DNA from: Pelagomonas calceolata
Lineage: Eukaryota
Assembly: GCA_918797485.1 (NCBI GenBank)
Contig: CAKKNE010000001.1
Location: 2,170,001 to 2,234,000 of the forward strand
Length of the DNA: 64,000 bases
Direction: 5' to 3'
The notes under the pieces are model-generated. The model ran no database searches. It was not told where the DNA came from and worked only from the letters and a program-made list of their open reading frames with translations. The number at the start of each line of letters is the position of its first letter. Position 1 is the first letter of the stretch. A program made the translations under genes and the position numbers. Below are positions 1 through 64,000 of the stretch, one piece after another.

Positions 1-603
1 GGTCTAAATGCGGTAAAGAAGCTGGACCCCTTCGCGCGCGGGTGCCTGGACTGCTACTGTTTATTGTATTTCACGGTACTGAGTCCGCACGGCGTCACGG
101 TGGCCTGGTTACGAGGAGTGCGGCGCACGGACGCGGCCGTGATTGGCTTATTTCAGACGCTCGCCCAGGGCGCTGGTTTATTGGCGACGTTTTTCACACC
201 ATTCGTCGTGGAGCGGACGGGCGCGCGAAAAGCCGCGCGCGTCTCGAACGCGGCGCAAGTTTTGTGTGCGGCTTTATCTGTCTTCGCTCTGTACCATGGC
301 CACGAGAAGGTATTTTTAGCTGGTTTATGTGCGTCGCGGTTTGGCTTGTGGGCCTTCGATCTGCTGGAACGGGAGATTCTGCAGACGGCCGCGCGGAGCG
401 ACGACCAGTGCATGGCGCTCTTCGCGGAGCAGTCGCGGCGCACGTCGGCGGCGTCGTTACTTATATTCGGGGCGTCGGCCTACCTCTCGGACGCCGAAAA
501 ATTCCCCTACCTCCTCGGCGCGTCGCTCGCGACGCTCGTCGTGTCGATGCTCGTGCTCGACCGCGGCGCGCGGCGCGCGGACGCGCTCGCGAAGCGGGAC
601 TAA
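1..603 (+). CDS. Ferroportin (SLC40/FPN1-family) iron exporter, 3' part; 5' end lies outside the window
   Basis: Multi-TM ORF with YFTVLS and SRFGLWAFDL motifs typical of the ferroportin C-lobe. Confidence 0.75.
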   Translation, partial: GLNAVKKLDPFARGCLDCYCLLYFTVLSPHGVTVAWLRGVRRTDAAVIGLFQTLAQGAGLLATFFTPFVVERTGARKAARVSNAAQVLCAALSVFALYHGHEKVFLAGLCASRFGLWAFDLLEREILQTAARSDDQCMALFAEQSRRTSAASLLIFGASAYLSDAEKFPYLLGASLATLVVSMLVLDRGARRADALAKRD

Positions 604-627
604 GGTATTCGGTCGTAGTAACGGTAC

Positions 628-1329
628 TTAGTAGTCCCCCACGTGGAACGCGTACTCGACGACGCGGCGGACCATCTCCGGCGGGAGACGCGGGAACTTG
701 GGGACGAACGTAGCGGTGATGGCGTTGAGGTGGTTGCGCTCGTATCGCTTGAAGCCGCCGGCGGCCCGGATTTTCTGTACGTACGCAATGTCCGTCCCCG
801 TGGGGAGAGCTGCGCCGGCGCGGAAAAAAATCGGGTACAGTTTATGATACATACCCACATTTCTGGTAAAGATAGCAGCTTCAAGCGGCGTCCTACCATA
901 TTGATTAGTCAGGTTCACATCTCCGCCCGCTCTGATGAGCTCCTGGACCATGGCTTTTACTCTCAAATTATCATAATCTGACATAAATACATAATGTAAC
1001 GCTGATTGACGGCCATTGGTGGTGTAATTCGGGTCAGCGCCCGCGTCTAAGAGCAGTGGTACGAACTCTGGGTGGCTGAGGATTGCCCAGTGCAAAGGCG
1101 TCACATTGGCACTGTTTCCCACGTTTACATTGGCTCCGCTAGCTATGAGCAACTCGATGCAAGCGACTCGGTCTCCTCCTTCTACGCCTCCGCACAAATA
1201 GTGGAGAGGTGTGAAGCCGTACGGCGGATCCGCCGCGTTTGGCGAGACGCCATCCTCGAGCGCTCGTCGCAAAGCGTCGACGTCCCCGGAGGTTGCGGCC
1301 CTGTGTATCGGTAGTGATGGTACTTCCAT
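628..1329 (-). CDS. Ankyrin-repeat protein
   Basis: Repeated TPLH/GADPN/GANVN ankyrin motifs; C-terminus LPPEMVRRVVEYAFHVGDY. Confidence 0.9.
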   Translation of the reverse strand: MEVPSLPIHRAATSGDVDALRRALEDGVSPNAADPPYGFTPLHYLCGGVEGGDRVACIELLIASGANVNVGNSANVTPLHWAILSHPEFVPLLLDAGADPNYTTNGRQSALHYVFMSDYDNLRVKAMVQELIRAGGDVNLTNQYGRTPLEAAIFTRNVGMYHKLYPIFFRAGAALPTGTDIAYVQKIRAAGGFKRYERNHLNAITATFVPKFPRLPPEMVRRVVEYAFHVGDY

Positions 1330-1538
1330 CTATTTGTCGACGGCTAAGCAAAGGTGCCCGCTCAGTTGCTTTTTTAATTGCTTAAATTGCCACTCAGTGG
1401 CACTTACTCGCCTGGGCACGTGACAAGGCTCTATCTGATGAACCGTTGGTGGCGCCGGGCGGTCCTTTTGCGCCGCGCGCGCGTCGCGCCTGCAAACCCG
1501 TTTTGATACATGAGGACATACCAGGTAAGGTACATGGG

Positions 1539-1564
1539 ATATATATATGGGCCCATATATATAT
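1539..1564. repeat. Perfect 26-bp palindrome (AT)5-GGGCCC-(AT)5 in an AT-rich island
   Basis: atatatatatgggcccatatatatat read directly from the sequence. Confidence 0.85.
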
Positions 1565-1761
1565 TCTATGTGCTTTCTATAAATATATCGCGGAGCAAGG
1601 GGAACGAAAGCCGCCCGGAGGCTGCTATATATAATAATATATAAATATATACACTCCCCATGGCGGTCCATTCCGCGCCCGTGCCACTGACGGTCCCCCC
1701 GTATTCGAGCGTAATTAGCCTGGAGGACCCGTTGGCCCTGAGGTCATACACAACACAGAAC

Positions 1762-4700
1762 TTAAAAGTACCCCCCACCCGCCGCCCGCCGTCGAATCGA
1801 ACCCTTCCGCCTCCGCGCCTCGACGGCCGCCCGGAAGCCGTCCATGCTCATGGCCCCCGCCGCGTCGTCGATCAAGTCCCGGCCCATCCGGCGACCGGCC
1901 GTCGACACGCGAGCCCCTACGCGTACGCGGCAGCGCGACCGCAGGTGCCTTAATTCCAACTCGTTCAACGCTCCCAAGTTCTCGTTCGCCCGCCTCAGCT
2001 TATTGGCGAAATGGTCTTGGGGCACGCGCGCCTCCAGTTTCAGCGCAGGGAGCTCCGACGACGCGTTGTCTACTATATGCTTCGCCGCGGCCCGCGACCG
2101 CTCGTCTCTCTCCATGGTAAGCTTCTGGCGCTCGCGCCTTCGAGCCGCCGCGACCCGCGCATGATTCGGTAAAGGGACGTTCACCTGGACCTTTTTAGGT
2201 GCTCGGCGCGGCAACGGGTGGAGCCGTCGCGACATTGAGGATTTTGGCGGCGGTGGGAGCTCAATCTTCGGAGCGTGCGCCATGAGTAACCGAATCCCAT
2301 CGGCCGTCGACCCGCGGCTCATCAGCGACGACCGCCCGCTGGCCCCTGTCCCTGGTCGAGACCGCGCGCTGCCTCCCGTCCCTGGTCGAAAGAAGGAGTC
2401 CTCTCCACGAAAATCCGAGGGCGGCGGCGGCTTCTGGAACGGCAGCCAGGCCCGGTCGTCCGACAATACGGGACTGAACTTCTCCGCTTTGACAGGAGCG
2501 GGCGCATTCAGAGCCTTCCGCGCCGCCGCGAGTAAAGCTTGCTGCCGTTCCATCGCACCCAACTCTTTTTTTCCGGTCGTCCAGCTGAACCCTTCCAGGG
2601 CTTCCGCGTGCTGGCCCTTATCCGCTTCCTTGCCATACAGCGTTTCCAAGGCAGGTGCTGCCCTTTCCAAGCCCTCGCGACCGGACGCCGCAACCCTGAT
2701 GAAGACCTCGAGGCACCCTTGCGGGAGGATATGCCTAGTATCCCAGCAGCACGCCACGGTCTGGATCAGACAGTCCTCTCCAAGAGAACCGCGCTTCGAC
2801 GCGAGCCAGGCGCCCACTTCGACGCCCCGGAAGATTTCGCCTTTCCAAACATCTCTTGGATGACATCTTTTGAAGGCCTCCAGCGCCGCGTCCGTCGCTT
2901 CTGCAGATTGATTGAAGTTGAGCTGGGCCCGTTCCAAAAAGTCACCTATTGTACCAGCAGCGCCCCGGAGGTCCTTCGCGAGTAATCGTCGAGCGGCAGA
3001 ATGACAAGCTCGCCGCGCCCGGTACCTCCTCAAGGCATTCCTATTTTCAGTATCCGGCGGCCCCCGGTCCGCGAACATGTTCCTTCTATCCCGTGTCGCT
3101 AACAATGCGTTCAGGCACCTCAACCCAGAAGCTTGGGCCTCATCCCCAATAGCTTTCGTATCTGACACGCCACCTGAGAAATGCAGCGCGTTCTGCCGGG
3201 CCTTCGCCGCGTAATTCACGACGAAGCGCGCGCACCGGCCCGCACTCACGACGACGGCCGTCTCCCTCACACGAAGTCGCGTCTCCGGATCGCCATCTTC
3301 GTCCACGTCGTCCGCCGTGTCCAGCGCCTCGCCGTCGATGGCACCATCAGAAAATAATGACGTGAGACCGTCTATCACAGCTTTGGCGACGCCGGGCACG
3401 TTCTCGTACTTCGACGCGATGCGGACGGCGTCCACTGAACCATTAGCGGCTATAAGGATGCGGCATGCGTACGAAGCGCTAGCTACGGCGCCGACGGCCT
3501 CGAGAGCTTTGATGGCCGTCGTCGCCTTCTTCGCGGCGCCATCGTCGTCGCGGAGGACGTCCAGCAATAAACTTGAGACGCCGGCCTCGGCGAGGCTCGG
3601 TCCCGCTTCTGGGGCCGCGTCCCTTAGCAAGACGAGAGCTTCTGCGAGCTTTTTGTCGTCGTCCGCGATTCTTAACAAACCGCAGGCCTTGTAATAAGGC
3701 TCCTCCGCGTCCGCATCTAAAGCATCTGCTCGTCTTTCGAGGAGGTCGCGCGTCTGCCCGGAAACCCTCTGCGCCGCAACCAGTAACACCCGAATGGCCA
3801 ACCCAACAAGTTCACTTTGAGACTGGGCCACGGCCTCGCACGCGATCGCTATCCTTAGAGCCGTCGGGGGCTTCAGTTGGTCGGCGCCGGGCGGCACAAG
3901 CGCCGCGACGACCCTTAATGAAGACCGCGCCTCATCATGTAGAGCTAAATCCCGCGGGCCGCCGTCGCCGACCAACGACGCGGCCGCCAGGTCGGCGACC
4001 GCCGAGGACCGCCCCCTTAATGCATCTATGATTCTAAGGCGCGGTTCCGACGCCACGTCGCCACTCAGCAGCGCCTCGAGCGCGAACCAGACGCGGGCCA
4101 CGCCCTGGATTCTGATCCTACGAGATAACGATCTGGAAGCGCCGTCCTCGAGCATGGTCAGCAGTAAGGGCCCGGCCTGCGCCGCGTCCTCGCCGTCGCC
4201 GAAGTCGCCCAAGGTTTGCAGAACGGCATAGACCTCGCAGGCGGCCTCGCGCACGTCGCGTCGCGCCTCGTCCAACGCGCCGTGGGCCATCTTACCCTTG
4301 TTTAGTTGCGAGAACCTTCGTAAAGCAGCCGTCGCGGCCGCGGCGCCGCCATGAAACGCGGCGGCCCGCGCGCGCGCCGCCCGCCGCATCGAGCGTTCTC
4401 GTTCGACGTCGAAGGCCGCCCCCCGCTTGCCCGCGGACCGCAGCTCGGACGCCTTCGCCTTTTGGTCAGCGTCTGATGCTATCTCTTCTTTAGTATCCTC
4501 GCAGACCTCCTTCACCAGGTCTCGGAGCGCTTTGGACGCTTCGGCTGCCGCCTTTTCGGCGCCGAGCTCCACCCGGCCCTTCGTCGTCGCGAAGGCGTGC
4601 AGTTTCGAGCGCGCCTCAACAGCTAACGCGAGGAACGGGCGCTTCATTGCTTGTCGCGCATATTGATCTGTCACAACATTCGCATCTCGTCGACAGACGT

Positions 4701-5400
4701 GGTAGCACTGTTCTACTTCGTCGCAGCCGCTCAGTAATGATGATTTCCAGTCCCGCGGCAGGGTCCCGTCGCAAGCTTGCGTCCTCACCGCAACCAGAAA
4801 AGGTTCGACGTCGTACGCCGCGACGGCGTCCCGCGCGTCCTGGGCGCCGTTGCCCCGTCGACTCAGATGCGCCAATAGATGCAGCGCTTCTACGGTGATT
4901 GATTCTCGCGATCGGATCTTCGCCGTTCTCCCACAGGCGAGCTCGTCGAGCGAGGCCACGACACAACGTCTCACGACATGATGTTGCGCGCAGGCGGAGC
5001 GCGCTTCTGACGCGTATCCTAGTAACGCGGCGTGCTGCCTTTCGCTCAACCGCTGCGCGGCGCCCGGTTCCGGCGGCGAACACAGGGTGGAAAGGAAGAA
5101 TAACGCCGCGCGGGCGCGTTCCCGGGCGTCGTCTCCTAATAACGTGCCGCACTGTCCTAATAACGCGGACGCCGTCGCGACGCCGTCGATCGCTCGTCCC
5201 CGGCCCACGGGGTCCTCTCTCGCAAGTTCTGCTAGGGAAAGAAAGGAGTCGGGCCGGCCTTCGTGCAGGCGCTGCAGCTTCGATGCGAGGCCGTCGCCGG
5301 CGCCCGCGAAGCAGGAGGTGGCCCGGGCGTTGCTGGCGCCGCCTCGGTTGACGGCCCGCGGGAGGTTGAGCATCGTATGCGTGCGTCGATGCGGTCTCAC
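1762..5400 (-). CDS. Large helical (ARM/HEAT-like) protein of unknown function; start codon uncertain
   Basis: 1212-aa ORF, Ala/Leu-rich amphipathic helices, low-complexity C-terminus. Confidence 0.7.
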   Translation of the reverse strand: MRPHRRTHTMLNLPRAVNRGGASNARATSCFAGAGDGLASKLQRLHEGRPDSFLSLAELAREDPVGRGRAIDGVATASALLGQCGTLLGDDARERARAALFFLSTLCSPPEPGAAQRLSERQHAALLGYASEARSACAQHHVVRRCVVASLDELACGRTAKIRSRESITVEALHLLAHLSRRGNGAQDARDAVAAYDVEPFLVAVRTQACDGTLPRDWKSSLLSGCDEVEQCYHVCRRDANVVTDQYARQAMKRPFLALAVEARSKLHAFATTKGRVELGAEKAAAEASKALRDLVKEVCEDTKEEIASDADQKAKASELRSAGKRGAAFDVERERSMRRAARARAAAFHGGAAAATAALRRFSQLNKGKMAHGALDEARRDVREAACEVYAVLQTLGDFGDGEDAAQAGPLLLTMLEDGASRSLSRRIRIQGVARVWFALEALLSGDVASEPRLRIIDALRGRSSAVADLAAASLVGDGGPRDLALHDEARSSLRVVAALVPPGADQLKPPTALRIAIACEAVAQSQSELVGLAIRVLLVAAQRVSGQTRDLLERRADALDADAEEPYYKACGLLRIADDDKKLAEALVLLRDAAPEAGPSLAEAGVSSLLLDVLRDDDGAAKKATTAIKALEAVGAVASASYACRILIAANGSVDAVRIASKYENVPGVAKAVIDGLTSLFSDGAIDGEALDTADDVDEDGDPETRLRVRETAVVVSAGRCARFVVNYAAKARQNALHFSGGVSDTKAIGDEAQASGLRCLNALLATRDRRNMFADRGPPDTENRNALRRYRARRACHSAARRLLAKDLRGAAGTIGDFLERAQLNFNQSAEATDAALEAFKRCHPRDVWKGEIFRGVEVGAWLASKRGSLGEDCLIQTVACCWDTRHILPQGCLEVFIRVAASGREGLERAAPALETLYGKEADKGQHAEALEGFSWTTGKKELGAMERQQALLAAARKALNAPAPVKAEKFSPVLSDDRAWLPFQKPPPPSDFRGEDSFFRPGTGGSARSRPGTGASGRSSLMSRGSTADGIRLLMAHAPKIELPPPPKSSMSRRLHPLPRRAPKKVQVNVPLPNHARVAAARRRERQKLTMERDERSRAAAKHIVDNASSELPALKLEARVPQDHFANKLRRANENLGALNELELRHLRSRCRVRVGARVSTAGRRMGRDLIDDAAGAMSMDGFRAAVEARRRKGSIRRRAAGGGYF

Positions 5401-5691
5401 GTTCGGAAGCGATGCGTTGCTATCGTCATCATGGCGTCGTCGTCGAATGGGGCAGCCATCCGCAACAACGACGGCTCGGCTGTATCCTAGTGTGTCTCTT
5501 CACGCTTCGCCCGCGGCCACGATACCCTTAAAGCTGCACTCTGTTCGCAACGCACAAGAGCTGTCGCGACGCACGCGGCCAGCCCACGCCGCCGCTGCAT
5601 TCATTTGCTGAGTTGCTCTCCAGTGCTCTCCCCACGGCAAACGCATCGCCCGTCCCGCATTCGTCGCATAGCGGCACCGCAACACCCTGCA

Positions 5692-6495
5692 ATGGCCGAG
5701 TTCGGCGTCCAGAAGCCCTGGGAGCAACCCCCAAAGACGAACGCCTCCAAGAGCCGCAGCCGCACAAAGCGCCAACGGAAGCAAAAAGCCCTCAGGATCG
5801 AGGCCGGCACGAACCTGCCGCTGGTCTGGGCCCTGCCGGACGGCGTCGCGCCGCCGGAACTCTCAGAGGACGTCGCGGCTGTAATTAGAGCGCGCCTCGG
5901 CTTCGTGCCGACGAATCTGCTGCGAGTGCACACGATAGAACAAAGGCCGGCCGTGCTGGAGTTGTATCCGTTGAAGCGGCAGCCCGTCGAGGAGCGGGCG
6001 CCGCGCCGGCGAGGTGCCAGTGGCCCGGTGCAGCCCTGGCCGACGACGTACTGGTTCGTCGACGAATTGCTGTCGGCGCGCATCGCGGCGCTCGAGGCGC
6101 GGGGCTGGGTCGGGCGGCTGGAGCGACGGTTGAATGGAGATGAAAACGCGTTGCGAGCGGCGGAGGCGGCTCATATCAATGCGGGTCTGGAGCGGTGGGC
6201 GGCCCTCACGGAGACTGATAGGCAATTAGCCGAAGAAAGAGGATGGCAGAAGGCTTTGCGCGACGTGGGCATCGCAGGAATTAAATCGGCGCGGAAGGTG
6301 AAGTGTTTACATGCGCAATATGCGCATTTCATCGGCGCGGCCGTCGTCTCGCCCGTCGGCCGGTGGATCGCCGAGCTGCTTGATGACGGCATGGATTCGA
6401 AAGAGGCGCTGGTTGAAGAGTGCGTCGTTGCGGTCATCGATGACGCGCCGAAGCTGGGCGGGCGCGACCGCGCGCACAAGCGTGGAACCGGATAA
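5692..6495 (+). CDS. DUF501-domain protein
   Basis: PWPTTYWF...IAALEARG...GIAGI...KVKCLHAQYAH motifs. Confidence 0.8.
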   Translation: MAEFGVQKPWEQPPKTNASKSRSRTKRQRKQKALRIEAGTNLPLVWALPDGVAPPELSEDVAAVIRARLGFVPTNLLRVHTIEQRPAVLELYPLKRQPVEERAPRRRGASGPVQPWPTTYWFVDELLSARIAALEARGWVGRLERRLNGDENALRAAEAAHINAGLERWAALTETDRQLAEERGWQKALRDVGIAGIKSARKVKCLHAQYAHFIGAAVVSPVGRWIAELLDDGMDSKEALVEECVVAVIDDAPKLGGRDRAHKRGTG

Positions 6496-6507
6496 GATTG
6501 TGTGAAT

Positions 6508-7719
6508 TTACCGGCTCCTCCGCTTCTTCTTCGCCGGCGCCGGCGCAGAAACAAGGCTCGCGAGGTCGACGAACTCGACGGCCGCCGGTGGCTTCGGCGC
6601 GGCTTCCATAACACTCGCGTCGATCTCGGAGGGAGCGTCGCGGAGGAAGAAGCGGCCCGCGTGGAGGACGTCCGGCGACGCGAGGTCGCCGAAGGTCGCT
6701 TCACGACCCTTGACGCGGCGCCACGCGCGCGCGACGGCGTGGGGCGCGGTCGCCTCGGGCGTAGTAGAGGCCTCCTCAAAAGAAACAGAAGGCAGCCAGG
6801 CCGGCGCCCCCAAAGGCCGGTTCGGCGACGGGCGCGCGGGGTCGCCGACGGTCACGTCTGGCCCCCACCAGCCGACCATGACCGTGATGCGCCTTCTAGA
6901 GGCGTCCGCGGGCGCGGGAAGCGGCGGCACCACACAGTGCAACAAACTCCCATCGAACGTCAGGAGCCGGTTCGGTCGCGGCGCGACGAGCCAGCCTGCC
7001 GCGTTCTCTTCATGATCGCCGAGGCGCCGCGCCATTATCATTGTAGGCGCGCCCTCGTTGTCGACGGTCTCAAGATAAAAAACCGACGATTTTATGGGTG
7101 AACGCGTCTCGCCTGAAGAACGTAGTGCGGCCTCGTCGAGGTCGTAGTGCAGCTGGTGCGCGCCGTCGGCCTCGCGCGCGTGCGCCCAGATCTCGCCCGA
7201 CGTCGCGCCCGCGACATTAGCGGCCGGCCGCAGCGCCCTTAGAAACCCGCCGAGGGGACCCTCATCATCAAGCGGCACGTTGTAGCTGTAGAAGCCGTCC
7301 GAGCCTTCATGGGTCGGCCAATACGGTGCGTCGCGGCCGAAGATCGCCGCGAGGCTCCTCAAATTCGCCTCACTGAGCGCTTGGTCGACGACGCGGGGCG
7401 CGTTCGGGGCGCGCCGCGGCGGCCGACTTAATGTAACGTCGTAGCGCAGGGCCTCGTCGGCGAGGCGCAGCCGGAAGCCGAGGCGCCATACTAATTCGTC
7501 GCCCTCCTTGGCCGTCGTCGCGTCCTGGAGCAGCAGCGTCGCGAGCTGGTACGCGGCCACGGCGCGCACGGCGCGCGTGCGCTCCGTCGGCTTGCGTTCG
7601 AGGTCCGCCGTCGCGCCGTCGACCGCGGCCCGCAGGAGTGCCGTCGCCTTTGTGCGGTCGCCGGCGCGCGTCTGCTCCTCGGCGCGCTCGAGGAGGTCTT
7701 CCAGCATCGTGCTCGACAT
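6508..7719 (-). CDS. 2OG-Fe(II) oxygenase (prolyl-hydroxylase-like)
   Basis: EIWAH, LHYDLDE (HxD), SVFYL, PNRLLTFDGSLLHCV, RITVM motifs. Confidence 0.75.
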   Translation of the reverse strand: MSSTMLEDLLERAEEQTRAGDRTKATALLRAAVDGATADLERKPTERTRAVRAVAAYQLATLLLQDATTAKEGDELVWRLGFRLRLADEALRYDVTLSRPPRRAPNAPRVVDQALSEANLRSLAAIFGRDAPYWPTHEGSDGFYSYNVPLDDEGPLGGFLRALRPAANVAGATSGEIWAHAREADGAHQLHYDLDEAALRSSGETRSPIKSSVFYLETVDNEGAPTMIMARRLGDHEENAAGWLVAPRPNRLLTFDGSLLHCVVPPLPAPADASRRRITVMVGWWGPDVTVGDPARPSPNRPLGAPAWLPSVSFEEASTTPEATAPHAVARAWRRVKGREATFGDLASPDVLHAGRFFLRDAPSEIDASVMEAAPKPPAAVEFVDLASLVSAPAPAKKKRRSR

Positions 7720-7856
7720 GACCGATGCAAAACCGAGGCCGGCTGCAGCTGTCAGTCGACCGTTGCAAGTGATATGATAGATAACTACTGTGCCTTAATT
7801 ATCAGGTCGCTTTGGTGGCGAGAACGCAGCGCTTGAAGCGCGTCTCGTTTTGCCGG

Positions 7857-7880
7857 GCTAGCGGATGTAAAGACACTAGC
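7857..7880 (+). promoter_or_regulatory. Bipartite motif GCTAGCG-N3-GTAAAGACACTAGC in a divergent intergenic region
   Basis: Recurs at about 7 intergenic sites in this window. Confidence 0.55.
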
Positions 7881-8080
7881 AAGCAAGCCAGGCTGCGGCG
7901 TAGGCCTGTAGCTCTGTCGCTGAGGCGTTTGAGTGACTGTTTTGCAGCTCTGCTGCAAGCACGCTATAGCCTGAACGGCTGCCGCGCGCCGCGCCGCCTG
8001 GTGGACCACCCCCTGAGATCCCTGCTGGGGGCTGCACGCCGCCGCGTTGTTACGCCGCCGCGAGGACGCGATAAAACAAG

Positions 8081-8719
8081 ATGAAGGCCTTCGCCGGCCT
8101 CTCTTCTGATGACGATGATTCGGATGAGGACATGGCGCCCGCGTTGCCGATCCCGGGCCGCGCCTCGCCTTTGGTGGATGAAGACGTAGACGACGACGAA
8201 GCGCGAGCCGAGTTGCGATTCCGGGCCGAGCTCGAGTTCCTGCAGTGCTTAGCAAGTCCGTTATACTGCCAATTCTTAGCCCAGCACGACTATCTTGAAG
8301 ACCCGAAATTCTTGAAATTCCTCGACTACCTCCAGTACTTCCGCAGACCGGAGTACGTCGGGTTTGTGGAGTACCCCCACTGCTTCGCGTTTCTGGATTT
8401 GTTACGGGAGTCGGAGAAGTTCCGGACCGACATAAGACGGGACGAGTGCCGCGACTGGTGCCACCAGCAGCAGTTCCAGTCCTGGCAGTTCCACCACCGG
8501 CAGGAGCACGTCACGCCGAACTTGGAGCCCCCAGTCTTGGGCGAGGGCGACTGGCGCGCGACGCCCCTCCAATTAACCGGAGACGACTTTGTGAAGTACG
8601 AGGCGTACCTCGAGAAGACGTTGGGGAAGCAGTCCGAGGCGTGGTTCTTCTCGGCCGAGACGCTCGGGGACGAGAAGGTGCGCGCGGCGCTGGAGGCGTC
8701 GCCCCTGGCGGGGTCTTAA
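8081..8719 (+). CDS. MED31: Mediator subunit 31 (SOH1)
   Basis: RFRAELEFLQCLASPLYCQFLAQ...FLKFLDYLQY...YPHC. Confidence 0.92.
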   Translation: MKAFAGLSSDDDDSDEDMAPALPIPGRASPLVDEDVDDDEARAELRFRAELEFLQCLASPLYCQFLAQHDYLEDPKFLKFLDYLQYFRRPEYVGFVEYPHCFAFLDLLRESEKFRTDIRRDECRDWCHQQQFQSWQFHHRQEHVTPNLEPPVLGEGDWRATPLQLTGDDFVKYEAYLEKTLGKQSEAWFFSAETLGDEKVRAALEASPLAGS

Positions 8720-8745
8720 GGTTGTTGTTCACATACTTACATAGC

Positions 8746-9741
8746 TCATTCCCTCGTGGCGACGCGACGCGCTGCCTCCGCGGCGGCCGCGCGCGCGACG
8801 GCTTCCTCCGCGTTCTCGGCACTGAGGTACCGCTGGTCGGCCTCCACGAGCGCGATTTTCTGCTTCACCACGACAATTTGATCTCGGATGCATACAAGAG
8901 ACCCCGCATAGGGCTCGCACATGATCGTATCTCCGTCTTCGAGACCAAGGTCGTCGCCCGTCTGCCAGCCCTCCTCGATCCGTTCCTCAGAGCCGGGCAG
9001 GTAAAACACCAATTGGGTGACATGGACTTCTTCCTCCAGATATCCTGAGGCCTTCGGCGCGTAGGCCCTAAACATCCTCATGAGTGGTGTTGTGGACCTA
9101 ATAAGCTTGAAGAAGGTTTCTTCACCATTTTCCTTCCACATCACGCGAAGATTGAGATATGTTGTGGGCTGCGGCGGCGGCGGCGGCGATAGGTACGACA
9201 GCACCCGTCGGAACAGGCCCCGTTCGCCCGTGCGGGCGAGGAATTTTAAGGCGCCGTCGTGCGTCGTCGCACGATCACGCAGCGCGAGGTGGCGGACCAA
9301 CGCGCACGTTCGTCGTTGTTCGATCACAAAGCTACGATGACCGCCCGCCGTGCGCACGGAAAGCAGAAACGCCTTGAACGCGAGGTAGTGCGCGTTGTTT
9401 ACCAGCGAAGGATCCCGTCGTTCTTTCTCGCCCAGGACCCATTCGATCGACTCAGATCGGCTCGCGCCTTGGTTCCATTGCGCGTCATAGACCGAAATTG
9501 TGGCCACAGCGTCCAGACTCGCCCCAGCGCGCAACAGCGCGATGGCGACCGCCCGATGTTGTCGTCTTCTGAACCTGGTCGCGTAGAGAATAGCATAAGC
9601 TAGAGGAGAGTACCGGTAAACTTCCTTCCCGCCGTCCTCTAGCATTTTGGTTATTTTAGATGCTCTGTGGTCGATCCCGGCGCCCCATCTTATCAGCAGG
9701 GCGATCAGGCGCGAGGAGGACCAGCCGGGTCCCTGATGTAA
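8746..9741 (-). pseudogene. 3' half of an insertion-disrupted ankyrin + SUMO/ubiquitin-like gene
   Basis: LIALLIRWGAGID, SPLAYA, LLRAGASLD ankyrin motifs; LNLRV..GEETFFKL..TTPLMRMFRAY..LGLEDGDTI SUMO-like domain; joins 14892-15176 in frame. Confidence 0.75.
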
Positions 9742-9908
9742 CATACTAGCCCTGGAGGGGGCATTCCGTTGGCCCCGAGACTGGTGCGTGAGGCGCACCA
9801 GGCTAAAAAGGGCCGCCAAAATCGGCCTTAACGCTGCCGTTGGCCGGTGCCGCTGCGCGTATTAACCGCCCGCACCGTCCCGCGGGGCTCCATAACGAAA
9901 TCCCGGCA

Positions 9909-10655
9909 ATGGATGAGGCTGCGCGCATCGCGGCAGCCCCTGCTGAGGAGGAGGCTGATGCGGCCTGCGACGCCGCCGTCGAGGCCGCTATCGACGAAGA
10001 GCAGGCCGCCGACGACGCCGCCGACGCGGGGCAGCCTCGGGAGGCCCGTGCCACTGTCCTCGATCGCGAAGAAGCCATCCCGCTGTCGCGCGTCCAGTGC
10101 AACAACCTGGGTATACGCTTCCAGCAGCACCACGACGCCACCAAAGCGCTTCGCGACGGCGGCATTCGCGAGTCGTCCGGAGTCAGGTTGCAAGATGGGC
10201 AGTACGGCACCGTCCTTGAAATTGACGGTGCTGCTGCCGTCGTCGAGATACGGAAGCAAGGGAATAAGAGGCGTCGCTTCACGCTGCCCGTGGCCGAACT
10301 TACCCTTCGCGTCCCGAGACTGTCGCAAGCGATGGCTAAGCAGTGGAGTATCGACGAATACGTTATGGAGGGCCCCAAACGTGTCCGACGCGAGTACGAC
10401 GACTGGCGCCGGCGGCACAAATACGCCGGCTTCGTCTCGCACTACAGACGACGGGTTCTGGGTGCGTTGCCGCGGCACCCGACGACGTTCTCTGAGGCGG
10501 ACTTCATCGAAGCTGCTGCGCGCGTGGGCCTCCAACATAGGACCGGGGCGCGGTGGCTTCTCCGCGACTTTGTCAAGGTCACGAAGACGGTCGCACGCCT
10601 CCCGAAGAATAGGGGTCCGCCCGACGCGCCGCGAAAGTACCGCCTTCGCGAGTAG
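9909..10655 (+). CDS. Element accessory protein: acidic N-terminus, KOW/SH3-like middle, basic (wHTH-like?) C-terminus
   Basis: GVRLQDGQYGTVLEIDGAAAVVEI..FTLPVAELTL resembles KOW/SH3; lies inside the insertion, convergent with the transposase. Confidence 0.6.
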   Translation: MDEAARIAAAPAEEEADAACDAAVEAAIDEEQAADDAADAGQPREARATVLDREEAIPLSRVQCNNLGIRFQQHHDATKALRDGGIRESSGVRLQDGQYGTVLEIDGAAAVVEIRKQGNKRRRFTLPVAELTLRVPRLSQAMAKQWSIDEYVMEGPKRVRREYDDWRRRHKYAGFVSHYRRRVLGALPRHPTTFSEADFIEAAARVGLQHRTGARWLLRDFVKVTKTVARLPKNRGPPDAPRKYRLRE

Positions 10656-10744
10656 TAAGAAATTGTAGGAGTGCTCCCCTAGTTATGTGGTACAAACTTT
10701 ACTCAAAAACAACAACGAAAGTCTAGGACCCTCGAGCAGCGAGC

Positions 10745-13700
10745 TCATCCCGCAACAGCTGCTTCCGCCTCGCCAGGCTTCGGTCGGATGCAGGTTTCGT
10801 GGACTTCGCCACTCCAGAGAGTGTATCGATCGGACGTGGACAGGTAGACGTATCTCTTGCAGCAGTCGCAGACGCGCTTGAGCGGTCGGCCCTCCGTGCC
10901 GGACGAATAAACGAAGTCGCGGTGGTCGCGATACGTCGCGACGAGCGCATCGACTTCGCCGCGGAGCCTATCCCACTGCGCAGAATCTGCGAGCGGGATG
11001 TCCTTGGCGAGCTCGGACATCAACTCGGCGCGATGCGACGCGTCCCAGCCCTCTGCATCCGAAGGAATCGACTTGTCGCGGCGCCCTTGCAGGAACGTGG
11101 AGCAGAGCACTATCCCTTCCTCGAAGGCCTTGCGGAGCTTGTCGGGCGGGCCGCGAGACGCCTGCAGGACAAGGAACGGCGAGACAAAGTTCGCGAGAGG
11201 CCCCTGGTCCTGCTCGCCTGCGTCGGTGTGCGCGAGTCGAACGCCGCCAGCGCCGCCGCGGCCACAACCAGCGTAGAAGGCGCCGAACCGCGGCTTCTCG
11301 ACGAGGTAAAGCGTGAGCTCGGTCGTGCGCGCGCCCGACTTCCAGGACCACGCGTAGATGGAGCCTGGTCTCACGTCGATGAAGGTCCGCGCGCCCGGCT
11401 CCGTCTTCTCCGTGTCCTCTTTATCAAAAAAGACGCGGATCCTGTCCTTCTGGACCTCGAGGCGCGCCGCGTAGCCCGCATCTTCAAGCAAAAACGGCCT
11501 CGCGCGCACCCTTCTGTCGCCGCGGCGATAGTCCGCGGCCAAGAGCGCGACCTCAACTTTCTTGAAAGTCCGGCGAAACTTCTCCGTCGCATCGTCCTCG
11601 GCGTCCTCCTCTGCGCCGACGTCGTCCTCACTGGCCGCCGCGTCCTCGTCCTGCTCCGCTGGCGCGTCGTCGTCCGCGTCGTCCTGCGCAGGCGCCGGCG
11701 CTGGCGCTGGCGCTGGGACGGGGCGCGCCCGCGACGTCCTCGCCCAGTGGTTCCCGAGCTGTGGACAAGTGATGAAGGGCCCCTCGCGTCGGGCGCGCAG
11801 CCGCGCGAGGTCCGCGTCCTCGCGGTCGCGTCTCTTCTTCTCGTGGGCCAGGAGCGCAAGCGGCGCGGTCCGGCGCGACTCGTCGGTATATAAGTGCCAG
11901 GACGCGTCGATCTCTCGGAGCAGGTACTCTATTTTGGCGACTTCGCGGTCCAGGAAGTGCTTGTCGACGCTCCCGCCGCGGCATCCATGGTTATAGAATT
12001 TCGTCACGTGCCGGTGGAAATCTTCGACCGGCAGGTCCGACAGGTCGCACGGCGTGATCTCGACGCGCAGGAGCTGCGACAGTCTCTGGCAAGTGCCATG
12101 CAGCGCGCCCGCGTTGTTGGCCGCGACGCGCGCCGTGACGCGGCACTCCTTTTTACCGAAGCAGACCGCAAGCAACGACGCAGCGAACCAGTAGTTGAGC
12201 TGCATCTCGCGCTTGAACGCCCGGTAGCCCTCCCTCGTCGTGCGCGCCATCGTCGCGCGCTGCCACGACAAGACCAGCAGGTCGATGACCCTCGTCACAA
12301 AACCACCAGACTGGACGCCCGGCGGCTTGAAGCCGATTAACGCGTGCGCCTCGAGCGACCCGAGCCGCGCGAAGTCGCCCGTCTTCGTGACGGGGTGCGT
12401 GGTCTTGGTCTCGTGCACGTTCTGCTCGAAGCGCCGGCCGAGGCGCGACGCGACGTGATTTACGAAGGCCGCGTGGACTGGCGCGCCGAGCTTGATGCAG
12501 AGGTGGCCGATGGCCTTCACAACGCCCGCCGTGCCCGTGCCGCCCACGTGGAGAGGTCCGTGCGTGACGCGCGTCGGGTCCGAGCGAACCAGAGGTAGAC
12601 CTCGCTTTTGAAAACGCAGCAAGACCGCCGCGGCGCCGCCCTCCTCGTGTTCCTTCTTGATCTCCTCGTACGAAAAGTCGACGGGCGTGTAGCGGACGAG
12701 CCCGCGCCCGCGATCGAGCCGCAGAGCGACGTCGCGCTTCGTCGCCGTATACGGGTTATCGGCGGGGCTCGCGAAGCCCATCCCGTTAAAACCCTCGCAC
12801 ACGGCCCGCAAATCGAGGGCCAAGGCGTAGATCGCCGCGCGGGCCTCAGGCGCGTAGACGCCGTCGGCGCGCTTGAGCTTGACGGAGATGCCGCCGCCGC
12901 CGCCGTGCTCCCTCGCAGTCAAGTCGTGCACCGTGTCCCAGATCGACGCGAGCGCCCGGCTCGACGCCTCGCCGTGCGCTTTCAGAGCGTCGCGCCCGTC
13001 GTCGTCGAGCGCTAAACCCAGCAGAAGGCAGTGACGCGTGCGGTCCTACGTGAATGAAACGTCATCGAAAACTGCGGTGGTCGACACTGGATGCGACAGC
13101 GAGTGCACCCTTGAGCAAGCACTGCAGGAGCCAGGCCGTGGACTTGTGTTCGCGCGCCCGCCGCCAGTCGCGAAGTAGCTGCGCTGCATCCCACGACAAG
13201 CACAGCGGAAGAACCACCTCGTCGGGACCGCGACCCGCCGGGTACATACCACGCAAAAGCTGATCGTACAACGGCGCCCGCGCTGCACCATTCACCTCTT
13301 TTTCGAGCAGCACGCGCACGTCGCGGCGCGCCGAGCACGCGTGGCGCCGCGCATCAACAAAAACCTCGTAGGCGCCCTCCGTCTGCATCTCAGTCGCAAA
13401 GCGCAGAGGTTCGACGGTCGCCGCAGCACGAGTCTCGGCGCGCCGCGGGACGACGCGCGTGTCCTCGGACGCCCCGGCAATATCAGCCAGCGCGCGGTCG
13501 GTGCGCGCGGCCAGATCGTCGTAGGCCCTTTGGCTAAGGCCTCCGACGCGCCGCCACAGGTCAAAGGCCTCGCACAGACCTTGTTTCCTCGTAGAGAGCC
13601 GCCGCAGAGCGAGGTGGGCCACGAATTGTCGCCCAGCATGCGTCTGCTCGCAGATGACGGCCAGCGTCGGCCACAAACAGTTCTCCGTGAGGAAGTCCTT

Positions 13701-14798
13701 GAGGGCGTCGACCGCTCGCTCCTCGTCGTGGCGGCGAAAGGCGGGCTGCGCGTCGCCGCGAAGGTCGGGAAGCTCGCCGCGCTCTCCAATCGGTTTCAAA
13801 CCCTGAAGCGCCAACCACACAGCGCCCGCATCAAGCGCAGTCTCGCGTCTGGCACACACATGTCGCCGACGAGTCCACCGAGAGAGATCCGCCGTCGGTC
13901 GCGCGAGCTTTTGGGGCGGCTCAAAGCGTCCGAAGGGCTTCACGACCCGCCGAAGCAGCACCGGCAGCTCAGGGCGTCGTGCAGCTTGTGCGACCATTGA
14001 GACAAGCCCTCGACCCAATTCTGGCTCATCTACAAGTGCACGAGACGCCGCATGGCGAGCAACTTTGGTCGACGACGCGACCCGCTTCGCGACGTCGACG
14101 ACGTCGTCGTCCAGATAGACAGGCCTCCGTGCAGCACTTGAGGACTCTTCCAAAGTCTTGCCGGCATCCGTCAGCAGCCGTAGACCCGCGTCCTTCGCCA
14201 CCGTCACGACTGGAGCGGCGGTCACGTTCCTACCTTTAATAGGTGAGCGTCGATGCAGCCGTTTAGCATCGGGAGACTTCAGCATCAACGGCGAAGAGAT
14301 GGGCGTGGCCGGCTTCGGCCTTTTTTGCCGGCGAGTTATTGTTTTAATATGATAAAGCGGCTTGCCCATAACCTCGTCCGCGGCAGGCCCATCATCAACG
14401 TCCATGGCGTGATCCGTCGCGCAGTGTGAGATGAAGGGCTGCCACACAGCATCAGGGACGCCCCACCCTCGAAATAGCTTGATCGCTAAGGCACGAGAAA
14501 CTAGCTGTAGTCCGCCCTTGCCGGTCGACGACGTCTGGTGCGACGCCACGTCCGGCATGCGCACAACAGCCTCAATCGCGTTGCGAAGCCGATCCTTATG
14601 CTGCTTCGCCGTCACTGACAGCTCGCCGTCGCCAAAGAACTTGATGAAGTCACCGACAGAGGGCCAATCAAGCCAGTAGTCATTATCGCCTCGTGCGGCG
14701 CCGCGCGCACATATCTTGACCTCGTCTTCGCCGCCGAGTGGGGCCACGTATGGAGGAAGTCGGTACACGTGAATACGCGCAGCGATAACCGCTGGCAT
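10745..14798 (-). CDS. RAG1/Transib/Chapaev-like DDE transposase (two ORFs probably joined by a short intron ending at AG 13046-13047)
   Basis: Ordered motifs DLSRWTRRRH, LSQRAY, LSWDAA (D), CLLLGLALDDD, ALDLRAV (D), GPLH, LSDLPVEDFH (E), HGCRGG. Confidence 0.6.
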
Positions 14799-14891
14799 TT
14801 TGATTTAGAGGCTGCCGACTGCAGTCGCTCCGCTCGGGTGCACCTAGTATGTTTAATGAGCGTTAGCAGGGAGTTCTGAGATCGTGCATAC

Positions 14892-15176
14892 CATATTGAT
14901 TTCATGAGTTTGACCCGCAGTTTGTAGATTACTGATTGTGAACATACGATTCGGGTCCGCGCCGCGAGTGAGCGCCAGCTCGACGAAGCGGAGTTTTGCC
15001 TCGGCGACGCGTCGGTCACAATGGACCGTGTGGACCGCCGCATCCCACAACACAGATGACAAGTCGTTCGTCCCACGATCCTTTGACACGAGCCACTGGC
15101 GGGCGGCATCGATGTCCTCGACCTTCCCTGATTCTAAGGCCTTGACTATAGACGTAGGGATAGCTGGCCCGGCCAT
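14892..15176 (-). pseudogene. 5' half of the insertion-disrupted ankyrin gene
   Basis: MAGPAIP...VLWDAA...VELALTRGADPN; exactly 95 codons up to the junction. Confidence 0.75.
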
Positions 15177-15338
15177 TGTCCGTGATTCGAGCAGCAATGC
15201 ACACGTGAGAGCAGACTGCTTGCAGCAAGCGTATCGTAGCTATGAAATGTGCTGCCGCGATCGCAGCGATGGCGCAAATCTCCCAGACGCTACGCTTACG
15301 CCAGGCGCCGCACAATGGCAACTCGGGCTGCCTGGGTT

Positions 15339-15414
15339 GCTAGTGTCTTACCTGTAAGTCAGGACGCTAGCCGGATTTCCAAACGCGAGTGGGCAGCGGC
15401 CTGTAGACACTAGC
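15339..15414. promoter_or_regulatory. Two copies of the GTA(A)GACACTAGC motif in opposite orientations, upstream of the ankyrin gene
   Basis: gctagtgtcttac at 15339-15351 (minus-strand copy) and gtagacactagc at 15403-15414. Confidence 0.5.
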
Positions 15415-15480
15415 AAAGCACCGTAACAGACGACTACGAACGCGAGAGAACTATGTATAAGAAGCTATACCTCAACAACA

Positions 15481-18400
15481 CTAGCCCGGAGCCGGCGCCT
15501 CTTGTTGGCCCGTCAGCAGAGGAGCGAACCGCCTAACATGATCGGTCTTCATGAGCTCCTTGATCTTGCGCAGGCGCTGCTCGGCCTTGGCGTCGTCGCG
15601 GCGCCACTCCTGGGACTGCCACTTTTCCCTCATTTGTAGGGCGTCGGGGTCCGGTTCTGCATCGGCCAGCGCGACTTCCCTCCTCGTCGCGTCCAAGGCA
15701 GCCTCAGCCGCGAGCACCGCGTCCAGCCGATCGTCAGCTCGCTCCAGACACCGTCGAGCCGCGGCGTGGTTCGCCCGGAAACTTTGTAGATCATCAGCAG
15801 AGGTAGGTGCCGCTTCCTTAACTTTCCCGGCATAAGCAGAACCGAAATGCTGCGTCGCGGACTGCATGTTCTCGTCGTAGGCCTTCCTAGCTTTCAACGT
15901 ACACGCTACCACATTCCTGATCGTCTCCCAGCGCTTCCTGACCGATTCGTCGACGGCGCTGTCTTCCTCGACATGTGTAGGTTCAGATAAAGAGGGACAC
16001 GGCACCGAAGTTAACGATTCAATAAATTTGCCCACAACCGGCGTCGCCTTCGTCGGCGTCATCTGCGATGCGGAAGGCTTCTCGCCGGAAGCTTCTGCCG
16101 CTAGAGCGCGTTCCAAGCGATCCACCCTTGATCTATAAAAGACCGAGGCATCTTTCACCGTATACTCCTCCCGCAGATCCTCCTCGGAGTCCGAACCGTA
16201 TGCCCTGTTCTGTAGGGTCGGCGGCGGCACGAGATCGAAAGCTTCGTCGAGGGCGACGTCCGCGAAGTGCCCGTACCCGTGGCAACACACCGCCGCCAAC
16301 AATCTAGCATCATGTGCGGGAGTCCAGGCGACGTGCGTATCGTTTAAATATCGTTCCGTGATGTCCCTGCTGAACTCGACACCGCTGTGCGGGATCTCCG
16401 AGGCTCTTCGTCTCAACTTCCGTTCCACAAGTGCGAAGAACCCGACGCGTCGCAGTACTCTATCGCCGTCGAAGGGATCTCGGGACGCATCATACCCTTC
16501 GGCCTTCTGTCGTAGACACTCATCTAAGGCCTCCCTACATAGTTTCATTGTAGCCGCAGGAGAATCAGCAAGCGAGCCCATCTCGAGCCGCTCGTGCGCC
16601 AACACACCGCCATCGGACAACCCACCGGGCAGGCCAAACCGCTCCAGCTTCGCGGCGACCTTGGCGATCGACGACGCCACGGGTCTAGTTACATCTATCT
16701 CGACCGAATCATCTGAATCCGACTCGACCTGTGTGGAAATCAAATTTACGGCGCGTTCGTCCTGAATCGTCGCGTCGACCTCCACGCCATCGACGCGACG
16801 CCTGCTCGATGGCGTGGCGATGCCGGTTCCTCACCGCTCGACCGAGCCAGCACGGCATCGCCGCGAAGTGCACCCGACACACTGGTTGATTTCCACACAG
16901 GACTCTACGTGATGAAAATCGCCATCGTCCAGATCATCATCTTCCTCATCTAACACCAGCACGGGACCCTGCTTGATCTGCTTCCGTTCTCGTTTGCCCT
17001 TCCCCAAACTTTCCTGCGTTTTTTGTTGCGTCGCGTCGTAACCAGTTTTTAACAGCTTATCCCATCCTTCAAACTCAGGTGAAGGCTCTTCTTCCTCTTC
17101 CGGTACTTCGTCGGTCTCCTCGAAGCTTATTTCGGCGACTTTGAAGGAGTCCATCAGTTTTGATAGGTTGTTTTTCTCGGCGACCGGTGTCTCCTCGTTC
17201 TCTACTTCTGGCTCCCTATGTAATAAAGCAGAGATGGCGTCGTCGTCCCACTTGATCTCCGGTTTGTTCGTATTCCCATCACCGTATCTCTCGGCTCGCG
17301 ACGCGTCGACGTCGGCCGCGGCGCCACCGGAGAACAACTCAGACGCGCCGTACTTGAGCACGTCATCCAACTCGGCCCTCGACAGGTTTTTGGAACCGGC
17401 ACCCGACACGACGACGTGCTCCAGGCACAGCTTTCGTTTCGCGACCGCCACAATGCGCTCCTCGACTGTTGCCCTCGATACGAATCTGTAGACCCGAACC
17501 GCGTCCCGTTGGCCGAGTCGATGCGCCCTCGCTAAAGCTTGTAGATCATTATGAGGGTTCCAGTCCGCGTCATAAATAACGACAGTGTTCGCTGTTGCTA
17601 GGTTGACCCCGAGCCCGCCCGCCCTCGTACTAAGTAAGAACAGAAATAGCTTGGAGTCCGGAGCGTTGAAGGCGTCGATGCGTTTTTGCCTTATATCTGA
17701 AGCGGTCGACCCGTCTAAGCGCGTCGTGCCGTACCGTTTTAGCGCTGCAAATTCCTCCAGCACATCTAACGTTCTTGTCATCTGCGAAAATAACAGAACT
17801 CGAGCCTTGGCCTCTTTTAGTTTGAGGAGCATCCTATCTAGTAAAGCGAGCTTGCCCGAGCCCTGCAATAACGCTTCGACGCGGTCGCCTTGGATCATAT
17901 CTTCCGGGAACTTGTCCCGCATGAGCTCGACGTGGTTGCACACTTTTCGTAATTGCATCACTATATTTTGTAAAGCAGGAGCTCGAGCCTTCGACTTGGA
18001 CCCTTCGGCGCCACTCAAGGCCGGGAAGTTCGCCGTCAAAACCGCCCTATATAACTTCTTCTGCGTCGGCGTGAGCTCGACGCGCACCACGAGCTCCTTC
18101 TTCGCCTTGATCACTCCCTTGAGGACGTCGTCCTTGAGGCGCCGCAGCATGCGACCCTGCAACAACTCCCGCAAATTCGCGAGGCGCTTCTGGGTCGCCT
18201 CGTCCTCTTCGTTGGAGGAAAACACCTGATCTAGCGCCGCGATGGCTGTTGTACCTTCGACAGAGCATTCTTTTTTCACGCGCTCCGGGTCTAGGAAGAG
18301 TAGTAGGTGGTAGAGCTCATCTAATGAATTCTGCAAGGGAGTACCAGTAAGTAACACGCGAAAGGCGCTATCTAAGTCATGTAGCTCCCGAAATAATCGG

Positions 18401-20240
18401 CCGGCACTGCCCGACTTGAGGCGATGGCCCTCATCAACAATCAGGCAGGACCACGCCCCTATACTTTTTAAGGCTGATTTCTCAGAAGAAGCCGTCTCGT
18501 ACGACGTGATGCACACGTGGAAGCGTCGCGTCTTGTCGAATTCCGCATCTTTACAGACGTCTCGCGCCGACGCGGATCCTGTTAAAACGACGCAGTGCAA
18601 ATCGGAACACCACTTCTCGAGCTCGCGCTCCCAGTTCTGTAACGTCGACAGAGGCGCTACTACGAGTGCCGGGCGCCAGTCCTTCTCCGAACGCTCGTAA
18701 ATTAACGACGCTAGCAATCCGGCGGACTGGATCGTCTTGCCGAGGCCCATCTCGTCGGCCAAGATACAACTGGTCTTGGATTGCGCTTTCGCGCGGAGCC
18801 AGTCGAGGCCCTGCAATTGATAATCTCTTAGTGTTCCACCGTCGAACCACGCCGGTTGTGTACTTTTGAGGGCCTTATTGCGAGTAGTAGTGCCGAGTTG
18901 TCTCTTAGCCTTAATAGCAGGCGTATCTACACTTCTTTCTCTCTCATCAAAAGCTTCCCGGAACGACGTGCCGCACCGATCCAGATCGCACTCGCGCTCC
19001 CAGGACGACTCGTCGTAGGGCCTACCTCTCCACTTCACGAGTAAATCTCGGGTCTTCGTCGCTCGTCCGTCAATGCTAAAAGGCCGCTCGGCTAGAACGC
19101 GCTGCGGCACGACGCTAAACCCGCTGCCCGAGTTCCTAGTAGCCGCCGCGAGCCTTCTTAGTTTGATGGCGTCGCCGCGCTTCCAACTAGGGTCCTCGTC
19201 CTCGTCGTTGTCCGAGTCGCCGTCGGCTAATTCCAGACCGACGCCGTAGTCGCGGACGCGCTTCTCGTAGTTGCGCAGTTTGCCCTTCGATAGACCTTCT
19301 ACTCTTTTCCGCTGGACCCATGACCTGTGTGATAGTCAACCAGTGAGTCGCGTGCACGCGGCCGTGCTGGCTCCATCGAGCGGTGAGGAATCGACACACC
19401 GTCACGCCGTCGAGCAGGCGTCGCGTCGATGGCGTGGAGGTCAGAATTGGGCCGTGGGAGATGCGCCGCGACATTTGATTTCCACACGGGTCGGGACGCG
19501 TGCCAATCGGCAGAAGCCTTCCACGTGCATAGGTACCAGTCCCCGTCGTGGCACTCGATGGCCTCCAAACCGTACGACGCTTCGCACCGGAAGCACCGCC
19601 ACAGATCGCCCTGCGGGGCCCGTTGGCCGTTCTCCCGTAAGGCTTGTTCACAATATCTCCGACCGCAATGCCCACATCTATAGTCGGCTTGCTTGTTCCC
19701 ACTCTTCCCACCACCGCACGTCTCGTGGCACAAATTCTTCGCTTCACAACTATCGCACTCGAACACGCCTGCATCCGGCACCCGCTCCCGACCGGCGCAC
19801 TTCATGCTAAAACGTTTGCTACAAATAGCACATTTTTCGGTAGGCACCTGCTTCTTGCACACACTACAGACCGGTGTGCTTTTCGGTTTCTTCGCTACAG
19901 GCTCTTCCTCTTCACTACTATCTTCGAGCGCGACAAAATTGTCGTCTTTTTTTGCGGTTCTAGCTCTAGGTGAACCCTTCCGCGGCGACGGTTTGCTCAT
20001 GGGCCTCGACATCCACTGGGTTAATGCTACTTCTAGCTCTCCCGCCGTCCGGCCCCGGCGCGGCCCGTCGAAGGCTGGATCGTTCGCCACAGCTTCGAAG
20101 TCCTCGCCGCCGTGCTTATGCAAGGCGGGCAAGAGCCAGGCGTCGCCCTCGACGTAGGCCTCTTCTGTGTCTTGAGCTTTCGCGCGCGGCTTCTTGGCGC
20201 TCGGCGCGGTCGTGGGGGAGCTGCGCCGCTTCGGCGGCAT
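15481..20240 (-). CDS. CHD-family (CHD3/4/Mi-2-like) chromatin remodeler; exons 20240-19498, 19324-16909, 16728-15481
   Basis: PHD-like Cys fingers, two chromodomains (YLCTWK..WHASWV; LLVKWRGRPYDESSWE), LADEMGLGKT, DEGH, QLRKVCNH, STRAGGLG, ARAHRLGQ; removing two introner introns fuses three ORFs in frame. Confidence 0.9.
16729..16908 (-). mobile_element. Introner element intron (180 nt) in the CHD gene
   Basis: TIR CTGTGTGGAAATCA...TGATTTCCACACAG (16729-16900); 8-bp TSD GTAGAGTC/GTCGAGTC supplies GT; TIR supplies AG. Confidence 0.92.
19325..19497 (-). mobile_element. Older, inverted introner element intron (173 nt) in the CHD gene
   Basis: Degenerate TIRs, same internal sequence; splicing restores WHASWVQRKRV and the frame into the SNF2 ORF. 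Confidence 0.85.
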
Positions 20241-20726
20241 GGTTGCGCTGTCGTTTGCGCCGTTCGCGATTCCCGCTGCAGTGCTCTCCTTGGGGCCTTT
20301 GGCGCGCGGCTGGAGTCTAGCCAATGTTGCGATCTCGGATCAGCGCTGTCGAGGGGGCGCTTGCCTACCGCGCGACGCAGCCAGCGTCGTCGTCGTGCAA
20401 AGCTGCGGTTCACCTTAGACTTCAAGCAAAACGAGGTCTAGAGCCTCTATAATGCGCTAGCAGATTACTGCCGAACCGCATCAGGAACGGTGCGAGGTGC
20501 GCCCACAGGCCACTGGCTGGTCTGATAATACGCTTATCGCAGTACCGCAGCCGCGCGTCGCACTGCTGCGTGCCTTGATTTCAGCGGCGGGCAGCTACGC
20601 ACGCAACAGCCGACACAGGCCAGCAAAGGCCTCACGCGAGCGCGCCGTCGCCGCGGCGCCAGAGACACAAGGCCCCGCCGCCACAGAAAGACAAGGCGCG
20701 GCGCAGCGCACCACCAGTTCACCACA

Positions 20727-23494
20727 ATGGACACAAGCATGACCTTCGACAACGCCGCGCCCTGCGCGACGCGCTGCAATTTCTGCAGCGCGTGCGTCCA
20801 CTACCGGACGAACGTCCGCATCCAACAAAGACGGGAAAAACAAGAACGGGACCGCCGGCGCGGCATCGCGCCTCCGCCTCCACCCGAACCCGCGCCGTCG
20901 CCGGCCAAGAGGGCGAGGACGATCTCGCAGGAGCCCTTCGTTGATGTTTTATTAGCCGCGGCGCGCGACCCGCTCGCCGTGCCGCCGCGGTCGGCGCCGG
21001 CGCGGACGCAGACGGCGCCCTTCTTCAGTGACGCGGCCATGGCGCCGCCGCCGCCGCGCGCCTCCAAGCGCAAGGCCGAGGAGACGCCGCCCGTCGACAA
21101 GGCGCCGCCCGCGCTGTCGCCGACGCCGCCCGAGCGGCGCCCCGAGCTGGCGCGCGAGGCGCCCGCGCGGGCCCCGTCGCCGGCCCAGCCCTTTGAAATC
21201 GTCGCCGTCGACGACACGCCTCCCGAGGAGACGGCGCCGCCGCCGGTCCCTCCATTGTCGACGCAAGTGACGCCCCTCGACGAGGAGGCCGACGTTATAC
21301 AGCAGAACTCTCGGTCGCTACCCATCCTGCTCGAGGAGACGCCTCCATTAGTACCGCAGCGGTCGCACTCCGCTCCAGTGAGTGACACGACGAGACACTA
21401 CGTCGATTCGCAGTCGCCGCGAAGAGGTTTGTTGGCGGGCCACGCGCTGGCCTTCGCCATCGGCAGCGGCCTGAACAAGCCGCAGGCCGAAACGCTCGCC
21501 CTCAAAGTGAAAGTCCACGCGGGCCGGCTCGTCAAGGGCGCCGGCAAGAAGGCCATCGACGGGATTGTGAAAGAACGCGCTTCAATAGAAGATCGAAGAA
21601 AGGCCTTCGGTGCCGCTACCGTGGTCATTTGCGGGCCGCGAGCTCGCGTCGACGCGCCCGAATTGGAGGGGGCGCGGAAATGCGCCTCTGTAGCGTGGCT
21701 CACGGACGCCTTCGGTTCTAAGAGACTAGGCCACGTCGACGACTACGCTCCATTACCTGCTGTAGTTGTGGAAGCGCCACCGCCGCCTGAACCAAAGAAG
21801 CCGCGGACGTCGTGGCCTGTGTGGAAATCAACCAGTGCGTCGGGTGCTCGTCACGCCATCGAGCAGGCGTCGCGTCGATGGCGTGGAGGACGACGCGATG
21901 ATTCAGCACGAGCGCGCCGTAAAATTTTGATTTCCACACAGGTCGTGGCCCGAGCGCATGAAGCAAGGGTTGGCCTGCCAAAGGGCGCCCAAACCAGAAG
22001 GCGAGCTGCCGCCGAACGACCGAATCGTCAAAAAATTAGAGGAGCTCTGCGGGTTCTACGAGTCTTCGGACGACGGCACGAGCCAGTTCCGGCTGCGCAT
22101 CACGCGGCGGGCCGTGAACAAGCTCAAGTTACTAGGACGGGATTTGACCGACGACGACGTCGAGGAACATAATCTGAGAAAGATCCTGGGCTCGAAGTTC
22201 GCGAAGAAAGACAGCAACAAGGGTCTGGTGCAGAAGATCACGGAAATTCATGAAAGTGGTGACCTCGACCGGCTCAGGGAGTGGCGCGCGGACCCGCGGA
22301 GGTGCGCGATCATGGAGCTGTCCAAGGTCTGGGGCATTGGCTACCGGAAGGCGCAGACGCTGATCGACAAGAATAATATCTGGTCCGTCAAGGAGCTCAA
22401 GGAAGAAGCGGAGAAGAATCCCAAGATCGTCGAGGCGCGCGTGCACCGAACCTTGCGGTGCCACGACGATCTGCAGCTAAGGATGTCGCGCGAGGAAGCT
22501 TTAGAGATCGGCGACCGCGTGCGCAGTTGCGCGAAGGCGGTCTTCGCGGAATTGCTACCTTTACATGACGTGGCGAAGCTGAAAGTCGAGGGTGCGCCGG
22601 CGGCGTCCCGCTTTGGTCGCTCGCGCGTCGATCTCGCGTCGATGGCGTCGCCGCGACGCCGCGACGCCGTCGCCGCGCGCAGGTCCCATGGGGTCGTTTA
22701 GGAGGGGCCAGCCCGACTGCGGCGATGTTGATGTGTTGGTGACGCACGAGGACTGGTTGGATGATCCGGAACGAACCGTATCACTGGACAAGCAGTCGCA
22801 GGAGTCGTCGCTGTCTCGGTCTTCCTACGCTAGAACGAGGAATTTGGGCGACGAAGAGGCCACTGAAGGTGAAGACCCCGACTACGGCGCGCAGCGGTCG
22901 CGGGCGTCGCGGGACAAGTTCCTTGCTACGTTGCGAGATAGGTTGCATGCCCAAGGCTTCCTCACGGACCATCTCGGTGGCGACGGCTTCCAGAAGAAGA
23001 CGACGACGGTCCAGGGCGAGGTGCCCGGCGCCGGGTGTAGCTCGTACATGGGCATCTGCAAGCCGAGAGACACGCATCGGCGGCTAGATATCAAGGTCTA
23101 CGCGCCGCAGCACTACGCGTACGCGATGATTTACTTCACGGGCAACGACTACTTCAATAGAAGTATGAGATGCTACGCGAAGGCGTGCGGCTACTCGTTA
23201 TGTGATAAAGGGTTACGAAAAGCCGCGCGGTCGGGCGTCTCGCACAAGGACGGCAAGTATATTGATAATAAAGTCGCTGTCGGAAGGTTGGTGGTCTGTG
23301 AAGAAGAAAGAGACGTCTTCGAGGTGCTCGGCTTAGATTACAAGGAGCCGCACGAGCGCAACGTGTCCGACAACGCGACCGAAGTCGCGGAGAAGGCGCG
23401 GCGGTTGTTCGAGGAGCAGCGGCGCGGCGGCGTTGTCGTTGATTCCGATAGCGATGACGAAGATGCTAGGCCGGCGGGGCGGTTCCGGTTGTAA
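20727..23494 (+). CDS. DNA polymerase family X (lambda/beta-like) with a BRCT-like domain; introns 21809-21941 and ~22592-22682
   Basis: LACQR, VWGIG HhH, GSFRRG..CGDVDVLVTH, RRLDIK, YFTGNDYFNRSMR, ERDVFEVLGLDYKEPHER. Confidence 0.9.
21809..21941 (+). mobile_element. Introner element intron (133 nt, internally deleted) in the Pol X gene
   Basis: Perfect TSD GTCGTGGC (21809-21816, 21942-21949); perfect 14-bp TIRs; splicing joins PRTSWPERMKQG in frame. Confidence 0.95.
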
Positions 23495-23522
23495 GACTAC
23501 TTGTGTTGAAAAACTCTAAGGC

Positions 23523-24320
23523 CTAGGATCCGTCCTCCGAGGAGGTCGTCGACGACGGCGAGAATGTGTAGCCGGGCGGCGGCGACGTAACTGTCCACTG
23601 CCGGCGCGTCTGCGGCAACTGCAGTGACGAGTAGCTCCGGGGCGTCTGCGGCGGCGTCACTGTAGTTGCGTCACTGTCCACTGCCGGCGGCGGCGCCAAG
23701 TGGAGGAAGCCCGACGCGCACGTCTCCGAGTGTGGTCGTGAGCGCGCGGTGCCGCCGACCCAGTCCAGGGCCTGGCAGCCCTCGCCGCAGTAACAGCGTT
23801 CGCCGCACGCGCAGACCGGAAACGGCGGATCGCTATATTTGGCGTCGCGACCGCAGACGACGCACTTTCGCCGTCTCATCTTCGTATAATATACGCAATC
23901 GTCTTTGTGGTCTTCCCAGTGCGCCCGCTGGCAAGCTACACTACAGTATCGTGTCTCACCGCATCGGCATCGGCCGCAAACCTTAAGGCTACGCGTGTCG
24001 AGAGCAAACTGTCGACCGCATCCGTCGCACGCCCGGCGGGCCACCTTGTCCCAGATCCGCGACTCGCCATCAAAGCGAGGCACGTCTTCGGCCCCAATTA
24101 CCGTCAGGCGGTCCATCGTGTCGATTTCTGCAGGGAGCACGATGAGGCTCGCGCAGCCGGAAAAATTGATCCTTCGGAGCCGCGTCATTTCCTCGATATC
24201 AACATCAAAAGCTATCAGACCAGAATTACTCAAGTCAAGTTCTGTCAACGCTTCAAGACTATAAAAAGAACTGGGTAGTCTGGTGAGGCTGGAGCACCCG
24301 GACAAGTCGAGCTTCGACAA
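23523..24320 (-). CDS. LRR + tandem MYND zinc-finger protein, apparently 5'-truncated (possible pseudogene)
   Basis: LDLSGCSSLTRLP LRRs; two CxxC...YCS/CGxxCQxxxW..H..C fingers; no in-frame ATG before an upstream stop. Confidence 0.65.
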   Translation of the reverse strand: MSKLDLSGCSSLTRLPSSFYSLEALTELDLSNSGLIAFDVDIEEMTRLRRINFSGCASLIVLPAEIDTMDRLTVIGAEDVPRFDGESRIWDKVARRACDGCGRQFALDTRSLKVCGRCRCGETRYCSVACQRAHWEDHKDDCVYYTKMRRRKCVVCGRDAKYSDPPFPVCACGERCYCGEGCQALDWVGGTARSRPHSETCASGFLHLAPPPAVDSDATTVTPPQTPRSYSSLQLPQTRRQWTVTSPPPGYTFSPSSTTSSEDGS

Positions 24321-24553
24321 CCCATAGCCTGTGTTTTGTCTCTACTCTTGAAAGCAGTGCTCGCGAGTCAGTTCTTGATAGTGTTGATGCAACCCAATTG
24401 GAAAGCTATATTTGCGCCCCTCGTCTCGTGCCGCGTCGTGCCGAGCGCGGTAAATTTGCCCGCGCTATTTTGGGAGAAAAACCCGTTCGTTCCCTCACGC
24501 GAGGCCGCGAGGCTACGGCTCTCGCGGAAAAAAAGGACACGAGACGAACAAAC

Positions 24554-25636
24554 TTACTGCTTAGCGTTCGGCGGCAGCCTTCTGAGCATCTTGTCGATCG
24601 TCGCGTCGACGTCGTCCAAGAAGACCGCCGACGCGTCCGGCTCGACGAGCAACCGTCGCAATCCATCATCCAACGAGTCGATGCGCGCGAAGGTCAGAAA
24701 ACGTCGGACAGAAACAGGAAACAGGTTCGCGACCAGTCCAACTAATAACTGGATGGCCTTCGGCAAGTTTGCTATCACCGTAGGTCCAGCTAGCGTCGGA
24801 AACAACCGGTCGCCCCGCCGCGCCGCGCCACCGAGCGCCGCGCGGAACTGCCCGGCCAGCTTCGTCGATCTCAACGAAACGTCCTTCAAATCGTTGACTG
24901 TGACGACCGTGACCAAAACGCCCGTCTTCAGCGACAGCAAGGCGCAGACTCTCGCGTTGACCGCTTTCGAATACAGGAAGGAATGTTGTAAACGCCGCAT
25001 CGCGAGCGTGTCCACCGCCTCTTCGACGTCCACACAGCTCATGGCATGGTCGTCGGGCGAACTTTGGGCTTCTAGAGCCTGCATCAACCCGTCCTCGTCG
25101 ATTCTCCTACCTTGAATGCAGCAGACGAGTCGAGCGCGCTGCCCGTCCAACACATAAGTTAATTGTTCATCGGTCAGGAATTCGCCCACGGCGAACTTGT
25201 GCGGCAGGTTGCGCTGCACGGGCGCGTTCTTCCAGCGGCCCTTCTGCCTCGCTGTCGTACTTGCGGACGCATCACTGGTGACGTTGCTCGCTTCGTCGAC
25301 GGCCTCCTGGGCCTTCTCTAATACAATCCGCCCGACGCCGCGCCGCCACGCGAGGCTGTCGCGGAGTGTGCTTTCGGCGTCCGCGAGGTCGATGCCGTCT
25401 CTAACTCCATCCACGAAACGTAGTAAAAAGTGGTCCAGGGCCGCGTCTCGATCCAAGGCGGGGTAGTAGCCGTCCAGCAGTAAAGCTGCCTCGTCCTCGC
25501 TCGGCAAGACGTCCTCGCACCGTTTCTTGAGCTCCCGTATTCGCGTTTCTTGCGCCTCGAGGCGCGCTTTCAGGACGGGCGGTGCTAACGCTTGTGTCAA
25601 GAGTGGCAGGGCGGCGAGGAGCCACCAGCGGTGCAT
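24554..25636 (-). CDS. CRAL-TRIO/Sec14-like protein with an N-terminal signal peptide
   Basis: FLLRF..AE.TLRDSLAWRR (CRAL_N), VNDLKDVSL, FPTLAGPTVIANLP. Confidence 0.7.
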   Translation of the reverse strand: MHRWWLLAALPLLTQALAPPVLKARLEAQETRIRELKKRCEDVLPSEDEAALLLDGYYPALDRDAALDHFLLRFVDGVRDGIDLADAESTLRDSLAWRRGVGRIVLEKAQEAVDEASNVTSDASASTTARQKGRWKNAPVQRNLPHKFAVGEFLTDEQLTYVLDGQRARLVCCIQGRRIDEDGLMQALEAQSSPDDHAMSCVDVEEAVDTLAMRRLQHSFLYSKAVNARVCALLSLKTGVLVTVVTVNDLKDVSLRSTKLAGQFRAALGGAARRGDRLFPTLAGPTVIANLPKAIQLLVGLVANLFPVSVRRFLTFARIDSLDDGLRRLLVEPDASAVFLDDVDATIDKMLRRLPPNAKQ

Positions 25637-26269
25637 CTTTGTTTCTTGCAGACCCAGTCGAGGGCGCCGAGCAATCGCGTGCAATCACTGCCAGCACTAA
25701 ATGCGAGAGAAATGGATGCAATCGCGTGCGATCGCTGTCAGCACTCAATGAGAGAGAAATGGGATGCGTTGCCGGTTGCCACGCGCCGCCAGCGCTGGAT
25801 GCTGCACCAGGATGCTGACTCTGTATTGTGAGTTTGCGTGCTTATCGATGCCGTAGCGATGCTCGATGCTGAAGAACCAAGTAGTCGAGATGCGAAACAG
25901 CTCGAAACGCTGCAAATGCCAGCTGTTACGCGCGGAGGAGCTCGGCTGCGTATCGAGCTGGCTGAGCCTCTCGTCTGCGAGTTTTGCCTCTGAACCACAA
26001 CGAGCCGTCGCTGTAGGCCTCCCTAAGGGTCGTGCGGACGGCTAGCTCCTGCGCCGTCATTTTACATACAGCTCGAGGCAGGCCCTGGTCCTCATCGCCG
26101 CGACGAAGTCTAGCGCTTACGCAGCGCAAAAGCACACTATCAGCTCGCGCAGCGCTGCTTTACAGTCCAGACCCCGCCGCGCAACCGCTCAAGAGGCGTG
26201 CGCCGCCGCGCGCGCCGCTGAGAATAAAGTGCAGGACCAGCTGCCGCTAACCAACCCTCCGGGAGCGGC

Positions 26270-27160
26270 ATGCCGCGCCTCAAGGCCGCCGTCCAGGCGC
26301 GCAAGGAGACGGCCCTCGAGTCCTTACGAGACGCTTTGCGGACGACGGGCCGCCTCATCCGGCCGCGGCTCGGCTGCCCCGGCTATGGCGCGGTCCGAGT
26401 AGCTCTGGCCCACTGGCGGCCGGATTTCGAGGATGTGCCCGAGAAGGAGCGACTCGCTCTTTTGCGAGCGGCGACGCAGTGGGACACGGAGCGCAATTCC
26501 AAGGCCGGCCCGCACGCCCGCATCGACGTGGAAAAACACGCGTCGCTCACGAAGGAGCTCATCGAGTGGCTCGAGGCGCCGGAAGCCGCCGCGAAGGCCG
26601 CCGCGTCGGCGCGAGCTGTTTCCCGACGAACCGCGAGAGGCGGCGGCGGCCAGCGGAAGACGGCTCAGCACGCCGTCGTCCACCGCCCTTCGACGCACGC
26701 GGCGCCCTGCAAGAAGCGGCGCGTGGCCTCGAAGAAGAAGGCCCACGCCTTGGTGCCTCCGTCGTCCACTCCGAAGGCGAAGATGCTCCACCCGGGCTGC
26801 CACGGGCACCTGCCTCCGGGGTCTACTCCTGCTTCTCACTTGAGACCGGGCGACACGAAGCCGCACATCGACTTCATGCTGCCGGACGGGACGCTCGACT
26901 GTCGCTTCGACAGCTACTGCGACCAATTGATGGACGAGCCCGCCGGGTCGTGCCTGCACCACACTCTCTCATTGTTTGATGCCAATGAACCGGGTAGCTT
27001 CGCGGACGCGGCGCGCGCGCGGCCCATTAGACATGGTGACCACGTGCACCGCTTGGCGGGCCAGCCCGTGGGCGACTGCGGCGCGCTCTGGCCGGCTCAT
27101 ATATCTGAAGCTGATTTAGATTTCGCGACGGCGCTCTTCGACGTCAAGGACTCGAAGTGA
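26270..27160 (+). CDS. Hypothetical protein with a His/Cys-rich C-terminal (metal-binding?) region
   Basis: 296-aa ATG ORF; HPGCHGH, HIDF, RHGDHVH, NLS-like KKRR. Confidence 0.6.
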   Translation: MPRLKAAVQARKETALESLRDALRTTGRLIRPRLGCPGYGAVRVALAHWRPDFEDVPEKERLALLRAATQWDTERNSKAGPHARIDVEKHASLTKELIEWLEAPEAAAKAAASARAVSRRTARGGGGQRKTAQHAVVHRPSTHAAPCKKRRVASKKKAHALVPPSSTPKAKMLHPGCHGHLPPGSTPASHLRPGDTKPHIDFMLPDGTLDCRFDSYCDQLMDEPAGSCLHHTLSLFDANEPGSFADAARARPIRHGDHVHRLAGQPVGDCGALWPAHISEADLDFATALFDVKDSK

Positions 27161-27325
27161 GCTTCTTTGCTTGGCGTGTCCCGTCTGCTGCGGGACATGC
27201 GCATCTCTCTCTCTCCCTCCCCATAATAGTATGTAAGACATAGAAGAATTACCTACGTCGCGTCGATGGCGTCGGATGAGGGCCCAGCCTGGATCAACAA
27301 AAAGTCTTAGGCACTAGTCCTAAGT

Positions 27326-27470
27326 CTAGTCCTGGTCCTTCGGGATGGGCCGGCCGGTGGGGTCGACGCGATTCATCACGCGAACATCAGCGAGGTCCGC
27401 GGCGATCACCGCTTCGTTGTAGGCGAGCGCGGCGACCTCCTCGTCGACGAAGTAGCCGACGTGGCACTTT
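27326..27470 (-). pseudogene. AP2-domain gene 3' fragment
   Basis: HVGYFVDEEVAALAYNEAV matches the AP2 helix signature; no upstream gene body. Confidence 0.55.
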
Positions 27471-27496
27471 CTCCGGGGTTCCGAATCATCAAAGTA

Positions 27497-27844
27497 TTCA
27501 ACAACTACGCGTCGTCCCTTATCGATGAAGAGCACTTTGAAGAAGCCAAGGCACTGTTGCGCAAGACGGTACCCGTGACACAACGCGTTCTCGGAGAGAG
27601 TGATGACACCACGCTCAGGATGAAGTGGTGCTACGCGTGGGCGCTCTACGGTGACGACGACGCCACGCTCGACGATCTCTTCGAGGCCGTGGAGACGCTC
27701 GAGGATACGGAACGGATCGCGCGGCGCGTGCTCGGCGATGCGCACCCGACCACAACGGGGATTAAGTCCCACCTGCGAGACGCGCAAGCCACCCTCGACA
27801 CTTTCCTCGACGCCCGCGACATGGAATCGTCGGAGGACGAGTAA
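27497..27844 (+). pseudogene. TPR-like (kinesin-light-chain type) multicopy family 3' fragment
   Basis: NNYASSL..FEEAKALLRK..RVLGE..DATLDDL.EAV.TLED.ER.ARRVLG..HP; paralogous to 45675-46005. Confidence 0.7.
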
Positions 27845-27883
27845 AAGATAGTAAATGACACATGGTAAACCACAAGAAAACAA

Positions 27884-28873
27884 TTAAACACCAGCCTGGG
27901 CAGCCCGGTGCTGGAAGTACGCGATCGCCACGGCGCCGGCGAGCGCTCCGAGCGTCGAGAGCCGGCGGAGGCGCTCGAGGCGCGCCGGCTCCGCGCCCTT
28001 GCGCGCCTGGTCGGCCTCGCAGTCCGCGGACGGCGCCACCTTGCACGCGAAGGCGCTCTGTAGGTCCGCGCACTCGTCCGGTGAGGCCTTGGCGGCGCGG
28101 CACGCGCGCGCGACCGCGGCCTCGGCGCTCTCGCCGAGGTACCGCTCGACGACAACCTCGCCGTCGCGGCCGCGGAAGGATACGCGCAACGAGGGCGGCA
28201 CGCGCACGGAGTAGTCGACCGAGGTCGCCTCCGCCACATCGTGTTTGACGGGAGGCGGCGCCTCGTCCGAAACAGCGCCGGAGAAGAGGTGGTCGCCCCA
28301 GCCCTCCTCGTCATGATCCAGCCTTTGTCGCGCGAGGTCCGCAGCTTTATCGTCCGAGCTGCGCCGCCCGGCTCGCGCCTCGGTTTGCTTCTCTGCAAGG
28401 GCCAGACTGATGACGTTGCAGTCGCGGGGCGTGACGTTCCGTTCCCTACAAAAACGTGCCGCCGCGGCGGCGGGCGCCTCGTCGATGCCCGCCTCTATTT
28501 GATATCCTCGGCCGTCGACGACGAGCGACACGCTCACCGTCGCGCTCGTCTCCATGGCGTCGGGCTCCTTGCGCGGCGGTGCTTGCCGCCGCGGGAGCCG
28601 TTTCGGTGGCTCTTCCGGTGCTACTTGGTTGGTCCGGACGCGGACGGCGTTCTGCTCCGCGCGCAGCGCCTGACTGACTCGTTCCTCGCACTCGACGGCG
28701 ACGGCCGCCGCCGCGCAGAACGCCCGCGCCGCGGTCTCCGGGTCCTCGTCGAGGCGCGCGCGCAGCGTCTTCGGCTCGTCGTCCATCAGGACTTCCAGCG
28801 AGATGTCGGTTTCTAGGCGCAGCTCGGCGGCGGCGCACAGTGTCAGGGCTGCCCAGGCATGGCGCCGTCGCAT
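27884..28873 (-). CDS. Signal-peptide, single-TM protein with three internal repeats
   Basis: N-terminal signal; repeats of E..AA.RFC......C; C-terminal hydrophobic helix. Confidence 0.7.
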   Translation of the reverse strand: MRRRHAWAALTLCAAAELRLETDISLEVLMDDEPKTLRARLDEDPETAARAFCAAAAVAVECEERVSQALRAEQNAVRVRTNQVAPEEPPKRLPRRQAPPRKEPDAMETSATVSVSLVVDGRGYQIEAGIDEAPAAAAARFCRERNVTPRDCNVISLALAEKQTEARAGRRSSDDKAADLARQRLDHDEEGWGDHLFSGAVSDEAPPPVKHDVAEATSVDYSVRVPPSLRVSFRGRDGEVVVERYLGESAEAAVARACRAAKASPDECADLQSAFACKVAPSADCEADQARKGAEPARLERLRRLSTLGALAGAVAIAYFQHRAAQAGV

Positions 28874-29487
28874 CGTGAAGGCGGGCAGCCTCAGAGAGAG
28901 AGTACGTAAGCGGTCACGAACGCTAGACTAACCCTTGCAGCCTCACCGGCGACGATTGCTCGGAGGTGCCATCGTCTGTTTTCTTGCGTTTGCGGGCAGG
29001 CCTACGTGCACTGTGCGATGCAAATCGTCTCCAGTGTCTCGAGCTCTCCACAAAACGTGCGGGTCTTGCTCGTTGCTTCAGGCTGGTGTGGCGCATCTTT
29101 CGAGCGTTCCATTGACGCCTCTCGAGCAATGTCGCGCCTACGCATGCCGCTGTTTCGTGCGAATTTGGCATTGCCTGGAGCTCTCCAGACTTTGTAATCG
29201 CTTCCTGCTCGCTCCTCGCGCGACGCGGCGCCTAAAATAACGTGCCTGATACTCACGGATGGCAAATCGTTACGCTTCGACCGCGCGCGCCGTCTCAAAG
29301 TCACAGCTGTCAGACATCTGTGCTTGCTAGCCGCGGCGGTCCGGAACGGCGCGCGAGCTACGGAGTCGCGCGGAAGGCCGCGCTGACGCTAAAGTCGACC
29401 GCTGACGCGCCGCGTAATCCGACTCGTTTCGCGCGCGCGTCGCGGAGTCGACGCGAACTCACCGCCCAATCCCGCAGGTCAATCACG

Positions 29488-30144
29488 ATGAACAAGCTCA
29501 TTCTCGCGCTCTGCCTCACCCGCAAGGTCGCCGGCTTCGCCTCATACAGCGGCAAGGACTGCATCCTCGAAGACAGCTGCCCGCCCGCCGGAAATGTGAA
29601 TGGCTTCGCGTGTTCCACGTTCCCAAACTGCCAGGACCCGAACGTTTGCCCGACCAGCCAGGTTCCCAACTTTGCTGGTCCGTTCGCCCGGTTTGAGGAC
29701 AATGGCGGAAGCCCCTGGATTTATAGCTGCTCCGACAACACTTGTGGCTCGTGCTACCCGTACGCTTCGGCGGCAGACTTCGCGGCGGCCCTCAGCATAG
29801 AAAATCCGTTCGCCTCGTGCGCGGCCGACCCGGTCGGGATCACGAAAAGGGATCCTCTCAATTATTGCACGGCGACGGAAGAGCTCTGGTGCGACTGGTG
29901 GACGATAGAAAAGGGCCTCGACGACGAGTACAAATCGTCGCTCTACTGGGAGCCCTACTGCTCGGAGAGCTCGCAGATCAATCTGTGCAAGCCGGGGAGC
30001 ACGTGCGACTCCAAGGAGGAGAGCGACACGCCGGCCGAGAACTGCCTCTTCAACCCGACGTGCTTCTGTCTCATGGACTCACTCGCGGGACTTCCGTCGG
30101 GCGGCGGCGGCGGCTCGGGCCCGACGTGCACGCCCCAGTACTAG
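29488..30144 (+). CDS. Secreted Cys-rich protein
   Basis: MNKLILALCL signal peptide; many regularly spaced Cys. Confidence 0.7.
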   Translation: MNKLILALCLTRKVAGFASYSGKDCILEDSCPPAGNVNGFACSTFPNCQDPNVCPTSQVPNFAGPFARFEDNGGSPWIYSCSDNTCGSCYPYASAADFAAALSIENPFASCAADPVGITKRDPLNYCTATEELWCDWWTIEKGLDDEYKSSLYWEPYCSESSQINLCKPGSTCDSKEESDTPAENCLFNPTCFCLMDSLAGLPSGGGGGSGPTCTPQY

Positions 30145-30157
30145 ATCCACAGCGTCC

Positions 30158-30187
<30 letters not shown>
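30158..30187 (+). repeat. (ACG)n microsatellite
   Basis: About 10 tandem ACG units. Confidence 0.8.
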
Positions 30188-30190
<3 letters not shown>

Positions 30191-30396
30191 CATCCTCCTT
30201 GTACATAAGAAGCGTTGGTATTATGCTTGTATCTCTCCTCGCGGCGGTCGGAGGCCCCACGCCGCGCGTTGGACGCTTGGAGGCTTCGCTCAAAACCCGC
30301 ACGATAATCATGAAATTGCGAGAGGCGCTGCACGCCCAGGCAGCCAGGCTGCCCGCCCAGGCTGCAGAACTAGTGGTGCGCTGCCCCGACACCAAG

Positions 30397-31653
30397 ATGC
30401 CCCGCGACGACGACGACGACGCCGTCGCGGAGCCGAAGGACGACTCCCTCACCTATCTGGTGAGGAAGCTGCGCGCTCTACTGCGCAGCGAGGCCAAGGA
30501 CCAGAGTTTGAGGGATTTGTTCGAGAAGCTCGACAAGAACGGCGACAAGAAGGTGACAGCTGTGGAGTTAAGGAAGGGTCTGAAAGATTTAGGCTTCCGC
30601 TTGGACGACGACGAGGTGCGAGACATTATTAAATACTGCGATGTGGACGGGGATGGGGAGATCTCGTACCTGGAATTTGAAAGTTTCGTCGAATCGCCGG
30701 AATGCAAGGACGCCGACGTCCAAGATGTCTTGGATCGACTGCGGGAAATCGCGGAGGGCCAGGGCGGTTCGATAGCGAAGAGAATAGAAGAGATGTTCGA
30801 GGAGCTCGATGAAGACTTATCGGGCGATGTTGATGCCGACGAGTTCCACGACGGGCTCCGAGGTCTTGGACTCACACTAACAGTGAAAGAAGCCGAAGAT
30901 ATAACCAAACGGTTCCCGTCGACGGGTAAAAATGCTGTGGGTCCGAAAGGCCCGCGTATACGGTACCGAGACTTCGTTGCCGCTGTCCGAGGAAAGGCAC
31001 CGGCATCGCACGAGGCTAAAGATTCCCAAGGCGATCGCGTCGCGACCTATGCTGTCCGAAAGTTAGCGGAGGAAGTAGAACGTTGTTCTCGCACGAAGCA
31101 GGGCGACCTTGATTTAGCGGGCTGCTTCCGTGACCTCGACGCTGATGGGAGTGGTACGCTCGACCGAACGGAAATACGAGATGCTCTAGACAGGGTAGGC
31201 GTCCAACTCTCGAGGAAGGAGCTCGTCGAGGTCATGGAGTTCTTCGGGGCCGGACCGGACGGCGAGGTCCCGTACGAAGACTTCGTCGCGTTCGCTTTGA
31301 AGCAGGACCCGGCGACGGCGCGCATCGCGACGAAAGTCAGGAACGAGATCGAGCGGCTGGCGGAGCGAGATGGTCGCGCACCGGACTATCGAGGCGCGTT
31401 CCGCGAACTCGATGACGACGACAGCGGCGAGCTGGACCAGGACGAGTTCCGGTCCGCGATGCGCAATCTTGGCCTAAGGCTGTCGTCGGCGGAATTGCGG
31501 CAGCTCGTCAACCTCTTCGACGCCGACGGCGACGGCGTTGTCTCCTATCGGGAGTTCATCGACTTCGTGGAGAAGATCCCGGTGGACGAGTCGGGCGAGG
31601 CGGGCGAGAGCAAAGACGACGGCGGCGAGGCCAAGGCGGAGGCCAAGTGGTAG
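30397..31653 (+). CDS. Multi EF-hand calcium-binding protein
   Basis: DKNGDKKV, DVDGDGEISY, DEDLSGDVD, DADGSGTLD, DDDDSGELD, DADGDGVVSY loops. Confidence 0.9.
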   Translation: MPRDDDDDAVAEPKDDSLTYLVRKLRALLRSEAKDQSLRDLFEKLDKNGDKKVTAVELRKGLKDLGFRLDDDEVRDIIKYCDVDGDGEISYLEFESFVESPECKDADVQDVLDRLREIAEGQGGSIAKRIEEMFEELDEDLSGDVDADEFHDGLRGLGLTLTVKEAEDITKRFPSTGKNAVGPKGPRIRYRDFVAAVRGKAPASHEAKDSQGDRVATYAVRKLAEEVERCSRTKQGDLDLAGCFRDLDADGSGTLDRTEIRDALDRVGVQLSRKELVEVMEFFGAGPDGEVPYEDFVAFALKQDPATARIATKVRNEIERLAERDGRAPDYRGAFRELDDDDSGELDQDEFRSAMRNLGLRLSSAELRQLVNLFDADGDGVVSYREFIDFVEKIPVDESGEAGESKDDGGEAKAEAKW

Positions 31654-31729
31654 ACGTTCCGTCGTCGACTGCTAAGTACATGATCAAAACTTCTTAACAA
31701 CAAACGTCGCGTCGATGGCGTATGGGGGA

Positions 31730-32968
31730 CTAGCCCTCCCGCGTCCTCCTCCAATTCTCGAGCGACCGGCGCTTCCGACTCCCGAAGTCGTCGGTGCTCT
31801 TGTTCTCCTGCTGCCACTTCGCCGCGGCGTCGGCCCAGGCCCGGTCGACCAGCTTCAGGCGGTCGACTTCCTTGAGGTCGTGCACGCTGTCGCCGAGCGG
31901 CTCGTCCGGCAATTCGAGTATGGATGAAGGCTCAGCTACAATACGTTGAGCAAATTCAACCGCTTTATCTATGTCCGTGTTGCGCGCATACTCGAGCTGC
32001 CTCTGTAGCGTTGAGGGGTCGTCGAGGGCCAACGAAACGCCTTGCGGTATCAAGGGCGAGAGGCGCGTGTAGTTCTCCCGTAGTAAGAACGAGGCCTCCA
32101 TGTCCGTGGTCATCCCAGACGCGTCGATGACCATCTCCAGCAGATGCGGCGCCCAGTCCGCCAGGCCCAGATCCAGGTCCTTCTCCTTTGCCGTCGGCTC
32201 CACGACGCGCCGCGCCCAGGAGCCCGCGCCGACGCTCAGTACCCTCACGTCGCTCGGATCGAGGCCTAAATGTAGCTTAGCCTTCGCGACGGCGAGCATC
32301 GTCGGGTTGTTCGCCCAGATGCCGCCGTCGCCGTAGTTTTGATATAAGGGTAAGATCGTCGGTGCTGCTGATGAACGCAAGAGCGCGTCAGAGATCTTCA
32401 GTTCCACGTCCGGTCTCGCACCCCTGACGGCGGGCAGGTTCGAAAAGACGGCCGGCCGCCAGCCGCCCTCCCTAGATTGCGAGAGGCGCCAGACCTCGGC
32501 CGACGTTGTACTTGAAGCCTCGCCGTCCACCCTCAACGCGGGTGCCAGAAAATGCTTGGGAAGCTGCGCTACCGTCGCGTCGCCGAAGTACGTACGCAGG
32601 GCGTCCTTCAGCGGTTTATTGGAGAACTTGGCGTCCCAGGCCCTTCGTACAAGATTGCGGGGCCGCCCGAAGATCGCCGGGACGTATTGCTCATAATATG
32701 AAGCTGCTTCTGCTGGTGACGCGCCGCCCGCGAGAAAGGCCGCTAGTATACTACCGGTAGACGTCCCCGCGAAGAGGTCCACTCTATCTAAGAAGCCCGG
32801 TGCTTCATTGGATACTCTTTCTAGTAACCGGATGCTCATGTAGCCGCGGCAGCCGCCTCCATCTAAGCTTAGGATGACGAAGGGCTTCTTGGGCTGGCGC
32901 TGCTGGGAGGAGTGGCGTATTGCATTGACGGCGTGCCGGAGTCGCCGCGCGTGACGCAGCGCTTGCAT
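31730..32968 (-). CDS. Patatin-like phospholipase
   Basis: LSLDGGG, GTSTG, SSAAPT, DGG motifs. Confidence 0.9.
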   Translation of the reverse strand: MQALRHARRLRHAVNAIRHSSQQRQPKKPFVILSLDGGGCRGYMSIRLLERVSNEAPGFLDRVDLFAGTSTGSILAAFLAGGASPAEAASYYEQYVPAIFGRPRNLVRRAWDAKFSNKPLKDALRTYFGDATVAQLPKHFLAPALRVDGEASSTTSAEVWRLSQSREGGWRPAVFSNLPAVRGARPDVELKISDALLRSSAAPTILPLYQNYGDGGIWANNPTMLAVAKAKLHLGLDPSDVRVLSVGAGSWARRVVEPTAKEKDLDLGLADWAPHLLEMVIDASGMTTDMEASFLLRENYTRLSPLIPQGVSLALDDPSTLQRQLEYARNTDIDKAVEFAQRIVAEPSSILELPDEPLGDSVHDLKEVDRLKLVDRAWADAAAKWQQENKSTDDFGSRKRRSLENWRRTREG

Positions 32969-33602
32969 TTTTAAGCACTGCTCTCTCTGAGGGTGCTCTC
33001 AGGGCTTTAACTGCGGTTACGCGTTGACGCACTGAACTTCGATCGTGCGACGCGTGCAATGGGTGTATTAAGCGTTGCGAGGCGGACTGAGAGTCACTGC
33101 GACGGTCAGTGTGGCACGCCGCAGAGTGTGCTTGTGAGCTGTGACTGTGAGGCTGGTGGCCCGAGCTCCGTGAAACGTCGTCCCCGGCCGCAAGCTCTCT
33201 CGAGCATCGTCGGCAGCCGTGTTTCTCTTGATTCGTGCAACCCGGGGCTAAATCATAGTCATACTAGCCCAAAAAAATTGGCTGCAGGCATCGTCACCCT
33301 TTGGCAGCTCAACCAGTGGATTCGGGTGGCAAACACGGACCACGCTGCATCGGAAATTGATACGACACCGTCGTAGCCAAACGTAGACGCCCGACGAGCC
33401 GACACGCCTGCAAATCGGCGGTCAGCAATAAATTTGACAAGTGCCGACCGGCGGTTACGGCACGCCATCGCCGTGACGCACGACGAGCAGTAGCCCGCCG
33501 GTGGTCACGAACGGGACGCCGCGCGTCGTCGGGCTCAAACGCAGCCAATAAAACCAGCCGTACTAGCTACACTCGGCACGCGTTGCTGCAGCATAGGAAA
33601 AA

Positions 33603-35006
33603 ATGAAGCTCCTCGACGTCAAGGAGCGCTGGCTCATGTGCTGGCTCATGTTCATGGGTAGAGGGGTTACCCAGGCCGTGCGCGTTGTACTAGGTGCATT
33701 GATGCCCTTCATCGCCGCGGACCTAGAATTAGACCATCAGGAGAAGGGGACCGTATTAGCCGCCTTCGCGGCGGGCTACATGTGCACGCAGGTGCTGGGC
33801 GGCTGGGCCGCCGACAGGTACGGGGGGCGGGGCCCTATTTTGCTCGCCCTCGGGTCGCTGGGTCTGGGGGCTTATTGCATCCCGTGGTCTGCCGATTTAT
33901 TTGGCGCCAATGGCTTATCCGCTTGTCTATTTGTGATGGGGCTTTGTGAGGGTCCTTCGTATCCGTCGATGGGCACATTGCTGGGACGATGGATCCCGGC
34001 GCACGAACGAAGCAAGGCGGTCTCGATCTCCGATACGGGATCTTCATTAGGTTCTATGTTGACCTTCGCCGTAGCACCTCCATTAGCAACTCTCTACGGC
34101 TGGCGCACGACAATGAGACTCTGGGCCTACGCTTGCTTATTGAGTACGGCCGTATGGTACGTGTACGCCACAAATGGCCCCGACGAGTGCATTCGTATAA
34201 GTGTCAGGGAGCTCGAGTACCTGAGGCAACATGGCATCGGCAAGGCACCCCATCACGACAAAAAAGGCAGGCACGCGCCCTTCCCCTACGCGCTGTTCAG
34301 GTTCTCGCAGGCCTGGGCCGTGATCATCGCCCATGCCGCGTTCAACTTTGGGCGGTATTTCGTGTACAACTCTTTGCTACAGTTCTACGTGGAAGAACTG
34401 GGCACGAGCGCGGTGGCCGCGGGCCAGCACATCTTGGTCGGGCAAATATTTGATTGCATCGGGAAGTTCGGCTTTGCGCCCTTTGCCGATAGAGCGATCC
34501 GAAATAATCCTGCTTCGCGTACAAAAGTGCGGAAAGTTATTTCTGGTGTGGCGTTCGTGGCCTTTGCCGCTTCGATGGCCGGGTTAGCTGTTTCCTACTC
34601 CGTAGCTGCAGCTACGTGTTGGTTGATCGTGGCCAAAATAGCCTCATCAGCACATGTCTGCGGCTTCAAGTCGAACTATTTAGATCTGACGCAGACGCAC
34701 AACGGCGTGCTGACCGGCGTGGGCAACATGATCGCTACATTCGCGTCGACGGTATCACCATTACTTGGTGGTAGTCTGTTAGATGGCAGTCGAAGAGGCT
34801 GGGAGTCCATGTTCCTCACGATCGGGCTGTTGGACCTCGGCGCGGCGGCCTTCTGGTGCGTCTTCGCGTCGGGCGATGGGATCGACGACAAGGTCCTGGC
34901 GGCGAAGGAGTGCGACTCGCCGCGCACCGTGACGGAGGACCCCGAATCAACCACCGTGGTGTCGCCGGCGGTCGGCAAGGCCAGGAAAAGTGCTGCGGTC
35001 GTATAA
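33603..35006 (+). CDS. MFS transporter, SLC17/ACS family (PHT4-like anion/phosphate transporter)
   Basis: GYMCTQVLGGWAADRYGG, GLCEGPSYP, WIPAHERS; ~12 TM helices. Confidence 0.85.
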   Translation: MKLLDVKERWLMCWLMFMGRGVTQAVRVVLGALMPFIAADLELDHQEKGTVLAAFAAGYMCTQVLGGWAADRYGGRGPILLALGSLGLGAYCIPWSADLFGANGLSACLFVMGLCEGPSYPSMGTLLGRWIPAHERSKAVSISDTGSSLGSMLTFAVAPPLATLYGWRTTMRLWAYACLLSTAVWYVYATNGPDECIRISVRELEYLRQHGIGKAPHHDKKGRHAPFPYALFRFSQAWAVIIAHAAFNFGRYFVYNSLLQFYVEELGTSAVAAGQHILVGQIFDCIGKFGFAPFADRAIRNNPASRTKVRKVISGVAFVAFAASMAGLAVSYSVAAATCWLIVAKIASSAHVCGFKSNYLDLTQTHNGVLTGVGNMIATFASTVSPLLGGSLLDGSRRGWESMFLTIGLLDLGAAAFWCVFASGDGIDDKVLAAKECDSPRTVTEDPESTTVVSPAVGKARKSAAVV

Positions 35007-35102
35007 TAATAGATGTGTTAAAGCTGGTCCCTTCGCGGCGGCGGCGTGCGCCTCGAGGCGTGCTCAGATACGCAGCGAAGGCGTCTGGCGAGAGCTTCAG
35101 CC

Positions 35103-35849
35103 TCAGATCGTCGGCGAATCGAACGGCGACTGGTACGGCTCCTTCGCCGAGTCGTCCGGCGCGAGGAACTGGTAGGAGACGACCTTGGGCGCCGGGCGCG
35201 GCGGCGTCAGGCTTGCGCGCGCCGTGGCGGCGCTCGCGGTTTGCGCGTTCGACGCCACGATAACCGTGATGATGCAGAGGGCGACGGCGACGGCGGCGAC
35301 GAGTCCATAGGTTGTGGCCCGCTCCCGCAACCTTTCAATCTCTGATGCCTCGCAGCGAAACGCGGCGAGGCACGCCGCCTCGTCCTCGGCCGCGTCGCAG
35401 CACTGCGTCGTCGAGGCGAAGCCGCCGCATCCAAATAAAGCCCCTTCCGCGGCGAAGTAGTCCGGGGAACACTCGCACGCGTAGGAGCCGACGAGGTTCT
35501 TGCACGTCGCGGAGGCGTCGCACTTGTGGGCCCATGCGCCGGTCGCGGTGCACTCATCCGTATCTTTTACCACAATAATGGTCTCGAAGCACGCGCCGTC
35601 GGAGTTTTCGGCCGTTATCTTGTGCGTGCCCACGCGGTGCAGGCCGAGCTCGCCGTCCCAGCGGATCTTGATGTCGCCGACCTCGGCGGCCTTCTCGCTC
35701 ACGAGGCTCACGACGGGGCCGAGGAGCTCGCTGACGCCCTTGGGCGCCGTGTGCTGTTGAAATTCCAACGAGCGGAGGACCTCGCACTTCGCGGCGGCCG
35801 CGGCGGCCGCGGCGGCCAGGGCGAGTAGGTTTGCGACACGGCGCGCCAT
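35103..35849 (-). CDS. Single-pass membrane protein with a Ca-binding EGF domain
   Basis: DTDEC...CDASATCKNLVGSYACEC; signal peptide and TM helix. Confidence 0.8.
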   Translation of the reverse strand: MARRVANLLALAAAAAAAAAKCEVLRSLEFQQHTAPKGVSELLGPVVSLVSEKAAEVGDIKIRWDGELGLHRVGTHKITAENSDGACFETIIVVKDTDECTATGAWAHKCDASATCKNLVGSYACECSPDYFAAEGALFGCGGFASTTQCCDAAEDEAACLAAFRCEASEIERLRERATTYGLVAAVAVALCIITVIVASNAQTASAATARASLTPPRPAPKVVSYQFLAPDDSAKEPYQSPFDSPTI

Positions 35850-36280
35850 GCTTCCTTTCTCCCCTCTTCCTACGCACCCAGTTAAGCTGGGGCCGGCTGA
35901 TTAGCGAGTAAGACAAAAATTGCCTTTGGCCAAGTTTGATCAAAACCGCTGTGGAGCGATCTCGCGGCGGATCACAAGTATCTGGCCGACTCGCAGGCGA
36001 GCTCTACGCGGCCGAGACGATGCCAGGTCGCCGACGCCGCGCGTAGGGCTTTGGAAACTTGGCTGTGCAAAGCGGTGAAAACCTGTTTTGTTGCCTCGGA
36101 CCCGTCTTTACGTATCCTTCTACCACGTGCGTACGCCCACACGAGACCCCTCGCGCAAGCGCAAACGAACCCGCACGTTTCTGAATGGCTTAATTCGATG
36201 AGGAGCTTCAGGGGCTGCCCAATGCCATTAGTGCTCATCCGCCGCCGCTAAAACTCAGAGACGGAGACAGGCTGCCCAAG

Positions 36281-38461
36281 ATGCCCGCACTAGTCCTCTT
36301 CAAGCGGCGCTACCGCATCGCCTCCGACGACCTCCACCTGCCCGCACTGTGGCTCGCGGGGCTGCGGCTGTTCGGGGCCGTGGTGGTGCTGGTGTACCTC
36401 ATACAAGTGGAAGCGAGGTCCCACCCCGAGTGTAAAGTGAGGCACGGCTTCGCTGCGTTGTTGGGGTGTGTCGCGTTCGTCGGCGCGATCGGTGCGGTTG
36501 GCGCCTTTATCATCGCCGTCGATTCTACGCGAGGCTTGGTGCTTCAGAGGGATGCTAGAAGAACAGCCCGGAAGCTGCTGGAAATAGGACTGGCCTGCTT
36601 TCCCGTGGAGCTGCTGCTCGGCGGGTTATGTGTGTGGGCGGCCTGGTGGGGCGGGTCCGAAACTTGTAGAAGAGAAGGCGGCGATCTCGTACTGCTAAGG
36701 GTCGCGGCTACGTTAACCGCGGTCGCCTACGGGGCTACGGGCATATTTGCAATCATGATATTGGACGCGCACGGCGGCAAAGCTAAGTTGCGAGAGCCCC
36801 TGCGACGCGGCGAAACGCTAGAGGTGCCGCTCCGCGACGTGTCCCTGGAGGACCGGGCACGACTGGCGAGCCTTTGCCACTGCGCGTGTCGGGTCATAGC
36901 GGGGTGCGCCTGCGGGCTGCTGGGCAAGGCGCCCGCCGACGACCACGCGACGCATACGGACCGCACGCCTCGGGGAAAGCGCCTCAAGGCGTCCGCCGCG
37001 TTGTGGGAGGTCGCGGAGCTGTGGAGCGACTGGTGCGGCGCGCTGGACGCCGTGCCTTCCGATCTTGTCGCTGGTATGGCGCTGGTGCGGGCGCGCCAGA
37101 AGCAGGGGGCCCAGAAGTGGCCCTACCGGTCGCAAGTCCACGCGAAAGCCGTCAAGCTCGATCCTAGCGATGAACGACTGGAGACGCTCCAATATTTCGC
37201 GACGTACGCCTTCGCGGTCTACGGCATCGAAATGTCGTGCGCGCGCAATCCCTGTAGAGGTCTCGTGGCCTGCGGCCGGGGTTTGAATCCCTGCTCCAAG
37301 GGCAATCTGGATGATGCTGCCCTCGACTACGATTCTAGAGATGCCAAAGTACTGTTCTTCGACAACGAGGCGGCGCCGAATTCCAGGGTGCCGGTCGCCG
37401 TCATGCACGACGCAGCGAGGGGCGTGATTATCATAACGTGCCGGGGCACCATGTCCCTCGAGGATTGCTTGAGCGACGTGACGTGCGCCGACATCGCCCT
37501 ATCGAGCTTCCAGGAGCCCCGCTTCGAAGAATGCCCTTTCGAGCGTGAGCCCCGATTGGAAGGCCGGGCCCACGCCGGCATGGCCTCGATCGCGTTCAAT
37601 ACGTTGCCATTGGTCCTGCCTCATTTAGATAAGACGTCGGAACCGATTGTGTGCGTCGGCCACTCGTTGGGCGGCGGGGTGGCCCAACTATTGGCCTTCT
37701 TCCTCACGAAGGCGCGGCCCCAACGAGATGTATCTTGTGTTGCCTACGAGTCGCCTGGTACGCTCGTGGACCCGGCCACGGCTCGGGCCATGGACGCGTT
37801 TTGTCTATCGTCGGTCTTGGCCGATGATTTGGTACCGCGGATTGGTGTCCCGCAGCTTTTTGGGCTCAGAGACGCGTGCGTTGATGGTTTGTGCAAGTGC
37901 AAAGTGCCGAAGTGGCGCGCTTTGGCTTCGTTAGCGGCGCGGTACCCCGTGTGTGATAAGCTGTTGGACGAGAATAATGAGGAAGCTTCAGCATTATCGG
38001 AGGCCTGCTGTCAACTGCTAAAAGATGAAGCGCGGGAGGACCTGCGGACGCCGCAGATACTGTGCGTTCCCGGTCGTATTGTGCATTTCGTAAGAGAACA
38101 AAAGGAGCGCCACAACGTGAGCGCGTTCCTTACGGAACGGGACCACTTCGACTCGCTCGTCGTAAGTGCGACGCTCATGACGGACCACTTCCCCTGGAAG
38201 GTGGAAAGAGCGATCGCGGACGCGCGCGCGCCGCCGGCCTCGCGTCGGCTGCGGACCGCCGCAACCGCCGTCGTGGCGGCGCAGCGCCTATCGCCACGTG
38301 ACGACGCGACGGCCGCAAAGCCGACGACCGAGCCTGAGGCCGAGGCCGAGGCGGCTGTCGAGCGCCCGGGCTTCACGCGAAAGCTCTCCTCGTTCCTGTT
38401 CGGGGAGCAGGAGCCGGTCGCCGACTCCGAGATTGCCGTTCGGGCTAGCGACAACATCTAA
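36281..38461 (+). CDS. DAGL: sn1-specific diacylglycerol lipase (lipase class 3)
   Basis: MPALVLFKRRYRIASDD N-terminus, 4 TM helices, RGTMS, AHAG, GHSLGGG, DLVPR. Confidence 0.88.
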   Translation: MPALVLFKRRYRIASDDLHLPALWLAGLRLFGAVVVLVYLIQVEARSHPECKVRHGFAALLGCVAFVGAIGAVGAFIIAVDSTRGLVLQRDARRTARKLLEIGLACFPVELLLGGLCVWAAWWGGSETCRREGGDLVLLRVAATLTAVAYGATGIFAIMILDAHGGKAKLREPLRRGETLEVPLRDVSLEDRARLASLCHCACRVIAGCACGLLGKAPADDHATHTDRTPRGKRLKASAALWEVAELWSDWCGALDAVPSDLVAGMALVRARQKQGAQKWPYRSQVHAKAVKLDPSDERLETLQYFATYAFAVYGIEMSCARNPCRGLVACGRGLNPCSKGNLDDAALDYDSRDAKVLFFDNEAAPNSRVPVAVMHDAARGVIIITCRGTMSLEDCLSDVTCADIALSSFQEPRFEECPFEREPRLEGRAHAGMASIAFNTLPLVLPHLDKTSEPIVCVGHSLGGGVAQLLAFFLTKARPQRDVSCVAYESPGTLVDPATARAMDAFCLSSVLADDLVPRIGVPQLFGLRDACVDGLCKCKVPKWRALASLAARYPVCDKLLDENNEEASALSEACCQLLKDEAREDLRTPQILCVPGRIVHFVREQKERHNVSAFLTERDHFDSLVVSATLMTDHFPWKVERAIADARAPPASRRLRTAATAVVAAQRLSPRDDATAAKPTTEPEAEAEAAVERPGFTRKLSSFLFGEQEPVADSEIAVRASDNI

Positions 38462-38476
38462 TCTTAGTACACCTGG

Positions 38477-39331
38477 CTAGTACTCCACATCAACACCCGC
38501 CCAGTCGATGAATCGCCCCGAGTCGTCCTCTTCTAGGCCATCCACAATGTCGAGGAGCTGCGACGCCGTGAACTCGACGGGAAACAATTTTTCGGGAGCG
38601 ACGCGCGCCTGGAAGGGTCTGGACAGCCCCGTGTCCGTCGTCCCCGGGTGCAGCGCGACGCAGATTGTGCGCTGCCTTCGCAACTCGCGCGCGCAGGTCA
38701 CGGTCGCTTGGTTTAGGGCGGCCTTCGAGAGGCGGTACGAGTACCAGCCGCCCAAACCATTATCCGAGATCGAACCTACTCTCGCGGAAAGGTTCGCGAC
38801 GACGGAGGCCGGCCGCGCGTTCGCACCACCGCGGCGGCCCGCGTGCAATGCTTTCCGTAGGGCCTTCGTGACAAGGATCGGGCCCGCGCAATTCACGTCG
38901 ACGCTTTTGAGCAACCACTCGCGGTCGACCGCGTCGAGCGACCGCTCCGGGCCCCGTTCGCCCTCGTGCAGCACACCTCCCACGTTCCAGAGCGCGTCTA
39001 CGCGGTCGCCGACGGCCGCAGGCAGCGCCTCGATGCTGGCATCGTCGCGAACGTCCAATTTTATGGGCCGCACGCGGTCCAGCGCCGGCGCCCGGCTCGG
39101 GTCGCGGCAGCACGCGTAGACCGTCCCCGCCGTGCGCTCGTGGAGCTGCTCGACGATCGTCGAGCCGATGCCGCCGCTCGCGCCGGTCACGACGAAGACG
39201 GCGTCCGCGTCCGCGTTGCGGGCCGTCGCGTCCGCGGTCGCCGGGAAGAGCTCGCGGACGCGGTGCGGCGGCGGCTTCCAGGAGAGGGCCGAGGCGAGCC
39301 TTACCACGGTGTAGGCCGCAAGCTTGCGCAT
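38477..39331 (-). CDS. SDR, C-factor/CsgA-like
   Basis: TGASGGIG, SARVGSISDNGLGGWYSYRLSKAALN, LHPGTTDT. Confidence 0.9.
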   Translation of the reverse strand: MRKLAAYTVVRLASALSWKPPPHRVRELFPATADATARNADADAVFVVTGASGGIGSTIVEQLHERTAGTVYACCRDPSRAPALDRVRPIKLDVRDDASIEALPAAVGDRVDALWNVGGVLHEGERGPERSLDAVDREWLLKSVDVNCAGPILVTKALRKALHAGRRGGANARPASVVANLSARVGSISDNGLGGWYSYRLSKAALNQATVTCARELRRQRTICVALHPGTTDTGLSRPFQARVAPEKLFPVEFTASQLLDIVDGLEEDDSGRFIDWAGVDVEY

Positions 39332-39566
39332 GGCTGAAGGCTCTTAGGTGTGGTGCACAGCGCCGGGCTCGCGCGGTTTGCCAGTGCAGCGTGTCGAGTG
39401 GTGCTATTGGGCACGAGAAACGACGCCTACGGCAACCACCCCGTCGTAGAGCTGCGCACGGGGCTCGGTCAGCCTGAGAGCGTTTGTGCAGCCTGCCAGC
39501 TAATTTTGCAACTTGCGTGCTCATAGCAGCGCATCGATCCCTATTAATCGAAACAGCTAGAGCAAA

Positions 39567-40298
39567 ATGGCGGCGGCAACCCACGCCATCGTGGGAGCCA
39601 CCGGTGCGGTCGGACGGGCCCTCGCGCAACGCGTTGTGAAGCGTGGTGGCGTGCCACTCCTCGTTGGGCGCTCGGCCGACAAGCTGGACGCGCTCGCCAA
39701 GGAGCACGGCAACGCGCCGATTCTCGTCGCCGACTGTTCCGAGCCAGAGTCGATTGCTGCGGCGTTCAAGGGTGCGGACGCGGACATGTCGAGCCTCGCG
39801 GCGTACGCGTACTGCGCCGGAAGCATCACGCTGAAGCCGGTGCGGCGCGCGTCGTTGGCCGACTTTCGCGAGGCCTTCGACTTGAACACGTTGAGCGCCG
39901 TCGAAGTCTTGAAAGCCATCGAGAAGCCTCTGAAAAAGAACAAGGGCGCGTGCGTCCTCTTCTCGACGATCGCCGTTCAGCAGGGCCTCCCGAACCACGC
40001 CGTCGTGAGCGCCGCGAAGGGCGCCGTCGAGGGCCTGACGCGCGCGCTCGCCGCCGAGTACGCCGCGAGCGGCGTGCGCTTCAACGCCGTCGCGCCGTCG
40101 CTGTCGCGGTCGGCCATGGCCGCGCCGATGATGGAGAAGGAGGCGATCGCGGCGGCGCTCGCGAAGGCGCACCCGCTCGGGCGGCTCGGCGAGCCCGACG
40201 ACCTCGCGGCGCTCGCGGACTTCCTCCTGTCCGGGGACGCGTCCTGGATCACGGGGCAGGTCGTCGGCGTCGACGGCGGACGGTTCGCCGTGGCGTAG
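39567..40298 (+). CDS. Short-chain dehydrogenase/reductase
   Basis: GATGAVG, AAKGAVEGL, NAVAPS, WITGQVVGVDGG. Confidence 0.9.
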   Translation: MAAATHAIVGATGAVGRALAQRVVKRGGVPLLVGRSADKLDALAKEHGNAPILVADCSEPESIAAAFKGADADMSSLAAYAYCAGSITLKPVRRASLADFREAFDLNTLSAVEVLKAIEKPLKKNKGACVLFSTIAVQQGLPNHAVVSAAKGAVEGLTRALAAEYAASGVRFNAVAPSLSRSAMAAPMMEKEAIAAALAKAHPLGRLGEPDDLAALADFLLSGDASWITGQVVGVDGGRFAVA

Positions 40299-40370
40299 TT
40301 TGTGTGTGTAAGGACTTGGTGGAGTATTCTTACGGTGCTAGGACTAGTGGGCGACTTTGTGGCCGATTTT

Positions 40371-40393
40371 GCTAGCGCCTGTAAGACACTAGC
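40371..40393 (+). promoter_or_regulatory. Bipartite motif GCTAGCG-N3-GTAAGACACTAGC
   Basis: Consensus copy about 80 bp upstream of ATG 40471. Confidence 0.55.
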
Positions 40394-40470
40394 AAAAGTT
40401 GCATGCGGCGGCCAGCGGCGTATAGCTGCCCGCATCGCTGCCCGCGCAGCGCTGCCCATACCGCGTAGGA

Positions 40471-41316
40471 ATGGCCCGCCGCCGCGGCCGCCGGCGAGGC
40501 GGTGGTGGCACTGCTGCGCCAGCGCGGCACCCGGTGGGGCTGCCCCGGCTGGATGCCAACTCCCTGTCGTGCGTCGCCGACTTTTGCAGCCTCCAGGACT
40601 GCTGCGCGCTGCGACATCGCATCTCGAAGCGCACGTCTCAACAGCTCGCCCCGGCCGACGCCAGTGAGGCGTTCGCGCGCGCCCGCGTATTACGCCTGGT
40701 CAAGCGCTGGTGGGAGGCTACGCTCCTGCTTAACGAGCACTGCGAAGACACCGTCCTGAGTTGGGTAACGCGCTACGGAAAGAAAAATCATATCGCGCAC
40801 CAGCTGCGCGTCCTCCTCCGGGCTCGGCACGTGCGCACGCTGAGACTCGGAGGGCTGGCTGCTTTCTACGAATACTCTCTTTCCGCAGCAGAGCGTGGTG
40901 TACAACTAAGATGGAATGGCCCGAGGATGGACTTGGTGCCGCGGCCCAGCTGCCTCAGAGGCCTAAACGCCCTCGAGGCCCTGCGCAAAATGGGGTTGCG
41001 GAAATCCCGTAATGTCATGGATCTATACCATCCATCGACATTCATAGGGGGTTGTGCTGAGAGCTTTTATCATTGCTTTCGCCACCAACGGTTCTCCGAG
41101 TTCCTCGCCCTGGATAAAGCCCTGCGCCGCGGCACGCAGCGCCCCCGCGATTGTTTGGTTGGGCCGTGGCGGTTCCTAGAGCAGTCTCTTTGCCGGCATC
41201 ACTGCTTCCGGTGCAATCGCTTCCTCGACCAGCGCCGGCCGGAGTTCCACTTTCGAACGACGCGGCGCGGCGTGACGTGCGGTGTCATCAGAGACGGCGT
41301 CAGTAATAGTTATTGA
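40471..41316 (+). CDS. Hypothetical F-box-like protein; may continue into 41356-41712
   Basis: LPRLDANSLSCVADFCSLQD resembles an F-box; CxxC near the C-terminus. Confidence 0.4.
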   Translation: MARRRGRRRGGGGTAAPARHPVGLPRLDANSLSCVADFCSLQDCCALRHRISKRTSQQLAPADASEAFARARVLRLVKRWWEATLLLNEHCEDTVLSWVTRYGKKNHIAHQLRVLLRARHVRTLRLGGLAAFYEYSLSAAERGVQLRWNGPRMDLVPRPSCLRGLNALEALRKMGLRKSRNVMDLYHPSTFIGGCAESFYHCFRHQRFSEFLALDKALRRGTQRPRDCLVGPWRFLEQSLCRHHCFRCNRFLDQRRPEFHFRTTRRGVTCGVIRDGVSNSY

Positions 41317-42241
41317 CATTCATTCGCACAGGCGGACCCGTGCTCGGCGTGCGCGATGATTCCGTGGTACAAAGCACTTAAGCGGTACCGCCTCACACCG
41401 GCGCAGCTCCCCGGCGTGGATTCGTGGTGTCGGCGGCGAATTATGTGGTGTCGGCGGCAAAATGGTCGTTGGTATTGCGTTCCCATGGTCCGGCAAGCCG
41501 ACGCTGAGGCTGCGCACCGGCGCGCCTGGACACGCGGCGACGCGGAACGAGCGAAGACGCGAGCCAAGAAGAAGAAGCGGAGACGGCAACGCGACGCGGC
41601 GGCGCGGCGGAAGGCATACAATCAGGTGCGTGGATTCGCGGCGTTCGCGTCCTGCCTCCGGGCAGGAGTCGCGATGATCGCGTCTTATGTGACTTCGGGT
41701 TTTATCCCCTGAATGGCGAGTCTTGAGAGTGAGTTAGGGACAATGGTACTTTGTGCCATTCGACTGAGTCCTCTATCGCATTGTAACCACGGCCACGCAC
41801 GAGTATACGAGTGAGTCGACCACTTTCGGGGTTGGCTCACTCGCACAAACACACAGGCGAAGCAGGAGGCGCTCCACGCGGACGGTGCCGCCGCCGCGCT
41901 CGCCGCGTATAACGCGGCTGTGCAGCTGCGCCCCCTGGCGGCGCGAACTCGGGCTAGTCGGAGGGAACTCGCGAACGAGGCTGGGCGCGCGATGATACAT
42001 GACGCCATAGCCCCGCAGCTGCGACGCCTCGGAGTGAGCGAGGCCTTCTTGGCCAACTGGCGGCCCGGAGAACCCCGAACTGAGGACCCGTTCGACGACA
42101 GTTCAAGTTCAATGCTCACCCAGCCCCCCGACGACGAGCCATTCGTACGCCTCCGCTCGTGGTACCCTGCCAGTGACTCGGGCTCAGAAACGGCCAGTGA
42201 CCTTGGGGGGCTTGACTAACTACAGTATGTTGTTAACAGTC

Positions 42242-43447
42242 CTAACCGAGCAGTTTCTCGAAGTCGATGTGCGGCTCGTAGTGGTCGATGGCAGCTTGTA
42301 TCCTAGATCTATCGCCGACGTGCATCTTGGCCGTGAAGTTGGCCATCACATTTGTGGCTTCTACCGTACCCAACTTCGTGAGCATGACCGGCGCGTCGTA
42401 GGCCCGCGCGATGTCGACCAGATAAGGTAGGTGCGTGTTGTCCTCGACTGATTGTTTCGGATCCATGTCGCACTCTCCTTTACATAAAACCATGGCGCCG
42501 AGCCACCCATCCCTATCCATGACGCCGTCCGGTAATGGTACTGTTGACCTTTTGTAGTAGGCTAAGAATGCTAACAGAACATCATCTCGGGTACAATGTG
42601 TCACAAACAACGGTCGCGTTTCATTCTTTTCCGCTTGCCGGAAGTGCGTTTTCCGCAAGAATCGTCGCACCGCAGTAGTAACACAAGCTAAGTCCTGGGT
42701 CCCAAAATGCAAATCGCGGTACCGTCGTCCGCTGATGAGTTCACCGTCGAGCAACCTTTCTAAATCGCCGAGGGTCGCCTTGCCCAGGAAGGGTAAGTCA
42801 GGCACCACACCTAATAAAGGCACGCCCCACCGCTCTTGTATCGCTCTTCCGACATAATCTCGGACCTGCTCGACCTTGTCCGGTACGACCTTGTTCAGAA
42901 CCACGCCTCGCAACCTAACACCCTTATCCTTCAAAACGGCCCGGTTCATCTCCAATTCGTCGAAGGCGCTCCCGATGCCGCCGTTCGCCACCAATACCAC
43001 ATCCGCGTCTAATCTACGAGCCACGTCGGCATTGGACGCATCAATAATAGCGCCGACGCCGACGTGGCCCGTGCCTTCGTAAATCAAAACGTCCGACGTC
43101 TCTTGCACGCGTTTTACCGCATCTTGAATTTTCGAGGTTTGGTCGTCGGACGACACCTCCCCGTCAATGAAACGCTTCGTATAATCTCGAGGTACGAGTA
43201 CCGGAGACATGTCCTCGTATCTCAGGTGGTTCAGCCCAAAGTACTCCTTCATCAATTGGACATCTTTGTCGACCCTGATACCCTTGGCGCCGACGGGCAC
43301 GTGTTGCTGGCCTACGGGCTTCACGAAGCCAACTCTATCCCCGAACCGCTTCCGGAGGCCGCTCAGTACAGCCAGTGAGACGGTGGTCTTGCCGACGTGC
43401 TGGCGCGTCGCGGCGATGAAGAGCGGCCGCGGCGCGGCGGCGCTCAT
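42242..43447 (-). CDS. BioD-like/AAA_26 phosphotransacetylase N-terminal-domain protein
   Basis: QHVGKTTVS P-loop, FVKPVG, EGTGHVGVG, GGIGSAFDEL, GVVLNKV. Confidence 0.85.
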   Translation of the reverse strand: MSAAAPRPLFIAATRQHVGKTTVSLAVLSGLRKRFGDRVGFVKPVGQQHVPVGAKGIRVDKDVQLMKEYFGLNHLRYEDMSPVLVPRDYTKRFIDGEVSSDDQTSKIQDAVKRVQETSDVLIYEGTGHVGVGAIIDASNADVARRLDADVVLVANGGIGSAFDELEMNRAVLKDKGVRLRGVVLNKVVPDKVEQVRDYVGRAIQERWGVPLLGVVPDLPFLGKATLGDLERLLDGELISGRRYRDLHFGTQDLACVTTAVRRFLRKTHFRQAEKNETRPLFVTHCTRDDVLLAFLAYYKRSTVPLPDGVMDRDGWLGAMVLCKGECDMDPKQSVEDNTHLPYLVDIARAYDAPVMLTKLGTVEATNVMANFTAKMHVGDRSRIQAAIDHYEPHIDFEKLLG

Positions 43448-44003
43448 CTTTTGTTTTGCGGGTGTCGCGGCGACGGCGTGCCGTGGCGCGGGTCGCGGCG
43501 ACGGCTAGTGGCGTGGCGTCGGGGTGGTGAGCAGTGCAGCCCTGCAGCAGTAGTGCTACAGATCTGTGCTGCGGGTTTCGCGAGGCGGAAGTGCTGCAGC
43601 TCGCAGCAGTCGTCGGAATGGCAATAAATTGAGAGCCCTTGGCTGTGCTCCTTTCGCGCAGCGAGTGCTTTGGCCTGTGTTTTGTACTCTTGGCATGCAG
43701 GAGACTGCAGCCCCTCCGCTGCGCAAAGCCTTGCGGGGCGTGAAATACGCATGCGAACGACGCCCCGGGGTGCACTGGTCCCTCTCAAGAGAAATCTTGC
43801 TGATTGCTAGTGGCTTACAGCACGCTAGCTCGAACTACTGGTTTTGTAATTCAGCACGAGCTAGGGGGTTTGCGCACGCCTGCGCAGCGGCTGGAACACT
43901 CCGACGGCCTCCAGCAGCAGCGCTCCTCGCGCGCCGCATCAGCCGGCGGCCAAATTCGATAGTTGGCAGTTTGGCACACGCCAGCCGCCGCGACCCAAAA
44001 ACG

Positions 44004-45632
44004 ATGAGCACCTTCTTCCGCTCGCCGGCCGCGAGCCCGGCCCAGACGAGACCCGACGCGGCCAACCCGGAGGAGAGCCCGCAGATCACAACAAGAAGTG
44101 CGAGACGAGCGCGCCACGCGGGTCAAGATCGAGTACAAGAATTAGAACAGGAGAACTCGCAGCTACGAGCGGAATTAGATCGGTTACGCAGCCAGAAGCG
44201 ACCCATCCGCCGGAGCAATTCACTGGGCTCGGGCCGACCTAAAAGAACCGCGGAGAAGCGGCGGAGGCATTTACTCAGAGATAGCATCATGCATACCGTA
44301 GAGGAGGACGAGGGCGGCGACGGGTCGGCGAACGTGCGGATCACGCGGAACAAGATCTCGAGACAGGCTTCCATCGGCACGGCTACGGTTCTCAAGCAAA
44401 TGCCGTCGACCCCTCGACCCGCCGGGTTCTCCCTCGAATTGCCTACTCGCGTCGTCGCCGTATTTCGGGAGCCGTTGCGGAGCGAACACACGGAGTATCT
44501 TGGGAGTAGCCAATTTGCTGATGACATCTTGAACCTCGCGAGACAAGCCGGGAGACGCTTTGAACGGGAACCTAGAGTTCTGAGATTAGAAAGTCCAGCC
44601 TACGTCTTCGGCGACACGCACGGCAACCTGGAGGACCTCCACTTCTTCTCGGACCACATCTGGAAGCTCGGAGTTTCTCTGACGGCAGGCCAATTGTTAT
44701 TTCTAGGAGACTACGTAGATAGAGGATTGTCGTCATTGGAAGTGGTAGCTTATCTATTAGCGTTGAAATGTCTCGAACCGCAGAAGGTCTGGTTATTGAG
44801 AGGCAACCATGAAACTAGAGATGTAAATGGCTGGGAGGAGCACTACGGCGACAGAAGTTTTCTGTGGCAGTGCAAGCATCGCTTCGGGGATGAGTTGGGT
44901 CCGGTCGTCTGGGAGGGCGTGAATGCGTGTTTTGACCGGTTGCCGTTGTGTGCGGTGATTGACGACGAGATCTGTTGTGTCCACGGCGGGATGCCGCGGC
45001 GGCCGCCGCCGGGGCCGAGACCGTTCTGCGCGGACGCCGACCAGAAAACGAGACTAGAGTTGCTAGACATGGTACCTCATGTCATAACGATCAACCCGCC
45101 CGACAATTCGATCGACGCCGATTTACAACAGATGGCCTCGGAGTGTCTGTGGAGCGATCCGGCCGTCGAAGAGCAGGAACCAGATCTCAACGAGACGGGT
45201 TTCGGCGAAAGTCTTAGAGGTGGAGGCACGGTCTGCTTCGGCCACGCGGCGATCAAGGCGTTTCTGGAGGAGACGGGCTGTGCCTTTATTGTGCGAGCTC
45301 ACGAGGCGCACGCGCACGGCGTGTCGCTCTCAAAAGGCGCCAAGGTCTTCACGGTCTTCTCCACCTCGAAAGATCATCATCAAGGTAGAGCGGCGTCCTG
45401 CGGCTGCATTCTCATCGACGTCGAGAAGATCCAAGTGATCACTCGAAGCCCACACTACCGGAACCACTACGTCCACAAGCGCAACTCCATGTCGTTGATC
45501 GGCATCCCGCAGGACGAAATAAATAGGAGGAAGCAGATCGGATTGGTCGTGGACGACTTCGACGACGACGATGACGACGGCGTCGAGTATCTCGATGATT
45601 CGGAGGACGAGGAGGACGTCTTCGGGGCATAG
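44004..45632 (+). CDS. Ser/Thr protein phosphatase (PPP family)
   Basis: [34 protein letters not shown]. Confidence 0.92.
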
Positions 45633-45674
45633 GCCTTTCGCTCGTCTCGTATAACTTATGACATATACCTCTTC

Positions 45675-46005
45675 TTACGCGGCGGCCGGCGCTTCGCGGG
45701 CGCGGAGCGCGGCCCGCGCTTCACTCAGGAATAGCCCAATTCCCGCTGCGAGCGGGTGTTCGCCGCCAAACACGCGCCGCGCGGTCCGTTCCGAGTCCTC
45801 GAGCGTCGTTACGGCCTCGCGGAGATCGTCGAGCGTGGCGTCGTCGTCCTTGTAGAGCGCCTCCGCGTAAACCCACCTTAACCTGAGCGTGGTGATATGA
45901 CCCTCGCCGAGACTACGGCGCGCCACGGGCATTGTTTTGCGCAACAGTGCCTTGGCTTCTTTGAAGCGCCGAAGACCCTTAAGGGATACCGCGTAGTGGA
46001 CGGCC
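45675..46005 (-). pseudogene. Second TPR-like multicopy family 3' fragment
   Basis: HYAVSL..FKEAKALLRKTMPVARR..DATLDDLREAVTTLED.ER.ARRVFG.EHP. Confidence 0.7.
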
Positions 46006-46313
46006 GGCCGCCACGAAACCCAAGGAGTCGGGCCCGCCGATGTCTCCGCCGGGACCGCGGCGGCGCGACGCCTCCCCCGCGAGCCCGGCGTCGCTCGGCG
46101 GCGCCGACCGCTGGGAGCGCAAAAGTCCGGCGCCGACGCCGGCCGCTACAGTTCTGCGCGGGTGGAACCGGACGCCCGAGCAGCCCATGCCTGGCGCCCA
46201 GCCGCTCCCGGGCCTCATCGAAACGACTGCCCGGAAGAGCGCGCCGACCGACGACGACTCGGAGGATGAGGGCTGGGGGCGAGGGTAATCCCGTCCGAGT
46301 CCTACTTGATATG

Positions 46314-48422
46314 TTACCCATCTTGTGCCGAAAGCACCGCTTCGATTGCGCCCGACACGCGGTCCATCGACGCGTAGTCCACGCCGACCAAACCACAGAA
46401 CGCCCGCACATCTAGCTGCAATTGCGCCGCGATCTTCCGCGAGTCCTCGGCCAGCGACGCCGTGTTGCCGCGCTTGGCCATGACGGTCTCGAATTGGGCC
46501 GCGTGGTCCAAGACGGCCAAAGCGCGCGTCTCCAGATGAACGGCGCACCGTTCCGACACCTCTGCTCGATCCGGCTGCGCGTCGCCCAGCAGCGCGCTCC
46601 ACGTCTCGTAGAATTGCGCGAGGGGCTCCGCGGCGTGCGCGACGTAGGAGGACGGCTCCGACGGCGGCTTCTGGCCCGTCAGGTGGTAGCGCGCGGCGAC
46701 GCCCTTGCAGGCCGCCAGTCGGCCATCAATCACATTCACGAGACCGTCCGCAGAATCCCGGCGGCACTCCTCGACCGTCCGGTCGCAGGCCCCCAACGCC
46801 TCGTCGCAGCCCGCAGCGAGTAACGCCGCGTCCTCGAGGCTCAGGTCCAGCAGGGCCTCGAAGCCGCTCGCGAGCGTCGCGCGGATGCGCGCCGAGAACG
46901 TCCCGCAGTCCACAGAACAGCGCGCGTGCGCGTCGTGGCCCTCCGCTCGCGCGGCGCGCGCCGCCAGGCCCGTCGCGCCGCGCTGGGCGAGCTCGAGCGC
47001 GAGCGCGCCGAAGGCGTCGCCGACCGCCGGCAGGAAGCGGTCTCCGGCCCAGCAGCGCTCGACGGCGCCGATTAACGCGGGCGCGGCGTCCTCCTCACTA
47101 GCCAACGCGCCGTCGACTGCCTGGATCAAATCGGCCCGGACGAGCTCGACGTAGACCGGCAGGTTCCACCTTTGTTCTAGCTCGGCCGTCTTCGCGTGGC
47201 CCCTCAGGCGCCGCCTCGCATGCCTCTCGGCGTCCCGATCCCCGCGACCGGCGATCGCCGCGAGGCCCTCGCGAAACGAATCCGTGGCCGCCACGGCCCG
47301 GTGCGCCGCGTCGGCGTCGCCGAGGTCAAACAACCCGGACAGCTCCGGCGTCTCTAATAAAGCCGCGCAGACGCGGCGCCAGACGCCCTCGCACAATAAA
47401 TCGACGCCTAATAACGACCCGGGCGGCGGCGGCTTCCTCTTATGTTTCCGCGCCTCGCGCTCGACGGCGCCGGGGACACCCCTTAACCCCAGGACGTCGT
47501 CGTCGACGCCGCGCGCGGCGACCTCGCACGCTCGGAGCGCGGCGCCGCAGCGCTCCTCGACGAACTCCAGCGTCGCGCGGTACATGGTGGGCAGGCCCGA
47601 CCGACTCCCCCGTTCCACGCCGTCCAGGCGGCCGCGCGTGTACGTCGCGCGCACGAACGCGTCCAGGACGCGCTCGCCGAAGAACGCCTCCAGCTGCGGG
47701 CCGCGGCCGAGCGCCGCCGCGGCGCGCAGCACGCGCCGGAGGCGCTCGTCGCTCTGAGCTTTGCCGAGGCGGCAGCACGTCGCGGCGAACTCGTCGTCGA
47801 TTTTCTGGGCGACATTCAAAGCGCACGCGTCTACGCGGTCCCGGCAGCCCTGGACGAAGCTCACGCGGTCGCCGTCGCGCAGTCCGTCGACGGCGCCGTC
47901 CAGCGCGGCCCGGAGATGTAGCGCGTCATGTGTGGCGCGCTCGACGTCGACGTTCGTATCCGCCAATCTCTTCTCGAGGTCGCTCAAAGTACTCGCGAAG
48001 CGTTTCACTTTATCCTTTTCCCGGTCCTCGCGGCGCTTCTCGCGTCTTTTCGCGAGCTCCTCCTCGAGCTTGGCCTGCTCGACGCCCGCCGTGGCCGCGG
48101 CCTTGGAGGCCTCGCCCTCCAGCGCTAGCAACGCGGCCTGCGTCGCCGCGGCGTCCTCGGCCGAGCCTTCCACGGACGTCGCGATGCGGAAGAAGTCGCG
48201 GTAGTTCTCGGCGACGAGGTCGAAGAGCTTCGCGTCCTCCTTCGCTTTATAATCTTCCAGCAACGAATGCATCGCAGCCATTTCCAGATGCGGCGCCGCG
48301 GCGTGGAGGGCGCTCAATAACTCCGGACCCGTCTTGCCGGCGTCGAGGGCGCGGCCGAGGGCCTCCTCGACGAGCTGTTGGCCGTCGTCGGGCGGCGGCG
48401 GCGGTGCTGCGAGCGCTGCCAT
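46314..48422 (-). CDS. COG2: Conserved oligomeric Golgi complex subunit 2
   Basis: LFDLVAENYRDF, RWNLPVY, PSEPSSYV, KIAAQLQLDV. Confidence 0.85.
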   Translation of the reverse strand: MAALAAPPPPPDDGQQLVEEALGRALDAGKTGPELLSALHAAAPHLEMAAMHSLLEDYKAKEDAKLFDLVAENYRDFFRIATSVEGSAEDAAATQAALLALEGEASKAAATAGVEQAKLEEELAKRREKRREDREKDKVKRFASTLSDLEKRLADTNVDVERATHDALHLRAALDGAVDGLRDGDRVSFVQGCRDRVDACALNVAQKIDDEFAATCCRLGKAQSDERLRRVLRAAAALGRGPQLEAFFGERVLDAFVRATYTRGRLDGVERGSRSGLPTMYRATLEFVEERCGAALRACEVAARGVDDDVLGLRGVPGAVEREARKHKRKPPPPGSLLGVDLLCEGVWRRVCAALLETPELSGLFDLGDADAAHRAVAATDSFREGLAAIAGRGDRDAERHARRRLRGHAKTAELEQRWNLPVYVELVRADLIQAVDGALASEEDAAPALIGAVERCWAGDRFLPAVGDAFGALALELAQRGATGLAARAARAEGHDAHARCSVDCGTFSARIRATLASGFEALLDLSLEDAALLAAGCDEALGACDRTVEECRRDSADGLVNVIDGRLAACKGVAARYHLTGQKPPSEPSSYVAHAAEPLAQFYETWSALLGDAQPDRAEVSERCAVHLETRALAVLDHAAQFETVMAKRGNTASLAEDSRKIAAQLQLDVRAFCGLVGVDYASMDRVSGAIEAVLSAQDG

Positions 48423-48571
48423 GTTTTGGGGCTTTTTGTATTTGGGGCCTTTGCTGTGCCTACGCGTGAGGCCGGCGAGCGCAGTCCTCGAGCTAAGTGA
48501 GAAACGCAGCGTCCAGGTGTTCTACCGACGCCAGGGCCTGGCTAGGAGGTCCAAGCCCGCGCCGCGGAGAG

Positions 48572-48594
48572 GCTAGCGGCAGTAAGACACTAGC
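48572..48594 (+). promoter_or_regulatory. Bipartite motif GCTAGCG-N3-GTAAGACACTAGC
   Basis: Consensus copy in a divergent intergenic region. Confidence 0.55.
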
Positions 48595-48828
48595 TAAAAC
48601 GAGACGGCGTCGCTCTGCATCGTCTATCGCCTGCTACATGCACGCTGGCCCGCTTAACATGCGTTCATAAACACCAGACCCATGCGTGCCAGCTTTCACC
48701 CGCGAGAGTGCTCCTGAGATTGGCCCTGAGCCTCTCCATTGAGCCTGCGCACACTGCACCGCTGCGGGCAAGCCACCAGTCTCATGCGGCACGCCCACAG
48801 CTTGCTCGCGCTGCAGGCCGCCGCAGCG

Positions 48829-49563
48829 ATGGCCCCGCTGCCCTGGGGCAAACGGCCGTGCCAGGACTACCTCAAAGCGCTCCGAGAGCAAACGCCGGCG
48901 CGCCTCGACGACGGTCTAGTCGAGTGCCATCCGCTGCGCCACCTGCGCTGGACGGCCGGCGTCGCCGAGGATGATGAGGACAGTAGCCCGCTGCCGCCCC
49001 AGCTCGCCTTCGACGCGCGGAACAGCGCCTGCCACGCGGCGGGCGCGGCCGGCGTGGACTGGACCGCGGTCCTCCGCCACGCGAGGGCCTACCGCGGCGG
49101 CGCCCCAGTGCCGGTCGTCGACGTTTTGGACAATTGGCGCGTCGCCGCGGAGTCGCTCGAGGTCGTTATCGCGTGCGCGTGCGTCGATCGACGCGTGGTC
49201 GCGCGCCGCGGCGGCGGAGCCGGCGTCGCGCTCGATCTTGAGAGGGCGGCGCCGCTCCTCTCACGCGCCGGCGTGAGTGCGCCCGAGGTCGCCGCCGACC
49301 CGTTCCTCGACGGGGCGCGGACCTTGGTGCGGCCCGAGCGCCTCGCGAGCACGCGGGACCTCGAAGCGCCCGTCTGGCCCAAGGTCCTGCACTTCGCCGA
49401 GGTCATGGCGGGCCTGGACGCCGCCGCGCGGCGCGAGCGCTTCGGCGACGTGCCCGTCCGGCGCCTCGCGAACGGCGCCTGGGCCGCCGGGAGCCGGCAC
49501 CGCGTCGCGGCGGCCCGGCTGTGCGGTCTGGCGCTGGCGTGCCGTGTTGTGAAGAAATCTTAA
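48829..49563 (+). CDS. Hypothetical protein; start uncertain
   Basis: GC3-rich open frame ending GSRHRVAAARLCGL (ParB-like end, weak). Confidence 0.5.
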   Translation: MAPLPWGKRPCQDYLKALREQTPARLDDGLVECHPLRHLRWTAGVAEDDEDSSPLPPQLAFDARNSACHAAGAAGVDWTAVLRHARAYRGGAPVPVVDVLDNWRVAAESLEVVIACACVDRRVVARRGGGAGVALDLERAAPLLSRAGVSAPEVAADPFLDGARTLVRPERLASTRDLEAPVWPKVLHFAEVMAGLDAAARRERFGDVPVRRLANGAWAAGSRHRVAAARLCGLALACRVVKKS

Positions 49564-49584
49564 ATTGTGTAGTTAGTGATAGCG

Positions 49585-51861
49585 CTACCCCTCCTCCCGC
49601 GAGAGCGCGTCGCACTTCGCGTCGCGGACGGCGTCGTGCCAGGGCCGGATCTCGCCGGCGTCCGGTTTATAAGGAGGCGCCGGCGCGAGGCCCCGCAGGC
49701 CGCTCTGAGTATAGGGCACGGCGAAGTCGAAGGCGATGCCGCGGGGCCGCCCCGCGCCGCCCTTCTTCACGGTCAACCTCAAAATGCCCTTCTGCGCGAA
49801 GTACTTCGCCGACACGCAGTGCAACGGTAGCCGTTTGGTGGTCCCGACGTCGCAGCCCGCGCACCGCGGCGCGTAGTAGAGGACGTCGTCCCTTATGGCC
49901 GCGTGGACGAGGCGCCACCGCGATTCCCGGCAGCAGCAGCACTTCGTCGCGCGCCTCTTCAACAGTAACCCTTCGACCCGCAGCGTCCCTTCGGACAAAC
50001 AACCAACATCTCGCTGACTGACGTATTTCGACTTCTTGTAGCACTTCCAGAAGAACAGGCAGTCGTACCGACATCTTCGCCACTTGTATGCGCACCTACG
50101 TCTTCTTGCTCTTTCTTTCGCACAAAAGTCCGAGCAGCAGTCCCGCGCGACCTTCCGCTTGTAGTACCGCGTCGCACCGGTAAGCACGCCCCCCCTAAAT
50201 CCCCAATCTCTCGTCAACTGATCAATTGCATCATTCTCGACGTCCGTGACAAAGTCCCAGGCCGTCTTGCCCTGGATCCGGCCCTCTGTGTCTCTGCAAC
50301 CGGCGTCCAACGTTAACGAATCCTTGACGAACTCGCTGTCCTCCAACTCCTTCTGGGCCGCTATTCTAGCGTCCGTCTCCATTTCTAGTTCGAGTAGTTT
50401 CTCCTTGGCGGCCGTTTTATGCACATTGGACTCTTCGATGTGCTCGTCAACATGCTCAAAGAACGCGTCCAACTGAATCCTTAACTCCTCAATCCGAAAC
50501 CCCGCACACGCGACCTTCATGGGGTCGTGGTAGGGGTCCGCATTTGTTTGTGCCCGGTACATGACGGCCTTTTCGTGCGAGTAGGTCAGGTACTGATCTA
50601 GCGCGCCTCGTTGGAACACTGCTAACTCTTGAAGAGCGTCGGGCGCTCTTGCTTCATAGGACCACGTCAAATCAAACCGCACCAAGCCCTGGACCACTTC
50701 CGGGTCCTTCGCCGAGCGCAGTTCGCACCTGCCTCGTAATCGCACGTAATCAGCACCCCACGCAATCTGAGCCTTCCTCAACCCATAGAAGCGGCAGAGC
50801 TTCTCCGGTAATTTTGCGAACTTACCAGTACCCTTTTCTACAACTGAAGCCATCCTTCTTAAGTGCTGGAGCTTGACGCCCCAGTCGCCAAAATGATAAT
50901 TCTTGCCTTGATTCGGCGTCGCCGCGATTTCCAGGACCGCGGCGCAGTCCGGCGCGGGCGCCTCAAACACAGCAGCCCAGGCCGAGGCCTCGCCGGGCCC
51001 CTGTTTCGTGCCTCGCGTCGTCTCGAACCGTCTTTCCCGCAATACACATTCGATGGTCGGCCGCACCCTTTGCGTGGACAGGTGCTCGTAGGCTATTATG
51101 GAACATTTCAAGTAATTCGGTACGCGCTCAAAATGCTGCCTTACCTCATCTTCGGCCACGCGTCGCTTGAATAACCTATAATTAAGTTCGCCCCTTACGA
51201 GTTCCATGACGCCCGTCGCCTTCTGCACGCGGATCTCGTCGATCCTCAATATAACATCGCGCATCGGTTGCTTTGCACGATACCGTCGTATCTGATCACA
51301 AACCATCGCATAGACAGCAGTGACGTCACTCCAGTCCAGGGACATGCGAATATGTACAGCATCAGCCCAGCCCACGAAGCCGTAACTGCTTTCTTTCTCG
51401 ATCTCTACGTCCGTCATCGCGCATCCGAGCAACGTGAACACGATATGGAGTCGCGGAGACCCGCCGACCGCGTCTCTACCAATCCAGGGCGATATTAAGA
51501 CAGCGCCTATTTTAGCTCCTTCGCTGGGGTCCACGATCTGCCCGATCTTCGTAAAGGCCCATCCTAGTAAACAAGGACCCTCCAATACGAGCAAAATATA
51601 CGCAATCCAGACACATAAGGCAGCAACAAATCGCAAATACCACGAATCGCGGTCGTGGTAGCCCCAGAGACACAGCAAGCTCATCACTCCAAAGGCGTAC
51701 ATGCTTTGTCTGAGGGACTGCCGCCAGTCGTGCCGAAACGCAAAGGCGCTCCGCTTCGCGGCCTTCCGCGCGGCCTCCCGCTTCCGCGCGGCGGCCTCCT
51801 TGGCCCGTTCCTCGCGCGACTGCGCCTTCTTTTCTGTGTTGTCGGGGCAGCAGCAGCCCAT
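49585..51861 (-). CDS. Membrane protein with C2-like and C-terminal PH domains
   Basis: MGCCC acylation motif, two TM helices, C2-like strands, EGLLLKRR..WR..LYY...W.DAV PH signature. Confidence 0.7.
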   Translation of the reverse strand: MGCCCPDNTEKKAQSREERAKEAAARKREAARKAAKRSAFAFRHDWRQSLRQSMYAFGVMSLLCLWGYHDRDSWYLRFVAALCVWIAYILLVLEGPCLLGWAFTKIGQIVDPSEGAKIGAVLISPWIGRDAVGGSPRLHIVFTLLGCAMTDVEIEKESSYGFVGWADAVHIRMSLDWSDVTAVYAMVCDQIRRYRAKQPMRDVILRIDEIRVQKATGVMELVRGELNYRLFKRRVAEDEVRQHFERVPNYLKCSIIAYEHLSTQRVRPTIECVLRERRFETTRGTKQGPGEASAWAAVFEAPAPDCAAVLEIAATPNQGKNYHFGDWGVKLQHLRRMASVVEKGTGKFAKLPEKLCRFYGLRKAQIAWGADYVRLRGRCELRSAKDPEVVQGLVRFDLTWSYEARAPDALQELAVFQRGALDQYLTYSHEKAVMYRAQTNADPYHDPMKVACAGFRIEELRIQLDAFFEHVDEHIEESNVHKTAAKEKLLELEMETDARIAAQKELEDSEFVKDSLTLDAGCRDTEGRIQGKTAWDFVTDVENDAIDQLTRDWGFRGGVLTGATRYYKRKVARDCCSDFCAKERARRRRCAYKWRRCRYDCLFFWKCYKKSKYVSQRDVGCLSEGTLRVEGLLLKRRATKCCCCRESRWRLVHAAIRDDVLYYAPRCAGCDVGTTKRLPLHCVSAKYFAQKGILRLTVKKGGAGRPRGIAFDFAVPYTQSGLRGLAPAPPYKPDAGEIRPWHDAVRDAKCDALSREEG

Positions 51862-52143
51862 CGTTCTGATCACGGGGCAGCCCTTCCTACGGTTAGGCGG
51901 TGTTGTGCGCGGTCGCACGCTGCGACGCCGGGCGCGGGCAGCTTTTGATGGATTTAGTAGGTACTACACGTGTCGCACGTGCAGCCGCGCGCCGGCGCGA
52001 GGCGGATTCGTGTCCGTTCCGCCCGTGCGCTTCACAACAACTTAATCGAACCCGCACGACACGATAAATCTGCTGCACGTAGCGAGCCTTCGCGAATCCT
52101 CTTGCGGGCGACCAATAGCGCGGTATTGATCCAGGATGATCAC

Positions 52144-52167
52144 GCTAGCGTCTTGTAACACACTAGC
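52144..52167 (+). promoter_or_regulatory. Bipartite motif variant GCTAGCG-N4-GTAACACACTAGC
   Basis: One mismatch to consensus; divergent intergenic region. Confidence 0.5.
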
Positions 52168-52335
52168 CCTGCCAGCATCCAAGCTTTGAGGCGTTTTTGC
52201 GAAGCGCTGAGGCAGTCATTCCTCACGCAGTTCAAACCGTGCAACCATCTCGACGAGTTGCGCCGACTGCGCAAAAATCGAGCTTGCTCTTGCCGCGGAA
52301 CCGGCGAATCCAAGTCAGGCAGGCCAAGCACGCAG

Positions 52336-52671
52336 ATGGTGCGCGCCGTATTAGCCGTCTTAGCCGTGTGCAGCACCACCGCCGCGTTCGCGCCGCCGCC
52401 GACCGCCCGCGCCGCCGCCGCGACGCGCCCGCGCGCGCAGAAGGAGCCCATGAGCGCCGACGGCACGAAAAAGCGCTCGGAGATGACGGACTGGGAGATC
52501 TACACGGACGGGGAATACGGCCGAGCCTTCAAGTTCCCCTGGGAGGTCGAAGCGACGGAGCTCACGACAATCGGCCACGCGATCCCGGCCGCGATCATAC
52601 TTTCGTTCTATCTCGTGCCGCTCGCGTACGGCGTTGCCACGGGGCGGATCGACCTCTCGTCTTTAAGTTGA
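52336..52671 (+). CDS. Small plastid-targeted single-TM protein
   Basis: Signal peptide followed by TAAFAP (ASAFAP-type) motif; C-terminal TM helix. Confidence 0.75.
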   Translation: MVRAVLAVLAVCSTTAAFAPPPTARAAAATRPRAQKEPMSADGTKKRSEMTDWEIYTDGEYGRAFKFPWEVEATELTTIGHAIPAAIILSFYLVPLAYGVATGRIDLSSLS

Positions 52672-52706
52672 CATCATTCATATTTACACAAAAAGCTGGT
52701 GGCTCA

Positions 52707-53543
52707 CTACCACTTGTCCCCCCGGAAAGGCTTCGGGTCGCGGCCACAGCCGGGCGGCTCGCAGGCCATGAAGGAGAGGAGATAGAAGACGACCGCTATG
52801 GACAGGACCATGAGGACCCCGTCGAACACCGTCGGGCCCCGGCGCCGCGCCGCGTCCACGACGTCCGAGGGCGCCGGCGTCGGGCAGCGCCCGAGCGCCG
52901 CGACGGCGTCTTCCGAAGGGCCGTCGCATGCGGTGCAAAAGTCCGCGTGCGTGGCGCGCGCCGCCGTCGCATTATTTAAGGTCAGGTGGAGCTCCGTCAT
53001 GTAGGAGAGGGCCCCACAGTTCGCGGGCCACAGCTCCAGGGCCTTGTCGTAGTACGTTTTTGCGTGGTCGTAGTCGGGCGTGGCCTTCTTGCGGTTCACG
53101 AAGCCCAGATAGTTCCAGACCGCGCTCTCGCACTTGGAGGTGGTCTCGAGGCTCAGGTACGCCGTCGGGCACATCCCATTGACGTCGCAGCCGGCGCAGT
53201 GGTCTAGGACGCACCACAGGTAGGGCTCGGCCTTGTCGTACTGCTGCAGCTCCTCTATTAAAATTTCTGCGCACTCGTAGGTGGCGTGGCCGTGCTGCAC
53301 GTTGTCGTAGGCGTCCTCCATCGACGAGTAGTTCGCTACCAACAGAGACGGCGTCGGCGCGGTGGCGATGGTGCTCCGACAAGTCGAGGCGGCGACGGTC
53401 GTCGGCGCGAGCGTAGTTGGCTGCGGCATCGTGGGCTTCGGCGTCGGCGACGGGCGTGGGCGCGGGCGCGGGCTTGGCCGGCCACTGCCCGCGGCATCAA
53501 TCACGGCCGCCAGTTGTAAGAGACACCACGTTCGCGCATGCAT
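52707..53543 (-). CDS. Secreted/membrane TPR-containing protein
   Basis: Signal peptide, Pro/Thr stalk, WNYLGF..YYDKALELWP TPR, C-terminal TM helix. Confidence 0.7.
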   Translation of the reverse strand: MHARTWCLLQLAAVIDAAGSGRPSPRPRPRPSPTPKPTMPQPTTLAPTTVAASTCRSTIATAPTPSLLVANYSSMEDAYDNVQHGHATYECAEILIEELQQYDKAEPYLWCVLDHCAGCDVNGMCPTAYLSLETTSKCESAVWNYLGFVNRKKATPDYDHAKTYYDKALELWPANCGALSYMTELHLTLNNATAARATHADFCTACDGPSEDAVAALGRCPTPAPSDVVDAARRRGPTVFDGVLMVLSIAVVFYLLSFMACEPPGCGRDPKPFRGDKW

Positions 53544-53805
53544 GATGACGAGTTGCTGTGCTGACTGATTGTGCTGACTGATTGTGCTCTGCGTGCGCAC
53601 GCTCAGAGAGCTGATTTTTGCACAGCGCGACGGCAACAACGCAGCGACCGTGTAGCGAAGATGAGCTGGCCGCAATTATGCGTCTGCGGCGAGCTTACGC
53701 GTGTGCAAACACCGCAGAGCCTCTCAAACTGGCTGAGCTCAGCATCCGCTCAGCGGCCCGGGGTCAACGCGACGAGACCGAGGATTGTTATACAGAGCCA
53801 TACCA

Positions 53806-54465
53806 TCATTCCCAGAAGCTTAGCCCCCCGGCCCGCTCGCCGCGGCAGTTGTGCGCGACCAACTTCCCCGGCGGCGGCCCGCTAAAAACAAAATGGCCCG
53901 AGAAGAAGTAGGGCCCTTCTTCAAGGACGTGGGGCAGCCAGACCCGGTCGTCGGCCCACATCCGATCGTAGGGTATTTCTTCCGGCGCGTGGAAGAGGCC
54001 CACCGCCTGGCCGCCGTCCACCGAAGCTTCATATACGAAAACGCGCATCGGTTCCTCGGAGCAGTCCCGGAACGTAAACAACATAACTCCTGTGCGCACG
54101 CACGACTCGACCTTGACGCCCGACGCCGCCACCGCCTCGGCCACCCGCGCATCGACGTCCTCGTTTTTCGAAAGCGCCAGGCCGAAGTGGAGCTTCCACC
54201 CCACAGCATTCGGCACCTCCAGCAATATGCACCTCGTCCGTCGATTGATGAAGAGCACCATCGCGTGCTCGCGGCAGTCGATCGACGCGTCGTCGACAAG
54301 AGTTATCTGTTGGAAGGGGTCCTTGGCACAATAGACCTCCTCGCCGTGGATGGGCTCGAACATGAGCGGTGCCGTCTGACTGTTCGTGAGCGGTGTCAGG
54401 TAGCTGGACATGGTGAGTGCTTGGGTGCGCAGCAGTGTGCAGAGCAGGCAGTGCCTTATTCGCAT
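53806..54465 (-). CDS. MTH1/NUDT1-like Nudix protein with a degenerate Nudix box
   Basis: GVMLFTF..MRVFVY, EIPYDRMWADDRVWLP, FSGHFVF. Confidence 0.65.
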   Translation of the reverse strand: MRIRHCLLCTLLRTQALTMSSYLTPLTNSQTAPLMFEPIHGEEVYCAKDPFQQITLVDDASIDCREHAMVLFINRRTRCILLEVPNAVGWKLHFGLALSKNEDVDARVAEAVAASGVKVESCVRTGVMLFTFRDCSEEPMRVFVYEASVDGGQAVGLFHAPEEIPYDRMWADDRVWLPHVLEEGPYFFSGHFVFSGPPPGKLVAHNCRGERAGGLSFWE

Positions 54466-54553
54466 GCGGGACGGTCGTGCGGTGCGAAGGCGTACTGGAA
54501 TATGATCTATTCGCAGCCTGGTGCCCGTAAGCACGCCAGGCTCGAAAAGGGCA

Positions 54554-54576
54554 GCTAGCGTACTGTAAGACACTAG
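54554..54576 (+). promoter_or_regulatory. Bipartite motif GCTAGCG-N4-GTAAGACACTAG
   Basis: Consensus copy in a divergent intergenic region. Confidence 0.55.
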
Positions 54577-54741
54577 GAAGCGGCGCGACGACGACGGCGG
54601 CTAACGCAGCCTACGCGCGTAGCTCTGGCGTCGCTGTGATCGCAGCGCTGCAAACGTCTCGAAAAACCCAGCTCTTCGGCCAGAGCAGAGCAAAACCACC
54701 ACTGCCTCTCTCAGCCACTTTACGGGAGCAGCGCAGCAATC

Positions 54742-56043
54742 ATGTGGTGGCCCTACGCCGTCGCCGCGGCCGCCGCGGCGGCGTACGCGATGAGACCTCG
54801 CCACAAATACAAGGTACCGGTGCGCCAGTCCTGGACGCTCCGAGCATTAAACGCGCTGCTCTGGCCGAGCTGCTTACTGCAGGACTGCTGCGGCATAAGC
54901 GTCCCGCGCGTGGGCAAGATGCTGCGCTGGCCGCTGTCTCTACCACGACTGATGGCCGAGGCCGAACGACGCACGAAACTCTCAGATTGGGCGCGGGACG
55001 AGTCCTTCCCGGGCCTGTACGAAGTAGCGGTAGCTAGGCTGAACGAAACACAACCGACGCCCGTCGGGCGATTAATTGCCTTTGACTATCTGATGCGTAG
55101 ACTCATGACGAGGCTGCAAGTCATTGACAGGGCCAAGTCAAAGCCGGACCCGCGATTCGTGCCGCGAGCACCTATCGTCGTAATGGGCCTGCCGCGCACG
55201 GGCACGACGTTCCTGCACCGCTTATTGGCGTTGGATCCTGCCAATAGGTGCCCGGAGACGCACGAGCTGCTGGATCCGCTGTCCCAGAGACCTCTGCACA
55301 AGCGCGTCAAGTACTGGGATTCGAAATTGAATCTGATGAAGCGCCTCGTGCCCCATTTGGAACAGATCCACGATTTAGGTGCCCGAGAAGCCGAGGAGTG
55401 TCTGTTGGCGTTGTCCGTCGACGTGCCTTTACTCCCGCCGACGTTCCGCCATTTGGTAAGGCACTGCGTTGCCAATGGCACCTTCCCCTCGCTCCAAAGA
55501 GCCTACGCCCTTTACAAACGCCAGCTCGAGTTCCTCGCCGCCGAGAAAGGAGAAAACAAGCGCTGGGCGCTCAAGTGCCCCGCTCATTTACCTTACGTCT
55601 CCGACCTCCTGAAGGAGTTCCCCGACGCTAGGATAGTGTGGACGCACCGCGACCCGCGCGAATCGATCCCGTCGCTCTGCTCCATGTTTCGCACGTTCGC
55701 GGACATGGGGGAGACCGGTCCAATAGATTTGGAGGCGATCGGGCGGGAGCAGGTTAGTTTTTGGGGCGCGGCCTGCGACCGGGCGCTGGATGTTGCGTGT
55801 TGCGACGTGGCCTACGCGGACCTGGTCAGGGACCCGGTCGCTGCTGTCAAACGCGTCTACGCGGCGTGCGACCTGACGGTCTCTCCCCAATTTGAAAGAG
55901 CGCTGGAATCGCATCTGGCGACGCGGTCGCGGTCGTCGTCCCACGTATACTCGCTCGGCGAGTACGGGTTGGATGGAGACGCCGTGCGGGCGCGGTTTTT
56001 GGGGTACTCGGAGGCGATGCGCAGTAGGGGTGTGGTTGTGTAA
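54742..56043 (+). CDS. Sulfotransferase family protein
   Basis: GLPRTGTTFLHRLL (5'PSB loop), LKCPAH, WTHRDP..S. Confidence 0.9.
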   Translation: MWWPYAVAAAAAAAYAMRPRHKYKVPVRQSWTLRALNALLWPSCLLQDCCGISVPRVGKMLRWPLSLPRLMAEAERRTKLSDWARDESFPGLYEVAVARLNETQPTPVGRLIAFDYLMRRLMTRLQVIDRAKSKPDPRFVPRAPIVVMGLPRTGTTFLHRLLALDPANRCPETHELLDPLSQRPLHKRVKYWDSKLNLMKRLVPHLEQIHDLGAREAEECLLALSVDVPLLPPTFRHLVRHCVANGTFPSLQRAYALYKRQLEFLAAEKGENKRWALKCPAHLPYVSDLLKEFPDARIVWTHRDPRESIPSLCSMFRTFADMGETGPIDLEAIGREQVSFWGAACDRALDVACCDVAYADLVRDPVAAVKRVYAACDLTVSPQFERALESHLATRSRSSSHVYSLGEYGLDGDAVRARFLGYSEAMRSRGVVV

Positions 56044-56060
56044 GATGTACAACAGACATG

Positions 56061-56861
56061 TTAGCTACTCGACGACGACGACGACGACGAGCGTTTGCGT
56101 TTCTTCTTCTTCTTGGACTTCTTCTTGTGCTTCTTCTTGCGTTTCTTCGCAGGCCGCGCATCATCGTCGCCCGCGAGGCGCTTCAGCAGCGCCCGCTTCT
56201 CGCGAGATGATAAAGACGCCAGCAGCGCTGCGTCCGCGTCCTCCTCCTCCTCGTCATCATCCAGCAGGGCGTAGCCCTCGTTCGCCGAGCCGTGGGCCCG
56301 CACGACGCCGTCGGACGCGACGGCGGCCGTCGCCGCGGCCTTGAGCACGAGGCGGTTCCGCGCGTCGAGGGCCGTCTGCGCGATCGCCGCCGACGTCAAA
56401 TTCCTTTGTCTTTCCGCAGGATCGACGCGTCGCGCTTCCGCGTGCGCATCGAAGGTCTCCGACGGTCTTTCCGGCTCCGGCTCCGGTGGCTCCGGCTCCG
56501 GCGCCTTTTCGACAAGCGGCTCGGGCTCGCCTCTTTTCCGCCGCGCCGCCGCGAGCCGCCGCGCTTCAAACGCTAAAGCGGCCTCGTCGGCGGCACCCGC
56601 GCGCGGCGCCGCGCCACTCGTATTTGTGCCGGTCGGAGCCTTGTACATAAAATCGATGCCCGCCGGCTTCGCGCCGCCGCGGTTCGGCAGTAAGGCATCC
56701 AACTCCTCCCGCGCGCGCTCCTGCTTGAGCTCCTCCTGGCGCTCCTCCAAACGCTGCTGCTCCTCGCGCTGCCGCTCCTCGGCCTCGAAGAGCAGCGTCT
56801 GGTTCTGTCTTGAGGAAGGATGCCAGGGCTTGTTGTTGAGGAACTCGCCGATCTTGCCCAT
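56061..56861 (-). CDS. CIR/CWC25-like splicing protein (Cir_N domain)
   Basis: FLNNKPWHPSSRQNQ..FEAE, DFMY, Lys/Ser-rich tail. Confidence 0.8.
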   Translation of the reverse strand: MGKIGEFLNNKPWHPSSRQNQTLLFEAEERQREEQQRLEERQEELKQERAREELDALLPNRGGAKPAGIDFMYKAPTGTNTSGAAPRAGAADEAALAFEARRLAAARRKRGEPEPLVEKAPEPEPPEPEPERPSETFDAHAEARRVDPAERQRNLTSAAIAQTALDARNRLVLKAAATAAVASDGVVRAHGSANEGYALLDDDEEEEDADAALLASLSSREKRALLKRLAGDDDARPAKKRKKKHKKKSKKKKKRKRSSSSSSSSS

Positions 56862-57350
56862 GGTTGCGTGTTTCGCTCGTCGTGTTTTTCACCCGTCGCG
56901 TCGGCCGCGTGTGTGCTGCGCACAGCTGCACCACCTGATGGGCTTTGCACAAGCCGCTGCCGCCTAGATCGCTGGCGGCCAGCGAGACAGCGAGGCGCGC
57001 AATTACGACAGCACTTGTGCACCGCTATCTGTCACACAATATGCTGCTGTGCCTTTGCTGTAGAGCCGCTGCGAGCTGGCCAAAATAATTAGCTAGCGTT
57101 TTAAGACACACTTATTTTCCTAAAATCTGCGGCCTGGGTCTCTGCTTGTTCGCCTGCATAGACGGCCAAGAGAGATCTGTATTCTCTCAGGGAATCTACC
57201 GAGCTGTGACCAGTGCGTGGGCACGCTCGCGCGAGCAACGCAGCAGGCCACGGCTCCCTCCCCCCGAGAGCGTGGCACGACGCCGTCGCGCAAGCCGCGG
57301 AAACGACAACAGACGCGACAACAGACGCGACAACACGCCAGAAAGGCACC

Positions 57351-60300
57351 ATGCCCCCCGCGATGGACGGCTTCCTCCAGCGACGAACGAGGTACGGCGC
57401 GTGGAAGGAAAGGTATTTCAGGATCGAGGGCTACCAGCTCAAGTATTATAGTGATCATTTGACGGCCATCAAAGCGACGCGGAACGACGAGGGCCCCTAT
57501 CAATACGATGCTGTTGGTTCCGCCGCGGAAGCTATTGATTTACGAGGCGAGACGTCCCTCGAAAATACGGAAGACACTCAATTCTTGCTCAAGCACGGCT
57601 CTCGCCGATTAGAAGTTCGGTTAGATTCCAAACAACAAAGAGATGAGTGGGTGAAGACTTTAAGAACCATAGTGGAAGAACACGGGAAAAGACAAACACG
57701 CGTCGGCACGCTGTCGATCGAGTGCGACGGCGCCTACGTCATGAGCCAGCCCGAGGCTTGTAGTTTACAGTTCCAGTTCCGGGACCACGTCTTCTCGTCG
57801 CCGCCCCAAGAGATCGAAAAGCGGCCCGAGTTGATCTACGAGAACCTCGATGGCGTTTTTAACGACGTCGGCTTCTGTCCCTTGAAGCTGCGGGCGTCCC
57901 TGCCGGTCTACCAGACGTCGAACCAGTTCGAGTTACGAGTGGTACCCTCGACCATAGCGGCTGCCGATGCCGCGCGAGCGGCCAAAGAGTCCAAACCCAA
58001 GCGCTGGTTCGGCGGCGAAGATGACACTACCCTAGAAAGAGCCTCGGAAACCTTGCGGGCGAAGCACTCGGAAAAGGTGAAGAAGGCGAATTCTAAATTG
58101 TACGACGCGCTGGTTGGCGAGGACCATCACAAGGAGCCCTTTGCTGTCCGACATTCTACGTTGTTCGAGTTGCGAGCCGAATCCGCAGCCTCGGACGTCG
58201 GGTGTGTCCTAAGGCCGGCCCAAGCGTTGAGGAGGGCGACGCATGCTATACGGGCGCATCGGCGCGACGCGGCCGCCGCGTCGGCCCTAGAAGGTGACGT
58301 CGCGTTCGACCCGTGGTGGCCGGCGCGCGCGCCGGACGGCACGGCGCCGCGGTCGGGCTGGCGCTGGTACGCGCTGTTTGACCGCGTCGCCGAGCCGGAC
58401 CACGAGGCGGAAAAGGAGGACGTCGGTCCCTTGAAGGTGAGAGCTCTATTGCATTGTAAATTGCGGTACGACGAAGGGTTGCTAGCCGTGGCGCACGCCC
58501 TACCGAGGTACGAAGCGCGGGACGAGCACGACGAATTTCGCACGGACTTACTGACGGGAGGTATGACTCGTTTAGCGGCCGCCAGTGATCAACTAAAAGA
58601 CTACCAGAAGGGCTTTTTTGAATTGGTCGCTTGTAGACACCTCGGGAAATCATTAGTAGCGTACGTGTTCCTCATGGCCGGGTTGTTGCTACCGCCGGAG
58701 CACGCCGCTTTGAGCATTGCTCCCTTCGCTCTGTTGGCGTTGATGCTCGCAGGCTTACCGAAAGCGCGCCACGTGGGCACGGAGGACTACTTCCAGCGAG
58801 ATAAGGTCTCGGCGATCAAGCGGCCGGTCGCCGAGGTTTCTGTCGCGGTTCTACAGGGTCGCAATCTCGTGGCCGGCGACGCGGCCTTTTCGGAGAACCC
58901 CTCGTCGGATCCGTACGTTGTTGTGGTACATAAACCACCTCAGAATAAGCATCGCCTGGCCGACGTCATTGTTGGGATTTCAGCGGCCAAGCTCAAAACG
59001 CTCAATCCCGAGTGGCTCGGCCGAGGTGTCGACCGACTGCAGAAGATGGAAGAGGAGGACGAACTAGAAAGGCCCAAAGTCGGGCGAGCTTTATCGGCCG
59101 ACTCGCACTTGGATCAGATCTTCTCGCTCATTGCGCCTGGTCTACACAGTGAAGGCACGCTCATAGCCGATGTGAGTGAAGCAAACAAGTCGCGAGACGC
59201 TTCGAAGTTATCAGGTGCCGCATTAGCTGTTTATGGACATGTGAAAGCACCAGCAATAGATTTTCGCGCGAAGTGGCGGCCCGGCCACGCCCCCAGCGAG
59301 GCGGCCTGGAACTATCCCCTGCTGCAGGAGGTCGACAGTGGCGGTGTCGTCGAGACGCTGGTGCCCTGGCGGCGCTGCAAGGGTTCTGTATTGGTGGACG
59401 TCTATGACAGAGACGTGGCGTCCTCAGATGATTTCTTAGGTAGGGTCAGTATACCTTTAAGGGATGTCGCTCGAGCGAAGAACAAGAGTGTGGAGGGCTG
59501 GTACGCCATCGAGCCGTCCGGCGATGAGGTCAAAGACAAAGCCTTACATGATCACCTGAAGAAGAAGGGGCTCACCAAAGCTCCTCGTAAGGGAGAAACT
59601 TTTGGCGCTTTAAGACTAAGACTCTCGCTGCGCGTCGAGACGACGCGGGCCCAGACCATCCGGCCCTGGGCCGACTGGCGCTCGGAGCAGGCTCTCTGTA
59701 GGACGCTACTCGAACCCGCGACGCAAGAGGGTGGTAGCAAGAAAGGGTACGTCGGGCAGTACAAGTCCGTGACGCGGACCATGAAGCGCACGCAAGATGA
59801 CATCCTGTGGATCGCCGGGTTGTTGGAAAGGTTCCTGGCGTTATGTACGTGGCAGCATCCCCGCAAAACGCTATTCTTTTGTTTTGGGTTACTTATGGCT
59901 TACGTCGTCTGTTGCTTGATCCCCAACCGGTTGTTAGTGGCAGCGGTCATCAGTAAGATGTTCCTGGGCGGCTTGATGAAGAGGTTGAGGTACGGCAACA
60001 AAGTGATCAGGAAGGGTCACAAAGCGCGGGACGCGACGCAAGTCATGGCCGAAAATTTCTTAAGTTCCTTGCCGACGGCGCCGCAACGAGAAGTTGCGGC
60101 TCGCCATAAACGTCTCGTAAGAGCCCAGCAGCACAAGCGGGAATTAGGTCGTGTTAGAGTGGCATTGAACTTTGCGTTCCGGGCGACGTGCATGGGCCGC
60201 TGTGCGTTTCCCGTGAGTCAATTGGGCAGGGCTCTGAGAGGAGTGGTCGATGTTGATGGCTTAGAAGATGAGACGCAAAAAAAGGAGTGGGCGTCCGGTT

Positions 60301-60557
60301 TTTGCGCGGTGGTCACCGGGTTGTTGATCGTGTGGCCGTCGCTGGATGACGCGGCGGCTAATAGGAAACCAGAGAGAGTTTTGGAATTAGCTGGTCCTTT
60401 GACGGAGGCGCCCGTCGATGCGCCTTCACCAGAAAGAGGCATGGCGGCGGTGGCCGTGTGCACGCGCGGCGCGCTGAACCCCGTCGTCTTCGCCGTCAAG
60501 GTCGAGATGGTCGACGCGTTCGCCGCCGCGATTCGGAGCGAGGCGGCGAAGCGCTGA
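57351..60557 (+). CDS. PH + C2 + transmembrane (MCTP-like) protein
   Basis: GFLQRR..WKERYF PH domain; QGRNLV..SDPYV..VYDRD..SDDFLGRV C2 domain; TWQHPRKT + TM. Confidence 0.85.
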   Translation: MPPAMDGFLQRRTRYGAWKERYFRIEGYQLKYYSDHLTAIKATRNDEGPYQYDAVGSAAEAIDLRGETSLENTEDTQFLLKHGSRRLEVRLDSKQQRDEWVKTLRTIVEEHGKRQTRVGTLSIECDGAYVMSQPEACSLQFQFRDHVFSSPPQEIEKRPELIYENLDGVFNDVGFCPLKLRASLPVYQTSNQFELRVVPSTIAAADAARAAKESKPKRWFGGEDDTTLERASETLRAKHSEKVKKANSKLYDALVGEDHHKEPFAVRHSTLFELRAESAASDVGCVLRPAQALRRATHAIRAHRRDAAAASALEGDVAFDPWWPARAPDGTAPRSGWRWYALFDRVAEPDHEAEKEDVGPLKVRALLHCKLRYDEGLLAVAHALPRYEARDEHDEFRTDLLTGGMTRLAAASDQLKDYQKGFFELVACRHLGKSLVAYVFLMAGLLLPPEHAALSIAPFALLALMLAGLPKARHVGTEDYFQRDKVSAIKRPVAEVSVAVLQGRNLVAGDAAFSENPSSDPYVVVVHKPPQNKHRLADVIVGISAAKLKTLNPEWLGRGVDRLQKMEEEDELERPKVGRALSADSHLDQIFSLIAPGLHSEGTLIADVSEANKSRDASKLSGAALAVYGHVKAPAIDFRAKWRPGHAPSEAAWNYPLLQEVDSGGVVETLVPWRRCKGSVLVDVYDRDVASSDDFLGRVSIPLRDVARAKNKSVEGWYAIEPSGDEVKDKALHDHLKKKGLTKAPRKGETFGALRLRLSLRVETTRAQTIRPWADWRSEQALCRTLLEPATQEGGSKKGYVGQYKSVTRTMKRTQDDILWIAGLLERFLALCTWQHPRKTLFFCFGLLMAYVVCCLIPNRLLVAAVISKMFLGGLMKRLRYGNKVIRKGHKARDATQVMAENFLSSLPTAPQREVAARHKRLVRAQQHKRELGRVRVALNFAFRATCMGRCAFPVSQLGRALRGVVDVDGLEDETQKKEWASGFCAVVTGLLIVWPSLDDAAANRKPERVLELAGPLTEAPVDAPSPERGMAAVAVCTRGALNPVVFAVKVEMVDAFAAAIRSEAAKR

Positions 60558-60632
60558 TTTCCTCCCGTGTAATTTTGCCTTTTTGCTCGGTCACGAATGA
60601 ATCTATATACACAGAGGAGGAGTCGCGCGCGC

Positions 60633-61455
60633 CTACTTCCAGCACTGCTTGCAGGCGTTGTCGACGAGCTTGTTGTCCTTGACGACGAAGCGGGTAAACG
60701 GCAACGCATTGCCGCAGACGGCGCACGGGACCTCGGTGTCCTTGTACCGGATCGACTTGTAGAGCGGCTGGCCCGGGCACCCGGGGCATTGCGCGAACGC
60801 CTTCGTCACGCCGTCGCCTCGCGTCATCCCGCAGATCAACGACTTGGCCTGGGCCCCCGCGCCGTTGGCCTGGGCTCCCCCGGCGGTCCCTGGCCCCCCA
60901 CTAGAGTCCGTGTCCATGGCTATCCCAAAGACGAGCGCCGTCGCGGCGGCGCAAGCGTCGTTGTTCGCCGCCGCTTGGGCCAGCCTCGTGATGCAGACGG
61001 GGCATTGGTAGACCGGCGCCGACGGCGCAGGATAACCCGAGCTAGGTACGCCGCAGATAGGCATGAGCGTGTTCTGGATGTAAGCGATGTCTCCTTTTTT
61101 CGGCACGGCCTTGAGCTGGCCAATGATGGGCCCGCACGCGACCTTGGGCGTCTGAGGGGCCGCCGGTTGCCAGGGCGGCGTCGCGGGTCCTTGGCCAGGA
61201 CACGTGCAGCACGTGGCGCAGTTCGACCCCGGCCAGCACGACGGGCCCATGCACTGGGCCGCGCAGGTCCACGGCGAGAACCGCGCGCCCATGCATTGCG
61301 GAGACGTGTTCCCGCTCCACGTGCCGCCGCTGAGCGAGTTAGGGGTCGAACCGTAGAGGCTCGCGACGCCGCCCGCGGTCTTGGGGGCCAGGCTCAGGGC
61401 CGCGCCGACGAGACCTGCGCGGAGAATCGGTAAATCGGCGAGCGACACACAGCAT
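60633..61455 (-). CDS. Secreted Cys-rich protein; probable 34-nt intron at 61415-61448
   Basis: Splicing gives the signal peptide MLCLVGAALSLAP; many CxxC motifs. Confidence 0.65.
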
Positions 61456-61472
61456 TTTGGGACGAGCGAGAA

Positions 61473-61514
61473 TCTGACCCGTACCGTTATCGGTACGGGT
61501 CACACAGGCCCTAG
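61473..61514 (+). mobile_element. Helitron-type 3' terminus (hairpin + CTAG)
   Basis: 12-bp stem TGACCCGTACCG/CGGTACGGGTCA, 8-nt spacer, then CTAG followed by T. Confidence 0.65.
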
Positions 61515-61704
61515 TGAGTTTTGCGCCACTAGCATTTAAGCTGTTTTACGCCGCTCGTCAGAACGCTGTTCTTCGCCGCTCGTCCTTTCCGTCCCCGTAA
61601 AAGCGTTTCTCTCGCTCCCCGCGTTCCGATGAGCACCTTTTCAAAACCATCCGAGCCCACCTTGCCGCGAAACTGCCGCCGACACTAGGACCGTTTCGGA
61701 CCCG

Positions 61705-61795
61705 CTCTAACCCGACTCTCGCCCAACCCTAACCCTAACCCTAGTCTCATCCTAATCCTAACCCTTACTCGGGACCGAATCCTAACCTCAACCTC
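61705..61795 (+). repeat. Degenerate interstitial telomeric repeats (CCCTAA)n
   Basis: aaccctaaccctaaccctag...cctaatcctaaccctta...cctaacctcaacc. Confidence 0.7.
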
Positions 61796-62200
61796 GCGAC
61801 AGACAAAAAAAAGTCGAGGCAGTCATTCCGATTCTGACTTTTTCCATCTCAACTTCCCCATAGTTACTTCATCACATTCGTCAATAATCGCTACAGTAAG
61901 CCGTTTGCGAAGAGCTCCCTCTCCTATAAATTTGTAAGCTTTCTCGTAGTCTATTGGAGTTGTAGTACTGAAAATAAATATTTCAGGACCAGGTGCATCA
62001 TGTTGGTCTTCAGGGGCGAAGAATGGATCTCTCCATCTTACGTGCGGGGGAAGGGTCGACAAAGGGCATCCGGAACGAATCCGGTGGATATCCTCGGCCC
62101 GAAGACGTGCACCCGGTGCGCGTCGTCGAACGTCATAACGCCTCATATGTCGTCGAGGGTGGCGGCCGCGGGGGCAGGGGGGGCGCGGCCGGGAACGCCG

Positions 62201-64000
62201 TCACGCCCAGTGGCGGCGCGTCGACAGCGTGTACGAGTCGCCCTGCACCGCGAGCGGCTCCTTGCGGCCCGACGTCGGCACGCAGTCCTTGGCCGTCTCC
62301 ATCGACGAGCGGTTCGACACGAGCTTGTTCACGCGGCAGCACGCCGTCGCCGCGACCGCCAACGCGACGAGCGCCGCGATCAACCCGGCGATGGCCACGG
62401 CGCCGGCCTTCTCGACGTCGGACTTCTTCGCGCCCTTTTTGGAACCGCCCGAAAATCCCAAGTCGCGCATGGCCTGCTCGCAGCCAGCCTCGCACGTCGT
62501 GTCGACCGCATCCAAGGGCGACTCCGTCGCGTCCAGCTGCGTCTTGAGGGCGGCGTTCTCGGTCTCGAGGTCCTCGACGCGCTGCATGAGGGCGTCGAAG
62601 TCCTCCTTCTCCTGCGCGGGGCGGGGACGCGTCGACGGCGACTCTCTCCGACAGCGGTGCGCCATCGACGCGTCACCTCCGAAGGCAATCAATAAACGAC
62701 GCAACTCACCACGGAGCCCCAGCCGTGGTCGTGGTCGCCGCCCGGGCCGTCGTGGTCGCCGCCGTCCTCGGCCTCGTCGCCGTCGCCTTCGATCAAATCG
62801 GACTGCACGCCCAGCGCGTACTCGTAGTAGTGGCGGCGCTTCGCCGAGATGACGTAGTCGAGCTGGCCGCCGCCCTTGTCCGTGTCGTATTCCTGTGTGG
62901 TGTACCGTCGGGTGCGTTCGATACTTCATGGGCAAGTGACCGATACGCGATTCGAACGCGTAACCTTCGATTATGACGCGCTACTGTTGCGCCAATCGGT
63001 CGAAGGCGTCCGTAGAAGAATAGGACGCGGCCCGCGGTACGAAGGTCCACTCCGGCTCGTCGTCGGTCTTCATCATCCCGATGGCCTTCTGGGCCATCTC
63101 CAGGACGTCGGCGGGCACGGGCTGGAAGTTGTACAGCTTCACCATCTCCTGACCTCGCGGCGACAGCACGAACTCGACCCAGGCCTTCAGCAACGGTCCT
63201 TTTTTGTTGTTGCCCGTCTGGTCCTCGCGGATGTACATGTAGGAGATGGCCACGATGGGCCAGGTCGTCTCGCCCGGCATATTATGTAAAGAAACTTCGC
63301 TGAAGTCCGCAGCAGGATCGTCGGGCATGACGCCCGTCTTCAGCGCTTCTTCCGCGGCCATCTGCACGCCGCCCTGCGCGATGGAGGCCGACGTCGTCCA
63401 GTAGTTCCCGTCCTTGTTCTGGAGGGCGATCTCGTGCAACCCGTCCTCGATGCCATGACCCGAGTCGATGTAGCCGATACTCCACTCCGTGGCGGCGATC
63501 ATGGCGCTCATCTGGCCGCTGCCTTCGACGTTGAACGTCGACGCGGGCCAGTCGATCTTCGACCCGACCTTGTCGGCCGGCCACTTGTCGGGACACGCCG
63601 CGTGCAAATACTGCGTGATGCCCTTTGTGGTCGAGGAGCCGTAGGTCCGGTGGTAGACCACAATCTTCTCGCCGGACGGCGGATCGAAGTCGCCGTCCTG
63701 AATCTCAAGAATAGCTTCGTCGTCCCACGTCGTAATGACACCGTTGAAGATGTCCGCGAGCACGCAGGCCGTGAGCTTGAGGCCGTTGTCCGGCTGGTAG
63801 TCGGCAGGAACGTTGTCGAAGAAGGCCATGGCGCCCAATGCGAAGGGCACGTGGAGCACTTCGACGCCCGCACTTCTCATGGCGTCGTACTTGTCCTTCG
63901 GGAAGGGCATGTCGCCGCTGCCGAAGTCGTTGTAGGCGCCGCCCTCGTGGGCGTTGACGGCGAGCGGGTCGTCGTCGGTGTTGCCCATGAACTCGTACCT
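62201..64000 (-). CDS. PstS-type phosphate-binding protein with coiled coil and C-terminal TM anchor; introns 62893-63040 and 62612-62709; 5' end outside the window
   Basis: DFGSGD.P, IFNG.IT.WDD, HRTYGSSTT, SIGYID, WPIV.ISY; GT-AG introns join PEWTF|EYDTD and WGSV|EKEDF in frame. Confidence 0.88.

What the first reader, a model, noticed from the sequence alone, without database searches (positions are those of the whole stretch)
9746..14891. 5.1-kb two-gene mobile element splits an ankyrin-SUMO gene and has non-canonical ends
Seen: 14892-15176 and 8746-9741 are the two halves of one minus-strand ankyrin gene. Deleting the insert plus one CATA copy gives an uninterrupted frame (GADPN...HEINM|LHQGPGWSSSRLIALLIRWGA). 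The insert holds a large transposase-like gene and a convergent accessory ORF. I find no proper TIR pair, only a 4-bp direct repeat (CATA at 9742-9745 and 14892-14895). Inference: an insertion recent enough that the host halves are still open, of an element family whose ends do not fit Transib/RAG rules (CAC-starting TIRs, 5-bp TSD).
Basis: partly seen in the sequence, partly recalled or inferred. Interest (0 to 1): 0.9.

Follow-up and report, generated by a model that had tools for sequence, protein, structure and literature searches.

The report
RAG1-like transposon leaving no target duplication
A 5.1-kb mobile element sits inside a gene of what is likely a marine alga without duplicating or deleting a single host base, and its enzyme is predicted to be a distant relative of RAG1, the antibody-gene shuffler, whose known transposon relatives duplicate 2-5 bases where they land.

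Summary
Empty-site contigs from two seawater metagenomes and 11 of 11 public host proteins that span the junction place the element at 9731-14871 (5,141 bp). The CATA repeat is chance. The element has 5-bp terminal inverted repeats (CCCTG) and an inner 10-bp inverted block, set 4 bases from one terminal block and 13 from the other. It sits between T and A with no target-site duplication. A second whole copy elsewhere has the same ends to the base and again no flanking repeat. One transcribed gene is spliced to a 1,333-aa protein with conserved D537, D645, H733 and E908. A low-confidence model matches only RAG1 over the core, and the residue spacing fits RAG1. It lacks the usual zinc cysteines and adds a PH-like domain and a C-terminal Cys/His motif. 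The convergent 248-aa gene is transcribed, conserved (dN/dS 0.11) and shows no RAG2 likeness. Best reading: a recently active RAG1/Transib-clan transposon that joins its ends into the target with no stagger. Limits: two insertion sites, one empty site, and weak structural scores.

The parts
9731..14871 (.). Whole element, 5,141 bp, inserted between T9730 and A14872 with no target duplication or deletion
   Evidence: Joint 9730->14872 in X13 and X14 contigs, both=0; L121 matches from 14871 to 9731 exactly; intact host proteins
9731..9749 (+). Left end: terminal block CCCTG (9731-9735), 4-bp spacer, inner block AACATACTAG (9740-9749)
   Evidence: X14 record 15 starts at 9731 after 138 foreign letters; in L121 the inner block differs at 2 of 10 bases
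14844..14871 (-). Right end: terminal block CCCTG (14871-14867), 13-bp spacer, inner block AACATACTAG (14853-14844)
   Evidence: first 35 bases identical in L121
13098..14798 (-). Transposase exon 1 (567 codons): conserved N-terminal segment, helical region, first candidate catalytic Asp D537 (13188-13190)
   Evidence: spliced public relatives P0004, P0023, P0027
13046..13097 (-). 52-nt GT-AG intron; absent from the L121, X13 and X14 copies
   Evidence: 7 RNA reads from 4 starts skip it; 52-base gap in L121
10745..13045 (-). Transposase exon 2 (766 codons plus stop): D645 (12812-12814), H733 (12548-12550), E908 (12023-12025), acidic linker, PH-like domain (about 11060-11569), C-terminal CxxC...HxxC motif (about 10787-10876)
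9909..10655 (+). Convergent accessory gene, 248 aa, no known family, no sign of RAG2 likeness
   Evidence: Stranded RNA depth 10-33; 77-member cluster; dN/dS 0.11 against L121, 12 synonymous and 4 non-synonymous changes, p=5e-5; no family
14872..15176 (-). 5' part of the interrupted host gene
   Evidence: Cluster with intact 428-436-aa proteins
8746..9730 (-). 3' part of the interrupted host gene, with a SUMO-like domain at about 8920-9180

Best explanation
This is a polymorphic 5,141-bp element with short asymmetric inverted ends that sits in a host gene with no target duplication; it is likely a cut-and-paste transposon whose enzyme is predicted to be a distant RAG1/Transib-clan DDE transposase that would join its ends into the target with zero stagger. 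SHOWN: ends, empty site, a second copy at another site, splicing, transcription of both genes, purifying selection. INFERRED: D537/D645/E908 are the catalytic triad and H733 the counterpart of RAG1 H795; two transposase subunits bind the CCCTG blocks, with the inner blocks at 4 and 13 bases marking the two ends as different; the element is cut out with blunt ends (as in RAG, recalled) and both 3'-OH ends attack directly opposite bonds, so no gap is filled and no duplication forms. SPECULATIVE: the acidic linker, PH-like domain and Cys/His motif contact chromatin or the inner block, and the 248-aa protein is a cofactor in the place RAG2 takes.
Confidence: 0.65

Rival explanations
1. The transposase only excises the element; host end-joining then ligates the blunt element into a chance double-strand break, so the missing duplication reflects repair and not strand transfer.
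For: RAG signal ends are blunt (recalled); a paper on reinsertion of broken RSS ends appears (PMC2118463, listing and abstract start only). The two sites share no target motif.
Against: The window site gained and lost no host base and both copies keep their ends to the base, whereas end-joining usually trims or adds bases (established knowledge). Copies are numerous (77-member accessory cluster).
Confidence: 0.12
2. The family normally makes a short duplication, and these two insertions are atypical or misleading (L121 chimeric, window site an exception).
For: Only two whole insertions were seen, one from a metagenome assembly. All CMCT lineages listed in PMC12730594 make 2-5-bp TSDs.
Against: Any duplication would make the joint ambiguous, yet both=0 in two runs. 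L121 carries its own deletion and 3-7% divergence and assembles through both flanks.
Confidence: 0.1
3. The element moves as described, but its enzyme is not of the RAG1/Transib clan: another DDE lineage (for example Spy/PHIS-like, already known to leave no TSD) or an unrecognised recombinase.
For: No sequence-level family match; CC..GG ends; clan zinc cysteines absent; the wide structural search never ran.
Against: Only RAG1 chains align to the core; D-D-H-E spacing fits RAG1. Spy inserts at AAA|TTT (PMC4122938), which neither site shows.
Confidence: 0.12
4. One reading: an element without inverted repeats, bounded by a 4-bp CATA direct repeat (Crypton-like).
For: The CATA pair exists and gives an open frame.
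Against: The empty allele, 11 of 11 intact proteins and the second copy all give other ends; such a repeat is found at 91% of random junction pairs.
Confidence: 0.01

Closest known systems
AanRAGL of Aureococcus anophagefferens (Tao et al. 2022, PMC9435367; whole main text and supplement passages seen)
   Same: Pelagophyte host (inferred for the window), polymorphic insertions, bipartite asymmetric ends with a 10-bp inner block and 4/13-bp spacers, two genes, RAG1-like core (predicted here).
   Different: AanRAGL has a 13-bp CAC-starting terminal block, 5-bp TSDs and a RAG2L gene in tandem. This element has a 5-bp CCCTG block, no TSD, a convergent partner with no RAG2 likeness, and a PH-like domain.
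Transib / ProtoRAG / RAG1 (PMC10462144, passages seen)
   Same: D-D-H-E order and spacing, helical region between H and E, convergent two-gene layout as in ProtoRAG, asymmetric ends.
   Different: No 5-bp TSD, no RSS-like heptamer, no CxxC between the second D and E, no CCGHC tail, no GRP[RK] motif; no detectable sequence similarity.
[quoted passage not shown]
   Same: Likely the same structural clan; ESTA too was tied to RAG1 only by remote profile comparison.
   Different: CMCT members share C(2)C and H(3-4)H motifs, mostly CA..TG ends and 2-5-bp TSDs; this element has no C(2)C, CC..GG ends and no TSD.
Spy (Han et al. 2014, PMC4122938; passages seen)
   Same: TIR-bounded DDE element that inserts without a TSD; non-staggered joining was proposed there.
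   Different: Spy is related to IS5/ISL2EU/PIF-Harbinger, was found in invertebrates and targets AAA|TTT; this element shows no such target and resembles RAG1.

Membership tests
Transib / RAGL | 5-bp target-site duplication | tested here: not met
   No duplication at the window site or at L121
Transib / RAGL | Ends start with CAC / RSS-like heptamer | tested here: not met
   Both ends of both copies start CCCTG
Transib / RAGL | RAG1-type DDE core | tested here: inconclusive
   Conserved D/D/H/E with matching spacing; RAG1 is the only core match but weak; RNase H half not modelled
Transib / RAGL | Asymmetric bipartite TIRs | tested here: met
   CCCTG plus 10-bp block at spacers 4 and 13; function untested
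RAGL | RAG2-like kelch partner gene | tested here: inconclusive
   Partner is 248 aa with no Pfam, PDB-sequence or Atlas sign of a kelch propeller; it was not folded
RAGL / subgroup I Transib | CCGHC C-terminal tail | tested here: not met
   0 of 7 proteins; all 7 have CxxC...HxxC instead
CMCT clade | C(2)C motif between second D and last E | tested here: not met
   0 of 6 proteins that hold both motifs
CMCT clade | H(3-4)H motif between second D and last E | tested here: inconclusive
   HGxxH is present in 6 of 6, but it falls at the RAG1 H795 position, not just before E
CMCT clade | 2-5-bp TSD | tested here: not met
CMCT clade | Phylogenetic placement among CMCT transposases | not testable with these tools
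   No reference CMCT sequences were available as tool records
Spy (PHIS) | No TSD | tested here: met
Spy (PHIS) | AAA|TTT target | tested here: not met
   GAACT|ACCCG and GGCAA|GCAGA
Spy (PHIS) | IS5/ISL2EU/Harbinger-type DDE domain | tested here: inconclusive
   No Pfam match; not among listed structural rows
Crypton | No TIRs, short terminal direct repeat, tyrosine recombinase (recalled) | tested here: not met
   TIRs present and no direct repeat at the true ends; no Pfam recombinase match

The most novel reading that the evidence does not exclude
A new superfamily-level branch of the RAG1/Transib clan in marine algae, still active, that has independently evolved insertion with no target duplication, pairs its ends by a 4/13 spacer rule akin to the 12/23 rule, has lost the clan's zinc cysteines, and has replaced RAG2 with a fused acidic-linker/PH/zinc-finger module plus an unrelated partner protein.
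Probability: 0.4. Interest if true: 0.88.

Novelty: new variant of a known kind. Interest (0 to 1): 0.74.

Why it matters
Target duplication comes from the stagger between the two strand-transfer sites and is a hallmark of cut-and-paste superfamilies. [quoted passage not shown] A second case in the RAG1 clan, where the 5-bp stagger is structurally well studied, would allow a direct test of what sets stagger length. The element has open frames, is transcribed and has recently inserted, so it can be assayed. Its 4/13 end asymmetry, shared with the pelagophyte RAG-like transposon, bears on how old 12/23-type end pairing is. In practice, TE finders that require a TSD or long TIR would miss this family, and an exact-insertion transposase could be a useful tool.

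Tried and rejected
CATA/Crypton, 5-bp CATAC and Helitron-like CTAG readings of the ends: rejected once the empty site was seen. No whole genome is held, so copy number and other insertion sites in this genome are unknown. The second read-laying request did not complete, so further flanks and wild transcripts of the intact host gene were not seen. Single-sequence fold of exon 2 was useless (pLDDT 36). The wide VIA search never ran, so Transib, Hermes, P-element and other transposase structures were compared only if Foldseek ranked them in its top 1,000; their absence from the listed rows excludes nothing. BFVD fold search: nothing at E<=0.001. Word-indexed homolog searches found little. Loose end pattern in viral contigs gave 120 loci, none matching the element. 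No relatives in viral contigs or prokaryote genomes. No Rfam match. No Pfam or PHROG support for N-terminal BRO-N/KilA-like or accessory KOW/winged-helix likenesses seen by eye. No complex prediction was run. Earlier findings: nothing relevant. Literature: ten searches found no description of this family or of a TSD-free RAG1-clan element; Repbase, subscription journals and bioRxiv supplements were not searchable, so a prior Repbase entry is possible.

Full report
Setting. The window is gene-dense, about 62% GC, and eukaryotic: Med31 lies at 8081-8719 (Pfam E=8e-31) and a CHD-like gene beyond 15481. No whole genome is held. The stretch occurs in cultured-organism runs and in seawater metagenomes, and the only named relative of the large protein is from Pelagophyceae sp. 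CCMP2097. A pelagophyte alga is therefore likely; this is inference.

True ends. I laid 4 of the 24 listed runs. Contigs from two metagenomes, X13 and X14, join 9730 directly to 14872, skipping 5,141 bases that begin CC and end GG, with no base that fits either side. Independently, the window's 5' half-protein belongs to a 14-member cluster. Eleven members span the junction and all 11 read ...SEL|PGW; nine are full length (428-436 aa). A frame-compatible 4-bp repeat occurs near 91% of 2,000 random junction pairs, so CATA is chance. X11 contigs cross both junctions with no differences, so the filled site is not an assembly error.

End structure and target. Both ends begin CCCTG, followed by AACATACTAG after 4 bases at the left end and 13 at the right (0 matches in 100 shuffles, pattern chosen after the fact). 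The flanks are T and A: nothing is duplicated or lost. A scan of metagenome contigs with a degenerate end pattern returned 1 locus, L121. It holds a second whole copy, 93-97% identical, whose alignment stops exactly at 14871 and 9731, between different flanks, GGCAA and GCAGA, with no repeat. Its empty site is unknown and a chimeric assembly cannot be excluded. Its left inner block differs at 2 of 10 bases. A contig of X14 starts matching at 9731 after 138 foreign letters, a probable third site whose letters I did not see. No other copy lies in the window.

Genes. RNA reads of X21 (308 laid from about 6% of the run) cover both genes on the expected strands; 7 reads from 4 starts skip a 52-nt GT-AG intron at 13046-13097. 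Splicing joins 567 and 766 codons into 1,333 aa, matched end to end by a public 1,335-aa protein (P0027, 1,248 identities). The convergent 248-aa gene has a 77-member cluster and dN/dS 0.11 against L121 (12 synonymous, 4 non-synonymous; p=5e-5); the transposase gives 0.52 for exon 1 and 0.20 for the C-terminal part. The accessory protein matches no family. The host protein has a SUMO-like domain (E=1e-4); the ankyrin label is not supported by Pfam.

Mechanism. Shown: a mobile, polymorphic, transcribed element with exact ends and no duplication at one verified site and one further site. Inferred: a RAG1-clan DDE enzyme binds the two unequal ends, excises the element blunt and joins both ends to opposite bonds of the target, the non-staggered joining proposed for Spy (PMC4122938, passages). 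Rivals are host end-joining of a blunt element (0.12), atypical sites in a family that does duplicate (0.10) and a different enzyme class (0.12).

Comparison. The CMCT clade shares C(2)C and H(3-4)H motifs, mostly CA..TG ends and 2-5-bp TSDs (PMC12730594, passages). AanRAGL in Aureococcus has a 13-bp CAC-starting block and a 10-bp block with 4/13-bp spacers, 5-bp TSDs and a RAG2L gene (PMC9435367, whole main text; supplement passages). The element here shares the 4/13 spacers and 10-bp inner block but not the block sequences, the TSD or a recognisable RAG2; the spacer match may be coincidence. It fails defining tests of Transib, RAGL, CMCT, Spy and Crypton, so I do not file it in any; it most likely works like a RAG1-clan transposon with Spy-like insertion. 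PHIS target rules were read in PMC4482050 and PMC10045372 (passages), RAGL features in PMC10462144 (passages). Ten searches found no account of this family; Repbase and subscription journals were not covered.

Verdict. Observation partly confirmed with corrected ends; new variant of a known kind; interest 0.74. The two weak points are the number of insertion sites and the low-confidence fold.

Noticed in passing
window 13046-13097: The 52-nt intron of the transposase gene is absent from the L121, X13 and X14 copies (the last two are guessed to be DNA), with a few changed bases next to it: a recent intron gain or loss inside a transposon.
   Followed up: partly
L121 2096/2097 (window 12816 to 11667); X13 contig (window 11232 to 12265): Wild copies carry different internal deletions of about 1.15 and 1.03 kb that remove E908, so non-autonomous derivatives with intact ends circulate.
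   Followed up: partly
P0005: A 55%-identical relative jumps in frame from the helical region to the C-terminal Cys/His motif, lacking the E motif and the PH-like domain.
   Followed up: no
window 9851-9863 and 14772-14784: A perfect 13-bp inverted repeat, one arm upstream of the accessory gene and one inside the first codons of the transposase; possibly further transposase sites.
   Followed up: no
window 14409-14798: The first 130 residues of the transposase align with P0008, P0010 and P0017 and look by eye like a BRO-N/KilA-type DNA-binding domain (recalled); no Pfam support.
   Followed up: partly
window 9171-9463: RNA reads at 90-95% identity with foreign loose ends show transcribed paralogs of the host gene, which may cover for the disrupted copy; no X21 reads cover 9508-9734.
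   Followed up: no
window 8746-9741 and 14853-15176: The public annotation calls the two host halves as separate 332-aa and 107-aa genes (P0068, P0064), missing the insertion.
   Followed up: yes
P0006 and P0008: Both list a 7,805-bp longest contig and cover the C- and N-terminal parts of the family, so they may be two pieces of one related element.
   Followed up: no
window 8081-8719 and 15481-19110: Neighbours are a Med31 gene and a CHD-like remodeler gene, ordinary nuclear genes.
   Followed up: partly

What the first reader, a model, noticed from the sequence alone, without database searches (positions are those of the whole stretch)
10745..14798. RAG1/Transib-like DDE transposase with extra N- and C-terminal domains
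Seen, in the order of the RAG1 core: PTADLSRWTRRRH (nonamer-binding-like), GLSQRAYDDL (cf. LSCSQY), LSWDAA (Asp at ~13188, D600-like), CLLLGLALDDD (cf. PLCLMLADE), ALDLRAVCEGFNG (Asp at ~12812, D708-like), GPLH (cf. ALH), LSDLPVEDFHRH (Glu at ~12023, E962-like). The CxxC and second His zinc ligands look degenerate (DNPYT). The N-terminus looks Bro-N-like; the C-terminus has an acidic linker, a PH-like beta region and CDCC. Established: RAG1 derives from Transib-type transposases, and RAG-like transposons are reported from the pelagophyte Aureococcus. Inference: a divergent member with a different architecture.
Basis: partly seen in the sequence, partly recalled or inferred. Interest (0 to 1): 0.85.

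Follow-up and report, generated by a model that had tools for sequence, protein, structure and literature searches.

The report
RAG1-fold algal transposon leaving no footprint
The gene is the likely transposase of a 5.1-kb jumping DNA element that splits a host gene in a marine microalga; its predicted fold resembles the antibody-gene recombinase RAG1, yet it lacks RAG1's zinc-binding cysteines and appears to insert without the usual target duplication, a likely new branch of the RAG1 family tree.

Summary
RNA shows a 52-nt intron joining the two ORFs into a 1,333-aa protein. D537, D645 and E908 are conserved in relatives of 25-55% identity. Models match RAG1 best (Foldseek E 0.008; VIA Z 10.3), but the RNase H sheet is poorly modelled. 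The C-terminal beta domain is PH-like; Bro-N and nonamer-binding likeness were not shown.

New here: the gene lies in a 5,141-bp element (9731-14871) with unequal two-part ends (CCCTG-13/4 nt-AACATACTAG) and a convergent, non-kelch 248-aa second gene. The element splits a host gene. Intact alleles (11 of 11 spanning the site) fit only a net removal of exactly 5,141 bp, implying no target-site duplication. A 96%-identical deletion copy has other flanks and also shows none. The CxxC zinc pair is absent across the family.

Verdict: a likely recently mobile, new lineage of the CACTA/Chapaev/Transib/RAG1 (CMCT) clade; not RAGL or canonical Transib. The no-duplication claim rests on two copies and on protein-level empty sites. 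The scan noted RAG1-like orphan genes on other DNA, none with ends or mobility.

The parts
9731..14871 (-). Whole element, 5,141 bp, CCCTG...CAGGG
   Evidence: Homology with locus L001 starts and stops exactly here and the flanks differ; removing 5,141 bp restores the host gene
14844..14871 (-). Left end: CCCTG, 13-nt spacer, AACATACTAG
   Evidence: identical in L001
9731..9749 (+). Right end: CCCTG, 4-nt spacer, AACATACTAG
   Evidence: L001 has two mismatches in the inner 10-mer
13098..14798 (-). Transposase exon 1 (residues 1-567): conserved N-terminal domain of unknown fold, low-complexity linker, DDBD-like helices, first catalytic Asp
   Evidence: model residue 140 of P0007 aligns to RAG1 461-462
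13046..13097 (-). 52-nt GT..AG intron, phase 0; absent from L001
10745..13045 (-). Transposase exon 2 (residues 568-1333)
13188..13190 (-). D537, likely equivalent of RAG1 D600
   Evidence: 8 of 8 rows; two residues after a predicted strand
12812..12814 (-). D645, likely equivalent of RAG1 D708
   Evidence: 9 of 9 rows; between a predicted strand and helix
12746..12757 (-). N664-T667, in place of the C(2)C zinc pair
   Evidence: No Cys in any covering row
12548..12550 (-). H733 of HGxLH, likely equivalent of RAG1 H795
   Evidence: 9 of 10 rows; range start model 296 = RAG1 790 puts H733 at about 795
12023..12025 (-). E908, likely equivalent of RAG1 E962
   Evidence: 8 of 9 rows; range end model 476 = RAG1 962 in 6oeq_C; other rows within 0-3 residues
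11592..11684 (-). Acidic linker
   Evidence: Sequence; present in P0015, P0016, P0018, P0019, P0022, P0023, P0025
11072..11563 (-). Predicted PH-like beta domain (residues about 1062-1225)
   Evidence: RDR2 residues 107-259 Z 10.4 rmsd 2.8 over 121; Spt16-M, SSRP1, Rtt106 Z 7.4-8.4
10790..10870 (-). C-terminal C-x2-C...H-x2-C, predicted zinc finger
   Evidence: Conserved in P0015, P0018, P0019, P0022, P0027, P0033
9909..10655 (+). Second gene of the element, 248 aa, convergent with the transposase; no kelch repeat seen, function unassigned
   Evidence: Transcribed on the opposite strand; dN/dS 0.11 against L001; 77-member cluster; no Pfam or PDB-sequence hit
14872..15176 (-). 5' part of the interrupted host gene (outside the element)
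   Evidence: Clusters with intact 428-436-aa alleles
8746..9730 (-). 3' part of the interrupted host gene (outside the element)
   Evidence: Same cluster; joined frame 422 of 429 identical to allele P0051

Best explanation
The 1,333-aa spliced protein is the likely cut-and-paste transposase of a 5,141-bp element that has inserted into a host gene, with a predicted RAG1-type DDE core, and it likely integrates without a target-site duplication. Shown: the spliced transcript, the two-part ends of unequal spacer (13 and 4 nt), a second copy with other flanks, intact alleles of the host gene, family-wide D/D/H/E conservation and loss of the CxxC pair. Predicted: the RAG1-like DDBD, helical insertion and C-terminal catalytic helix, and a PH-like domain. 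Inferred from RAG1/Transib chemistry: a dimer binds the inner 10-mer and the terminal CCCTG of each end, D537/D645/E908 hold the catalytic metals, both ends are excised (in RAG and HzTransib by nick and hairpin) and joined to the target. Inferred from the empty alleles: the two strand transfers fall opposite each other (zero stagger), so no duplication forms. Speculative: the conserved D663, H729, a His near 880-883 and C886 replace the lost zinc site; the acidic linker plus PH-like domain engage nucleosomes as in FACT-type chaperones; the 248-aa protein is a helper or regulator kept by the element.
For: Splicing and expression. Element limits, different flanks and an internal-deletion copy. 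The end pattern occurs twice in the window and in 0 of 100 shuffles (the pattern was chosen after seeing it); 1 of 20,000 random 40-nt pairs shares both features. 11 of 11 alleles spanning the site read E-L-P-G-W. Of 214 boundary/TSD pairings tested, the only one with matched terminal repeats has TSD 0. Conservation. dN/dS 0.11-0.48 by region against L001. Foldseek and VIA-align on two models: helical insertion region 149 residues at rmsd 3.3 to RAG1 790-958. Atlas: RAG1, DUF1280, Plavaka and Transposase_21 clusters at 0.89-0.92.
Against: Both models are weak (mean pLDDT 52.7 and 54.4, pTM 0.42). The second and third RNase H strands came out as low-confidence helices, so clustering of the three acids was not seen, and D537/D645 were not matched residue by residue. 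No Foldseek E-value reaches 0.001; whole-core rmsd is 6-8; the best-matching part is helical, where Z near 10 is less telling. No sequence-level hit to RAG1 or Transib. Atlas shared-feature counts (145-148) are below the 170 typical of same-family hits. Only two copies have known ends; L001 is a metagenome contig that could be chimeric; empty sites are known as proteins only. A 1-bp C duplication with ragged, non-inverted ends fits both copies formally. Near-duplications with one mismatch abut the ends (ACT/ACC in the window, GCAA/GCAG in L001), but in the window they do not fit the allele length.
Confidence: 0.7

Rival explanations
1. It is a very divergent but ordinary Transib- or RAGL-type transposon that makes a short duplication, hidden here by ragged ends or by a small flanking deletion.
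For: RAG1 is the best structural match. The 4/13 spacer pair equals that reported for the pelagophyte AanRAGL (PMC9435367). TSD length varies from 2 to 5 bp within Transib (bioRxiv 10.64898/2026.08.26.747230). A 1-bp C duplication is formally possible.
Against: Needs non-inverted ends or two independent footprint losses. Ends are CCC, not CAC. C(2)C absent in all covering rows. The second gene shows no kelch signal.
Confidence: 0.17
2. The element is mobile but the RAG1-like protein is a catalytically altered passenger, and another enzyme (for example a Spy/PHIS-type transposase elsewhere, or the 248-aa protein) moves it.
For: No duplication is the hallmark of Spy (PMC4122938). The structural zinc site that RAG1 and Transib need is gone. 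The second gene is more constrained and more expressed than the transposase.
Against: D/D/H/E are kept across 25-55% identity. No AAA|TTT target and no GGANNNNG end. Deletion copies lose the catalytic core but keep the ends, as non-autonomous derivatives do (P0014/P0027).
Confidence: 0.08
3. It is a domesticated host gene derived from a transposase and no longer mobile.
For: Extra N- and C-terminal domains, an intron, polyadenylated transcripts; one copy in the 64-kb window.
Against: It interrupts a host gene that is intact in 11 of 11 alleles, and a 96%-identical copy has other flanks.
Confidence: 0.03

Closest known systems
RAG1 / RAG1L (mouse and zebrafish RAG1, lancelet BbeRAG1L)
   Same: Order and spacing of D-D-H-E; predicted DDBD-like helices, helical insertion domain and catalytic helix (Z up to 10.3; BbeRAG1L 8.3); ends of unequal spacer length; a convergent second gene as in ProtoRAG.
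   Different: No C(2)C pair; no CAC heptamer; no 5-bp duplication; second gene not kelch-like; added PH-like domain and a C-x2-C...H-x2-C tail; nonamer-binding domain not shown.
AanRAGL of the pelagophyte Aureococcus anophagefferens (PMC9435367)
   Same: Likely the same algal class; two-part ends with 4- and 13-nt spacers and a 10-bp inner element.
   Different: AanRAGL has a 13-bp CAC-starting outer element, 5-bp TSD, single-exon RAG1L of about 850 aa and an upstream tandem RAG2L. Here: 5-bp CCCTG outer element, no TSD, 1,333 aa with intron, convergent non-kelch gene. Compared by eye only.
Transib (HzTransib; subgroup I with asymmetric TIRs)
   Same: Same fold family (Z 7.5, rmsd 9.7 over 233 residues); asymmetric ends occur in subgroup I; internal-deletion derivatives.
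   Different: Much longer protein, second gene, no C(2)C, no CAC ends, no duplication.
CMCT clade (EnSpm/CACTA, Mirage, Chapaev, Transib, Plavaka, ESTA, Lanisha; PMC12730594)
   Same: [quoted passage not shown]
   Different: The paper gives C(2)C and H(3-4)H as shared, CA..TG ends in most cases and 2-5-bp TSDs; none of these holds here.
Spy (PHIS group; PMC4122938)
   Same: TIR DNA transposon without target-site duplication.
   Different: Spy is placed with IS5/ISL2EU/Harbinger, targets AAA|TTT and has GGANNNNG ends; the two sites here are ACT|ACC and CAA|GCA.

Membership tests
CMCT clade / RAG1-fold DDE transposases | Conserved D-D-E triad in order | tested here: met
   D537 8/8, D645 9/9, E908 8/9 rows; E908 in register with E962 within 0-3 residues
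CMCT clade / RAG1-fold DDE transposases | RNase H fold with the three acids clustered | tested here: inconclusive
   Only the strands before D537 and D645 formed; pLDDT 27-35 over the middle strands; coordinates not available
CMCT clade / RAG1-fold DDE transposases | Helical insertion domain between second D and E, with conserved His | tested here: met
   149 residues at rmsd 3.3, Z 10.1 to RAG1 790-958; H733 9/10 rows
CMCT clade / RAG1-fold DDE transposases | C(2)C motif | tested here: not met
   No Cys at 664 or 667 in any covering row; P0033/P0016 carry a CC a few residues further on
CMCT clade / RAG1-fold DDE transposases | H(3-4)H motif before the E | tested here: not met
   One His only, at 880-883 by subfamily
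CMCT clade / RAG1-fold DDE transposases | CA..TG termini (most cases) and 2-5-bp TSD | tested here: not met
   CC..GG ends; no duplication fits; two copies only
RAGL transposons | RAG2-like kelch gene | tested here: not met
   Second gene is 248 aa with no Pfam or PDB-sequence hit; it was not folded alone
RAGL transposons | RSS-like two-part TIRs of unequal spacer | tested here: met
   4/13-nt spacers, but without the CAC heptamer
RAGL transposons | 5-bp TSD | tested here: not met
   GAACT/ACCCG and GGCAA/GCAGA
RAGL transposons | Nonamer-binding domain | tested here: inconclusive
   Region has pLDDT under 50; alignments begin at RAG1 461 or later
Transib | Phylogenetic grouping of the transposase with Transib | not testable with these tools
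   No Transib, Chapaev or RAG1 sequences were served by a tool in usable form; no sequence-level similarity found
Spy / PHIS | No TSD | tested here: met
   two copies
Spy / PHIS | AAA|TTT target and GGANNNNG ends | tested here: not met
Bro-N domain | Profile or fold match of the N-terminus | tested here: inconclusive
   No Pfam, PHROG, NCBIfam or PDB-sequence hit; the N-terminus was not folded

The most novel reading that the evidence does not exclude
A previously undescribed, superfamily-level lineage of RAG1-fold transposons in pelagophyte algae that is still moving, integrates blunt with no target-site duplication, works without the canonical RAG1/Transib zinc site, reads unequal 12/23-like ends without any RAG2, and carries a histone-chaperone-type PH domain and its own non-kelch partner gene.
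Probability: 0.45. Interest if true: 0.87.

Novelty: new variant of a known kind. Interest (0 to 1): 0.76.

Why it matters
All described CMCT/RAG1-type elements I could find in print make 2-5-bp duplications and keep the zinc motifs, and RAG's bent-target integration explains its 5-bp stagger (recalled). A relative that integrates with zero stagger and lacks the zinc pair would show how far that active site can be rewired. It would also be a scarless cut-and-paste enzyme, since exact excision restores the host reading frame. Unequal two-part ends with the same 4/13 spacing as the pelagophyte RAGL, but without RAG2, bear on whether end asymmetry (the root of the 12/23 rule) predates the RAG1-RAG2 partnership. 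The element looks intact, is transcribed and is polymorphic in an abundant ocean alga, so these points can be tested directly.

Tried and rejected
No whole genome is held for the window, so copy number is unknown. Pfam gave no relevant hit for either ORF, the spliced alleles or 12 relatives; the copy at hand lacks at least the newer RAG1 RNase H model PF26100, so that is a weak negative. PDB sequence searches hit only acidic stretches. The first homolog search missed the protein because its length window began at 1,342 aa; the alignment search added nothing new. No relatives in viral contigs or prokaryote genomes. The metagenome scan covered 31 of 64 parts and gave one locus. The first Atlas search of a shorter piece was weak (recognition 1849, RAG1 at 0.86). 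The wide VIA-align search never ran, so only re-rank Foldseek's own candidates. Complex prediction of the transposase with the 248-aa protein gave no answer. Laying four more RNA runs gave no exact empty-site joint and no informative loose end at the element's ends; one contig joins 9713 to 14935 with unknown letters between. The repeat finder did not list the ends because the parts are short. Rejected: a frameshift or pseudogene at 13046-13097 (spliced); the 107-aa and 332-aa neighbours as separate genes (halves of one gene).
Full report
Setting. The window is compact, about 62% GC eukaryotic DNA. The one named relative is from Pelagophyceae sp. CCMP2097, runs holding the stretch include seawater metatranscriptomes, and a repeated 180-nt intron occurs nearby. 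A pelagophyte microalga is the likely host (inference). No whole genome is held.

Gene structure. The finding covers two minus-strand ORFs in different frames. Stranded RNA reads and contigs skip 13046-13097, a 52-nt GT..AG intron: 7 reads in X21, 4 in X22 (same sample), and one contig each in X2 and X6. Database proteins of 1,066 aa (P0007, 96.8% identical) and 1,335 aa (P0011, 93.6%) read through the same joint. Raw-read depth is about 0.1-12 on the transposase and 8-29 on the second gene. The contigs run from about 10687 to 15311-15328, into the 5' part of the interrupted host gene, which suggests read-through from its promoter; a contig does not prove one transcript.

Family. A search of 1.84 billion representatives with the C-terminal core gave 13 hits at E up to 0.001. 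Core identities to the query are 25-54%. In alignment A8, 13 of 19 rows were kept after dropping near-duplicates and fragments. D537 is kept in 8 of 8 covering rows, D645 9 of 9, D663 10 of 10, H729 and H733 9 of 10, C886 6 of 6, E908 8 of 9, D909 9 of 9 and H911 8 of 9. The E908 miss is P0017, whose tail does not align there; dropped row P0016 has Gly at D645 while its cluster mate P0033 has Asp. The positions of RAG1's C(2)C hold no cysteine in any covering row, and only one His of the H(3-4)H pair remains. The N-terminal domain, acidic linker, beta domain and terminal C-x2-C...H-x2-C recur in distant members, so the architecture is a family trait.

Fold. Two AlphaFold2 models of allele P0007 are weak (pLDDT 52.7 for 1,066 aa; 54.4 for the 532-aa core). 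Even so, every listed Foldseek row to rank 37 for the core is RAG1 or lancelet RAG1L (best E 0.008, probability 0.99, TM 0.31); the first unrelated row has E 1.1 and probability 0.08. VIA-align, re-ranking Foldseek's candidates, gives RAG1 Z 10.3 (rmsd 6.3 over 258), the helical insertion region Z 10.1 (rmsd 3.3 over 149; model 296-472 to RAG1 790-958), BbeRAG1L 8.3 and HzTransib 7.5; unrelated helical rows reach 7.2. Range ends put E908 on E962 in some rows and up to three residues off in others, and H733 near H795. The nonamer-binding region did not align. The middle RNase H strands were not modelled, so clustering of the acids is unshown. The ESM Atlas independently ranks RAG1 clusters first (0.92), then DUF1280, Plavaka and Transposase_21, though shared-feature counts are below its same-family norm. 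The C-terminal beta domain matches PH-like folds: RDR2 Z 10.4 (rmsd 2.8 over 121), and Spt16-M, SSRP1 and Rtt106 Z 7.4-8.4. Bro-N found no support.

The element. The one related locus found, L001, is 96-97% identical to the window from 14871 to 9731 and unrelated beyond both points. It lacks the intron and has a 1,148-bp deletion that removes D645 to E908; the same truncation is in two records (P0001, P0010). A more distant member (P0014/P0027) also has an internal deletion. The shared unit begins CCCTG-13 nt-AACATACTAG and ends with the inverse of CCCTG-4 nt-AACATACTAG; L001 has two mismatches in the right inner motif. One of 20,000 random pairs shows both features. The unit holds a second, convergent 248-aa gene under strong constraint (dN/dS 0.11; transposase regions 0.11-0.61) with no family hit.

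Insertion site. The ORFs on either side cluster with intact 428-436-aa proteins. Of 14 cluster members, 11 span the site and all 11 read E-L-P-G-W; two are the window's own halves and one lacks the motif. Removing a net 5,141 bp restores a 429-aa frame, 422 of 429 identical to P0051. Element plus duplication must therefore equal 5,141. Of 214 boundary pairings, the only one with matched terminal repeats has no duplication; a 1-bp C duplication with non-inverted ends also fits both copies. L001's flanks show no exact duplication either. This is the most novel point and the least secure: two copies, protein-level empty sites, and L001 could be chimeric or RNA-derived.

Mechanism. Most likely an autonomous cut-and-paste transposase of the RAG1 fold that binds both two-part ends, excises the element and joins it to a target with zero stagger. 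End binding, hairpin chemistry, a substitute metal site (D663, H729, His 880-883, C886), nucleosome contact by the acidic linker and PH-like domain, and the role of the second gene are inferences.

Comparison. Tao et al. 2022 (PMC9435367; whole main text, supplement part 1 of 24 and a keyword search; 5 of 21 pages of one file hold no text) describe AanRAGL with 4/13-bp spacers, CAC ends, 5-bp TSD and a RAG2L. Martin et al. 2023 (PMC10629977; passages) give TSD-TIR-RAG1L-RAG2L-TIR-TSD as the RAGL plan. Kojima 2025 (PMC12730594; passages) defines CMCT by C(2)C, H(3-4)H, mostly CA..TG ends and 2-5-bp TSDs. Ilin and Mannervik (bioRxiv 10.64898/2026.08.26.747230; abstract and section 20) show TSD length is labile within Transib, which tempers the claim. 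Han et al. 2014 (PMC4122938; passages) describe TSD-less Spy, a different group. Guerin et al. 2022 (PMC9481584; passages; author names recalled) mention transposons only in passing in the passages seen. Searches found no description of this element; Repbase and subscription journals were not searchable. The element works like RAG1/Transib but fails their membership tests; it is best called a new lineage attached to the CMCT clade, its place untested by a tree.

Earlier scan notes. Nothing matched by sequence or place. Three notes on other genomes describe orphan RAG1-like protist genes, one said to lack the zinc site; I did not test them.

Verdict. Observation confirmed; interpretation partly supported and extended. 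Interest 0.76.

Noticed in passing
window 16727-16906, 19324-19493, 21807-21945: A 180-nt spliced intron in a CHD-type remodeller gene has 78-93% identical copies in the window and draws very deep, variable RNA coverage: an introner-like repeat family.
   Followed up: partly
window 13046-13097 and L001 1865-1866: The transposase intron is absent from L001, while P0047 and P0077 read into it: either intron gain or loss among copies, or RNA-derived assemblies.
   Followed up: partly
window 8746-9730 and 14872-15176: The interrupted host gene (ankyrin-like start and ubiquitin-like end by eye; no Pfam hit) still gives RNA from its 3' part in X6 and X10, spliced 9459 to 9676 in X10.
   Followed up: partly
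window 52154-52171: 17 of 18 bases match the inner part of the element's right end, without the terminal CCCTG (E 0.02); possibly a decayed end or chance.
   Followed up: no
P0015 and P0017 (contigs of 7,805 bases); P0030 and P0036 (5,449 bases): N- and C-terminal halves sit on contigs of equal length, likely one split-called gene of a related element whose ends could be read.
   Followed up: no
window 27504-27763 and 45738-45997: A 260-bp inverted pair at 77% identity.
   Followed up: no
window 9909-10655: By eye the 248-aa protein has an acidic start, a short beta-rich stretch and a basic helical end; its cluster (77 members) is far larger than the transposase's (13), which fits higher expression or many deletion copies.
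   Followed up: partly
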